A DNA stretch of 63,998 nucleotides, the filler included, from Ionaspis alba (taxonomy: Eukaryota), in NCBI GenBank assembly GCA_964255285.1. It is 9 parts of 9 records of this genome, joined end to end, with 100 filler letters (N's around TTAATTAATTAA, not from the genome) between each part and the next. Parts side by side here need not be neighbours in the genome. Positions count along the whole stretch, not along the records: positions 14,429 to 21,517 come from CAXUUL010000855.1; 8 more parts are not named here. The stretch is one strand, 5' to 3'. How positions within the stretch are numbered: the first letter of the stretch is position 1; the number at the start of each line of letters is the position of its first letter. Positions 1-63,998 of this stretch are shown piece by piece. The position numbers and the translations under genes are program-made. The notes beneath the pieces were generated by a model, which ran no database searches, was not told where the DNA came from, and saw nothing but the letters and a program-made list of their open reading frames with translations.

Positions 1-861
1 TGGTTGAGTGAAAGAAAGGCATTGGCAACGATGACTGATTGCTGATGAGGATTAGCTGGATCAACAAAGTCACAAAATCTCGCTCGAAGTAATTTCAAGG
101 TTACATCAGTCTTTGCCTTTTATCTCATGCTCAACCAGTGTCAAGCGATAAGCAAGAGTGTAAACACAGCTGAGCTCTTCGGTTTACCAGAGCTGAAAAG
201 TTATCTTCATTTGCAACGCGTGTAAAGGCGAGAAAAAAAGAGCGGTACTAACCGCAATGGAGGAATGTCACACAGTGATGGCCTACGGAATCATAAACAT
301 CTTCCTTTGATCAAATCATTCACCTGGGGAACTATAAAGCAGGATATGTCCCGATATTCAGGTCGTCACCGCATCATGGGAAGCCAGTAGATTGGCCCTC
401 GTGGTGACGGTTTTAGAAGCGGGTTGAGCGCACTCTTGACCTACGCATCGGAGTCGACAGCTGAGTAGAGTAGGGTTGTCAAGCTGACGATGATTTGAGT
501 TGGCGGTCTGGTTGTATAAAAATGGTAGACTTTCGAGAAAAATCTACAAAATCTTCGAGTGGCACCGGGAGGCGCCTAACAAGCGCAATCTCCGTCCTCG
601 ACTCCGTGCCCTAGCTTCTCCATCCACAACAATTTTCCCTTGACCATTGCTCCAATCTTAAATCAAATCCTTGTAAAACAGAGAGGCTCAATATACGACG
701 TAGCTGAAGAAGTATCAACTTGTCTGCGATTTACAAACCACCCCTGCGATTCCGCCCCTGTCGCCCTGGGCTCAAGAGTAACGATTCGAAGCAGCGAACT
801 TCATGCCCATACTGGTGGTATCGGGCAACCTGATAATTCATTTATACTTAAATATTTGTCA

Positions 862-2009
862 ATGGACAACTTGTGGCAGCGCCGGTCAAAGTGAGTAATC
901 TGTTTGCAAATTGTCTCCAAGATTGCGCACTGACTGACTTTGCGCTCTAAGTTCTAGCAAGCTCTCCTTGACAACTTCCGGCACAAACAGTAATAGGGAC
1001 ACCCAAAAACACGACTCTCCTCGAAATTTCTCCTCCAATCGACGTTTTGGCGGGGATACCGCCTCTCACGGCAAGCCAAACCCTTTCAACACCACTTCCC
1101 CCTCTACAACCACAAGCGTGACTTCACCTGCCGCCGGAGCATCTTCAGCGTTTGGGCTTGGGTCTGGCGCCTTTGCTTCCTTCGGTTCCTCTACGAAAAC
1201 GCCTAAGACACCGGCCACATCTCAGGAATTCGGTCAAAGCGCGAACGACAAGACGGAGAAGGAGGGTACGAAGGCTGCGAAAAATTCGAAATCGAGCGAC
1301 TCTTTAGCGTCTGCCAACAAGGCTTCAAATACTCCTACGGATCATCCAATAAAATCTACTTGGGTGGTCTGGTACCGCCCACCAACATCTAAATACTCGG
1401 ATTACGAGAAGTCGACAATTCCTCTAGCATTCTTCTCTAGTGTGGAAGAGTTTTGGACAGTGTATACGCATTTGAAACGGCCTTCGGCGCTACCTTCTGT
1501 ATCAGACTACCACATCTTCAAGAAAGGCATTCGGCCTGTTTGGGAGGACGAAGAAAATAAAAGGGGTGGGAAATGGATAGTCAGGTTGAAGAAAGGAGTA
1601 GCAGATCGATATTGGGAGGATCTGTTACTTGCTATCATCGGTGACCAATTCGCCGAAGCTGGCGAGGAGGTCTGTGGTGCTGTGCTGAGTGTTAGGAGTG
1701 GCGAGGATGTGCTTAGTGTCTGGACCAGAATTGATGGCGGGAGAAACATCAAGATACGGTATACTCATATGGTGTCGAGCTTTTTGACCAAGACTGATGA
1801 GGTTTAGTGAGACTATCAAGCGCCTTCTTGCGTTCCCACAGGACACGGTCATTGTATGGAAGAGTCACGATGATAGCATCGCACAACGGTCAGCCATTGA
1901 CCAAGCACGCCAGGAGAAGAGCTCTGGTGGAGGAATTCATTCAGCGAAGCGTCGTGATACGCTCGTGGAGGAGAGTACTGCAGAGGTCTCAAAAAGTCCA
2001 ACATCATGA
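862..2009 (+). CDS. Translation initiation factor eIF4E family protein, class II (4EHP-like); exons 862-890, 952-1758, 1808-2009
   Basis: Motifs HPIKSTWVVWY, SVEEFW, FKKGIRPVWEDEENKRGGKW and CGAVLSVR. Tyr (SDYEK) stands where class I proteins have a cap-binding Trp. GT-AG introns 891-951 and 1759-1807 join the frames. Confidence 0.93.
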
Positions 2010-3077
2010 CTCGGGTATGGCCTTGACGTTTGTACGATATGTGACGAATGGGAAGGCGATTCTCTCAGGTGCAAAGCCGTCTTTCTCGATGCTTGTCTCT
2101 GTATCATAGTGCCGCGTGTTTAGCATGCGTCCTACTAGCTGTACAGTATCCACCGTCTGTAGTTGGATAATGCTCGTTATGAAATACCACAGTAAGATCC
2201 TTCTGTATCTCCTTGAGTTAATTAAACCACTGTAGGAGTGTGCATGTCAATGTAGGCCAAGCTATTATTCATGTTTGACACAGGAGCAGGATTATGGAAG
2301 AAATAGTTTGGTGTAATGGTGTCCATGTATTCTTCACGTATACGGCTCTCTCTCTGCGCGATCTCCCGTGTCAAACCCAGAGCTGAACCCAGCGGACAAG
2401 TAGCGTCCTTTAATTCAAAAATAGGAAGACTATTCACCATGATCACATGAGCTAGAGAGATGCATGCTGCAGAAAGAGCTGCACCGTCCCGGTTCGACGC
2501 CTGCTTGCTTCCAATTGATGAAAACTCGCGACAAGTCCTGGCTGTGAGCAAGACAGGTGTGATGGGAGAGAATGAATCTGGCGCTCAGGCATCACGAGTC
2601 AAAGCTATGGTAAGATATACTGCTGTCTCGGATTTTAGGTGTTGAGGGAAGACCTCGAAGCGCTTGGGGGGTGTTGGTTGGTCAGGCTTTTCGGTTACGG
2701 CCTCGAAAGGCAGTGAAGTCACTACTGACCGATATCGACGACACCAGATACGCGGTGCCCGCGCCAACAGTAAACTCACAAACTCTGCAACGTTCATTGA
2801 AGAGCGCAGGTAAGCTAACACAGCCACTGTTTGCTGAATGCCTGGCTGATGCTTGCAGAAGCTCCTCAAAGTCTCCTCCAGCTACGGCAAAAGCAGTGGG
2901 CAGGATCCAAAGAAATGAAGAAGAACGAAGACTTCTGGGACCCGGGAAGTGTGGTTACGAGTGAGAATATTGGCACAAATAGTATCTGGGCATAGCACGC
3001 GCTGATTCAATGCCCCTAGACCCGACCCCGAAGCCGTGCCTATAGCAATTCCGGGCACAAGGCCCCGGTCTCCCACC

Positions 3078-6000
3078 ATGGCTAAGGTACCGTATGCCCA
3101 ACCTTTAGAGAACGTAGATTCAGTCTTACATATTATAGGTCGCGTCTGGAGGGCCTCGACCAAGGAATGACTTGGGTGTAAATAGTCGGCAGCCGCCATC
3201 ATGGAAAGATACTGCAAAGAGTATACTAGCAGTTCCAATAGATGCCGTCAAGAAAGGGCTATTACAAGAGAAGGAGAGCAGCCAGAGAAAAGACATCGAT
3301 ACTCTCCCTTCGAGAGTTGCCTCAGCCTCATTCGAGGATTCGCCGGCGAAACGGAGAAAGACGGGGTCAAACCGCAAATCGCTAGACCCTTACGAGATTG
3401 ATGATCTTGACGAGCTTGGTGGCGCCGACAGAACGGTGTCCCGTATAATTTCAGTTTCTCAAATTTCGAGTCGTGCCCCGTCTTCCAAGGACCAACGATC
3501 TGGATCTGCACTACCGCACCGACTGGCTAGGGGAAGTTCCAATGAATACAAAAAGGTCGAAGGCTTGATGAATAGTAATTCATATATCAAACACAAAAGC
3601 TTCGTAGCAGACGATCAGTCATCTTCCAACCTTGGCCACTCCATGCCTTCTGGCACTTCTCTTGAATCACCGATCAATATCACCCTTGAGGAAGCAAGAG
3701 AAAGACCAAAATATAGGGGCACTGCTAGGCTTAGTGGAGCGATATCGAAACAAGCAAGCAGCGACATGAGGCGAGGTTATCTGGAAACAAGCCATCGGCG
3801 GCCTTTCATCAATGGTTCTGCGCCAACAAAACCCCACGCATCGTTAATGACCGGGATGGAACACAGACCGGGTAAAATGAGTCCCGAGCTCAGGGACAGC
3901 TTTGTTCCCATGAGCCGGAAGCCTCGCACTTTAGATATAACCACCAGCTCTGACGAGCTTGCCGACCCAGACGACCTTGAATACGGATCAGTGACTCGAC
4001 TCCCTTCTGCAAACCAAGTAGGAGCGACCGGCAGAATCCGCGCAAGTCCAGCCAAAGAAGCTACTACTCCAGAGGACATCTCTGATTCAGAAGACCGCGG
4101 TAACATAAAACCTACAAAATTTGTTGACTCCCACCGAAAGAAAGTAGTCATGAGGACCGGCAAGATCGGTCTCGACCGGGAAAGGGAAAATGACTTTTCG
4201 GCGCTCAAAGTGAAAACAGTCATCATGAACGGTCTTCTTGAATCTGAAAAGAATGATCCATCTATAAGATTCACGGATGATAGAAAGTGTTTAGATATTT
4301 TCGGGGGTGATACTAGCCAAGGACTTTACGATGAGCGTTTGAGGGTACAACTCGATAAAGTGCATTCAATTGAATGGGCACAAGACTGTGCAAAGATCCG
4401 TCTGAATATGGCAAGGGCATTTCCCGGTGGCGAGAAGTCCTACTTTGAGTTCACTTCAGAGCGTGACGCATGCATATTTGCAAGGACTTTGATAGATGAA
4501 CCGGCAGCGAAGTCTGTGAGGGGTAAGAAAATAGACAGGCAAGTTAAACTACATATTCGCTGTCCTACCACGCTTACCTATCTCGCAGTACGTACATGGA
4601 GAAGACCTTCCAGAAGGCAGTATCCGATCACTCAATGTCGCGCATATCTCGCGTGCATAATGTGATCGATCATGATATTGAGTTACAAAGCATGGTTAAG
4701 CGGAAGGTACGACGAGACCAAGCAGATCATCTCGTGGTGGATGATGAGGAGACCAACAACAAACGTCGACGAATACGTGATAAGCTTCAGGATGTGAATG
4801 GTCACTACCACGAAACAGGAAACGACTATTGTCTTCCCCGGATGGCCTCTGGTCCAGGAGACAATCAAGGTAAACTCATACAGGATAGCGATACTGCCAG
4901 AGTATTCAAGAAATATACAAATCAATGTTCACCGGGTACGGACCAGGCAACAAGAGTGGCCGCAATCATCAGCCAGAATCGAGCTCCTCACTTGACCAGA
5001 TCTCGGGTAGCATCAGCAACAGCTACCCCAAAGCATGTTGGCCCAACGACGATCGCTGACGAACATTGGGAGCCTATAAGGTATTCGAAAGTCAACGACT
5101 TGGGGCCCAGGTGGAAGAAGCCCCTGTGGTATCCCCAGATAGGAAGAAAGAAGACCACAGTTGAATGGAAGGACCTGGAGCGTCTGGATGATGGAGAATT
5201 TCTGAATGACAATCTCATTGGGTTCTATCTGCGATATCTTGAGACTAGGCTTGAAGAGGAGGATCCAGCTCTGGCAAAGCGGGTGTACTGGTTCAATACG
5301 TTCTTTTTTGCAAGTCTCACGCAAACTGCAAGAGGAAAAGGAAGAATAAATTACGATGCAGTCAAAAAATGGACACGCAACGTTGATATCTTCAACTTTG
5401 ACTATGTCGTTGTTCCTATTAACGAGTCGGCCCATTGGTATATTGCCATTATTTGCAATCTTCCTGCTTTGGACCGTGGGCTTGCTACAACAGGACATGA
5501 GCCTCAGATGTCTCCCTCTCCTCCCCATTTCGAAACACTCGACGACTCTAATGAGATCGAGACCGAGGAAGCTCCACGGACTCCACCATTATCCGCCACC
5601 CACCGAACAGAGATTCCTTGCAATGAGGCCGAAAAGCCCGAAGAAGAGCACACTCGAGAATCTTTAGCCGAACTACATATACACGACGGTAGCACGGTTT
5701 CTAATAAAGAGAAAATCAGGGCCCATTCTCTTCACGACGCCGACGAGATTCTCGACTCTGATGATGACATGGATGTCCGTACTTCCAAGGGAGATATGAA
5801 AAATGAAGTCGTGGATGACCCAAGCCCCGACTCGGCGGTAGAGCTTGACGACGTCGTGGTGAAAGCAGTATCAGAGAGCAAACTGGGCTCTCAGAAGAAA
5901 GGCAAGCGCAAGTCTAATCCGCCAATCAAAACATTGGATCCAGAGCAACCCGCAATCATTACCCTTGACTCTCTTGGAATCGCACATTCGCCCACCATCA

Positions 6001-6887
6001 GAGCTTTGAAAGACTATCTTCATGCTGAAGGTGCTGACAAGCGCGGTGGTATGGTATTCGACGACAGCAACATCAAAGGATGCACGGCGAAGCAGATTCC
6101 CCAGCAGGACAACTTCTGTGATTGTGGACTGTTTCTTCTTGGTTATATGGAACGATTTCTTAAGACTCCGAAGGAGTTCGTCACTAAGATCCTGCAGCGC
6201 GAATTTGACGGACAAAGGGACTGGGCAAAGATGGAACCAAGTGCCATGCGTACTAATATCAGAGAACTAGTCTTAGGCCTTCATGCCGAACAGGAGGGTC
6301 AGACAGTGCCGAAAAAAGAGCTGTCCACGACGGTCTCGGATCAGAGAAAGGGTGGAGAACAGCATTCTCGAACTGTCCAGGTCACCAAAAGTAAGCCAAG
6401 TGCAACTGAGGCAGCTACAGAAAGCACTTCTATACGCTCAAGGACCAACTCCACTGAGGAAGTACAAGACGCAGTGCCTAAGACGAGGCAACAAGCTCTC
6501 GACAGTGCTTCTCAAATCGATGCGCTAGATTCAGCGCTCCACGTGCAGGCGCTCAACAGAGCCGACGAGTCAACTTCACGAAACCTTGTCCGACAAGCTT
6601 CGCCTATCAATATGGACGAGCTGGGCGAGATGATTATACCTGATAGCCAGGAGGGCAAGATGCCAGAGCTCCCACCGGCACACCCAGCGTCCGATACAGA
6701 GCATCCTGCCACAAGCGACGGCATTGAAGTTCGGATCGAGAAGCGTGCATCAACTCCTCGTCCGCCCACGCAAGGCAAGCCGCACGCACAAGAGGGACGA
6801 ACAGCCCGATCACCAAGGAAGGCAAAGGAAAGAAAGGTGCCAAGTCGGCCCAGGGAAAATCAGGATGTGATTGCGATAGATGGATGA
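3078..6887 (+). CDS. ULP2: Ulp2-like SUMO/ubiquitin-like protease (peptidase C48) with a long disordered N-terminus; further 5' exons may lie in 2460-3020
   Basis: Motifs FLNDNLIGFYL, FNTFFF, VVVPINESAHW (catalytic His), ITLDSLG and PQQDNFCDCG (catalytic Cys). Start CACCATGG at 3078; introns 3087-3138 (GT-AG) and 4539-4588 (GC-AG). Confidence 0.85.
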
Positions 6888-7118
6888 TACCAGTTTCTTT
6901 TGTCCAGCACGTTCAGGGCTCTTCGGTTGTTCAAAGGCTACAAGGATAGCTAGGCGCGCTAGGGTAGGTGTCCTTGATATGTTTCTCTGGTTGGGATTTG
7001 CATAGCGTGGGACGCTGACTTGGCGGTTGCTTGTTACTACATTCTTGGGCATATTGTGGAGCCAAGAGGTCTTTTCCCATGGTTATTCGGTGGCAAATCC
7101 ACGGTTTTGGACTGGAGA

Positions 7119-7218
7119 NNNNNNNNNNNNNNNNNNNNNNNNNNNNNNNNNNNNNNNNNNNNTTAATTAATTAANNNNNNNNNNNNNNNNNNNNNNNNNN
7201 NNNNNNNNNNNNNNNNNN
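7119..7218. other. Artificial contig-joining linker N44-TTAATTAATTAA-N44
   Basis: Palindromic six-frame stop linker, repeated identically at 14329-14428, 21518-21617, 28704-28803, 35874-35973, 43039-43138, 50198-50297 and 57355-57454. Confidence 0.98.
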
Positions 7219-8753
7219 CCTCCTCCTCCCCCCGTCCCGACTGCGCACTGCCCACGCCCTCATCCTCATACCTGACATTCCAATTATCCGTCCTCCGAAT
7301 AATCATCTTATCACTCCTGACACTACTGGCACTGCCCTGATCCGCCTCCTCCTTGGCCGATGCATCAGCCGTAACCTCGGCGACACTGTAACTAACATCG
7401 GGTCTCAACTTCTTCCTCCCTTTCCCTGCTCCCCCTCCATTCGCGCCTCCCTTGCCGTTCCCGCTTCCACCGCTGTTGTCTTTAGAACCGAGCCCGCCAC
7501 GCCCGCTCCCGAAGGTCTGCATGCGGTAGGTGTTCATAGTCCCACCTGTGGTGCGATGGCGCAGGTTGTTGCCGAAGCGACCGCTGTCGAAGCCGTCCAT
7601 GAAGGGTTTGAGGGTTGGGATGCAGGCGGTTATGATGGAGAGGGCGAGGGTGCATTGGGTGGCGATGGAGGAGGGGACGGCGCTGAAGGTTTTGTCCGGG
7701 GAGGTAGAGGCGGTTTGGAGGTAGTAGATGCGGGTTATTGTTGAGGCGATGACGCTGGGATTGGGGGTTAGCTGGAGTGGGGGCGAAAGGGGGAGGGGGA
7801 AGGTACATGATGCGGAAGAAGAAGGCGGACATGACGATTATCTTTTTGGCACGCGTGATTTGAACGGTCCAGACTATTTGGGCGGGGATGGCGAGGATGG
7901 CGAGTTCGGTTAGGATGTCGATTACGCCTGTGCCGATCCAGAAGGACATCTGTTTGGTCATTAGCCTTGAGCTTTATGAGAAATAGCAGACGAGAAGCGT
8001 TGATAAGATAGCTAATAGATTCAAAGTTTTGTGAAATCCGAGGTGGGGATACTTACAGCATCAACACATTTGGGATGGTTCGAATCCCAGGACTTGGCCA
8101 AGCCACAGCGAAACGCATAGACGAACAAACCGGCGACTCCCCAGAGCGCCACGACGATGGAGGTGACTCGACATGAGAGGACTTGCTTCTTGGCTACGGC
8201 TAGGCGGGCGAGCAGTTGGAGAATGGAGAGTTTGGCGAGACAGAGGGTGGGGATGTAGAAGAGGTCGGAGACGTAGCAAGTCTGTTGAGATGTCAGTGGT
8301 GAGTCCGTGGTTGTTGGCAAGCACAAGGTTCAGAGGGATGAGGTTGGCAAACCTTCATGACTTTCTGAAGTGCAGATTGATCGAGCAGGTCTTGCCGCTG
8401 CCCGAGTCCTCCTTTGACGCCTATTGATATTGCTACTACTTGGGCTATACCAAACAGCTGATAACAAAACTTGAGTCAGCGACGTTCAATCCATGCGAGT
8501 GAACCCGGCAAATATCCAACAGCCGAATTCCTCATCCAGAGAAGGGAATCCGAGATCATACCATCGCCCCAAACACAGTCGCATCCTCCAATCCCGGCGC
8601 CCTCGTAATAATGATCCGCACCATCAATCTGACAATAACGGACAAAATCATAGCCACCATGAGAAACCACGCCGCGATAGCGATGAGCGCTCCATGGTCG
8701 TCGTCTGTGACTCGAGCGAAGCGGGGACCCTCATTGGGATCCATTGTTGCCAT
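7219..8753 (-). CDS. PTH11-like (fungal rhodopsin-domain) integral membrane protein, multi-exon, 3' truncated
   Basis: Starts MATMDPNEGPRFARVTDDDHG, then hydrophobic helices with GLEDA, LCLAKLSIL, DILTELAILAIP and AFFFRI, followed by a low-complexity cytoplasmic tail. Several GT-AG introns. Confidence 0.85.
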
Positions 8754-11700
8754 GGTGAATTAATGGGATGAAAAAGGAGCAGAAATTCAGAATGCCGCCC
8801 AAAGTCTAGAGAGAAGTTTCGTGTGTGTGTTGTATTGAATGCGATCTAATGTGTGCTGAGTGATTTCATGTATGTGGCCGGCCACGGTGACATGTCGTGA
8901 TCGTGAGGTGATAAAAAGCGAGGTCAACACAGAGATGAATGCATTGTATATTTGGCGGTTTCAAAGTACGACAGCGAGATGTGTACTGTAAACCGTTCAG
9001 ATCAGACAGTCAAATCAAGACAACTCGTAGAAGTGAAGTGAGAGTGAGGGTTCGAGTCGAAGGTTTCGGTCGCGATGCATGCGGATCAGTGGACTCGAGA
9101 GGGACAAGCGGCTTTAGCACCTGGACTAGGGCAAGACGATCGAAGACTTTTGTGGCTTTCGTTCGTTCGGGACAAATTCCTCCAGGGTGTGAAGGGCCTT
9201 TCCTAAGAAAGACCAGGAACGGGGAGCTCGGGCGAGGCCGCTTAGCCGGTGGAGGAATTTGGGTGATTAGTGGTTGTGGTTCAGGAACGGAGCTGGGAAG
9301 AATGGTGATGGTGGGAGGTGAAAGCAGAGTGATGGAGCGAATGATAGACGATGAATGTCTTCTTTTTGCGGGATGGAGAGGAGGGCTTGTGGTGATAGCA
9401 TGGGGGTTTTGCATAGATCCTTGTTGTTGTTATCGTTGAGCTATATCAAGGAATGCCATACTCGCAGAAACGAAATGCAAGAGGGAGGTGAATGTGGCTT
9501 TGGGAGCGATGGACCTGGCGCACGGAGAGGCACTTCCTCCGAATACTACTGGTGTTGTGGATAAAGAATGGTCGAAATGGTTGAGTTCAGGAGGTCCAGG
9601 GCTCAAGGTTATCGTTGTTCAGGAGGCGCAGGGGAAGTGTAATAATGGCGTTATTCAAGTCAACACTAAGAATTGAAGACTTCCTGGTATAGACCAGGAT
9701 TGGGGTGATAATAATGATTGTTCATGATTGCGTCTCGTTTCTAATTGCACAGACCACTCTGCTCATCCGATTTTATCTTACAAAGATCTGCAAAATACCT
9801 AGAGAAATTGATATTATTTTGACGTTGACAGTTTTCTAGCCCTTCCATAATACAAGATAGTATATGCACAAACATGGAGTGCACCCATTTCAATTTTTAG
9901 AATTGTCATTCGGAAGCACGAGAGCCGTTCGAACAGATGTATGAGGTGACCGGCAGCAACGGAGGAGCGTGCTGAGCATCGCATATGCCTGCTTCCGACA
10001 TCGCAGACAAGCATATGGTACCTGCGCATTGCTGTGGCTTTCACAGACACCGTAAAATAACCAAAGCTAGGATGACCTAGCATACCCAATTCCTTCGTAG
10101 CTTCGGACGATGGCTCAAAGTAGTTTGCTAGTTTAGGGTCGAGTGAGTTTTGCTTCTTGGTCCATCTTATCTTGCTTATCCTCATTGTGATTTCTGCATC
10201 AGAGGCTGGATATATACTGGGATCTGCTTCTTCGTGTGGGATGCGGCATCCTTGACCGTTGAACAGTGCACTGGTTCCATGGCTTGTCTAAGTATTGCAC
10301 ATCCGCACAGCCAATCACCGGGTGACGACATGCGGATTGCGGGTGGCAGAGATGCATGGTAGGTCAGATCGCGAAGGATTTTGCGGCTCCATGGATGTTG
10401 AACATCACCGCAGTGGAAAACTTGGTTCGTTCTGTACTCCTATAGTTTCTCTGTTTGACAGATAACACAAGATCAACCTTTCTGCATGTTATTGGAGTGT
10501 CCATCCAGGTACCTCTTCAATGGCCAGAGATTGCTCTGGGATGGCCGACCTGCTTGGCTCGAGACCCTTGAGAGCGGAGGGCGTTTTCCCTGCTACTCTC
10601 CCTCCAGAAATTTCCCGTCTTGGTCTGGCCAAATCTGATTCACAACGATTGTAGGATTCCCATCCCGCCACCCGCGCGGGTGCTAGCAGTGCCACCAGTC
10701 GCAGCCAACAATATGAAATTCAGCTCAGGAAAAATAAATCCCCCATTAATCTCCTTCTTTAGCCAGTGGTTAGTGCAGACCCCCCGAATGGGTGCGCCAC
10801 TGCCATCAGCTTACAACTTTGTTGGCCGAGGCACGTTCTGGTAAACTGTGCGTACACTTATGTATGGAGCGCTGCTGGACTCCACTCAACTGGGTTTATG
10901 CGTGATACGTGCCGCGTACATACATCATCTCTCCAGTAAGAAGAACTCGCGGATCGCGGAAAGAGTACCTGCGTCACAAGAGGCGTTTCTCTCCGATCCG
11001 CTCCCAGCCATTGAATTGATATGCTGTGTCACCCCACGGATCCTGCAGCACAAATCATAATTGCAAAACTTTTTTTCGACTGCAGGAAATTCCAACTTTT
11101 CGAAGTGCTTTGACCATAACTTTAGCTCCCAGAATATCCTGCTCGTAATCATGAGGAATCCAGGCTCCTTGTCACATCTCGATATCCTGGGAACTACTGT
11201 ACGTAACCAATTTCTCGCATGGAGGAAAAACTCGGATTAATCAATCGTTCCCACTACCCTCCTCCTTCCCCTTAGAGCCCGGGACCGAGAAAAACAAAAA
11301 ACTTCGAGTCTTTCACCTTTCCACAACCCCCAAAGCCTCCCAGCTAGCACTGTCTCGCGGAACCCGCACGCCCATCCCGAGAACCATGGGTCTGTGGTAG
11401 GTCCGCTTCAAGGGTGCCTGGCACTTGCCAGGAAGCGGGAATGTCGTAGGCCCGGGGGGAAAAACAAGCACGATAGGTTCCCGTCCGTCTCACTCACCTA
11501 CGTCTTTCCTACCCACATCCTTCCCATGTCTCTCCGCTCCCGAGAGTATCAGTTTCTTGGAGCCTGTAAGAGGAAACCCCTGGAGCAAAGAATAATGGAT
11601 TTGTTTGGCCAAATTACCAGTCAAGTACCGGAGTGCGCTAATACGAGCCGCGTCGCGCTGCCGTGAGGAGAGTTTGGGCTAGGGGTCGTGCTAAGTGCGT

Positions 11701-12139
11701 AGTCTCTTTCTTTTGCATTTTACGCGGACTCATGGCTGGAGAGGGCGATTTGTTGCTAGGATTTTGCTCAGGGAATGGGAGTGCCATGCGTTTCTCCCAG
11801 GGTCTCCGCAAGGTCGGGATCTTTGCACTTCAGGTCGAGAGTTTTGTGAGCGAGTGATTGATATGCAGTATCTGTGAACATACCTGCTACTCTTTGTCCT
11901 TCAACACCTTTCTGGAGAAGATCCATCACTTTGGATAGATGTGTTGAGTGCCGCCGGTTCACTTCTTTCACTTGCAGTGGTCCTCTTGTACATATTTCAC
12001 ATTCTCTTCTCCAACATTTTAGACGTTTACAACCTTCTCGCCTGAACATTTTTCCTCGACCATCTCACCCCAAATCTCTTAGCTATACCGAGCTTCAACA
12101 GTCAGCTTTTGTATCTGGGTCACTCTCACAATGGGCAGG

Positions 12140-14149
12140 ATGTCTTCGGACTCCGACGAGGAGGGGTACAGGGCGGGAGCAGTCACAGTTGCCAGTGATC
12201 AGAATATCCAAGCGACGTTGACACATCGAGATAACTTGGATATGGCGGAGGCAGGGAAACGGCAGCAGTTCAATGTATGTCTCCTTATCTTCAAAACCAC
12301 TACACAAGAAGATTGTCTCTGAATGAAGGATCTACAGAGAAATTTCGGGTTCTTGTCTATGTTGGGATTTACGACGACTATGATGTGTACCTGGGAGGCA
12401 ATCTTTTTGTGAGCCTTTGCTCTGATCCCCATTCACTGCCAGGCGAACGACTGACTCGTCTTCTCTCTCAAAAGTGTTAATTCGTCAGCTTTGTATAATG
12501 GAGGGCCAGTTGGATTGGTCTACGGTTTCATATTCTGCTTCATTGGATCTTTCGCTGTATGTGCCTCATTGGCTGAATTGGCCTCGATGTACGTTCACAT
12601 TAAACTTACCATGGTCGAGGTGCTGTTTCGCTGATGGGATCGACAGGATGCCTACTTCCGGTGGTCAATATCATTGGACTGCCATGCTGGCTCCTCCCAA
12701 GTACAAAGTTGTTCTCAGCTGGATGACAGGTGACCACCACCACCCCCGACACAACTAGGCGAGACTCACAACTGACATCCGATATCAGGCTGGATGTCCG
12801 TCCTAGGCTGGCAAGCCGTGACAGCAAGTGGATGCTTCCTGGCAGGGACCGTCGTCCAAGGCCTTCTCGTCCTCAACTATCCTGACTACGGCTATGAACG
12901 CTGGCACGGGACACTCCTCTTCTACGCCGTCCTGACACTCTGCGTAACGGTCAACACAGCCGGAGCTCGCTTCCTGCCCAAGATCGAAGGTCTCATCCTC
13001 ATCATCCATATCCTGGGCTTCTTTGCCATTCTCATCCCCATGGTCTATCTCGCCCCGCAGAGCTCGCCGTCGTTCGTATTCACCGAGTTCGACAATCTGG
13101 GAGGATGGAGCAGTAATGGAGTCTCATGGTTCATTGGTCTACTGAGCGGCATCTACCCCTTCATCGGTACGATTCCTTGAAATTCCCTCTCATCCCCTCT
13201 AACCCACCCCACCAACCATACCCTAACTAACCACTTCCCTTCCCTTCCCAGGCTACGACGGTCCCTGCCACATGGCGGAAGAAATCCAAGACGCCTCCAT
13301 AATCGTCCCTTGGTGCATGATCTTCACCATCCTGATCAACGGCGCCCTGGGTCTCGCCACCATAATCGCCTTCCTCTTCTGCATCGGCGACCTGAACACC
13401 GCCCTCAACACGCCAACGGGGTACGACTTCATCCAAGTTTTCTACAACGCCACGCAATCCAATGCCGGCACCACAGCCATGACGGCCATCCTCATCGCCA
13501 TGGCCATCTTCGCGACAATCGGGCTGCTGGCGACGGCGTCGAGGCAGACGTGGGCGTTTGCCAGGGATAGGGGTTTGCCGTATTCGGAGTTTTTAGCCAA
13601 GGTATGCACACACATCTTATGTCCTCCCATTCTGGTCCTACCACCCTCGGCCCCCACCTGTCAAATTACGCAGATACTGAAAGCATATGTAAAAACAAAC
13701 AGGTAGACAAACGCTCCGCCCTCCCCATCCGCTCCATCGCCCTCAGCACCCTCCTCAACGCCCTGCTCGCCCTCATCAACATCGGCAGCACCACCGCCTT
13801 CAACGCCATCGTCTCCCTCACCATCGCCGGCCTCTTCTCCTCCTATCTCATCCCCATCATCCTCTTGCTCCAGAAACGGCTCCGCAACGAAAAGATCAAA
13901 TTCGGGCCCTGGCGTCTGGGCAAATTCGGAATGCCGATCAATATCACGGCGATTGCGTTTCTGGTCATTGCGTTGGTGTTTAGCTTTTTTCCGCCGTTTT
14001 TGCCCATCACGGCGGCGAATTTCAATTGGTCCAGTTTGGTTTTTACGGTCGTTATGGTTGTGGGGGGCGTTTTTTTCGTGGTCCATGGGAGGAGGAGGTA
14101 TGATGGGCCGGTTGTGGAGAGGCCGGTTGTTGTTGTGGAGGCGAAGTAG
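12140..14149 (+). CDS. APC-superfamily amino acid/choline/GABA permease (HNM1/UGA4-like), multi-exon; start may be 12131
   Basis: Motifs SLAELASM/PTSGGQYHW, GWMSVLGWQ, GYDGPCHMAEEI, SRQTWAFARDRGLP, INIGSTTAFNAI and GPWRLG, with many transmembrane segments. Confidence 0.92.
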
Positions 14150-14428
14150 GGGGTTTGGGAGAGAAAAGGGGAGGGAGTTGGGTTTTATGGGAGGTTTTTT
14201 GAATTGAGAGGGAGGTGCTGATCTGATAGGTTCTTTTCTTTCTTTATACCCCTGTTGGTTTTTAAGATAGATAGATTGGAGAGTTGGAAGCGTCTTTACT
14301 TCTTCTGCTGTGAGCTGGTGGGGTGCGANNNNNNNNNNNNNNNNNNNNNNNNNNNNNNNNNNNNNNNNNNNNTTAATTAATTAANNNNNNNNNNNNNNNN
14401 NNNNNNNNNNNNNNNNNNNNNNNNNNNN

Positions 14429-15317
14429 GGTTTTGGGGGTGAGGAGGTTGGTTGTTGTGGGGGATGTGCATGGGTGTGTTGATGAGTGTGAGTTTTCTCT
14501 TGTTGCTGTTTCTTTTCTGGGATGTTATGCGTCACTGGCTGCATATGCTAATTGGGGCGTCGTAGTGAACGCGCTTCTTACCAAGGTTTCCTTCAAGCCC
14601 TTGTTAGACCACATCATCTTCACCGGCGATCTCGTCTCCAAAGGCCCCTCTTCCTCCGCCGTCCTCGACCTCGCTATATCCCACAATGCCTCCTGCGTGC
14701 GCGGCAACCACGAAGACCGCCTCCTCCTCGCCCACAACGTTCTCTTCCCCGTTTCGCCTCCAAAGAAATTTCATCAGCAATCGCCGCCAGACTCGCAAGC
14801 GCACTTCCCAGCCGGTGATGTGGCTCTCGCTCGGACTCTCACGCCCGCTCAGCTAGCTTATCTGGAATCCTGCCCTCTCATCCTCACCACTCCTCCTCTC
14901 CCTGGCCTCGGAAATCTGGCTATCGTCCACGCAGGCTTAGTCCCGGGTGTGGACCTCGCACACCAGGACCCGTCCGCTGTAATGACGATGCGCGCCTTGG
15001 ACCTCGAGACCCATGTACCAAGTCGGGATGCAGAAGCCGGTGAGCCATGGACCGAGGTCTGGGAAGCGTGGCAGAAACTACTGCCCAAGGAATTGAGAAG
15101 AGTAGTGATATATGGACACGACTCGAAAAGGGGTGTGAGAGTGGGGAAGTGGACGGTTGGTGTTGATGGTGGTTGTGTGAGTGGAGGGAAATTGGTGGCT
15201 TTGGTGCTGCAGGAGAAGAAGGGATGGTGGCGGAGGGGGAAGGTGGGGTGGAGGGTGGAGAGTGTGGGATGTAAGGACTACAGGACGAGGAAGATGGGGA
15301 GTTTGGGGGCGTCGTGA
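14429..15317 (+). CDS. Calcineurin-like metallophosphoesterase (Ppn2/ApaH-like), 5' truncated; 78-nt in-frame intron 14488-14565
   Basis: PPP-family motifs GDVHG, GDLVSKG, GNHE, VHAG, YGH and GVDGGCVSGG. Confidence 0.88.
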
Positions 15318-16003
15318 TAGAGGATTCGAATGGGATGATGGCGTAATGGGGTGAGGTGGCATTTGTAAGGCGCTGGGATGCTCGGTATGGGGAGCATAAC
15401 GTGGCTGTTTTCTTAGGGTTGTGGTCTAGGATGGCATTTGCTCCGAGTTGTGAGCTAAGCCACCGGTCCCTAGTTGTGGTCCTATAATCAGGCTCGGGCC
15501 TTTTTCTGCCAAATACAGATGATATTTGTTGTTGTTGTGCTACAACCAATCGAGCTAGCTTGGGCTTAGATCATTAAGACAACAGTCTGATTCATGATTT
15601 ACAAATCATATATTACAATAATCATCCGCGAACATGCCTTAAAGTTCTTCCTTATTTCCTTAACATGATGATCTCGTGCTCTCGCCCAGGCACTCCCGGG
15701 AGATCTGCTAATCCGCCACCACCAACTCTATCCAGAGTGGCAGTGCAAGGCTAACCGTGAACGCCATGCATACGATGTGGTACAATCATGAGTAGCCTAG
15801 CAGGCTCGTCGACGGTGAGCCTGAAATATTACTCGGCCAGAACACCCCTCTTCATTCATGTCAGAATTCCGATTCACACAAATACAATTTTCTCAAATGC
15901 ATACACCGGATACTTCAAGATATGCTACATTGATACAATGGCCTTACGATCCCAGCAGATAGCACTACCAGCAAGACCATGTTTGAAGAGTTGAGCAGCA
16001 GTC

Positions 16004-19000
16004 ATGGCCCTTGTGGCAGCCAAGTCCGTAAAGCTCAAGCCTGAGACCGTGCTCGTACAAGCACTGCATGACTACGGGCTGGTACTCACCGACGAGCAGA
16101 AGGCTCGGTTGCGACCTCAAACTGGTGATCGCGCTCCAGACCCTTCTGCCGTCATAGCACTGACGGTCTCGATTGATGAGGAGAATTGTAACCGCAGAAG
16201 CCGTTGTGTGGGGACACGACTCATCAGCTTTCTGGAATCAGTCCAACAATTCACGAGTATCGTCGACACTTTGGTCAGCTCCCACCCGGAGTTTGCAGCC
16301 TTGATATGGGGGGGTGTCAAACTGGCTATGCTTGCGGCTAATAACTACTCCTCTTATTTTGATAAACTATCTACCCTGCTAATGAATATTGGGCGGACGA
16401 GTCCTCGACTTGGTGACTTTGGGGCATTATATCCGTCTTCGGAGAGACTACAGGCTTTACTTTGCGAATACTATGCCGTTGTTGTCCGACTGTGCAAAAA
16501 GGCAATGGAGTTCTCAAGAAGATCTGGTCAGTTTGTTCCCTTTCCGTTCACACACTTGCTCCTGCTTTGCGCACTCCTCGTTCACCCTCGGTTTCATGTT
16601 GTTCCCAAACTTACACAATTCAGGTTTATCACAGTTCACATCGGCTTTTACCAGGCCGTTTGAACTAACCTTTGAGCCTCTTCAGAGGGATCTCGAGAGG
16701 TTCAGCCGTGAAATTTGTACTGAGGTTTCGCTTGTCTCAAAACGATTGCAGCTTGAGGAGATCAAGTTTCAAGCGTCAGAGCGGAAAGCAGCATCGACTT
16801 ACAGAGGGATAGGCACAACGCTCCGGCAGTTCTCGAATCAGGAGCGCCAGGCCGCACAGGAATGGCGACTTCAGGCTGAAGTGCGTCGTGCCAGAAACAT
16901 GAAGATAGCTGTTCTGAATGCACTTTCGGTTTACAACCACCAAACGGCCTAGAAGAGAGCTCGCAAGACATGTCTTACAGGCACCGCTAAATGGATGGAA
17001 AAGCGCCCGGAATTCCAAGCGTGGATGAAGGGCACAAACTCATCAGCTTTGTGGTGTACCGGAAAGCTAGGCGCCGGGAAGACTGTCTTGAGCGCAGCCA
17101 TGATTGCCCATATCATCAAAGAGGTATCTCCTGAACATACTGTCAGCTACTTCATGTGCAGATACGATGATATTGAATCGCTGAAGGCCAGAACAATATT
17201 CGGAAGTATTGCAAGACAATTCCTGAGCGATCTCCCGGTGGAAGATTTTTCTGAACTTCAGCAATTTGCCGAAGGGGTTGTTCCAGACACGGATCAGATC
17301 CTGGATCTACTGCCAAATCGACTTCAACAAGGCCGCAAATACTTCATTGTTGTTGACGGTCTAGACGACTGTGAAGAGCATGAGGCAAACGAAGTATTGC
17401 TAGGATTGACACAAATTCTCCAAAGAGATTCTTGTGTCTTCAAACTGTTTTACACTAGCCGCCCAGGTGTACTTGACCAGAATCTATGGCACATGCCCAG
17501 TTGCATGCGAGTACGCATGTTGTCCACGGATGTCAACTCTGACATAGCCCAATTTGTCGAGGCATCACTCGAACAGCGCCTACAGGACGGACGACTCCAA
17601 TTAGGAGACCCCAACCTTATACTTATAGTCAGGGACGTCCTAATTAAACGTGCTCACGGAATGTTGGTATCTTGATTCCCTTGCCTTACCAGTTTGATTA
17701 TGCTGATAATGTTTTACCAGGTTTTTATGGGTTGTCTTCCAAATTGAATCAGTTTGTGCTCAGACCTCAGACGACGAGATCCTCAACACACTTTTAAATC
17801 TACCAAAAAGTTTACCAGAGACTTTCGATCGTGCTCTTTTGCGGATACAAAAGAGGGACATCCCTAGTGTCGGATGTTGTCGTAGGCTGTTCATGCTACT
17901 CGCAGCAGCTAAAAGACCGTTGATTACAGAGGAGCTTCGTGAAGCACTTGCTATCACAGTCGGCCAAAAGACCTGGGAGCCTGGGCGGTTGATCACTGAT
18001 ATATCCAAGGTGCTTGCTTCGTGTGGAAATCTGGTGGCAGTAGATGAGGAAGACTCCACAGTCCACTTTGCACATCACAGCATCAGACAGCATTTGCTGT
18101 CTAATACTGTTACAGTTTCACTATCGCAGTATCACATCAATCAGGCAGAGAGTGAAACTGAGATGGGCAACATCTGCGTGACATACTTGGGATTAGACGT
18201 TTTTGCCGGTCAGATCACGAGGAGCACACCAGTGGTAGCAACGCCTCTGAAAATAAGAATGCAGGACGTTCCGACTGCCATTGTGAAAGAGGCACTGCCC
18301 ACGAACACTATCGTGAATCGACTAGCTTTGAGACTTCTGAGAAAGCAATTATCTTCAGGGTCATCACAGCCGCTGTTACCGCAAGATGGCCAGGAACATG
18401 ATGAGGAGAACAAAAGTGAGAACTATTCCTTTGTGCATTATGCTCGAAGCTATTGGCTATTCCATAGACCTGAGTTCAAGGTCGGAAATGAGCAGCTTCA
18501 GCACACATGGCGTTGTCTCTTGACGGACAATGCCAACCTCTCCTGTGTACCATGGACTGTCGAAGATATGATGAACGTTTCGACAATTATTTTAGATTGG
18601 ATCGTGGAGAACGAGCACCAAAGCCTCCTAGACTATATATTGGCCACGAACCAATCTTTGACCACAATGGATATTGTTATTCGGACCATCAGCGTCAAGA
18701 AATCGAAATTCACAACGATGATATTGCAATCTCGAGATTGGCCGACAATTGTCTTACTCAACTTGTCCGTTTCTCTTGCAGCACATGGCCAAGTTGAATT
18801 ATTGAAATCTATTCCTGGAAATATGGTAGACAAAATCGATTTGCCAACACTACACTCATGTGGCGTAGTCATTCCAGAGAGCGCGAAGGAGAAGGCAAAA
18901 GCTTGGAGGGAACGATTCAAATTTCCGCTCCCTCGAGAAACTTTCAGCGCCTTGACTATTGCGGCAGTGCTAGGTCGAGTGGATGTCATCAAGTACATAA

Positions 19001-19401
19001 CATCGCTTCCGCTCCCGCCCGATTTGGACACAATGCAAATGCAGGCGGAGGTGAATCGAGCGTTCAGATACGCTGCCATGAACGATCAACACAACGTCAT
19101 GTGGTGTTTGATCGACAGCGGGCGACTGCATATTCATCACTGGCTCCCGGAAGATGCGTCAGGTTGGGTACCATTGACATATGCAGTTGCAGTGAGGTCT
19201 TATGAAATGGTTGCAAAGATCATAGAGCTTATAAAAGCAGACCCTGTGGAACGTTATTCCTATTTGAATTATGATATAGCATGCTCTGTTGCCGAGGGAC
19301 CCGGACTTGAGATGATAGCATTACTCTTGTACAAGGAGCGCAAGAACGTACTGAGGGATGCAACTCGAGGTTTTTACCAAAGGGAAGATGGGAGTTTTTA
19401 A
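16004..19401 (+). CDS. Fungal NLR-like STAND protein (N-terminal helical domain, NACHT, winged helix, degenerate ankyrin repeats) with one in-frame TAG at 16950-16952; may be a pseudogene
   Basis: Walker A GKLGAGKT, Walker B FIVVDGLDDC, AHGM|FLWV, LPKSL, VHFAHHSIRQHL and ankyrin-like ALTIAAVLGRVDVIKYI. Introns 16527-16623 and 17663-17720 restore the frame. Confidence 0.85.
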
Positions 19402-19423
19402 TGGTGTCCAGACCGCGCGAGTT

Positions 19424-21517
19424 TCATCGCCCAAATGCCAACCGACTCTGCCCCTTCTCCATACTCTTCTTCCCCTCGATACCACCCGGCTTCTTCGGCC
19501 CTCGCCTCGATACCACGGTGTTTACTTGGCTGCTTCCGCTCATGGCAGAGTGATGCGCAGAATCCGTAGTCATGGACGCCCTTACGGGCACCGTTGACCG
19601 CTCGGAAGCTTCGAGGTCTTTGGCAAAGTGCCAATCCTCATGCTCGGCTTTGCTGACGAGGGGATGGGTAGTGGAGCATTGCGGGCAGAGATAGGTGTCA
19701 AGTAAAGACTGGTGAGAAGGAGCTGGGACAGCTCTGGCGTTCGAGACCAGTTCATGAAGACCAGAAACCTGGTCCTGGCCAATCTCGTTGGAAGGATCAT
19801 CGCCGCCGTCCTCCTTGGGCGAGAGAGACCCAGATCGAGGTGTCGGCCCTTCCTCGCCAGCTCCAAATTCTTCATCATACTCTTCTCCGCTTGTCTCGCG
19901 TCGCGTGAAGAACTTTTGGATACTACCATCATCCACTTTCCGTCTCTTCTCTTGGCGTCCGTCTTCAATTCCCGAAGTCTCAACTTCGGAATCTCGCTTA
20001 GTAGGTCTCATAGCCTTTGCCTCATCTCCCTTGACCAGGAAACTGCTAATACCACGATTTTTAGTGGGCCCATCCTCAAAGCCACCAACACTTAGCGACA
20101 AGTTCGCGCATGGCCATGCCCGCCCATCAACGATGATTTGCCCTAGCAAGGTCTTCGCCAATTCAAAAAGTAGAGCTTCGTCGATAGCCTTCCCAGACGG
20201 GATAGGAATCTGACGAGATCTCATCTGGCCCCCTTGCCGGTGGTGTAAATTCATAGTCTTCGGCCGTCGCTTGTTCTCCAAGATTCCTTCCTCTACTAAG
20301 CGAGAGAAGATATCTGCAGCAAAGATCCGCATCCACCGCACCGCTTGTTCGTAGGTATTGATACTGGGACGAAAAGACTTAGCAGAAAGCATGGACTTGA
20401 TTTGGGTCCTCGAATTGACTTCGCTATGGTCTTCGCCACGGATGATCTGATAGACCCAAGAGCCGGTGTCGTCTCCCAGCTTAGATTTTAGCTGCTCAAT
20501 AGGAATGGGAAGCAATTCCTTCACCTCTTCCGTCCCGAATGTAGAAGCTACCTGCTCGCCTAGTTTACCCCCTAGATTGCGAATCTTGGTGAATCTAAAG
20601 GAGCCGAGAAACTGCTGTATAGCTCGATTACGAACTATAGTCTGCTGATTGGGTTTCTTGTGCCCTGAGCCTAGCTTCGCGATCATCTTGTTCCTAGCTA
20701 TACCAGCGGAGCAAGTATATTTGAGTGTCTTTCGTATGGCTGCTCGAACTGAGCGCACAATCTCGGAACCTATCAGCATAACAATATCATCCCAGTCGGG
20801 ATCATCATCTTCAGTCTCTGTAGTATCTAGATCCACGAGCGCATCTGTATCCCAATCCAATGCCGTCGTCGGCGGCCTCGGCAGATTTTCCGTAGGATCA
20901 TCATAAGGTGCTGGCCCACTTAGCTCCGGAAAGCGTTCCATCAGTATAGAATGGATCTGTGCCGACAGATCCAGGAAGACCTCATCAATGCTAGCCTTCT
21001 CCACCTTTTGAATAGGCGCGGGTGGAAGAACTTCTTTTATACACGCCAAAATCCTCCGAGACTGCAATCGATAAGGGTCAAGAGAGACCTTGTGCGTAGC
21101 AATCTGCGCAAATGCATCCGGATGATATGCCCATTTCTCATCTCCCTCCTTCCACGTCGCGACATGCTGCATGATGAGATTCGGACACAGTTTCTTGGCT
21201 TCTGTTATGTTGATGTGCCGGTTCATGCCGAAGGCTCTCGCGGGATAATTTATAGCGATCAGGCCCTGCCATTGCTGCTCTTCTCATCAGCTACTTTCGG
21301 TTACAGCCACAAATTCGGGAATCAGCCCACGCACTTGAACGGCAAGTGGTTGGTCCTCTGGCAGTTCCAACCGCACCATCTCACATTGAGCGTAGAAAGC
21401 ATCGAGATCAATGTGAGCAATCACGCGCAGGGGGCAGGAGGTCGAAGAGAGGCTTAGTTGTGAGAGATGCTTGTAGGTGAAGCGGGATTTGCGACGGCCG
21501 ATGCTGCCGGCAAGGGA
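19424..21517 (-). CDS. RAD30: Y-family DNA polymerase eta, 5' end at or beyond the contig break
   Basis: Motifs HIDLDAFYAQCE, AINYPAR, ASIDEVFLD, SAGIARNKMIAK, LGGKLG and a C-terminal UBZ finger (CPQC...EHEDWHFA). Intron near 21275-21332. Confidence 0.93.
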
Positions 21518-21750
21518 NNNNNNNNNNNNNNNNNNNNNNNNNNNNNNNNNNNNNNNNNNNNTTAATTAATTAANNNNNNNNNNNNNNNNNNNNNNNNNNN
21601 NNNNNNNNNNNNNNNNNGTTCAGTCGGACCCCAGTTGCCCCGGCTCCGATTATTGACTTCGGTGACTTCGTCATTATTATAGCTTAACTCCGAATTCTGC
21701 ACCTTCATAAGCAGCACGATAAAGATGGAGTGATAGCACGATCATCCACA

Positions 21751-23105
21751 ATGCGTGCCTTCATATTCCGACTTTTTCACTTGGGAAAGACAAATTCGAG
21801 ACCGTCTCGTCAAAGAAGCTATCAGACGCGCACAATAATGTCGTCCTCGGCAACAGCAGGCGTCCTCTACGCCGTGACAGTTAATCTTTCCACTCTGACA
21901 GGTGCTGTCCCAGAAGAGGCAAAAGAAAAGAGACATCACTTGAAAGATGGCAAAGGCTTCACCAATCCATGGGAAAGCTTCCAGGATCGAAATGCCTGGG
22001 GCTTCATAAAACTCATGGGCCGGTCCGTCATTCTATAGATTATCCTTCCTTGGAGAACACTTGCTGATATAACATATCTTGCAGGAGACGTATCACAGGT
22101 GCAGCGAATGTCCCTGATACAACTCCTCCCACTGTTCCTGTACGGAAACCTACCTTCCTCCCTTCCCGAGCTACCCAGACTCTCCGTGCAACCTGGCTTG
22201 GTCATGCTTGCTATTTGGTCGAATTTCCTTCTGGCTTCAGAGTTCTTTTCGACCCAGTCTTCAGCGAGCGCTGCAGTCCCTTCACGTGGCTGGGCCCCAA
22301 ACGATATACAGAAGTACCATGTCAAATCGAAGAGATCCCAATAGTGGATGCCGTGGTCATATCACACAATCACTACGATCATATGGATCACCCTACACTC
22401 AAGAGAATCCAGGCCCAACATCCGAATGCGCATTACTTTGTTCCTCTAAAAAATAAGAAGTGGTTTCTTGAGTCTGGATTCAGTCAAGAACAAGTCACCG
22501 AATTGGATTGGTGGGAAGAGCGCGATATGAAGCTTCAAGCGGAAAAGCCGGAAGTCGGAGCCAAAGATGGAACTTCTCCACCGGGGTCCCAGAACAGTAT
22601 TATGGCACGTATATCTTGTTTACCTTGCCAGCACCAGAGCGCTCGTAGTGCCTTCGACAGATGTCATACTCTATGGGCGAGCTGGAGTGTGGAAAGCGGT
22701 GGCAAGAAGGTCTGGTTTGGGGGTGATACTGGATATCGCGCGGTTCCAGAATTACCAAAAGACGTCGATGACTATGGTCCAGACCATGCCTATCCGCACT
22801 GCCCAGCTTTCAAAGACATTGGGAAATTCCGTGGGCCGTTCGATCTGGGATTGATCCCCATTGGAGCTTATGAGCCCAGAGTGGTCATGTCTTCCATCCA
22901 TGCGAATCCCTTCGACAGTGTCAACATCTTCAAGGATACCCAATGCAGAAGAGCCATGGGTATACATTGGGGCACTTGGGTCTTGACAGAAGAAGACGTT
23001 ATGGAGCCTCCTCGAGTGCTGAAGAAGGCTTTGGCAAGAGGCGGATTGGCTGAAAAGGGGGTCTTCGATACGTGTGATATTGGCGAGACTCGAGAATTCC
23101 CATGA
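21751..23105 (+). CDS. NAPE-phospholipase D / metallo-beta-lactamase fold protein (Fmp30-like); start 21751 or 21838
   Basis: Motifs FTNPWES, TWLGHA, DPVFSERCSP, SHNHYDH (HxHxDH), LWASW, GDTGY, PIGAYEPR and IHWGTW. One intron near 22022-22084. Confidence 0.9.
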
Positions 23106-24089
23106 GTTGAAGCCCAATCCTGCGCCAACTCTTGCTCGCCTTTGATCCGATTCTACAAGCGTATCCGAGACGCTAGCCGTTCGAGGACTCCGTCGTGACG
23201 TGGCTATAGCAAGATCTTAGTGCATCGGTCAGGAGAATACTATCGTCTAAGCCACGTCGTCAGCTCGACTGAATGGAAACCCGCGACCACTGTTGGTTTA
23301 TACGGCGGCAAAGGCAATTTCGAAACACATGCTACCAAAACTGCCACTAGAGTGGGATATCAACCCAAAAGGCCCTGGCACAACGATGACCCGACGTTTT
23401 TCGTTGTCAGCGTATTCTCGCAGGCTACTTATTCACCGACTGTGTGTCGTTGCTCCGAGACACTAGCTATGCGATATTACGCAGCGAGGGAAACTCGGCT
23501 CTGTGTCGCGAGAGTACTTGTGACGATAGAGCTGTGCAGCTGTTTCCCCATCCAGGCCACATTGCCGAAATTGGAGAGACTGCAGTGTGAATAGTGAAAA
23601 TCACATCAACATGGCTGTATGTTTGCTCTCGCTTCGAGGATTCAAGTGCTGCGTAGTCTAGTTTTGATGCGCCAAAGCTGTATTTGTAGGCATATAATGC
23701 ATTCAGATCGCTAATATGCACGTGCATTGCAGAGTAGTAAGAACACCTTTTCAAGAAGCTGGTAAAAGAGGTGCTTGGCACTTCAAGGTTTCCCCAGATT
23801 CCACAATCGGTGATCCTCCGAAAGCACCAATCATAACTCCGGACGACGTGGGACCGAAGTAACGCCCGCGCCGTTGCAACTCGCTATTGCCCTAGAAAGA
23901 ACTCTTCTCCGCTTTTCCACCTCTTCCCCGCCAAACACTACTTGCATCAATATCCCGAAGTATGCTGTCATCTCCGTCATCTCCTTCCACATTTTGGGAC
24001 TTGCCAGGCACAATCAAGCTTCGATCATCCTCGGCTGCAAAGTCTGTGGGTCAGATGCACCAATCAGCTTGACCATAATGCTCGATTCA

Positions 24090-24127
24090 CGGTGCCTGAC
24101 CGGCTTTACGACGGTGACTTTGTGGGG
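24090..24127 (+). promoter_or_regulatory. Tandem AmyR-type CGG-N8-CGG-N8-CGG array with an adjacent CreA-type SYGGRG site
   Basis: CGGtgcctgacCGGctttacgaCGG at 24090-24114 and GTGGGG at 24122-24127, about 100-140 nt upstream of the glucoamylase ATG. Confidence 0.65.
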
Positions 24128-24226
24128 ACCGAACGGCCCTCTTGACCATGGATAAATGCTTTTGTTTTCCTACTTGTTCCCCGCTGAGTATTGCTTCGAA
24201 GACTCCAGCTTGAACTGTTGTACGCA

Positions 24227-26327
<2,101 letters not shown>

Positions 26328-27517
26328 TTGACTGCAACAAAGGAGCGGTCTATAATTGCTTCGAGTGTATGACGAAGAGGCTGAGGACTGACATGATCTA
26401 TACTGTACATAGGACTCTTTCACTAAGCCATTATTCGCGGTGGTCTATCTAGTCCCCTTTCACGACTTCCTCGATCGTGCAAGGAGGCAATGGCTAGCCC
26501 ACACAAAGGTATGAAAAGCATTTATTTCACTACAACCTAGCAAATCGAGCCAAGTGAAACTGGAGTACCTTCTGCTTCAGAAGTTCGCTCAATGCTTCAG
26601 CATGGGAACCATGCATCAAGGCCTGACCCCTTTAGAGATCTCATCCCTCCCAGGGTAAGGAGGTAGATCATAAGATCCAAGAACCTGCTTCAAAGGAAGG
26701 AACCACCATTGCAAACATGGTTCGGAGTAAAATCCTTCCCTCAATCCGTGCGTCGATCTGCTGGGCTGTGCTTTCTTCTTTCGAGTAATGCACCCTAGTA
26801 AACCCAATCCTCATCGTTCCCGTGCCTTGCTATCAATCACGCAAAAAGCGGGCCGGTGATTCGTTGGCGTTATTTCGGGAGATATGCATAACAGTAGTAC
26901 AGCCTCGACCCACGTTTTCTGCCCCTTGCCGCGCTTGCGCCTTGGCACGCAACTTTGAGTTATCGGAACCGGATCACCGCGACACCCGTCGTTGGTTCTT
27001 CCACTTTGCGGTTCAATCACCTGCATCTCTGCAACGAGAGACACCTTGTTGTCAAGCCTTCTGAATGTCCCGGTGCTATTGCTGGAAGCACGATGGACCC
27101 GTCATGGTGTGCAGAAGATGCTTGCTTGTCCTCTGTTGGCACGCCGTCTGCACCAATCAGATGGGGGAACTAGGGTTGATGAGCTCAGCGATATGGCATT
27201 TCGCTGGTTCCAGCCTCCTCAATAACATTGTCAATGCTTCTGCTAGCCGAGGCCATTTGGTGATCGTCTGCAGAGTCTTGTGGGGGCTATGGGAAGTGTG
27301 GAGGCACACCTTTTCTGGGGTCTGTCCAACACGATGGAGAAATGTCCTGGGTTGAAATTGCCTTTGGGCCCCCTTCTGGGTAGGATTTGGGATAGCAATC
27401 CTAATTGTCTCCTTCTGTTGTCTTCTTTGCGTTGTCTGTCTTTCACACAAAGCAACCTGCATCCAGGAAGCTATCACTACCCTCAATCTACGTAGACACA
27501 GCGAAGAAGAAGTCAAG

Positions 27518-28703
27518 ATGTTGTCTCCATTGTCCGAGGAGCCCTTCAAGGTCAATTGATTGTATCCTATTCTCACAGTTCCAGGGCTATCAGTGCTGAC
27601 TGGCAAACAGATCCTTTGCGGATTGTTCTTCGGCCTTGCAATAATGGCCTCGATATCTAGAATAGCTATAACCTGCCACCTTAGACAACCACTCCAGGTC
27701 CACGACTGGCTATTCTTCGCAGCCATCGCCTTGCTCATTACCGCAACCGTTCTCCTCTTCAAGATTATAGGCCCTTTCCTCCACATCCAGAGCTGGGTCT
27801 TGCCCAACGAACCTATGCCTGATTTTCCACCCCAAGAAAGGAAAAAATTTGGATTCACCGCGTGGTCTTACCTTGTCATTGCTTGGGCTGTCATTTTCTT
27901 GATCAAGTTCTCGTTTCTCTGGTTTTTCCGATCACTTGTAAATCGGCTGAAGAGCTTCATTATCTACTGGCGAGTGGTTGTCGGAGTCAATGTAGTCGTA
28001 TTCATTTTCTGTGCCTTTAACAATTTCATTATCTGCCGCAAATCAAATCCTGACTCTGGTGAGTATTGAACTTTGAACGTATGCTCATGAACACGCAATA
28101 ACTGTATTCTTAGCGGATTGTAACGCCGATACTGTTCGTATTGAGACACTCGCCTTCACTGCCATCAGCGTGGGGTTGGACATCATTACAGACCTGATGA
28201 GTCAGTTACTGCCTCCGTCCTTTCCCTCTTGAAGCTAATGAATCAATAGTCGTGGCAATTCCCCTCATGCTTGTCTGGAAAATTCAAATTAAGCCCCGCC
28301 AGAAGATCGGCCTAGGCATCTTCCTCTGCCTGAACGTATCAATGGCTGCCGTTGCCTGCGTCCGAGGCGCAGGAATAAGATCGGATCCGAAATGGGATAC
28401 TCCTTGGACGATCTTCTGGCTACAAATGGAGGCCTGCATCGCAGTCTCGATGGCATCTCTGACCGCGTTCCGCTCTCTGTTCTTTGCAGGAGCAAATGGT
28501 TCAGAAGCCCGGAAGGCGAAGTCGTGGTATTCTCCAGCTTACGAGAAAATTATGTCCCGCAAGAATAAGTCGAAGGAGAATCGCGAGTCAGGCGAGGCCC
28601 AACTGCCAGACATTCCGACTGCTACTTTGAAGGGCATGCGGACCTTCATCCAAGGCGGCCGGAAGCCGACTATCATGGATTTGAGGGATGATATCGAGCG
28701 TCA
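27518..28703 (+). CDS. PTH11-like (fungal rhodopsin-domain) integral membrane protein, 3' truncated
   Basis: Motifs HDWLFF, FLIKFSFLWFFRSL, DIITDLM, AIPLMLVWKIQIKPRQKIGL and EACIAVSMASL. First intron 27551-27610, further introns near 28059 and 28201. Confidence 0.85.
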
Positions 28704-29037
28704 NNNNNNNNNNNNNNNNNNNNNNNNNNNNNNNNNNNNNNNNNNNNTTAATTAATTAANNNNNNNNNNNNNNNNNNNNNNNNNNNNNNNNNNNNNNNNN
28801 NNNAATGACGCAGTCGCGCAGTTTCCCTAATCCCTGTCAGTCCCGAGGTCCCCTGATTCGCTTCCGCTTCTCATACTGCCGTTAACCATAACCAAAACTC
28901 ATGGTTCAGCCACAATGATTGGTCTACGGATAAGAGGCTCATGGAATCCATGGTTACGAGTCCAATCTCGGTGATGGAAGGCAGAGAGCTCAGGAGACCT
29001 TAGGCCGTCCGTCATCCCGTAGGACATTCCAACAGTT

Positions 29038-30293
29038 ATGGCGGTCTCTCCGCTCATTCTCAAGCCTGGTTCTCCAAATCCAAAGATCACAGCTTCAAAG
29101 GCCAAAGGGCTGGCTGTGAGGACGAATAGCATCAGTTCTGCACAGTTGAAGCCACTCTCAACGAAGCAAGGTGGTCCTGAGTTGGCAGAACAGTTGAATG
29201 AGGACACCAAAAACAAATATGTCAAAGGTTGGCTTTGCCGTCTGTTCAAAGCTACAGCTGTCGCTGACGGATAATAGATAGGAAGGTTGGAGAAGGTACA
29301 TATGCTGTTGTCTACCTGGGACATCTCAAGGCGGATCCAAAGTCACTAGTGGCTATCAAAAAGATCAAGGTTATGACAGAATATCGCGACGGACTTCCCA
29401 TCAGTGCCATACGAGAAGTCAAGTTTCTACAAGAGTTATCCCACAGGAATATCATAGCATTACATTCCGTCTTTTTATCCAAGAATCAGAACCTCAATCT
29501 AGTTCTCGAATATCTACCCCTGGGTGATCTAGAAATGCTCATCAAGGATGACGAAGGGGTCAGATACGGGACAGCAGATGTCAAAGCATGGATGGGAATG
29601 CTCGGTCGAGCTGTATGGTTCTGTCACGAAAATTTTGTCCTTCATCGAGATATCAAACCCAACAACTTATTGATCGCGGCCGACGGAGAGGTCAAACTTG
29701 CCGATTTCGGACTTGCGAGATCGTTTTCCGATCCCTACAGAGCCATGAGCCATCAAGTGATCACCCGATGGTATCGACCCCCAGAACTGCTCTATGGCGC
29801 CAGATTCTATTCCGGGGCTGTGGACATCTGGTCGATGGGCATGGTCTTTGCCGAGCTCATCATCCGAAGACCCTTTGTGGCAGGAAACACAGACATGCAC
29901 CAGCTCGATCTCATCTGCCAGGCTATCGGTACGCCGGGAGAGGACAACTGGCCAGGCGTGTCAAAGCTACCGGATTATGTGAAAAGTGATACTCAACAAC
30001 CGGTGCGAGGTCGAGACTTTTATGTGGCAACCTTTGGGACAGTAGGGTCAGTGGGAGTCGAGCTCTTGATGTCCACTCTCACACTTGATCCCCGTAAAAG
30101 GAGTACGGCAAAGCAATTCTTGGAGCACAAATGGTGGACCAGTGACCCACGACCGACGAAGAAGGAAGATCTTCCTAAGAAGGCTGGAGGTCCGGAGAAG
30201 ATGGGCGAGGACCTAAAGAGGAGAGGAGGGGAAGTCGAGGAGCGTCGTGGAGAGAAGGTTGCTCGGAAACTGGATTTTGGGTCCACGAGATGA
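29038..30293 (+). CDS. KIN28: TFIIH/CAK cyclin-dependent kinase CDK7 (Kin28/Mcs6)
   Basis: Motifs GEGTYAVV, VAIKK, PISAIRE, HRDIKPNN, DFGLARSF, HQVITRWYR and C-terminal ARKLDF. Intron near 29228-29277. Confidence 0.92.
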
Positions 30294-31377
30294 GCTAACG
30301 TGTTGGCCATATTGGGTTCCCGATAATCTAAGAAAGGATGGCATCTTCTGGAGCCTCCACAATAACAATGACATGCGACTGCCGGATGTGTCAGAGTTTG
30401 GTAACTACGCATACGTACCTTCCGTCAGCAGTCGGTGATCATCTTCGACATGATCAGCAATATTGTCAGAGTGGAGACCATTCGAGTGATCAACGGTTTC
30501 ACTTCTCTCCGCATAGAATGGTCTATTCAAGCTCGGATCAACGGTATATGCTGCCTGTCGGGTAACGGGATTGCATCAGCGACCTACGGGTCTGTGGAAA
30601 ACCCTGTCGAGCATGCGGCTTTTCGAATGCACATGTGGACGGGATGTAGGGATATCACTACGCAGGAACGGGGCACAGCGAGCACAAGCGCCCCTGAATA
30701 TTGGCTCTCTAAGAGTTAGGCCAGCGAGCATTAGTCTGGATGGAATAGGTCTGAATCTTCTGCACGGCAACTCTAATCTACGTAGAACATGACGACCCCC
30801 TATCCTCGTCGGTCATGCACTATTGACCGGCAATTTCCCAGGCACCATTCTATACTATTGAATCTATAGATCACTTACACCCACTGTGGTACTTCTACTT
30901 CGTACAACTTCTCCCCCAGTATTACAGAACCCCGTGCGCATCGTGTCAAGCTGCAGTTCAACTGCCCGGTTTTCCCCGCAGATGATTTGCAGTGCTTAGA
31001 CTTCGTGTGATCCCACGAACGAGGCGCACAGGAAGCCACCATGCACGAGCTTTGCATTTGGCACATTGATTCTGTCGGTCTCCCGCCCAATGGAAGAATC
31101 GAGCACAACCTTTCCACCGAGCACTTTGGTCGATTTCGAATCGCATCCCGATGTCGTATCCGTCAGCCAATTGCTGTTAACCACTTGCGGAGATTGAGAC
31201 GGAGGAGCAGAGACTGTGATGAGTTAGTGAGGCACGGTAGTGCACGATAGTGCTTTTGTAGATCTCGGGGACCTCTATCCGTGGTTGAGGTTAAGCTTCA
31301 ACAGGCTAACTGCCGTCCATTGTGCAAGCATCTTTCCACTTCCTTCAGGGGCAAGAGCCACCCCTATCTTACCCACT

Positions 31378-31404
31378 GTCACCCATGGTCACCCATGGTC
31401 ACCC
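31378..31404 (+). repeat. Short tandem repeat (GTCACCCATG) x2.7
   Basis: gtcacccatg gtcacccatg gtcaccc in the CDK7-kinesin intergenic region. Confidence 0.8.
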
Positions 31405-32589
31405 CGAATTGCCGGGAGGCACAGTGGGGAAGTGTGATTCGGCTCATGCTCTTCTTAAGCTTTCTGAGTGCAAGTGGTAAAGATTGGCTCCAACGACCAA
31501 CGACCAACGACGACAGGGGACAAGAAAAAGGCACGACGCCGAGTCTACGAATTTCCACTCACACCGAAAGGAGTGCTGAGCCTATCAGTGGTTGGCTGGT
31601 ACAAGCACAACCTCCTGGCAGACCCATTGGTATCACCGCTGCAATGATTAATCGGCGAATGACGCTTTTCGTTCGTGGCATTTTCATTTCGAAATGCAGC
31701 TGGTACATGCCGATAGGTGAGGGTTGGGAAAATCAATCCCATCACACGGTCTAGTCGACTCCCCGGCATCCTTCACACCCATCCCCCACACCAGCCCGTC
31801 CCTTCCTTCCCCGGCAGATATGCCGTTCCCCAGTCTTTATCGCCCTCTCCTTGTGTCCCTCCCTCCTTGCCTACGAGTCAGGTTCGACTCAGTTCTGCAA
31901 TTTCTCTTTTGGTTGTACAATATCCGACCCAAGAATGCTTCGGGCAGACGCGCCTCCACAAGCAAACACCTTGTAAAACGCTGCTGGACAGTTGATCGAC
32001 CTGTCAAAACCGCATCGATCGCACCTCCCAGGGTCTTCCAGGATCATCAAGCCTCATTTTCAGTTAGACCGGAACCTTCACGCTCTCGATCACCGCCGAA
32101 GTTCACATTTCTGGCCGCGTTGGATTGGCATCCCTTACATGCTCAGATCTATCAACACCTCTCACCGAAGAATTCGTCCCTTCAACCCTCAGGTCGCATT
32201 CTACAGTTCTTGATTCTTTCTTCGACTCGCAAGCCTATAACATCCCACTATTCAAAATTCTGCCCAATTCGAACCACGCCGCGCAGGGTGCATTGCCGAG
32301 CTGCAGCTCAACCTTGTCCTGCATCATCTCCCAGCGGCTCGAATTTATCAAAACGTTCTGTATGGTCTCACTGCGGGGTGAGAATTGAACGAGTGGAGGA
32401 AGTTCGCCCACAACGGTTTTCTGCACACTGCCGTGTCTGGTTCTGAATTGAGAAGACTGAATATCGCGATGGATTGATTGGCACGTTCACCGATCCCCTG
32501 GACCTATGCAGATTTTGCTTTTGCGGTGATAGAGGATTTACACATAGACGTTCACGGCTGTTTTTCTCTGTCGCTCACTTTCCTTCACC

Positions 32590-35500
32590 ATGGCTACAAC
32601 AAAATCTCTTCCGCGACCATCACTCCCACCATGCGCGCCTCCGAGTGCCGCATTGCCACCACTACCCGTACCAAAAACTCGAAAGAGCCTCGGGAACCCA
32701 CAGCTTTCCGGCCTTCCTTCATCAAACTCACAGACTCCCTCAAAATTAGCGATTCGAACACCATCCAGAGCCACGATACCGGTTGCCGCACAGAAACCGC
32801 ACCATACAGTTTCTACCCCCGCAATACCGACTCTGAAGACCACCGCCAGTGGAATTGGTAAACCGACAGGCCCAACTCCCGAACGAACACTGAGAAAAAC
32901 AGTCAGCATTGCTTCGTTTCCACAGCCTCCCAAATCTAGTTCCAAGATCGGGACCTTGCCTGCACGACCCTCGCTCGGCGGATCAGGTACCTCGTCGGCT
33001 GCGGGATCGTACAGGCGTGTCTCGGATGACTCAATTTGCTCTGGAACACCCGTGGCCAGTGTGAGATCGACTAAGCTCAAGCCTAGCAATGGACCAGTGG
33101 CTCAAAAACATTCGTATGTTGGCAACAGCGCGCCAACCCTCTTGAATGGCAGTGGCGATGCCGTCTCGATATCCGCCGGACTAGGCCATCGAGGCTCGGA
33201 TGGTCTCCTCAGTCTCCCTTCGCCAGATCATAGCCGAGTCTCTTCTGCTAGAGACTCTTATTCTACCACGGCCACCACATTTGAAGATATAGATGATGCA
33301 AATGCCACGAAAGCTCGGGACGGCACAAAGAACGTCTCGAGCCTCAGAAAGCCGTCCTCGGATGACGAGAACGAGAAGGGGAACGTGATTGTTAGTGTTA
33401 GAGTCCGGCCTGAAGCAAATGGTAGCAGTCCAACAGGACATGATTGGGTGATTGATGGCTCGAAGTCTTTGGTCTCTTACAGAGGTCGAGATGGCGGCGA
33501 CTATTTTTACGGTCAGCTTCTCTTAATATTCTCGACAAGTTCTGGTGACTGACTCCTTGAGTAGACAACGTCTTCGAAGTCAAGGATCAGAATGCAAAGA
33601 TTTATGATGTAACGACCAAACGCCTAGTCCGGCGCGTCATGGAAGGCTACCATGGCACGGTGTTTGCATATGGAATGACAGGGAGTGGGAAGACCTATAC
33701 GATGCAAGGTACCCAGAAATCACCCGGTGTTATGGTCAATGCCATCACGGACTTGTTTGGGTATATTCGCGAGACGCCCAGTCGAGAATTTTTGTTACGA
33801 GTGAGCTATCTCGAAATTTATAACGAAAAGATCCATGATCTGTTGGCAGCAGCCGAAGACGACAAGAATGGAGTGCGAAATGCTCAGCAGGAGGAGATCA
33901 AACTTCACGAAGATGGAAAGGGAGGCGTCTATGCGGCGCCGTTGCGTGAAGAACTTGTCCAGAGCCCGAATGAGCTGAAGAATGTCATTGCCCGCGGCGC
34001 AGCTGTCAGACGAACCTCGAGCACCCAGTACAATGCTGACAGCTCTCGAAGTCACGCCGTCGTTCAGGTTACCGTGGAGAGTAGATTGCGTCGTGGCTTC
34101 GATGCCTATGGTCGGGAAGATAAGCGAGCCCCTATTGCACCGGGAGGCGTCCAAATATCGACTCTCAGCCTGATCGATTTGGCTGGATCCGAGCGAGCTG
34201 CCTCAACCAAGGATCGTCAAAAGGAAGGCCAGCATATCAATCAGAGTCTGTTGACCCTCGGGAAGGTGATTGCCGGTCTGTCGGCAGATAAAAGCAAACA
34301 TTCGAAGCATGTGCCTTACCGAGAAAGCAAACTGACTCGGTTACTGCAGCCTGCTTTATCTGGGAAGTCGCTCGTCAGCATTCTGTGCACTATACAAATT
34401 GGAACATTAGGGACTGCTGCTCTAGCAAACACTCACACAGCTGAAACGCTGAATACATTGAAATTCGCAGCACGAGCGAAGAACAACATCGTCAGTCACG
34501 CAAGGAAGGCTGAGGCTGCGATGACGAGCGGCTCAGAGCCTGGTTTTATTGAAATTTACCAGAAGCAGATCGAGGAACTGCAGCAGAAGCTCGCAGCCAA
34601 GAATCAGGAGGCGAAGGAACGCAGAGCAAAGGAGGATGACGATCAAGATGAGAAGAAGCACCATGATTATATGCGTGAACAGAACACTATTCGTGCCATT
34701 ATTCAAGGCATGACGGACAATCTGAATCGCCTGATCGTCTCTTCGCAGTCGAAAGGCGTAAATAGTGATGACAAGACTGCATCAGCAAGCTTGTCACCAT
34801 TGACACCCTCTAACGACTTCGGTATACGATCTCTCCGGTCCTCAGCAAGTCACTCGACTCTGCGCCGCACCACCTCCGGGGCATCAGCTTCAACCGCGAC
34901 GGTCGGTATCAAGCCCAACCTACAATCCTCCGATGCAGCATTCGAGTCCGGTCTAGATGGCAATACACAACCTATTTCAGACGGCACCGCGTCGCCGCAC
35001 GAGCAGCTCCAAGCCCTCCGTCGCGACCTCGCCGAGAAAAATCGCTACATTCTCGTCCTCGAAACTCGTGTCCATCAAGCCCGACGCACGAGCCAAGCCC
35101 GCAGCTCCATCCTCGCCTCCCCTACCGCCTCGACCTCTTCCCCTATCACCTCCACCTCTCCTACACCAGACTCCTCCACCTCCACCCTACGCGCCCAACT
35201 CGCAGAAAAAGACTTTCAAATCTCCGCTCTCCTCGCCACCCTCAGCACCAAAGACACCGAACTCGATGCCCAAACCACCCAAATCGCAACCCTCAACGAC
35301 CAGATCCGCGTCCGCGACGCCAAAATCACCTCCCTCCGCGTCCGCGTCACCGACCTCCGCGACCGCTGCGCCGATCTCACCCGCCAGAGCACGACCTACC
35401 GGCTCGAAGCGCAAAAACTCGGCGAAGAAGCCGCAAGTGCCGGAGACCTCGATATGGCTGCTTTCCCGGCCCCGCCTACGCCCAGCTTGTCGTCTTCGTC

Positions 35501-35873
35501 GCTGCATAATCGGCACGAGGCGAGACCGAGCAACGATAGCTCGATCGCGACGAGTAATTCTGCGAGCTTGTCGCCCGTCGAACTGTTGTCGTCGCCGGGG
35601 ATGGGATTGGGGTTTCCGCGCGTACCCGCCAGTCCGACCAAGCGATGGGAGTTGAACAAGGAGATGGAGGCTGGGAGTGGGGTGGTGGAGAAGAAGAGTT
35701 CGCCGCCGAGGGGGAGTAGGGAGAGTATTGATCAGTTGGCCCATGTGCTTGATTTGATGATTCAGGAGCGTGTGGAGAAGGGCGAGGTGGTGAGGAGTAA
35801 GGTTAGTGGTAGTGTGAGGGTTGTGAGGGAGAGGAGGCAGGGGAGTTTGGGCAGTTTGGGCAGTGTGAGGGGG
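32590..35873 (+). CDS. Kinesin-7 family motor (KipA/Kip2-like), 3' truncated; intron near 33512-33564
   Basis: Motifs VIVSVRVRP, P-loop GMTGSGKT, YLEIYNE, SSRSH, DLAGSE, INQSLLTL and HVPYRESKLTRLLQ. Long Ser/Pro-rich N-terminus and coiled-coil tail. Confidence 0.92.
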
Positions 35874-36418
35874 NNNNNNNNNNNNNNNNNNNNNNNNNNN
35901 NNNNNNNNNNNNNNNNNTTAATTAATTAANNNNNNNNNNNNNNNNNNNNNNNNNNNNNNNNNNNNNNNNNNNNGATCTAGGAGCATTGTGATAATGGGCG
36001 GTAAACTTCCTATGAAGGGAAGATACCTAACTGCTCAAAAGGGCTTTTCGGAGTCAACTGGTGAGTGTCAGGTGAGCTATTTCCGAAACCTAGCCTAACT
36101 GATTCCTAGCAGGGCTCGGATTGGGTAAATTAGAGCTTGAAACCAACAAAGATATTGTGATTTAGGTTCTTGGGCCACGAACCATTATTGGACCTGTTTC
36201 TCTCCTGTACGTGGATGCCAAGATTAAAGCTTAGACCAGATTTACCCGCTCTGCCGCGCCGGGCCGTTAGTCCAGATGCCCCTTGAACCATTCCCCGCGC
36301 CCCCGCAGGCACTCACCCCGCAATCTTCGAATGTTGAAGATATGTTGCGGGAAACACCTTGGACAGTTATGAGGGAGACCTCCTTGCAGTGTTCTCTAAC
36401 ACCGCTATTGCAGTCAAG

Positions 36419-37946
36419 ATGTCTTCCACGTCCACAACCACCATGAAAGCCATCAAGTACGAAGGCCCCTTCAAGGTTACAGTCCAGGAGGTCCCTTTGC
36501 CCAAAATTGAGCATCCGGACGATGCTATCATCAAAGTCACCACCGCCGGTCTGTCTCCTCCTTTTCCAAATCATGAAAAACATACTGATTCACTTCTTCT
36601 AGCAATATGTGGTTCAGACCTTCACATGTACCAAGGCCCGTTGTTTTACTTCTTGCATGCCCTGGTTCAATTAGATCTGACTGTCTTCAAGGCCGAACCG
36701 CGGCGGAGAGTGGTCTCGTCTTTGGTATTTCACTCCAAACCATCAATTCGACGTTTCTTTAGCCAGACTTGCCTAACAAGGCTTGAATGCAGGCCATGAG
36801 AATATGGGAATCATAGAGGAGGTTGGAAGTGGAGTCACACTGCTGAAGAAGGGGGATCGGGTGGTGCTGCCATTCAATGTTGCAGATGGGAGATGCCAGA
36901 ACTGCGAGGAGGGCAAAACTGCGTTTTGTACCGGTGTGAACCCCGGTTTCGCTGGAGGAGCATACGGTTATGTGGCAATGGGACCGTATCAAGGTGGTCA
37001 GGTAAGCATGTGCCCTCGCTCAAGCTCTGCAGAGACCCTTCCATTTCCCAAATCTGCCACCTTTGTCCTCTAGATACATCTGTCGATAGGAAGCACAGTA
37101 CTTACCGATTCCCTCTCTAGGCCCAGTATCTTCGCGTTCCCTATGCAGACTTCAACTCCCTCGTTCTACCTCCTGGCAAGGAGCACGAAGCCGACTTCGC
37201 CCTTCTAGCCGACATCTTCCCCACTGGCTGGCACGGCCTCGAGATCTCCGGCTTCCGACCTGGCGAGTCCGTCGCTGTGTTCGGTGCCGGTCCTGTCGGT
37301 CTCATGGCAGCCTACTCTGCCACCCTCCGCGGTGCCTCCACCGTCTTCGTCGTTGATCGTGTTCCCGAGCGTCTTGCGGCTGCCGAAAAGATTGGCTGCA
37401 CGCCCATTGATTTCAGCAAGGGAGACGCGGTAAAGACAATCATTGAGAAGAATGGTGGCATGGTGGATCGAAGTGTCGATGCTGTTGGATATCAGGCAAC
37501 GGGGCAAGGCGAAGGGGAGGTCCCCAATATTGTCATTGAACAGTGTATACAGGTGACGCGGCCTACTGGAGGCTTGGGGATTCCGGGATTGTATGTCCCG
37601 AGTGATCCCGGGGCGCCCAATGAGGAGGGTAGTAAGGGGATGATGACGATGAGTTTTGGGAAGCTGTTTGAAAAGGTATGATTCACGCTCACAATGCTTG
37701 GGTAGAGGAAAACTTGTTGACATCTGTCTGTGCTTCTGATAGGGTCTCTCATTGGCAACGGGTCAGTGCAATGTCAAGAAATACAATCGCTATCTCCGCG
37801 ATATGATCGTTTCTGGCCGCGCCAAACCGAGCTTTGTCGTCTCTCATGAAATCGCTATCGATGATGCACCGCAAGCTTACGAGAAGTTTGACAAGCGGAT
37901 TGAAGGGTACACGAAAGTCTTGATACACCCGAATGGGCCCTTGTGA
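36419..37946 (+). CDS. Zn-dependent MDR dehydrogenase, glutathione-independent formaldehyde dehydrogenase-like; six exons including two 33-nt exons (36603-36635, 36692-36724)
   Basis: Motifs ICGSDLHMY, GHENMG, PFNVADGRCQNC, ADIFPTGW, FGAGPVG, GIPGLY and TGQCNVK. Confidence 0.92.
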
Positions 37947-38147
37947 GACAGAGGTGTCACATTGTTAAGCACAAGAATCCATATGATTATTAGGCAATCG
38001 AGCTCGTGTCTGCTTCATCGTGTCAAATAGTCATCTCGATACTTCTTTTTAAGACGATATTGCCCTGTTTTTAATCAAAAGGCTAAACACTTATCCTAAT
38101 ACAAATTTCAGCTAGAACAACTGAAGAAAAAGGCATAATCCATCAGA

Positions 38148-39885
38148 TCAAACGGTGAGTTCCGTGGCTCCACTATCGTTATGGTTTAACTCTTCCACAG
38201 CACGGAAAATCTTCTTCACCTTCTCCTTCCAAAACGCTTCGCTGCCCCAGGTGGCACTCCCGAAGAGCTTATCATCCCTTCCATCCGCCCAGCCTTTGGT
38301 CCTACGACCGGTATATCCTAAGAATACTTGAGCAAGACCAGAGTTCATAACCTCGAAGTTCTGGTTATAGCCATGGGTCTCAGAAAACGCAAGAAACCAG
38401 AATCCCGCAGGAACCGAGCGCCATGTCAGGTGGTACGCCAGCCTCCAGAGCTGAACTCTTTGCTCCTCAATTGCAGATAGGTAGATGGGGAAGTATGTCA
38501 GGAGACTGAAAAATACCACTAAGACGAGAAATACCCACAAAGGGACCTGCCCTTGTCCGGAGATCGTTCATGCCCAGCATGGCGCAGACAAAGTTGAGCG
38601 GAAGGTATAAGAAAGCCAAGTTGGAGAGTTTTCCGAGGCTTTTGGCTGTGACCTTTGACTCTCTGGCCTCTTCCACTTGCTCTGACGCCAGCTCAGCCTT
38701 GTAATCCGAATCAGTTGCGTGAGTGTGCCAGTTATAAATTCTCATCGTATCATTGTACAACGACAAGAGCATCTCAACGTCGGTCAAGAGACCTTGAAGA
38801 TTCCGCCGATATGAATCACCGGCCGCATCTGAGCTCTTATGCTCAGGAGACAGCGGTCCGAGATATCCAAACAAGGCTTGCTTGAATTTGACCAATTCGA
38901 GTCGCCGATGGTGCATAGCTAATATATGTGGTAGATATTTGGAGGTAACTCTGGCGCTCTCTTCCAGTTGAGTCGGCTCTGGGTCGTGTCGTAGGTTATA
39001 ATCTTCGTAACACCTGAGAACCAAAAGACGGGTGTAGAAGTGTACGATGCCGCATAAAAATTCGGAAGAGTCACCGGGGAGCTCATGGCTTATCGAAGAC
39101 GCATCGGCGGTAGCAGCAAAAAGGTCGATGGCACAACGGTGCGAGCGTTTCTGAACCCTTTCCCATCGGTCCCAGAGAGACTGCGGTTCCTGATAAACGG
39201 CTTTTGACCGGATGAGTGCAATAACTATTTCCTACAGTTATTTTCTTCCACGCTCGCCAGCCATTTAATAGAAGCCAGGCTTACCAACACCACTTCTGCA
39301 GCAGACAGACAAGCATTCCGAGCTCACGCTCAAACGGAGTATGGAGGCGCACGTTTCTGACGGAAGCCGGATAGGGTTCCAACGGCCGCCAAAAGTCCAA
39401 TCGTCTTCTATTCGATTGCTATCCTCTTCAAGGTGCTTACGGAATTCTCCCGGACAGCCTGGTTCATCTCTGAATTCCTTGTAGTCGAAGTGATGTCGCA
39501 TAAATGACACCTCGAGGCCAAAGGTGCTCCATAGGAGATCAAGGATTTCCGGATCTACGTGTGAGCTGTCTCGATGACACAGTCTCACCGCACGTACACA
39601 TTTCGAGGCAAGGCAATGTCGCAAATCGTGCTTTGCCGATGAACCAGTCCCGAAGTCTCTGGTGGTGGTAGTTGATACCGCTTTGGCCTCTTTGTAATAC
39701 ACCCGTACCAGATAATTAGGGCTGATCTTGCCCGCATCTGAAGACACGAGTTCATGAAGCCATTCACAGTTATTTGACGATGCCGAGTGCACCTTCGTGT
39801 ACTCTTTCAAGGTCGGCCGCTGCGCATTCACACTGCCCGAATCTTCTGCATGGGCAGACTGTCGAGCATCGGAGGGACTTGCCAT
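38148..39885 (-). pseudogene. Fungal CorA-like (GMN motif) membrane protein gene with an apparent frameshift at 38565
   Basis: Two coding exons read open to LSNLAFLYLPLNFVCAMLGMN, but the second transmembrane helix (GQGQVPLWVFLVLVVFFSLL) is in another frame. Confidence 0.6.
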
Positions 39886-40751
39886 CGAGTTGGAGATTTG
39901 CCAGAACGGGGCATCACCAGCCAGTGGATTACTACAACGCCATAAGAAGATGCAATGTACGAGTAGCGGAGTAGGCGCGACGTAAACATTCTATGCAATG
40001 TTGAGGAAGTGGGGCCTGTTTCTATTTATCCAGACATTCAACGGGGCGCATGTTTAAAATCCCGTAAACTGTACTGGGCTCACAACTCTTTAGTAACCAC
40101 ATATTGGGGTATTGCAAGGGCGCAGCATATGGGAGCCTGAATTGATTGCGTTAGGTGCTTCAGTTACCCAAGTTATCTTTAGTCAAATAACAGGCTACCC
40201 GTTGCCTAGCCTGCTACCCTTTCATAATTAGATATGCCCACATGATCCGTATCTGTGCATGGCCTTGACACTATGGTTGACATCGCCAAAAATTGAGGCA
40301 CACGGTGGAGGCGACCATTTGCTGACCTAGAGGGAAGATTGAACGACTCAAGGACCGGGAATGAAGGTCCCAAGCCACCCCGCTGGTCCTCTTCGAAGGG
40401 GAAACGCAATTGTTTCGTAGCTATACATTGATGTAGATTCTATGTAGGAGTGAAAGGGGCAATGTCGCCAGCTTCAATTCCGCAATTTTTGGATGACTAA
40501 GAGCCAATTGACCTGTTAGAGTGTCCGATTTTAACTCCCGTCCTCAAAGAGCGACGTGGGCCAGGACGCAGGTTGAGTCACGGGTTAGCGTAGGCGCCTA
40601 CCCGCCATGAAATATAAAATACTGAAGAGGTCTCGATACTTCGCTAATCGTGAGGCGATGAGTTTTTAAAATGTATGCTCTTGCTGCACATACAGCACAC
40701 ACAACCGAATACACGAATGTTTACTTGCCTTAATTCATCCACGCAAGACTC

Positions 40752-41927
40752 ATGCCGTCTTTCAATCATTTCCCTCTGGAGATACTTTGCTCCATTGCGC
40801 AATTCGTCGGCAGTGACCATCTTCGCGCACGGGCTGACAATCTGCTTTTATTCAAGAATTGGTAGGCATATTCCAAATCTCAACCATTTCCTCGAGTTCG
40901 AGCCGTAGTTAGTGACTATTAGGCTTATCGGGATGGACTTTCTAGGTGGCAAGTCGCTCGAGTTGTAGCCTATGAGGATCTCACTCTATCGATCAAGACT
41001 ATCGATCGATATTTAGAAGAATCCAAAAGCGTCCAGAGTCTTGTGCAGACAAGCGTCAAACGCTTAGAGTTAATGGTAAAGGAAGCCGAGGGGAATTACT
41101 CAGAAACACCGATGATGGCAGGAAGGATGGACGATCATGAGACCCGGTCTCTTTCAGATGTCCCTCAGAACATAGTAACAACAGATGATTGGTGGATCCA
41201 CGTGAAGGAGAGTTTGGTTCGCTTTGCATCACAACTTAAGCATATGCCTCGTGTGAAATCATTCAGTCTCGTACTTTTTGTTTACTTCGAGGCGTCCCAG
41301 GTCCAGGAAAATGTCTTGTTCACCTCTATTTCAACACTCCTCTGCAGTTTACCAACAACTCTCGCTAGCCTTACTATCGACAATAGCGGAGCTCCTTCAA
41401 GTCGCACTCCTGAGCCACGAGAAAGGCGCAATCACTATTGTTCTCTACTACTCAACAAAACCTTTATGCCCCATCTACGTCACCTTTGCATCCGTAGCCG
41501 CAATATCTGCCCCGAGGTCTTCGAAGCGATCTCTTCCGACCAATACACCCGACTTGAGTTCTTAATTATCAATCTCAGCCTGGGGCGAGAGAATATACCG
41601 TGGATGTCCAAAGTGTTCTATGCGCATTTCTGTTTAGGATTCCAAAGCAACGGCAAAGATTTGTACTCAAGCCTCGTTGACGCTGCAAAGGCAATTGTAC
41701 CGCGCCTGCCGTGCCTAAAGATGTTGAGGATAGTTCGTCAGGATTTTCCAGCAGAAGACTTCTTTTCGTTTGATGTGATTTGTGATCGACGTGTCAGACT
41801 TGCGCCGGGTATCGATTGGAAGACTATTGACTACATCAATGCTGACGATGATGAATACAGTTCCGACGGTAGTGAATGGTCACAGGATTCGACTTCCAGT
41901 ACGGAATCTGTTGACGAATCATCGTGA
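40752..41927 (+). CDS. Putative F-box-like protein with leucine-rich C-terminus; intron near 40862-40946
   Basis: Exon 1 encodes MPSFNHFPLEILCSIAQFV...LLLFKNW and is missing from the ORF track. Exon 2 has LRR-like LASLTID, LRHLCIR and LKMLRIV, then an acidic tail. Confidence 0.65.
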
Positions 41928-43138
41928 TTAGTTAGACCTTGGGGTTTAGCAGGCTCTTTGAAAGCAGGAACTATATTGCTTGCTCTTGGAGCTCTCGCTT
42001 CTCGAATGTCATTGATTCCATTAGTGGAGCACAGCCTTTATTTATCATTTGATCGTTCAGCATTAACCTTACATAATGTGATATGCTGACGACGATACTC
42101 GGAAGTTTGTGATCTCGTTTCCAAGCAAAATTGTGATGTTTATGAATCAATTCCGTATCAATTTTCTGTAATTCTGCCCGCCTGCACAAGATTGCTGCGA
42201 CACGTTTCGGCCTCGGAATAACTACGAATGATATTTTTCGGGTTATATATTCTCCGTTCGGACCACGCCCACTTCCTGGGCCGTGCTCGATCTTTTAAAT
42301 CTGCCATTTCCCTCGTCTTTCTATCTCAACGCTCTTGCGCCTACTATCACCAAGCTAGATGTAAAGACCGCTCGTTTTGTCCTAAAGATAAGCAATTCGG
42401 TGGCGGCGCCCTATCAAGCCGACTATCTTGAGCTCCCCAGACCTACACACTGGCACTGCCACTCTCTAGAAAATCTGACTTCGAGAGCGAACAAACTTTC
42501 TCTTTTATCAAAATATCATGTCACGGCAATTTTATTCTATTTTCAACGAAGTGTCCATTCACACGGCCAAGTATGACAGATACAGCCGGTATAATAAAAA
42601 TGTTTTATATCGCTGCTGTTTCTGCGGACTGCAAATCTGCATATTACATTAAAAAAAAACGATGCAGGCGACGGCGCACACGTCATGAACAATAGCGATA
42701 AAGATATAAGAGGCACATTAGGGCAGTCTCTTTTTTATTTATATCCATAAGATCTGTCGCACAGACTAAAGCCAGACGACCTGAACGAATACGTGCCAGC
42801 ACAGTGCCGTCAGCCACAACAGCATCAGATTCTCCTATACGGTCAAGCTCCATCATCGTCAATCAGCTCCGCCGAACCCAGTCCTCCCGCAGACGCAAGT
42901 GCCGCCCTATTATCGAGTCCGATTTCGACTCCAGCTCCGGCTCCGATAACGAAGATACCTCCCTCTTCCTTCCTCAATCCCGGTCCCACCAGCCCCAAAA
43001 GCGCCTCCAATACTCCTACCACAACACCTCCTCTCCCANNNNNNNNNNNNNNNNNNNNNNNNNNNNNNNNNNNNNNNNNNNNTTAATTAATTAANNNNNN
43101 NNNNNNNNNNNNNNNNNNNNNNNNNNNNNNNNNNNNNN

Positions 43139-44678
43139 TGCTACTTGCCTCTTCTTTAAAGTTGGGACTGTGGTCCCTCTTGCAACTACCGGTGCAAAGA
43201 TGTTGCCCTCCATGGCGACTCCGAGGGAGAGAGGTACGACATCGAGTAGAAGAAGATCAGCAGTATCAGCGGATGTAGCCTTTCCAGACAGTATACCGGC
43301 CTGGACGGCCGCACCGTAAGCAACAGCTTCATCAGGGTTGATACTCTTTTCGAGCTTCTTGCCATCAAAGAAGTCGCTGAGGAGCTTTTGTATCCGAGGA
43401 ATACGAGTGGACCCTCCAACCAAAACAATCTCATCGACCTTGCTTTTGTCCAAGTTGGCGTCCTTCAGTACTTGCTGGACTGGCTCAATGGTACCATTGA
43501 AAGCCTTAGCGTTGAGGTCTTCGAATCGGGCACGGGTAATCTGCGCATTGAAGTCCTCACCCTCGAAGAGAGAGTCGATTTCGATAGTGGTCTGAGTACC
43601 ATTTGAAAGTGTACGCTTGGCACGCTCGCAAGCTGTCCGTAGACGTCTGAGGGCACGAGGGTCATCTGTGATATCTTTTTTCGTCTTGCGCATGAACTCT
43701 TTCTTGAAATGTTCGAGAAGATTGGTGTCAAAATCTTGACCACCAAGATGCGTGTCACCAGCGGTAGCCTTGACGGTGAAAACGCCACCCTGAATATGTA
43801 GGAGAGACACATCGAATGTTCCTCCACCAAGATCGTAGATGAGAACATTCCGTTCCTTCTCAGACTTGCCAGATCCCAAACCATAGGCGATGGCGGCAGC
43901 AGTGGGTTCGTTGATGATACGGAGGACTTGGAGATCGGCGATAGCACCAGCGTCTTTAGTCGCTTGTCGCTGGTTGTCGTTGAAGTATGCTGGGACAGTG
44001 ATGACGGCCTTCTTGACTTTTTTTCCGAGCTTTACTTCGGCGACCTCTTTCATCTGCAAGTACTCCTTAGCCAAAGCCCAATCGTGTATTTCGGGGCTGA
44101 CGAACCTTCATCAAGACCATGGATGAGATCTCTTGGGGGGAGAAGGTCTTAGTCTCCTTCAAGTACTCGACCTGCACCATTGGGCTTCCGCCTTGGTCCA
44201 CAACCTTGAAGGGCCATGACTCGATATCCTTCTTGACCGTAGGGTCGTCGAATCTTCGTCCAATCAGACGTCTGGTCTTTTTGTCAGCCGCAGGGTTCAA
44301 CCCAATTGCACGTGCCACGGCAGCACAAGTTGCTCATACTTGATGTCAAATATCGTGTTGGTCGGGTTCATCGCAGCCTGATTCTTCGCCGCCTCGCCGA
44401 TCAATCGCTCTTCGTCGGTGAAGGATACGAAAGATGGAGTTGTGAAGCTTCCTTGCTCATTGGCAACTACGATAGGCATTAGCATTTACGCCCTCCTGCT
44501 TGGCAGTATGATCCGAGGTCACCGTACTGATCTCAACGTTGGTGCCCTCATAGTTGGCAACACAGGAGTAGGTGGTCCCTGATGGGCCATAATCAGTGGA
44601 ATTCCTGGTATCGCGAATCCATCGTGTGCCCATACCTAGATCGATACCGATCGCACCTTCATAGACTTCTTCTGCCAT
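43139..44678 (-). CDS. SSB1: Ribosome-associated Hsp70 (SSB type), four short introns, 3' truncated
   Basis: [64 protein letters not shown] and [11 protein letters not shown] are SSB-type signatures. Confidence 0.95.
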
Positions 44679-44797
44679 TATCGGCTGTAATTCAGTGTCT
44701 CGTTTCGAGAGAAGAGACTCAAGGATTTAGGGGAGTCGGAAAAAAGTGGGAAGGCGTGATAATTATTTCGTGGTAGTGAGCTTTAGGGCAAATCGAG

Positions 44798-44897
44798 NNN
44801 NNNNNNNNNNNNNNNNNNNNNNNNNNNNNNNNNNNNNNNNNNNNNNNNNNNNNNNNNNNNNNNNNNNNNNNNNNNNNNNNNNNNNNNNNNNNNNNNN
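44798..44897. other. Intra-scaffold gap of 100 N with no linker; also at 53745-53844 and 60411-60510
   Basis: Plain N runs lacking TTAATTAATTAA. Confidence 0.97.
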
Positions 44898-45210
44898 CAT
44901 GCTGATTTCGCGAAAGATGGGTATCTTGCTAGAATTGGCCAATCGACTATTTGACCCCAGTTCCATTCAAGGCCCTGGTGGTCTAAAGCTTTCACAGGAC
45001 CTCTACCGAAACCTTGCAATAGCATTGACCTATCGCAAAAAAATGACATAGCATTCTCCGTTTGTGCAGCTTCCTCCATACACTTTGAGTCGCCCATGAC
45101 AAGTACAAAGAACAAAAGACGTCCTGTCCGGGTAGATGTAGGCACGAAGTGCCAATTCGGATATCCCGCACCACATCGTTTGCACACATCGCCAACATCG
45201 ACAGTAAGAA

Positions 45211-47742
45211 TCATCGAAAGACATTCACAAACATAGTGACTCTCTCCAACTCGACATCCTGCCCAGTGCCAATCTTTGGTGCACCTCTAAGCGGTCCAGC
45301 AATCACTTCCACCTCAATGCGATTGACCCCTGGCATGACACGGAAATCGTATAGCGGGCGGCGGGGGTCGTTGTCTTCAGCTTTCATTGGAGTAGGGCTG
45401 AGGCGTTGGTTGTTCACGGTGACGAAAACCTTACTATGGCGGTGGTTGAGATTGGTAGCCAATGTTGGTATCACTTGCAAGCAGTAGTGAGTCTTGGGTA
45501 GATTGAATGTGACCGACTGTTGGCAGGCGCTATTGGACGGTGGGATGTCGAGGTGGAAGCGATTGTCAATTTTTAGAGCAGGGTGAGTTGCAACCGTGAG
45601 GTTCGAAAGGAGAGCATCAGATGCGCCTGAAACTGTTAGCTAAGCCGGGCAGAAAAGGTATCAAGAGTTCCATACTCTTTCCTGGTTGTCTCCAGCGAGT
45701 ATCGAGAGGATTAGTGGGCTGGTAGATTTGTGATGTATGTATGGCTTGAGGATGAGGGCTCCCACTGGGTAGACGTGGTGTGATGCTAGCTGGTGGAGGC
45801 ATGCTTGTGGCTGCAAGACTTGGGCTTTGAGTAGCTTCATTCGAAGTGCTACTACCTTTTCGGAGCATACCCGGCGCCAGAGCAGGGGATTTGGCAGGTT
45901 GAGTTTCTGACTTGACGCCGTTGGACGATCCTGGAGAGGCGGCAGACCCAGATCTCTGATCTTGAGTCGCGTTGTTGGTGGTAGGAACGTTTGCAGCGCC
46001 TGTACCAGAACCTGCATTCGCGACTGGAGTGCGCGAGTTAGGTCGTGAGGAGACACCATTCGTGACAGCGTCTAAGTGCCCGTTAGAACCGGATTTGACA
46101 AGATCTTGTTGACTCTTGAGAGCTTCGTGATCCACCAATGCTTCGCTGGACTTGTCGTTCGATTTTTGCCCGACTCGGAGAGTGATCTTGGGAGTATCAA
46201 CGGCTTTAGCAGCGCTTGTTCCAGGCATCCGAAGCTTGACTTTAGGCTGCGTGGGCTCGGTGACTACTTGCTTGGCTTCACTAATACGTCGATTGAAGTA
46301 CGCCTATTCGTGTATAAGCATCGTTAGAATGTAGATGAAGCTTTGTGACAAACCTCAAACTCTGATGCCAGCTCAAAAATCTCGCTGCCATCTTGGTTAT
46401 ACGTGCGTGCATTCTCCCAGATGTGTCTCATCTCCTCCTCAAATGCTGCCCAGCTTTTGAAAAATGAGACACCAGTCGGCTTATCTCTACCCTTGATACC
46501 GCGAACCTGTTTCTGAACGCTTTTCAGACACACAGGATGTTTGATTACCTGGTAGTAGTCTCGTAATTCTCGAGACGGCAAATTCAAGAACGGTCCAGAT
46601 ATCAGTTCACCTTCCTCATTCTGAAGTTGTATCATCTCGGTCACGATTTTCTCCTGCACTTGTTGGAATGTGTTGCCCTCAAAACTCTCGCCTGCGTCCA
46701 CAGCATCTTGAACTGCTGGAGTTGAACTAGCTCGGCGACGTAGTTCTTCCTTCTCTGCTGATGGCCCGTGCAACGTGACAATTCGACGAGGTATCGCTGC
46801 AACAGATGCTTCAGGATCTGTGTCTCCGTCTGCATCGACATCGGGTCCAATCTCCTCCTTCGTTCCATTCTCGCCCGGAATAGGCGTTGGGAAAGGAGTG
46901 TAGCCTGATCCATCCTTATATGCGGGGTTCGTTTTCACCATATAATTGCTAACCATCTTTCGAATCTTTTCCGCATCGCTGAATATCTCCGACGTCCTTT
47001 CGTTGAACGATTTTGCATTGCTGACGAGACGTTTGAAGTCGCTTTCAAGTGTGGTAAGGGTTGGATATTCGCGGCGATTCAGCTTTCCCTCGATGGTGTC
47101 TAAGGCGACAGGCAACGCAATCTCTTGGTAGTATTCAGGTATGGCTTTCTGGAAACGAAAAAGACAAATTAATAAATGCAGTGTACTTGAAGAGATACGA
47201 CATAGAGCTTACCCTGTCCGGTAGAGTCAAGAATTCTGTGGATATGAGATGATTTCTAGCCGCCGGTGTTAGACGCTTCTGTTCGGACACAATGCCCCAA
47301 TTATTACCTTTTGTCGCGGGCTTGCTTCATCTGTGAAATGAAGCTCAATCCCACTGCTGTCGTAGTCTCTGGAGTCTCCTTGTCGATAGGCTTGCATGAT
47401 GTCAGTGAGGCTCTCGAGCAAGATGGGTCTCAAAGTGATGTTGTGTGGGGTGTCAAGGCTCATGGTAGGATAGGGAGATAATGCGATGGAGTTGGTAGGC
47501 TGAACTTGGTGAGGGTGCAAGAGCTTTCGATGTGCTAGTAGCCGGAAAGCTCTCCCACAACCATTCCTCGACAACCTTGACAACCACACCTTATCCGCTC
47601 CAGCAACACCGGACTGGTGCCATGCACACCTGAACAATGATTGCGAACGAGTTGTACTTACTGGTAGCTTTCGCCTCTTCACATCTGGCCCATCGCTACC
47701 CACTGCAACTGCAGCTGTCGCCGCCTTTCTCTTTGCACTCAT
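45211..47742 (-). CDS. Tandem-bromodomain chromatin protein (Rsc4/polybromo-like), multi-exon
   Basis: Two bromodomains (PEYYQEIALPVALDTIE...VSNAKSFNERTSEIF and DYYQVIKHPVCL...WENARTYNQDGSEIF) plus C-terminal PGVNRIEVEVIAG. Confidence 0.85.
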
Positions 47743-48484
47743 CCCGCAACTCGAGTCGCGTCGACTGTCTTAGCTTGACACGACTACTGACGATGTTGTA
47801 CCTTCATTCAATACTCACTGAGAGCGTTTGCGCCTCGGGCAAGCTTGCTGGCAATGCTGAATGGAAACACGCGCCCGCTCGGTAAGGATCACTGGAACCC
47901 TTGCAGTCGAGAAATGTGGTGGAATATTTAGGTGTGATATGAAATGATTGCACGACCACGTCCACGATAGAGTTCGATGAAGTAGATGCCAGAACTAGAA
48001 GAACCAACGGGTATTGTGACTGACTGGCACAATATCTATTGATCAAATTTGGCACTCTTGTCACATATTGTCGAAGGCTCTCACGCTTTGAAGTCACCCG
48101 ATTCTGCTAACACGATCTGCCAAGCCGGCACAAAGAAGGGCCGTCGAAGCTCAAAATAAACAACTCTATTCCCTCGATTTTTTATCTCAAGAAACAACAT
48201 TGAAGCATTTGCCAGTCACGGAATCTGTCCTACTCGCATATAAGCTTGCTGACCCATAATCTCCGACTTTACCAAGCTTCACATAGCTCGTGTACATCGT
48301 CTGATCTCTTTCTCGACGTGATAGCCACAGCTTCTTCGCCAGCCGAGCCCTCTTGTCCACTTCCGTCTGATTCCTGGGCAAAAATCACACTCTACCTCTT
48401 CGTCTCTCTTGAAGAAACTCGGTTCAGCAATATCAGAAGCTTTTTTGAGCCTTGTCGATAACCCGCAGTTCCTGGCAGCGATAC

Positions 48485-48497
48485 TCGCGTGTCGCGT
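48485..48497 (+). promoter_or_regulatory. Two MCB-like elements (TCGCGT) upstream of CKS1
   Basis: tcgcgtgtcgcgt about 45 nt upstream of the ATG. Confidence 0.35.
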
Positions 48498-48538
48498 GCT
48501 TGATCGGGGTTGTGTCGCGAATAGCTTCTGGCTGAATT

Positions 48539-49069
48539 ATGGCTACGGCACTGGATCATGATCGAAGGAACAAGAAGCCCAGAATGCTTACCGAGCCTGA
48601 AAGGGAGAGACTGGACGAATTCGTGGACGCGATCCATTATTCCGCCAGGTAAAATGACCCGAAGAGCAGGCTGATTTTGGCCGCTGAAAGCCAAGTGCGG
48701 TGTGGTTGATGATCACGCGCCAGATATTCCGACGACCACTATGAGTATCGTCATGTCCAATTGCCGAAAGCGATGTTGAAGCAAATACCAAAAGATTACA
48801 TGGATCCTGCTAAAGGCACGCTGAAACTACTATGGGAGGAGGAATGGAGAGGCCTTGGGATAACACAGGTACGGAAACTGTCTAAAGACCTCAAGCAATC
48901 ATGCTCACAGTCGGTAATTCAGAGTCTGGGTTGGGAACACTACGAAGTACATGAGCCTGAGCCGCACATCTTACTTTTCAAGTACGTGACGGCTTCGGTT
49001 TAATGGTTTGACTTGGTTTGACACAACTATAGGCGACCGATCAATTACCAGCCTCCAACACAAACATAA
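48539..49069 (+). CDS. CKS1: Cyclin-dependent kinase regulatory subunit Cks1/Suc1, four exons
   Basis: [61 protein letters not shown]. Confidence 0.96.
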
Positions 49070-49373
49070 GCTACTCGAATTCCGCCTTATACTCAATTTT
49101 CTTCCGTGACGATATTCCAATACCGCCTACGATGGCATGCATAAATGACTCAATAGACTGTTCTCAACATCGGATACAGTGATGGAACCAGACCTGTTTC
49201 TATGTTAGAATAAGTTACACTAGCTGGTGATGGACTCGAATACATGTATTCTTCTCAGGAAAGTGGGTAAGCGAGCAAGCGACGGCGTATTCACTGCCTG
49301 GGATGGGCAAGTGGGACTCTTGATAGTTAACTGATCTGGCTACGGATTTCAGGCTGCAGATTAGAAGTTGCGT

Positions 49374-50197
49374 TCAAACAACATTCTTCTCCAGCCATTC
49401 TTCCCATTGCTCAGCCGTGAAGCTGCTCGAGATGCTGTTTTCCACGATGCCCTGTCCAATTCCGTCAGGCTGAGATCTGCCAGAGGGTAAGACGAGATAA
49501 AGCTTACATTGAACAGAACCGTCGGTGTGACATGAACCCCAGTCAATCGATTTGCCTGCAATCCTTGCGGTCAGAACTCCTGTGTCCGCCCCAATTCCTT
49601 CTCCAATCGACTCACCTTGACCATCAGCTTCACATCATCTGTCACTTGATTGCCAATATTCAAGCTTCCGTCCTTCGAAGGCTTATCTGGAATCTCCAAC
49701 AAGTCCATCATCTTTGCCTCCTCCAACCCTACCGTTCCCGCCAACTTCGCTAGGCGCTGGTACGTTTCATTTCGTGCCTCCTTCACTACGTTGACGTCGA
49801 AATACTCCTTCTGGTGCTCAAATAGCGTCGAGCTGAAATCGTAAAATTTCCCTGGTGCTAGTCGCAGTACAGCTGTTGCTGCCTCGTGCACGAGTGTCGA
49901 AGACGGGTGCCAAGGCTGGATCTGTTGCCGGAAGATGAAACGGACTTTGGAGTCATATTTCTGGCTGACAAGAGGGAAGACGGAGCTGTGGAGGGTTTTG
50001 AACATTTTAGCGGAGAACTTGTATACTTATCAGCATCTCGAAGCTTTGTTCGTGAAAGCATCTTTGAAAGATCGTACAGGACAAACATAATCAAGGTCTT
50101 CGATGATGGTCGTTAGCCTGTTGTCGCTTCCCGGTGGCTTTTAAGGGCGGGGTGTTCTACATAGCTCGAGAGTATGAACAGCCTTTGCTGAGCTGGC
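49374..50197 (-). CDS. DsbA/thioredoxin-fold protein (CPFS motif), 5' truncated, multi-exon
   Basis: Spliced product reads HTLELYLDYVCP|FSAKMF, RQQIQPWHPSS, GVHVTPTVLFN|GIVENSISSSFTAEQWEEWL; TGA at 49374-49376. Confidence 0.85.
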
Positions 50198-51247
50198 NNN
50201 NNNNNNNNNNNNNNNNNNNNNNNNNNNNNNNNNNNNNNNNNTTAATTAATTAANNNNNNNNNNNNNNNNNNNNNNNNNNNNNNNNNNNNNNNNNNNNGCA
50301 AGATCGTCCAGTAAACTGTGCGTGCATATCATCAGGCGCATATCATTCGCATACTCATAGATTTCATGTGATTGGATGATATAGACGCGCGCCAACCCAT
50401 GTGCGTCTCCGGTAGTGGCATCCACGCTACGCACAAAAGATACCTCATTCAACTCGAATAAGTCTCACCACGATTGACGAGCTCCTCGTTGCTTCTTCAT
50501 TACTATTCTGTGCGTCTTGTATGCACCAGTCCCGGGACTTGGCCTCTCGAAGCCGGACCAATCCAGAGAAATGAAGCAGTCTGACTGTATGAAAGCGACC
50601 TGTCGTTTTCGCACCTCTTGTTGCTTGCTGCCCAAGTCTCCTTGCAGCTTTCCGAGATCGGGCATAAGGATGAAAACCCGATCCACGTGGAAACGCCGGG
50701 ATTCCATGTTCACTGCCAGACCGTTTTCGTGTAGCCATGCAGCTTCATAGGGCTGGTGAACCCTTGTGTGTTTCGAGTTACTGCCCACCATGTATGTCTC
50801 AATATATACATTCCAGAGACTCGCTGCTACTGTGAAGAATCGGTGATCGGGAAGGGAGCTGTCACACCAGATCTTATTGTTGCTGCACGAGGACGAATGG
50901 ACGTACTGGATGTGCTTCTTGATTTCTTGTGTTACCTGAGGTTTCTGATCTAGCTAGAATTGTGTGAGCTATCCTGTTTACTCCTTCGTCCTAAGAAGAG
51001 CGCATGAGGAACAGATTGGAGTGAGACATCTAACAGATTCATTAGACAATACCAGCTAAGCAACTGCCATATGCTCATTATTATAGTACCGAAAGTAACA
51101 CAGCGCTTTACCACCACGCTATGCATCGAATCTGAAATTGAAATGAACCAACGAAATCAAATGACATAACCCGTTCAAAAGCCTCGACGCACAAGCAGGG
51201 GAAACCACCTAAACCAGGGCACTACGGAAATGACAGCCAAACCCGAC

Positions 51248-52261
51248 CTAAGTGCGTGTCCTCTTACTTGCATGCTGATCCAAGTCCCGCCTCTCAACAG
51301 ACGGCTTCCCGGCTCGCGCCATCACAAGGGCCTCCCAACGAGCAAGCACACCCTGAGGGCCACCAAGACAAGCTTGTTCAGCGGTGGGATGACTCTCGAC
51401 AAACTTCCTAAGGTTGGGCGGTAGTTCGAACTCGGCTGCCTCTGTGTTCGGCGTAGGCGGTCCTGTAGAGCTGTTGCTGGCGGTACTAAAGGATTGCAAC
51501 TCAGGAAGCTGGAGTGGTGTTTGTCGGTCGAATGGCCCCGGATCTTCGACCGTTAGTCGAACGAGGAGTTGGTGGAGACGTCCAAGGGTCCAGTTCAGCA
51601 GAGCACCGGGATCCAGCTCGGCGCTGTCTGCACTCTCTTGCATGCCTTGCAGCTCGGCAACGAATTCTGAAAGACCTTCGGCGAAATGTGATTTCTCTCC
51701 ATGAGTGGCAGCCAGCTTGTCTCGAAGCGCGAGTATGTACGCAATACTGTTGTTTACTAGCTCATTCTTGGCGATATCCCCGACATTAGTCTTGGACTTG
51801 ATGTTCTCATGTCCTGGCTGAGGCACCAGGCTTTTCAGTTCATCCAGGAGAAGCTTCGACTCATCCCGTCGTCGTTGCTCACTCTGCTTGTGGAGTGCCC
51901 GCGATTCTTGTTCTTTGGCACTCTGTGGCCGCCTCGGTGAGTTGCGCTCGTATGCTGTAACGCCGGTGATGTCGGCTTGCGCATGCATATTTGAGGAACG
52001 GCGGCTTCTTCGTCCATATGAGCGGTTATGGTTTTCTGCTGGTCCCATAGAGCTCGGGTTGTTGCAGTAGCTGCTTGGGGAACAGTTTGAAGAGGAAGGA
52101 AGGACATGGCTGGAACTGCTGCCAGTTCCCGTCCTGGTTTGTCTTGATCCCCCCGATGGGGTATCTGGTCTTTGGGCTGCGAGATTTTGCCTGGACGTTG
52201 AGAGCCGGTCGGAGAGCGAATGGTGTGGGGACTCTATATGGGAGTACTTGAGGCCAGCCAT
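51248..52261 (-). CDS. bHLH transcription factor; probably has further 5' exon(s), as the frame is open to an acceptor-like TAG near 52391
   Basis: Basic region HKQSEQRRR, helix 1 LDELKSLVP, helix 2 KNELVNNSIAYILALR. Confidence 0.8.
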   Translation of the reverse strand: MAGLKYSHIESPHHSLSDRLSTSRQNLAAQRPDTPSGGSRQTRTGTGSSSSHVLPSSSNCSPSSYCNNPSSMGPAENHNRSYGRRSRRSSNMHAQADITGVTAYERNSPRRPQSAKEQESRALHKQSEQRRRDESKLLLDELKSLVPQPGHENIKSKTNVGDIAKNELVNNSIAYILALRDKLAATHGEKSHFAEGLSEFVAELQGMQESADSAELDPGALLNWTLGRLHQLLVRLTVEDPGPFDRQTPLQLPELQSFSTASNSSTGPPTPNTEAAEFELPPNLRKFVESHPTAEQACLGGPQGVLARWEALVMARAGKPSVERRDLDQHASKRTRT

Positions 52262-53689
52262 TCCTGATGAGAGATCATAAGACCTGAGGGCGGTGTTTGC
52301 ATATGGCTCTCGTGGTCGAGGAGTCGGCCTCTCCTGTCCATGGTAACTTCCATGCGATCTGATGTCTCCGATTGGAAGATCCAGCAGATCTAAGCGTTGA
52401 AGTTGCCTTGAACATCAATCAGCTTCCATAATGCTCGGTAAGACTTTGAGGGATTAACCGACAGAGGTTCAACAGGGCGTCGCATGACTGAATGGCTGGA
52501 GTACAGAACTTTGACCAAGGAGCAAAAGTAGGCATATAAGAGCGGGAGCACAAAGATCGAATTAAACGTAGGATTAAGTGTGGAAGATCGACGCAATAGA
52601 AGCACAGACGCAAGAACGACTTCGACAACAGGAATCTATCGTACAGCGCAAGTTCTCCTGACACGAAGAGGCCATGGGGTGGCAGACATCTTCACCTTAT
52701 ACGCATTTTCGACAACACCCACCTCACGATGCAGGGTGCAATAACATTACGCCACCCTCCTGTCAACATGAGACATAGCAAAAAAACTGCTCTGTCCAAA
52801 TGCAGCCTCGTGCAGAAAACTTCCAGCCGCTACCAGTCCTTGCTCCCTCCCTCCCTCCAGCGCAAAGTGTGGCTGAAGAAAAAAAAGTCCCCGGCATCTC
52901 CCAGACAGCCAACCACGGCATCTGCACACGCATGACATCGATCAAGTGTCTCAGCTGTCCTCAGCAGCAGATGGCACTTCAGACAGTGATAGCGCGACCC
53001 TCGCTCCCATCCCCCCGCTTGTCGTGCCCTCTCCTTGCGTCGACTAGACCTCGGGAGCGTGCAGTGGCGCGTCCTGTACGACCCGGAAACCAAGACCCGT
53101 TGTGGAGGTGGCTGCATCAGCTAGGACGGCTAGCACCCGGTTTGCCTGTCTTCGAGGGGAGGGGAGAGAAGCTGTCAATGGTGGAGGTCATGCGTTGGAG
53201 GGCGAGATTTCGCCCTGGTATGGAGTGGATCGGCAGCAGGGTTTGGAGCATCGATCGTGCAATCCTTCCTGTTATGTGCCTTGGTTGATGCGTGGAATGG
53301 GAAGCGTGCTGTTGAGATTGATGGTATGTGTCACATTGCGAGAGTGAGGACAATGATGTGAGGAGGGTGAGGAGGGTTGAGGGTGTTGTCGAGCGCATAG
53401 CGCTTGAAAATGGGAGGGAAAGATAGAGCTAGCTGCGGCTAATGCGGAGGATCGGATGGAAGAGCATGGTGGCGGGGAAAAGGGCTTGTATGCGTGGGGA
53501 GGAAGAGCTGTCAAGATCACCGTGGTAGAAAACAGATTTTTGAGCCATCATTGTTCTGTCCATTCTGTTATTAAAAGAAGATGCTTCAAGCTCGATTGCA
53601 GCAGAAGCAGCAACAACAGCAAAGGGGCACAAATATAGACATGAAGGTTACCAACGAACCGCACAACATCAAGCCAAAGCATCAGAAGG

Positions 53690-53899
53690 AAAAAGCCCGC
53701 TGCAATTTTTCTTTCCGCACAAAGACCAAGCCCACTTTTGTCAANNNNNNNNNNNNNNNNNNNNNNNNNNNNNNNNNNNNNNNNNNNNNNNNNNNNNNNN
53801 NNNNNNNNNNNNNNNNNNNNNNNNNNNNNNNNNNNNNNNNNNNNAAAAAGCCCGCTGCAATTTTTCTTTCCGCACAAAGACCAAGCCCACTTTTGTCAA
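53690..53899 (+). repeat. 55-bp exact duplication flanking an N gap (assembly overlap artefact)
   Basis: 53690-53744 is identical to 53845-53899. Confidence 0.9.
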
Positions 53900-54195
53900 A
53901 CCTCGCTTCATACAAAGCCTAATCATTGCGTGCTATCAACCCCGAAGTCTTCTTCAGCCATTAGGATCGCAATTTGTAGTAGTAACAATCTGCCAATTTC
54001 CCTTTCCTTCCATCGAACCTCGCCCAGCTTTCTTCTACCACAATTAGAACAATGCAACCGCAGGCCATGGAATTCACTCAAATGACACAAGAAGAGCGCC
54101 AAAGTCTATGGGGGAAATTATGCAGGCCACAAGCAACGAAATCAGAGACACCCCCGTAAAACGACCCTTGCTGTCTCCTTCCACTCCTCCCCGCT

Positions 54196-55582
54196 TTAGA
54201 ACATCAAGAGCCAGGCGAGCAGCGATCCTCCACCCATTACCATGGGCACTCGCAGAGGAGCGGCGGCACCTGTTGGGGATGAGCTGGCTCCGCTGCCTGT
54301 GGGTGTTGAGCCGGCGCTACCGGGCGTGTCCTGTTGGCCGGCGCAGGTGATTTCACCTTTAACAACTTGGGAGTCGCCGTATTGTTTGATGGGGCTGCAG
54401 TCGAAGGTTGCGGAGGTTTGGACGTTCATGGCGCCTCCGACGTTCATGAGTTTGGGGAGCTTGACACTGAAGATGAATGTCAGTATATGTGTTTTTGACC
54501 GATTTGGAGTTGGTGAACTTACGAGGTGAAGTTACCGCTGAAATCAAGGGAGCCTTTGACGTTGGACAAGTTCTCGAATCCATCGATGGATGAAAGCTTG
54601 GTGTTGTTTGCAATCTGGTAGGTTCCATTGGTACCGTTGATAGTGGTCAACATAGGCATGGAGATGTTGGTGAGCTGAGAGTTGTAGACGAAGACGATAC
54701 CACCCGCAAAAGTCAAGTTGGGAGTTGCAAGACTCTGGATGGTGTTCTCGTAGAAACCGAGGTTCTGGCTGACGTTGGCGAGGCTGGGAAGAGAGATCTT
54801 GCTTGCATTGCGGAAGGTCATCTGATCGGCAGTCTCGAGGTTGGGAAATGAGATGGTTTGGCCTCCGCTCTGCACCTCGTTGGCACCAATGTCAATGGAT
54901 CCCTTCATGGCCTTGACGTCGAGTGAGATCTGGGACAAGAAGCGGTTGTTGCTGATGCTGAAGCTATCAACTTGAGCGATTTGGTTGATGCCCTTGAGAT
55001 CAGCCAAATTGGTGTTGGTAATGAGGATCGTGCTGGCTTTCTTGAGACCAGGAGTTCCGAACCCTAGGGCCGCCAAGGCTGAGAGACTGGTAAAGTTGAG
55101 GTTCGCACACTGGGCGAGAGCTGGCATGGAGAGGGTGGAGAGTGCAGTCAAGTTGCCGAGTTGGAGATCTCCGACTGACTGGAGCTGTCCAGCCTGAAGA
55201 CTCTGAACGGAGCTATCATCCTGGTAGCTCAACGACCCTGTGATCGACTTGACACCATCAAGGCTGACAGTGTTCTGATTGCTCGCGGCACCGGTCTGAA
55301 GAGCGACACTACCACTGAAAGTTGTGCATGATGCCAAAGCTGAAGCACCCGCTGCATCGGTGACGGTGAGCGTTGCTGTGTTACTGCAAGCAGCTATTGT
55401 ACAATCCAGCCATCAGTCTGATGATTCGGAATTACAAGTTGCGAATGATGGATGAAATTGAAGTCGAAGTCGTTGTAAGGTTTCTGGGTCATGTTGTGAT
55501 TGGGTCTGGAGCGGGGACTAAACTTACCAGAAACTGTTGAGATAACGGCCAGAGCCGGTAGAAGGTACTTGGTAACGGCCAT
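54196..55582 (-). CDS. ECM33: GPI-anchored cell wall protein Ecm33/Sps2 family, three exons
   Basis: Signal peptide MAVTKYLLPALAV, receptor-L-like repeats (FPNLE, LPSLANV, MPMLTTI, LDFSGNF), Ser/Gly-rich stalk and hydrophobic GPI signal. Confidence 0.92.
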
Positions 55583-55918
55583 TATAGTTGGTCTAACCTA
55601 AGAACAATGACTGTGGTGATCAGCTTCTGGATGTTCAAAGTGAAGGATGATGGTGTGGAGGAAGTATGGTGGGCCGATCGGAAGACGCGTTTTGTGATGG
55701 TGAAAGCAATAGCTGAGTGAGTCAATGCGGATGCATACCTTGAATGTCTTGATTACAAGGCAACAGCTGGAGTGCGAATAGAAGAATGTCACTGATTGAT
55801 GCTGTTGCGTATCGGAAGTGTTTCGAATGGGGTGTGGTTTGAGAGCGAGTGTCGAGAATGGAAGTAAAAAGGACCTCAAATATTACAAGTGAAAAAAACC
55901 TTAGTATCGACTAGCCAA

Positions 55919-56090
55919 CGCGAAAGCCTCGAGAGCAGAGCTGTCGAGGAAGGCGCTGGATGGTAAAGAAAGGGTAGAAGGAGTTCAACGAGAGGCAGGT
56001 TGGATGGATGAATTGAAGGAAATGGTAGAGGGCGTGGGCCGGACACGGGCTTGCCCACGCAATGGCGGGCGGGTTTATTTTTCTTTCGCG
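55919..56090. promoter_or_regulatory. Two SCB-like CGCGAAA elements upstream of ECM33
   Basis: CGCGAAA at 55919-55925 and TTTCGCG at 56084-56090. Confidence 0.35.
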
Positions 56091-57533
56091 CCGGGGCGGG
56101 AATGGGGGGACGGGCAGCTATGGAAAGCAGGGGTTGGGGTCGCTATGCAAAACTTTGCTTGGCTACGACACTCACAGTCCGTGGTGGGAGCACGGGGGAA
56201 ACGGAGGCAGGGATGGGGGTGAGTGCTTGGGCATTTCGGTACTGTACTCTACTCCTTCAATGGTGCTATCTACGGGTTACTGTTTGCTCGGACGCCACTG
56301 ATGGAGGGAGCTTCGTGCTATGCGATTGGTACGGAGAGCATTGAAGGATGACCGAGATAACCGGGGGAGTACAATCGTTGGTGGATTCAGGATTGCTTCG
56401 CGTGTGCATTAATTGAATTCGTGCTATTGTTTACCTCGAGCACACCCAACGTTCTTCCTGTCGCATTGCTCTACCCTCGACTTGTTGGTGGCACAATGTT
56501 GAATTGATGAAGATCTACAACATAGCTCGAAGTACGAACGAGATCATGATAGTCTCCTGAGAATTCAAGTATTTCTCACCATCAATAATAAGAAACAATC
56601 TCCCTTTTCTTGTTTCGATGACAGATGGATTATTTTAGAGCTACAGGGTCCGTATCTCGTCGGATGCTCTAATTTGGTACGTCCGCCACCGGCTCTAACG
56701 CTATGAGGACTGGCGCATGCTTGAAGTGGACCGAGGACGCGTCTGTGGCTCAAGGAAAAGAGTGGACTGGCCGAGACTGGCATCGTTTCCAGTTCTTTCA
56801 TTCTGTCAGACCAAAATGCTTAGCCATGCTATATGTTACCTGTGTTTCTCTCATGCTCAGAACAAAGCAAGCCATTAGTTGGGTCGATTAGCTGATGTCA
56901 TCATTGGAGCAATAAGAATCTCACATGCTGTAGAAATCAAACGGTCGCGCTGCATTTCAATCTGCTTTATCAAAATTAATCAATATTCAATCCTTGCTCC
57001 ACCGAGTCCCACCGGCCTCCGACAAGGTTTCGTCGCAATGTCGATCACAGATGCGCCCAATTGTTGGTGGAGCTTCATCAAGCCTTTTTTCCATCACACA
57101 GGTGCAACATCTTGACACTTAGTATGATTATCTATTTGGTAGAGTCATTCTGATTATCATCCCTTAGCAAGAGCTGTCAAGGTGTTCTGACACTACTGAA
57201 ACACATACTTTCTTGCGTCACACATATCTCTCAGTGTATTTGGGGTAACATGAACCATGCTACAACGAAACATTCAGAAGGGGATCATCCCAATTACATT
57301 TCACGTGCATCAATCTGGAGGCTGTCAGAGGTCGACACCGACATGCCAGTAGTCNNNNNNNNNNNNNNNNNNNNNNNNNNNNNNNNNNNNNNNNNNNNTT
57401 AATTAATTAANNNNNNNNNNNNNNNNNNNNNNNNNNNNNNNNNNNNNNNNNNNNAACCGATCCCAATGCAAATGTACCAAAGTCTACCATGCCATAATGT
57501 ATTCGAAACGAAAAATCTAACATCCATCACCAA

Positions 57534-59384
57534 TCACGAAACCTCCTTAATCCTACACTTCCAACCCGACTCCTGACTCAGCAGCGGCAAACTATGCCCA
57601 CAAGTCAGTCCATGATCCCTCTAACCCAACTGTTCTGGAAAGAAGCAAAGAAAGACTCACCTAGCACCCAAACACCACCCCAACTCATTCCCCTTGATCT
57701 TCTTCGCAATCCTCACCTCCCTATCCGCCGGCATCTCATAGCCAGTATGCAACAACGCGAGCATAAAATTCAAATCCAAACAATGTTCCGGCCGATCACG
57801 CAACTCCTTCAACGCGCCCTCCACCCCCTCGAAACTGCCCCAGCTGCTCTCACCCCCACATACCTTGGCGGTCAAGTCCCATAACTCGCGGATGGTGAAC
57901 GACTCGGGCATTCCGAGCGGCTGCGTCCGGTCGTAGAAGTAGCTGAAGATGTAGACGTCTTCGCGGGCGAAGGTCGCTTCGAGGGAGGGTTGGTGCACGC
58001 CGCCGAAGGAGCAAGGCGCGAGGTCGCATTTTGTGTCTTTTTTTAGTATTTTCTCCGCCAGTCCGCGACATTGCGCTGCGCTGCCAGTAGCTGGTCCGGT
58101 CATTTTGACAGCGACAGTGCTTTTGTCGTCGAGCGTGACTTTGACTTCGGAGGTCATGTTTGGAGCTATACAAGGGTTTTCTATCGGCTGCGAAGCCCAT
58201 GCGGGATCCGTTGCGCCGTGCGCTTCTTTGTAGGCTTCTACGACAACTTTGTGGATGGATTCGCGCGCCGACATGAGTCCGTAGCCGAGATGGGAGTGCT
58301 GGTAGAGCTCGAAGTCGCGGCCGCCGAAGGTGAGTTTGTATTTGTGGTCGCCCTCCGCTAGGGTGGCAGGCATGCCCCGTGAGGGGCTTTTGAAGGTCGG
58401 CTGGAAGACGATTTGCGTGGAGCCGCCGCCGAGATCGAAGACAGCTGCTGTGGGGGATTTGTCGGGGCCGCCGATCTTGCCGAGGAGGTAATTTGTTGTA
58501 ATCCAAGCGTAGACGCCTTCGTCTTTGCCTTCCATGACAACGACTCCATCTCTCTCTTTCGAGACAACGGGAAAGGGGTAGACGGTTTCTAGACGTGTGC
58601 GAACTGCTTCGAGGATCTTGTCGCTGAGCTCGGGACCGAGTTTGCGAAGGCCGGCGGTGGCTTTGACGGCGACTGGTGAGCAGGACCGCAATTTCTCGGG
58701 GACCGTTGTCATAGCCACATCCATGAGCATGTCCAGACTTTTGGCAGCTCCTTCCGCATCGGCTCCAAATGAGCTCAATCCTGATCCTCCTTTTTTGGGC
58801 TCCGTCATTTTGAATTCCTCATGTTCGAGCTCGGGGGTGGCTCCACAATTGTTGAATCGATAGACATGTATCCGCGACCCAGTGCTGCCAGCATCAATCA
58901 TTAAGGCATATTGTATCAATGGTTTATCCGAGGAGTAGGACTTCGAGCACTTCGTTGTCCCCGTCGCTGGATCTGAAGAAATGGGTCCGGATCCGCCATG
59001 ACCTGTTCCCACACGAGTCGCTCAGCCTAAACCCTGTGATCTTGAATGTATGTGGAACAGTAGCGACATACCCTTGACTAACTCCCTAACATTCGCCCTT
59101 TCTCCCGGCGCAAGTAAAAAGAATAGCAGGACAAAAAATGCAAGAATCGCCCCAGCCTTCAAGTACCTGCTGCGCTGACTCTGCGTCATCCACGCGTCTC
59201 TTAAATTATCCACCGCGGCGATTGAACCGTTGGCAGAACCGTTACTTCGGTGTCTGTCGGCTTTCTCGTAGGGGTCGTGAACGTTGTTGCGGGTAGGTAG
59301 GGAGACTGAACGTCGGCGGGGTGTGCCAAAACTTATATATGACCATAGACTAGGACGACGGCGAGCATCGACCGATGTTGACAT
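57534..59384 (-). CDS. GDA1: Golgi guanosine diphosphatase (GDA1/CD39 NTPDase), three exons
   Basis: Type II transmembrane anchor and apyrase motifs IDAGSTGSRIH, KATAGLR, EGVYAWITTNY, DLGGGSTQ and ELGWCLGA. Confidence 0.93.
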
Positions 59385-59771
59385 AGGAAAGGTAGAGAAA
59401 AGGCGGAAGGGGAGGAGAGCGGTGTCCTGATCGTTGGACACTGCTGTACTCGACTGGAGAAGGATGACGGAGCCGATGAAGGGGTTTCACGGAGCGAAGG
59501 AGAGGCAGAAATGTGGAAAGGGTCTTTCAACAACGGGTAAACAGTAATGAGTGAGAAGTTGCAGATAGGAGACAAGTCTGCAGGAGTCAATGGACAACAG
59601 AAAGATTAAATTCAGGGATCTCACACCTAACTATCCCAGGGCCGCTCGCCAAGAACTCCACAGAAGCTTGGCAGAACGTCTTGGCTCGGCTCTATCTTTA
59701 GTGCCTCGTCTACAGTTGCCCCAGTTACCTTGCATCTTCAACAACAGCTTCTCGAAGCAAATGTTGCCAGC

Positions 59772-60214
59772 ATGGTACTCTCCACCTTCATTGACTACTG
59801 TCCAGGAAAGTCCTACTGACTTCCCCTACAGTCGAAAGATTCCTCCCACACCTACATCCACTTCGCCTCCTCCCGCTTCGCCGACCACTTCGAGGTATAT
59901 TCACTTCCCTCTCCCTCACCCCCCCGCCGACTGACTCCTCCCCTTCCCAAATCCAGGAATTCAACAAACCCCCACACCTACCTCACGAAGACATCTACGT
60001 CCCACCTCAACATCAACCTCTCAATCCTGAAGACGAAGACGACGTCGTCCCCGACCAACACGCCGCTTTCGGCATCCAGCGCGCTACCCAGGCGAAGAAA
60101 GAGGTCGCTTGGAAAGATCTGGGATTAGCAGAGCTGATGAGGAAGGGACCGTCGGACATGGCAGGGGTAGATCGGAGGAGGAAACATGGGGCGGGCGCGG
60201 GGTTGCCGAGATGA
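59772..60214 (+). CDS. APC13: Anaphase-promoting complex subunit Apc13/Swm1-like; exons 59772-59774, 59832-59894, 59957-60214
   Basis: Spliced product MSKDSSHTYIHF...LPHEDIYVPPQHQPLNPEDEDDVVPDQHAAFGIQRA...WKDLGL. Both introns are GT-AG with CTGAC branch sites. Confidence 0.8.
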
Positions 60215-60541
60215 GGGAGGGAGGTTCGAACGACGGGAAAGGCAATGCTGAGTTGAGGACGTACGAGCGCCATTGACGGGTACGGTTGAGGTGATCGACT
60301 GCTCGGCCGCATAGTATTACTCGAGTGACTGTCTGAGACGCACCTCAGGATCCAGGTGAAGCACTATGCTATGGAGCCCTGTTGGCTTGGCTCCAAGTCC
60401 AATGCTCTCANNNNNNNNNNNNNNNNNNNNNNNNNNNNNNNNNNNNNNNNNNNNNNNNNNNNNNNNNNNNNNNNNNNNNNNNNNNNNNNNNNNNNNNNNN
60501 NNNNNNNNNNGCCGGTCTTCCAACAATGCGACAATGGGATT

Positions 60542-62682
60542 CTATATCCGTATAACATCCACTCTTGCCCTCTCAAAGATCTTATGACCGACCATTGCTT
60601 CTCCAGCACCGCGCTCCTCTTCCGTGATCTTCCTGGGGTATATCGTCATCTGAGTATACGTCCCTGGGCCTCTGCGCTTCGATACCGGTCCAGGATTTAC
60701 AACCAAAACGCTTTCCACGACCTGTTCCAAGATTAGAAGCCGGGAACCCTCTGGGGATAATAACAGCTTACCTTTGCAAATGGTGATAAGGCACTAGGCA
60801 ATATCAACACATCTGGTCGAACATTCAACCACTCTCCGAGTTTCAGATAGCTGATATCCAGAGGCATTCCAGTGGCGACTCCTTCTTCAGTACCGGCTTT
60901 AGGCAGTATCGTCCTATTGACCGGCGGAAACACGGGAAAGAAATGCCGTTGCTGAATGACATGTCGAGGAAGGCGATCCAAAATATTATTCTCTTTTGGC
61001 TTTCCGACAACCACTTCCTCCCGCCGCAGGTCATATAGGATATCCTGAGCCGAGATACCGACGACGATCTCGTTGAGGGAAATGGTGACCGGATTGGACA
61101 CAGTGCTCACTTGTTTCGGCAGGCCCAGCTCTTTCTTTGCGAACGGTTCTTGCGGCCACGAAACGTGCTTGTTCACTGCGTCTCGGACAGAGGGGATGAC
61201 AATGATTCTTATACTCGGGACTGCTTGTGCGAGGCGACGAAGCGGATCACCGACCAGAATTCTGAACGCATCGGTCAATGTTGCTTTGTCTGGCTCGATG
61301 CTGGCGTCATCTGGAAGTTCGAAGTCACCGGTTGCTACCAATGGATGTTCGATGTCGAACAAGGGACCTATGAGGATGAGCACATCCGCGTAAGTCTCGC
61401 TGGCTTTTTCGCAGAGGGCGTGGAGAGGCTCGAAATCTAGATTGTCGTCTGCTGTGTATGGACCTGCAGACACGAGGATGTTCAGCGCATCTGTAGCTGT
61501 CCCAGAGCTATCGGCTTCGATGCCCAGACGCTCATTGTTCGCATCGATCGTTGATGGCAGTGACGCAGCGGGAGGAAGAAGCGGTATTTCAAAGACCTCC
61601 GTTGCAGCGAAATAGTCGCCCGAAGCATTGATACCACGGAGAGCGACGATTTGGCCAGGGAAGAACTCATGAGAGGGAATAGAGTCGACCTTGAGTGGAA
61701 CTCGCACTCCAGCTCCACTGCGTCTTGAAGTTTCCAAGACCAAGGATGCGATGTTCAGCTTGCTTTCAGGCATATCACATGCGATTCGTCCCACAGCAAC
61801 GATTTCACTCGTACTTTTACTCGCCGAGTTGCCAAAAGTCGAGTCTTCGAGAGTGTGATGTGCTTGAATGAGAGTCATGAATTCATCAATCCGGTCGTCA
61901 AGTACCTCAGATGCTTGAGAAAGGTGCGTGGCCAAGGGTTTGTAGAAGAACTTCTTAAGATCAGTGTTGGCAGTTAATTTCACACGAGATTCCGCAGGCG
62001 GCGCAAGAGGGGGCTCGTGAGGATTCAGATGATCGTTGAGAGTCTCCACGATCTGTCCAGCATTTTGTCGGTCCGAGAAAGGGACGGCCCTTCAAGCAAT
62101 AATGAGATAAAGATCATGCAGGATGGAACTTCAATCCTTACTTGACACCATTTGAGATATTGTCTGTTCTGCCATCGGTTGGCGAACTCTTAGTGGTTGT
62201 CTTGTTGACCTTGGGTACTGCTGGTGTTTCAAAGGTCGCCTTGCGTTTGGATGCGCCGTTCGTAGTTGCAGTTCGAGGAGTCTTAGGCGTAAGACCGTCC
62301 AACCTAGAAACACGTTGGCCATGCTTTGTAAAGCCCCCAGAATGTATACTCACATGCCGAAAACATCATCGTTGCCGCCAGCTGCTCGAGGTGTAGCATG
62401 AATTCCCCGCTTGTCTGCACTCCTTGTGTGTGATCGACCTTTGCTCTCTCGTTCCAGCATCTCCTGAATATCCTTTTTGAAAGCTCGCACAGTCGGCAAG
62501 TTTAACTTAGTCTCCTCCGATCCCATCTTGATGCAGTAGGACTCCCATTTGTAAAACAACTCTTGTGGGGATATGGAATGTAGGCGCAGAATTGATTGCA
62601 GTTCGCCTAGGATGTCAGGGGGGATTGAAGTCTCCGCTTGTACGGAGAAAAAGCTGTTGAGGTCTTCTGTATTGTTCGTCAT
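60542..62682 (-). CDS. POL12: DNA polymerase alpha-primase B subunit, four exons
   Basis: Motifs LFYKWESY, VGRIACD, FFPGQIVALRGIN, AGPYT, NPVTISLNE, PDVLILPS and VNPG. Confidence 0.94.
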
Positions 62683-62764
62683 CTTGTTCGGTACGTTATG
62701 GAACTCTCGCTGGGCTCAATGGGTGTATTATCAGATTGTGGAGGTAAAGTGGTTTCCGAGGTTG

Positions 62765-62787
62765 ACGCGTGACGAAACGCGACGCGA
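62765..62787 (-). promoter_or_regulatory. Cluster of MCB (MluI) cell-cycle boxes upstream of POL12
   Basis: ACGCGT at 62765-62770 plus two ACGCGA at 62777-62787, about 85-105 nt upstream of the ATG. POL12 is a known MBF target in yeasts. Confidence 0.7.
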
Positions 62788-63219
62788 CGGAAAGGTCCAT
62801 TGCTTCGAAGCCTTTTCACCGGTCCTCCGTCATCCCTCTGTGCTCGCTAAGCAACAGCTACTTCGAAGGAGACTTAGTGGACTGAGTTAGTTGGCCGACC
62901 CGCTAATTCAAACTCCAAGGGCCATATTTGCGGAAATCAGACTAGCATAGATCGGTGGTCCCGAGTGACGGGAGGACCGTTGTGGGGAGGAGGGTTCTAT
63001 TTTCTTAACATCCATCATTAAAAGCAAACTGAAGCCGGTGCCTCCAGATTTGTCTAACCATATATTACAACCTATTTGATGTCTGTGTATAACAAAAACT
63101 ACCGCTAAGTCTAGAAGGCAAGATCAAATTGTCGAGTACCTCAACGAACCTTATGAACTGAGCCCTAATGCTCGCTTGCTAAAGAAACGCACACGACCCA
63201 ATTCCACAAGCTCAGTCTA

Positions 63220-63998
63220 CTAGAGGCTGCACAATCCAGCCATGATGGTCAAGATGATCGCCACAATCCCTCCCGTAGTCTGCCGAGACGCGGCGCTTTT
63301 TCCGACCGCTGGTTTAGTAGCACTCGGGGTTGGAGGCGTTGGAGGCGCAGGAGAGGCAGTTCCGGAACTGTTCGACAGGGAATATCCACCGCTGATACTG
63401 GTCGGATCCCCTGTACTACCAGCTACACAGAGGGAATTGTTACTCCACGCTGCATTTGCGGCAACTCGCCAGATCTCAGTCACGTCGTTGATCATCGTGG
63501 GCGTATACCAGAGCCGGCAGTCGGCGGCGTCGTAGATAAATTGGGTAGGTGTCAATTCCGCATCGTGTGGGCGGATGGCGTTCATAAAGTTGACCCGGGC
63601 TCTTGGACTTCGTCGCAAAGCATACACGGTCATGTTTGCGAGGTCGGTGTCGGAGAAGTTCGATTTGACCAACTGTAGTAAGATGTCAGCTATGCGGCAC
63701 ACAGAAAGTGCGTGAGTTGCTTGCATACCTCGTCGATCTGAGCCTCTACGTCAGGAGGGATGGCCCGGGGATCGTTTGGAAGAGGATCGCGGGTTGTAAG
63801 GTTCGTGGCCAAGCCCAAAAAGGTTCCAATGCCAGCCCAAGGCTGCACATTTCCACCTCTTACACCACCTACAGCCTGTATCGCGCCCTTGTTGTCAGGC
63901 CGTCCTCCAAACGTGTAAGATTTGACTTTTGCTTGGGTTTTCATCAGCTCAGCAAAAACACTACATGTTGAACCGCAGAAACCATCGGTCACCATGAT
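63220..63998 (-). CDS. Fungal peptidase S41-family protein, 3' part only
   Basis: Motifs VTDGFCGSTCSVFAELMK, GGRP, QAVGGVRG, VNFMNAIR and PTQFIYDAADCRLWYT, then a Ser/Thr/Pro stalk and hydrophobic C-terminus. Confidence 0.8.

Follow-up and report, generated by a model that had tools for sequence, protein, structure and literature searches.

Gene content and structure of the locus

The window, by which we mean the whole 63,998-nt stretch of Ionaspis alba DNA analysed (assembly GCA_964255285.1), possesses a three-exon gene of the NLR type on the plus strand (16004–19401; Table 1). Its splice model was read from the sequence and from collinearity with homologues. The spliced coding sequence comprises 3243 nt, or 1080 codons, and contains two stops, a TAG at codon 284 and the terminal TAA. 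The predicted start (MALVAAKSVKLKPE...) is collinear with the full-length homologues P0006, P0009 and P0010; more broadly, full-length homologues of 860–1258 aa line up with the gene model at the start, at both exon junctions and at the motifs GKLGAGKT, FIVVDGLDD and GMFLWV.

Table 1. Features of the NLR gene and of one housekeeping gene in the window.
Feature	Position	Strand	Description
Exon 1	16004..16526	+	Start codon, DUF7708/Goodbye-like N-terminal domain; 174 codons + 1 base
Intron 1	16527..16623	+	97 nt, GTCAGT...CAG; removal restores the frame and matches homologue length across the junction
Exon 2	16624..17662	+	Helical linker, conserved L..LS.Y.H...W motif, NACHT (NPHP3_N) NTPase domain; translation is P0001
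Candidate 72-nt intron, judged coding	16881..16952	+	GTGCGT...CCTAG; residues 86–109 of P0001
In-frame TAG	16950..16952	+	Codon 284 of the spliced coding sequence, sole internal stop; A at 16951
ATG	16995..16997	+	First in-frame ATG past the stop; T at −3; out-of-frame ATG 4 nt upstream
Walker A / P-loop, GKLGAGKT	17061..17084	+	G146, G149, G151 and K152 invariant in a 12-sequence alignment
Walker B, FIVVDGLDD	17343..17369	+	D244 and D247 invariant in a 12-sequence alignment
Intron 2	17663..17720	+	58 nt, GTTGGT...CAG, CTGAT branch site; splicing restores the family motif GMFLWV
Exon 3	17721..19401	+	Winged-helix domain, helical region, weak ankyrin repeats; TAA stop at 19399–19401
DNA polymerase alpha subunit B	60736..62091	−	Housekeeping gene

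The neighbouring genes have housekeeping functions and encode an Ulp1 protease, DNA polymerase eta, a kinesin, Hsp70 and a GDA1/CD39 protein. GC content is even across the window (0.46–0.54), and its profile reveals neither a transposable element nor an AT-rich flank at the NLR, which lies outside any repeat-rich island. Repeats around the gene amount to two 17-nt direct pairs, at chance level, and one weak inverted pair.

Domain composition

Exon 1 encodes a DUF7708 domain (Pfam E 1.2e-15, 58.1 bits, cut-off 25), and the same region produces a sub-threshold match to Goodbye (20.3 bits, cut-off 24.8). The NTPase domain of exon 2 is recognised as NPHP3_N (Pfam E 5.7e-32), with NACHT itself below its curated threshold (23.7 bits, cut-off 26.7). 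Both Walker motifs are present. The last Walker B residue is Asp, found in 10 of 158 homologues, 138 of which carry Glu. Exon 3 contains a GPI-inositol-deacylase-type winged helix (GPIID_WHD; 29.1 bits, cut-off 27), followed by C-terminal ankyrin matches that are again sub-threshold (Ank_2, 24.2 bits, cut-off 27.3; Ank_4, 21.8 bits, cut-off 22.7); ankyrin families also occur in homologues. Judged by this domain order (DUF7708/Goodbye-like, NACHT, winged helix, ankyrin-like), the gene is a canonical fungal NLR, an architecture described as one of the common fungal types (PMC12258605).

The in-frame TAG

The frame reads ...LNALSVYNHQTA up to the stop and KRARKTCLTGTAKWME... directly after it (at closest range YNHQTA, stop, KRARK). 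The stop is located in the linker and leaves DUF7708 whole; it precedes the NPHP3_N match by 10 residues and the P-loop by 37.

The stop recurs in assembled reads. A 5192-nt contig of run X1, with a mean word depth of 115.4, covers positions 15800–19600 with no other letters and no gaps. Run X2 yielded ten contigs of depth 2–4 that are at least 99% alike; a 423-nt contig among them (16805–17227) spans the TAG with no differences. The sole difference listed in the X1/X2 comparison, a G>A, is at position 17576 and comes from a single X2 contig with a depth of 2.1; no contig of run X3 matched the gene stretch. X1 and X2 belong to one study and may represent the same strain, and the window itself may derive from X1. 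These contigs exclude a base-calling error; they do not thereby show the TAG in two independent strains. In addition, two mechanical ORF calls in a public protein set, P0283 (226 aa) and P0035 (86 aa), start from ATG 16995 and are each 100% identical, as expected if the separate public assemblies in which they sit (contigs of 7089 and 3273 nt) also carry the stop. A sequencing error, listed as an alternative by an earlier sequence-only reading of the locus, or an assembly artefact masking a genomic TGG can hardly be entertained: all supporting runs come from one study, the deepest of them possibly the source of the window, but the deep contig has no other letter at 16951, the X2 contig likewise carries TAG, and the ORF calls in other assemblies start just past it.

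The factual core of that sequence-only reading holds. It described an NLR with a TAG in frame, its A at 16951, and a frame continuing into an intact NACHT; sequence, translation and Pfam matches agree, and the A is present in the contigs of both runs. It found no other lesion in about 3.2 kb of coding sequence and saw intact splice sites, and both introns are indeed GT..AG with junctions collinear with homologues. Its view that the stop separates the N-terminal domain from NACHT is borne out by the position of the TAG ahead of the P-loop.

Ancestral residue and type of mutation

The homologue set comprises 159 proteins, 145 of which align across the TAG column. Trp is the commonest residue there (W 88, F 23, L 23, Y 7, H 3, N 1), and the closest homologues read ...YNHQTAWKQARK... 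and ...STYNHQTAWKQARK... in the stop region. From these alignments, the ancestral residue at codon 284 is most likely Trp, as the sequence-only reading had expected. With Trp commonest, the stop is most economically explained as TGG>TAG, which takes a single G>A transition.

On the other strand this transition is a CpA>TpA change, a RIP-type context, as the same reading had pointed out. However, neither the gene nor any of the 16 window bins carries a RIP signature by the dinucleotide indices at their usual thresholds. The gene has a TpA/ApT of 0.63 and a (CpA+TpG)/(ApC+GpT) of 1.32, and across all 16 bins the two indices range over 0.53–0.76 and 1.18–1.42, respectively. A single RIP-type change is neither shown nor excluded by such indices.

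Constraint and age of the stop

Among the 50 alignment columns with a conservation of 70% or more, the window protein matches the consensus at 43 (0.86). The 146 homologues average 0.838 on the same columns (sd 0.071); 88 of them score below the window protein. All seven mismatches are conservative, including the Asp for Glu at the end of Walker B. No relaxed constraint is seen past the stop; the downstream 797 codons are free of decay and of a second lesion.

Of 9711 possible single-base changes in the coding sequence, 430 create a stop. By our estimate, the chance that a dead copy still lacks a second stop drops to 5% at about 2% neutral divergence, and this limit would fall further once indels are counted. 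The intact remainder of the gene and its good conservation thus imply that the stop is very young or that the gene is still under selection. A recent null allele and a functional, rescued gene look alike in one DNA sequence, and the downstream conservation fits both.

Relatives and host

DNA polymerase alpha subunit B shares 89% identity with an ENA protein, 82–83% with proteins of Xylographa species, 79% with that of Lambiella insularis and 77% with that of Trapelia coarctata. By these identities, the host is a lichen-forming Lecanoromycete near Xylographa.

The NLR produces a different pattern, as three protein searches found no orthologue above 45% identity. Proteins of 605–2000 aa yielded 14 matches (best 35%), proteins of 189–604 aa yielded 20 at E ≤ 1e-20 (best 44%), and cluster representatives of all lengths yielded 8998 at E ≤ 0.001 (best 41%, the window's own 86-aa fragment left out). 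JGI metagenome contigs contributed one locus at 36%. The nearest named NLR homologues come from Xylographa bjoerkii (41%), Capronia epimyces (40%) and X. trunciseda (39%). A housekeeping neighbour with relatives at 82–89%, set against an NLR with none above 45%, is what lineage-specific NLR turnover usually looks like. Two further X1 contigs of depth 2–3 are about 90% identical to the gene ends (15998–16088 and 19036–19186), with the TAG outside both; they hint at an orthologue in a related strain or species.

Interpretation of the stop

We consider the locus most likely to be a fast-evolving NLR with a young nonsense allele (TGG>TAG). The ancestral Trp codon 284 would have become TAG through a single G>A transition. 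Translation would then end after 283 residues, giving at most a free N-terminal domain devoid of NTPase and sensor. The transcript would probably be degraded by nonsense-mediated decay, since the stop lies about 2.4 kb before the message end and upstream of an intron. Truncation together with probable decay would render the receptor non-functional in this isolate, and the event would be too young for further decay to show. A recent null allele was among the alternatives of the sequence-only reading, and it is the one favoured here, given a real stop that is the sole lesion at a column where Trp prevails. As a precedent, several of 54 curated Podospora NLRs are described as disabled by stops, frameshifts or transposable element insertions while intact in other strains (PMC13449251).

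The truncation itself could instead be under selection and on its way to fixation, either because loss of the receptor is advantageous (e.g., as an escape from autoimmunity or incompatibility) or because a stand-alone 283-residue N-terminal protein is. We regard this as unlikely. The clean position of the stop in the linker, with DUF7708 whole, would suit such a protein, and escape from NLR-caused self-incompatibility via inactivating mutations has been described (PMC13449251). However, the undecayed downstream codons would make any such state very young, and on DNA data of one gene copy it is indistinguishable from a neutral null allele.

Some NACHT protein might also be produced by a translational or splicing bypass, namely by UAG readthrough, by translation from ATG 16995 (through re-initiation or an internal transcript start) or by splicing of 16881–16952; we rate these routes together as quite improbable. 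Tyr is one of the residues inserted at UAG during readthrough, and it occurs naturally at the TAG column in a few homologues. However, the AAG AGA following the stop does not correspond to the known leaky contexts C at +4 and CARYYA. RNA folds predicted no stable stimulatory structure past the stop, Rfam returned no matches at E up to 1, and the window contains no tRNA gene that could act as a suppressor.

Re-initiation, also proposed by the sequence-only reading, would profit from an in-frame ATG 45 nt past the stop and upstream of the P-loop. Its frame is as claimed, but the base at −3 is T, and re-initiation in eukaryotes is inefficient after an ORF such as the 283 codons that precede it. 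We therefore see it as possible but unlikely.

The weak 72-nt intron of the same reading exists as an in-frame GT..AG pair with a fair donor (GTGCGT at 16881) spanning the stop. We judged the segment to be coding. It encodes the conserved columns L97 (78%) and S101 (88%) of the family motif L..LS.Y.H, which its removal would delete, and it has no CTRAY branch site. The same is true of all 55 in-frame GT..AG candidates across the stop, none of which has a CTRAY 8–45 nt from the acceptor; this criterion is weak, as one of the two real introns of the gene also lacks the motif.

The most far-reaching alternative is restorative A-to-I mRNA editing, in which an ADAT-type (Tad2/Tad3) deaminase would, in sexual tissue, convert UAG to UIG, which is decoded as UGG (Trp). 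We find it very unlikely for this gene. Its corollary, a full receptor made at the sexual stage only, with vegetative hyphae making nothing or the N-terminal domain alone, is a comparably long shot. The proposal draws on several points: the TAG occupies an ancestrally Trp position in a gene that has no other lesion and is conserved to the same degree as its relatives; about 71 Fusarium graminearum genes need exactly a UAG>UGG correction (PMC11156358); and the stops restored in Fusarium are reported to arise most commonly from TGG by G>A (PMC10776026).

Favoured sites of fungal A-to-I editing have U at −1 and A or G at both +1 and +3, and lie in hairpin loops (PMC11156358). The sequence-only reading had claimed a match to this motif. 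U at −1, G at +1 and a purine (A) at +3 are all present, but the first two hold automatically for any UAG and carry near-zero information, leaving only the A at +3 as informative. In predicted RNA folds of 31, 51, 81 and 121 nt, A16951 is unpaired in all four. However, the folds are no more stable than those of shuffled sequences (z 0.30, 0.71, −0.16 and 0.83, respectively), and none of them yields a significant hairpin at the TAG.

The identity of the host further lowers the prior. A-to-I editing of mRNA in fungi is reported for Fusarium, Neurospora, Sordaria and Pyronema (PMC11156358), while the Eurotiomycete Aspergillus nidulans and the Leotiomycete Botrytis cinerea are given as species in which it was not found (PMC11156358, PMC11087585). 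The Ame1–Tad3 interaction needed for mRNA editing is described as having arisen in Sordariomycetes, with a probably independent origin of editing in Pyronema (PMC11087585). In the sources consulted, reports of editing are confined to Sordariomycetes and Pyronema, and for a Lecanoromycete the phylogenetic prior is accordingly low. Our limited literature search returned no report of A-to-I editing in this class, which was named just in a residue-conservation survey, and the main text of PMC10776026 makes no mention of NACHT, NLR or heterokaryon incompatibility. Of the editing- or readthrough-gated receptor advanced by the sequence-only reading, the factual parts (an NLR, a sole lesion, a likely Trp) are supported; the gating gains no support, with a Lecanoromycete host, no significant hairpin and no known leaky context.

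There is accordingly only a slim chance that UAG is edited to UGG in the apothecia of a lichen-forming Lecanoromycete, with the full NLR present in sexual tissue only. If true, fungal mRNA editing would reach a class without a prior report, and restorative editing would for the first time be seen to gate an immune-type receptor, which would be kept off at the RNA level.

Comparison with known systems

Fungal T-NACHT NLRs of Sordariales with a Goodbye-like N-terminus and ankyrin repeats share their domain order with the window gene (PMC12258605). Unlike them, the window gene possesses a TAG at codon 284 and belongs to a Lecanoromycete; its ankyrin, NACHT and Goodbye matches fall just below the curated cut-offs, and its exon 2 reaches only 41% identity with the best homologue.

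The premature-stop-corrected (PSC) genes of F. graminearum, e.g., PUK1, which A-to-I editing restores at the sexual stage (PMC11156358, PMC10776026), likewise combine a UAG at an ancestrally Trp codon with an otherwise intact gene. The window gene differs from them in being known from DNA alone, in having no significant hairpin, and in coming from a class with no reported mRNA editing.

The strain-polymorphic NLR pseudogenes of Podospora (PMC13449251) provide the comparison for the young nonsense allele that we favour. The window gene differs from them in its lack of a RIP signature, in its even GC content, and in the absence of a transposable element or AT-rich flank. As a plain nonsense allele, it would be of small importance and add one more case of rapid NLR birth and death in fungi, from a lichen symbiont, a setting where NLR repertoires are little studied. 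What it shares with the Podospora pseudogenes (PMC13449251) is a stop-disabled NLR whose remainder looks intact, and a G>A change in a RIP-type dinucleotide context.

Genomic Context of the NLR Gene

The NLR gene, encoding a NACHT protein with candidate ankyrin-like repeats, sits in a core rather than an accessory region of the genome, because housekeeping genes are dense across the window (1–63998), whose adjoining parts are not necessarily neighbours in the genome, and the GC content is even along it. A count over the whole window gives 1004 N in total. Paired 44-N runs recur every ~7.17 kb (7119–7218, 14329–14428, 21518–21617 and onward); these regular pairs look like masking. Three 100-N runs (44798–44897, 53745–53844 and 60411–60510) look like scaffold gaps. 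None of the paired 44-N or 100-N runs touches the NLR gene.

A convergent gene encoding DNA polymerase eta lies immediately downstream, with only 22 nt separating its stop codon from the NLR TAA (region 19399–19426). The two genes must therefore either overlap at their 3′ ends or both terminate within one very short region.

Features surrounding the NLR gene in the window
Feature	Position	Strand	Basis
Ulp1-type protease	4548–6887		
NLR terminal TAA	19399–19401	+	sequence
DNA polymerase eta ORF	19424–21283	−	IMS, HhH, UBZ, IMS_C domains
Kinesin	33561–35921		
Hsp70	43094–44107		
GDA1/CD39	57660–59021		
DNA polymerase alpha subunit B	60736–62091		

Variation and Related Sequences in the Sequencing Runs

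Across the NLR gene, the two sequencing runs, X1 and X2, differ only by a G>A substitution at 17576 in exon 2, which is carried by one X2 contig of depth 2.1 and may represent an allele or an error. Run X1 also contains, alongside the main contig of depth 115, two short contigs (records 2 and 3; depth 2–3) sharing ~89–91% identity with the two ends of the gene (15998–16088 and 19036–19186); in one of them the upstream flank is diverged. These low-depth contigs suggest that an orthologue of the NLR gene, from a related strain or species, is present in the same sample.
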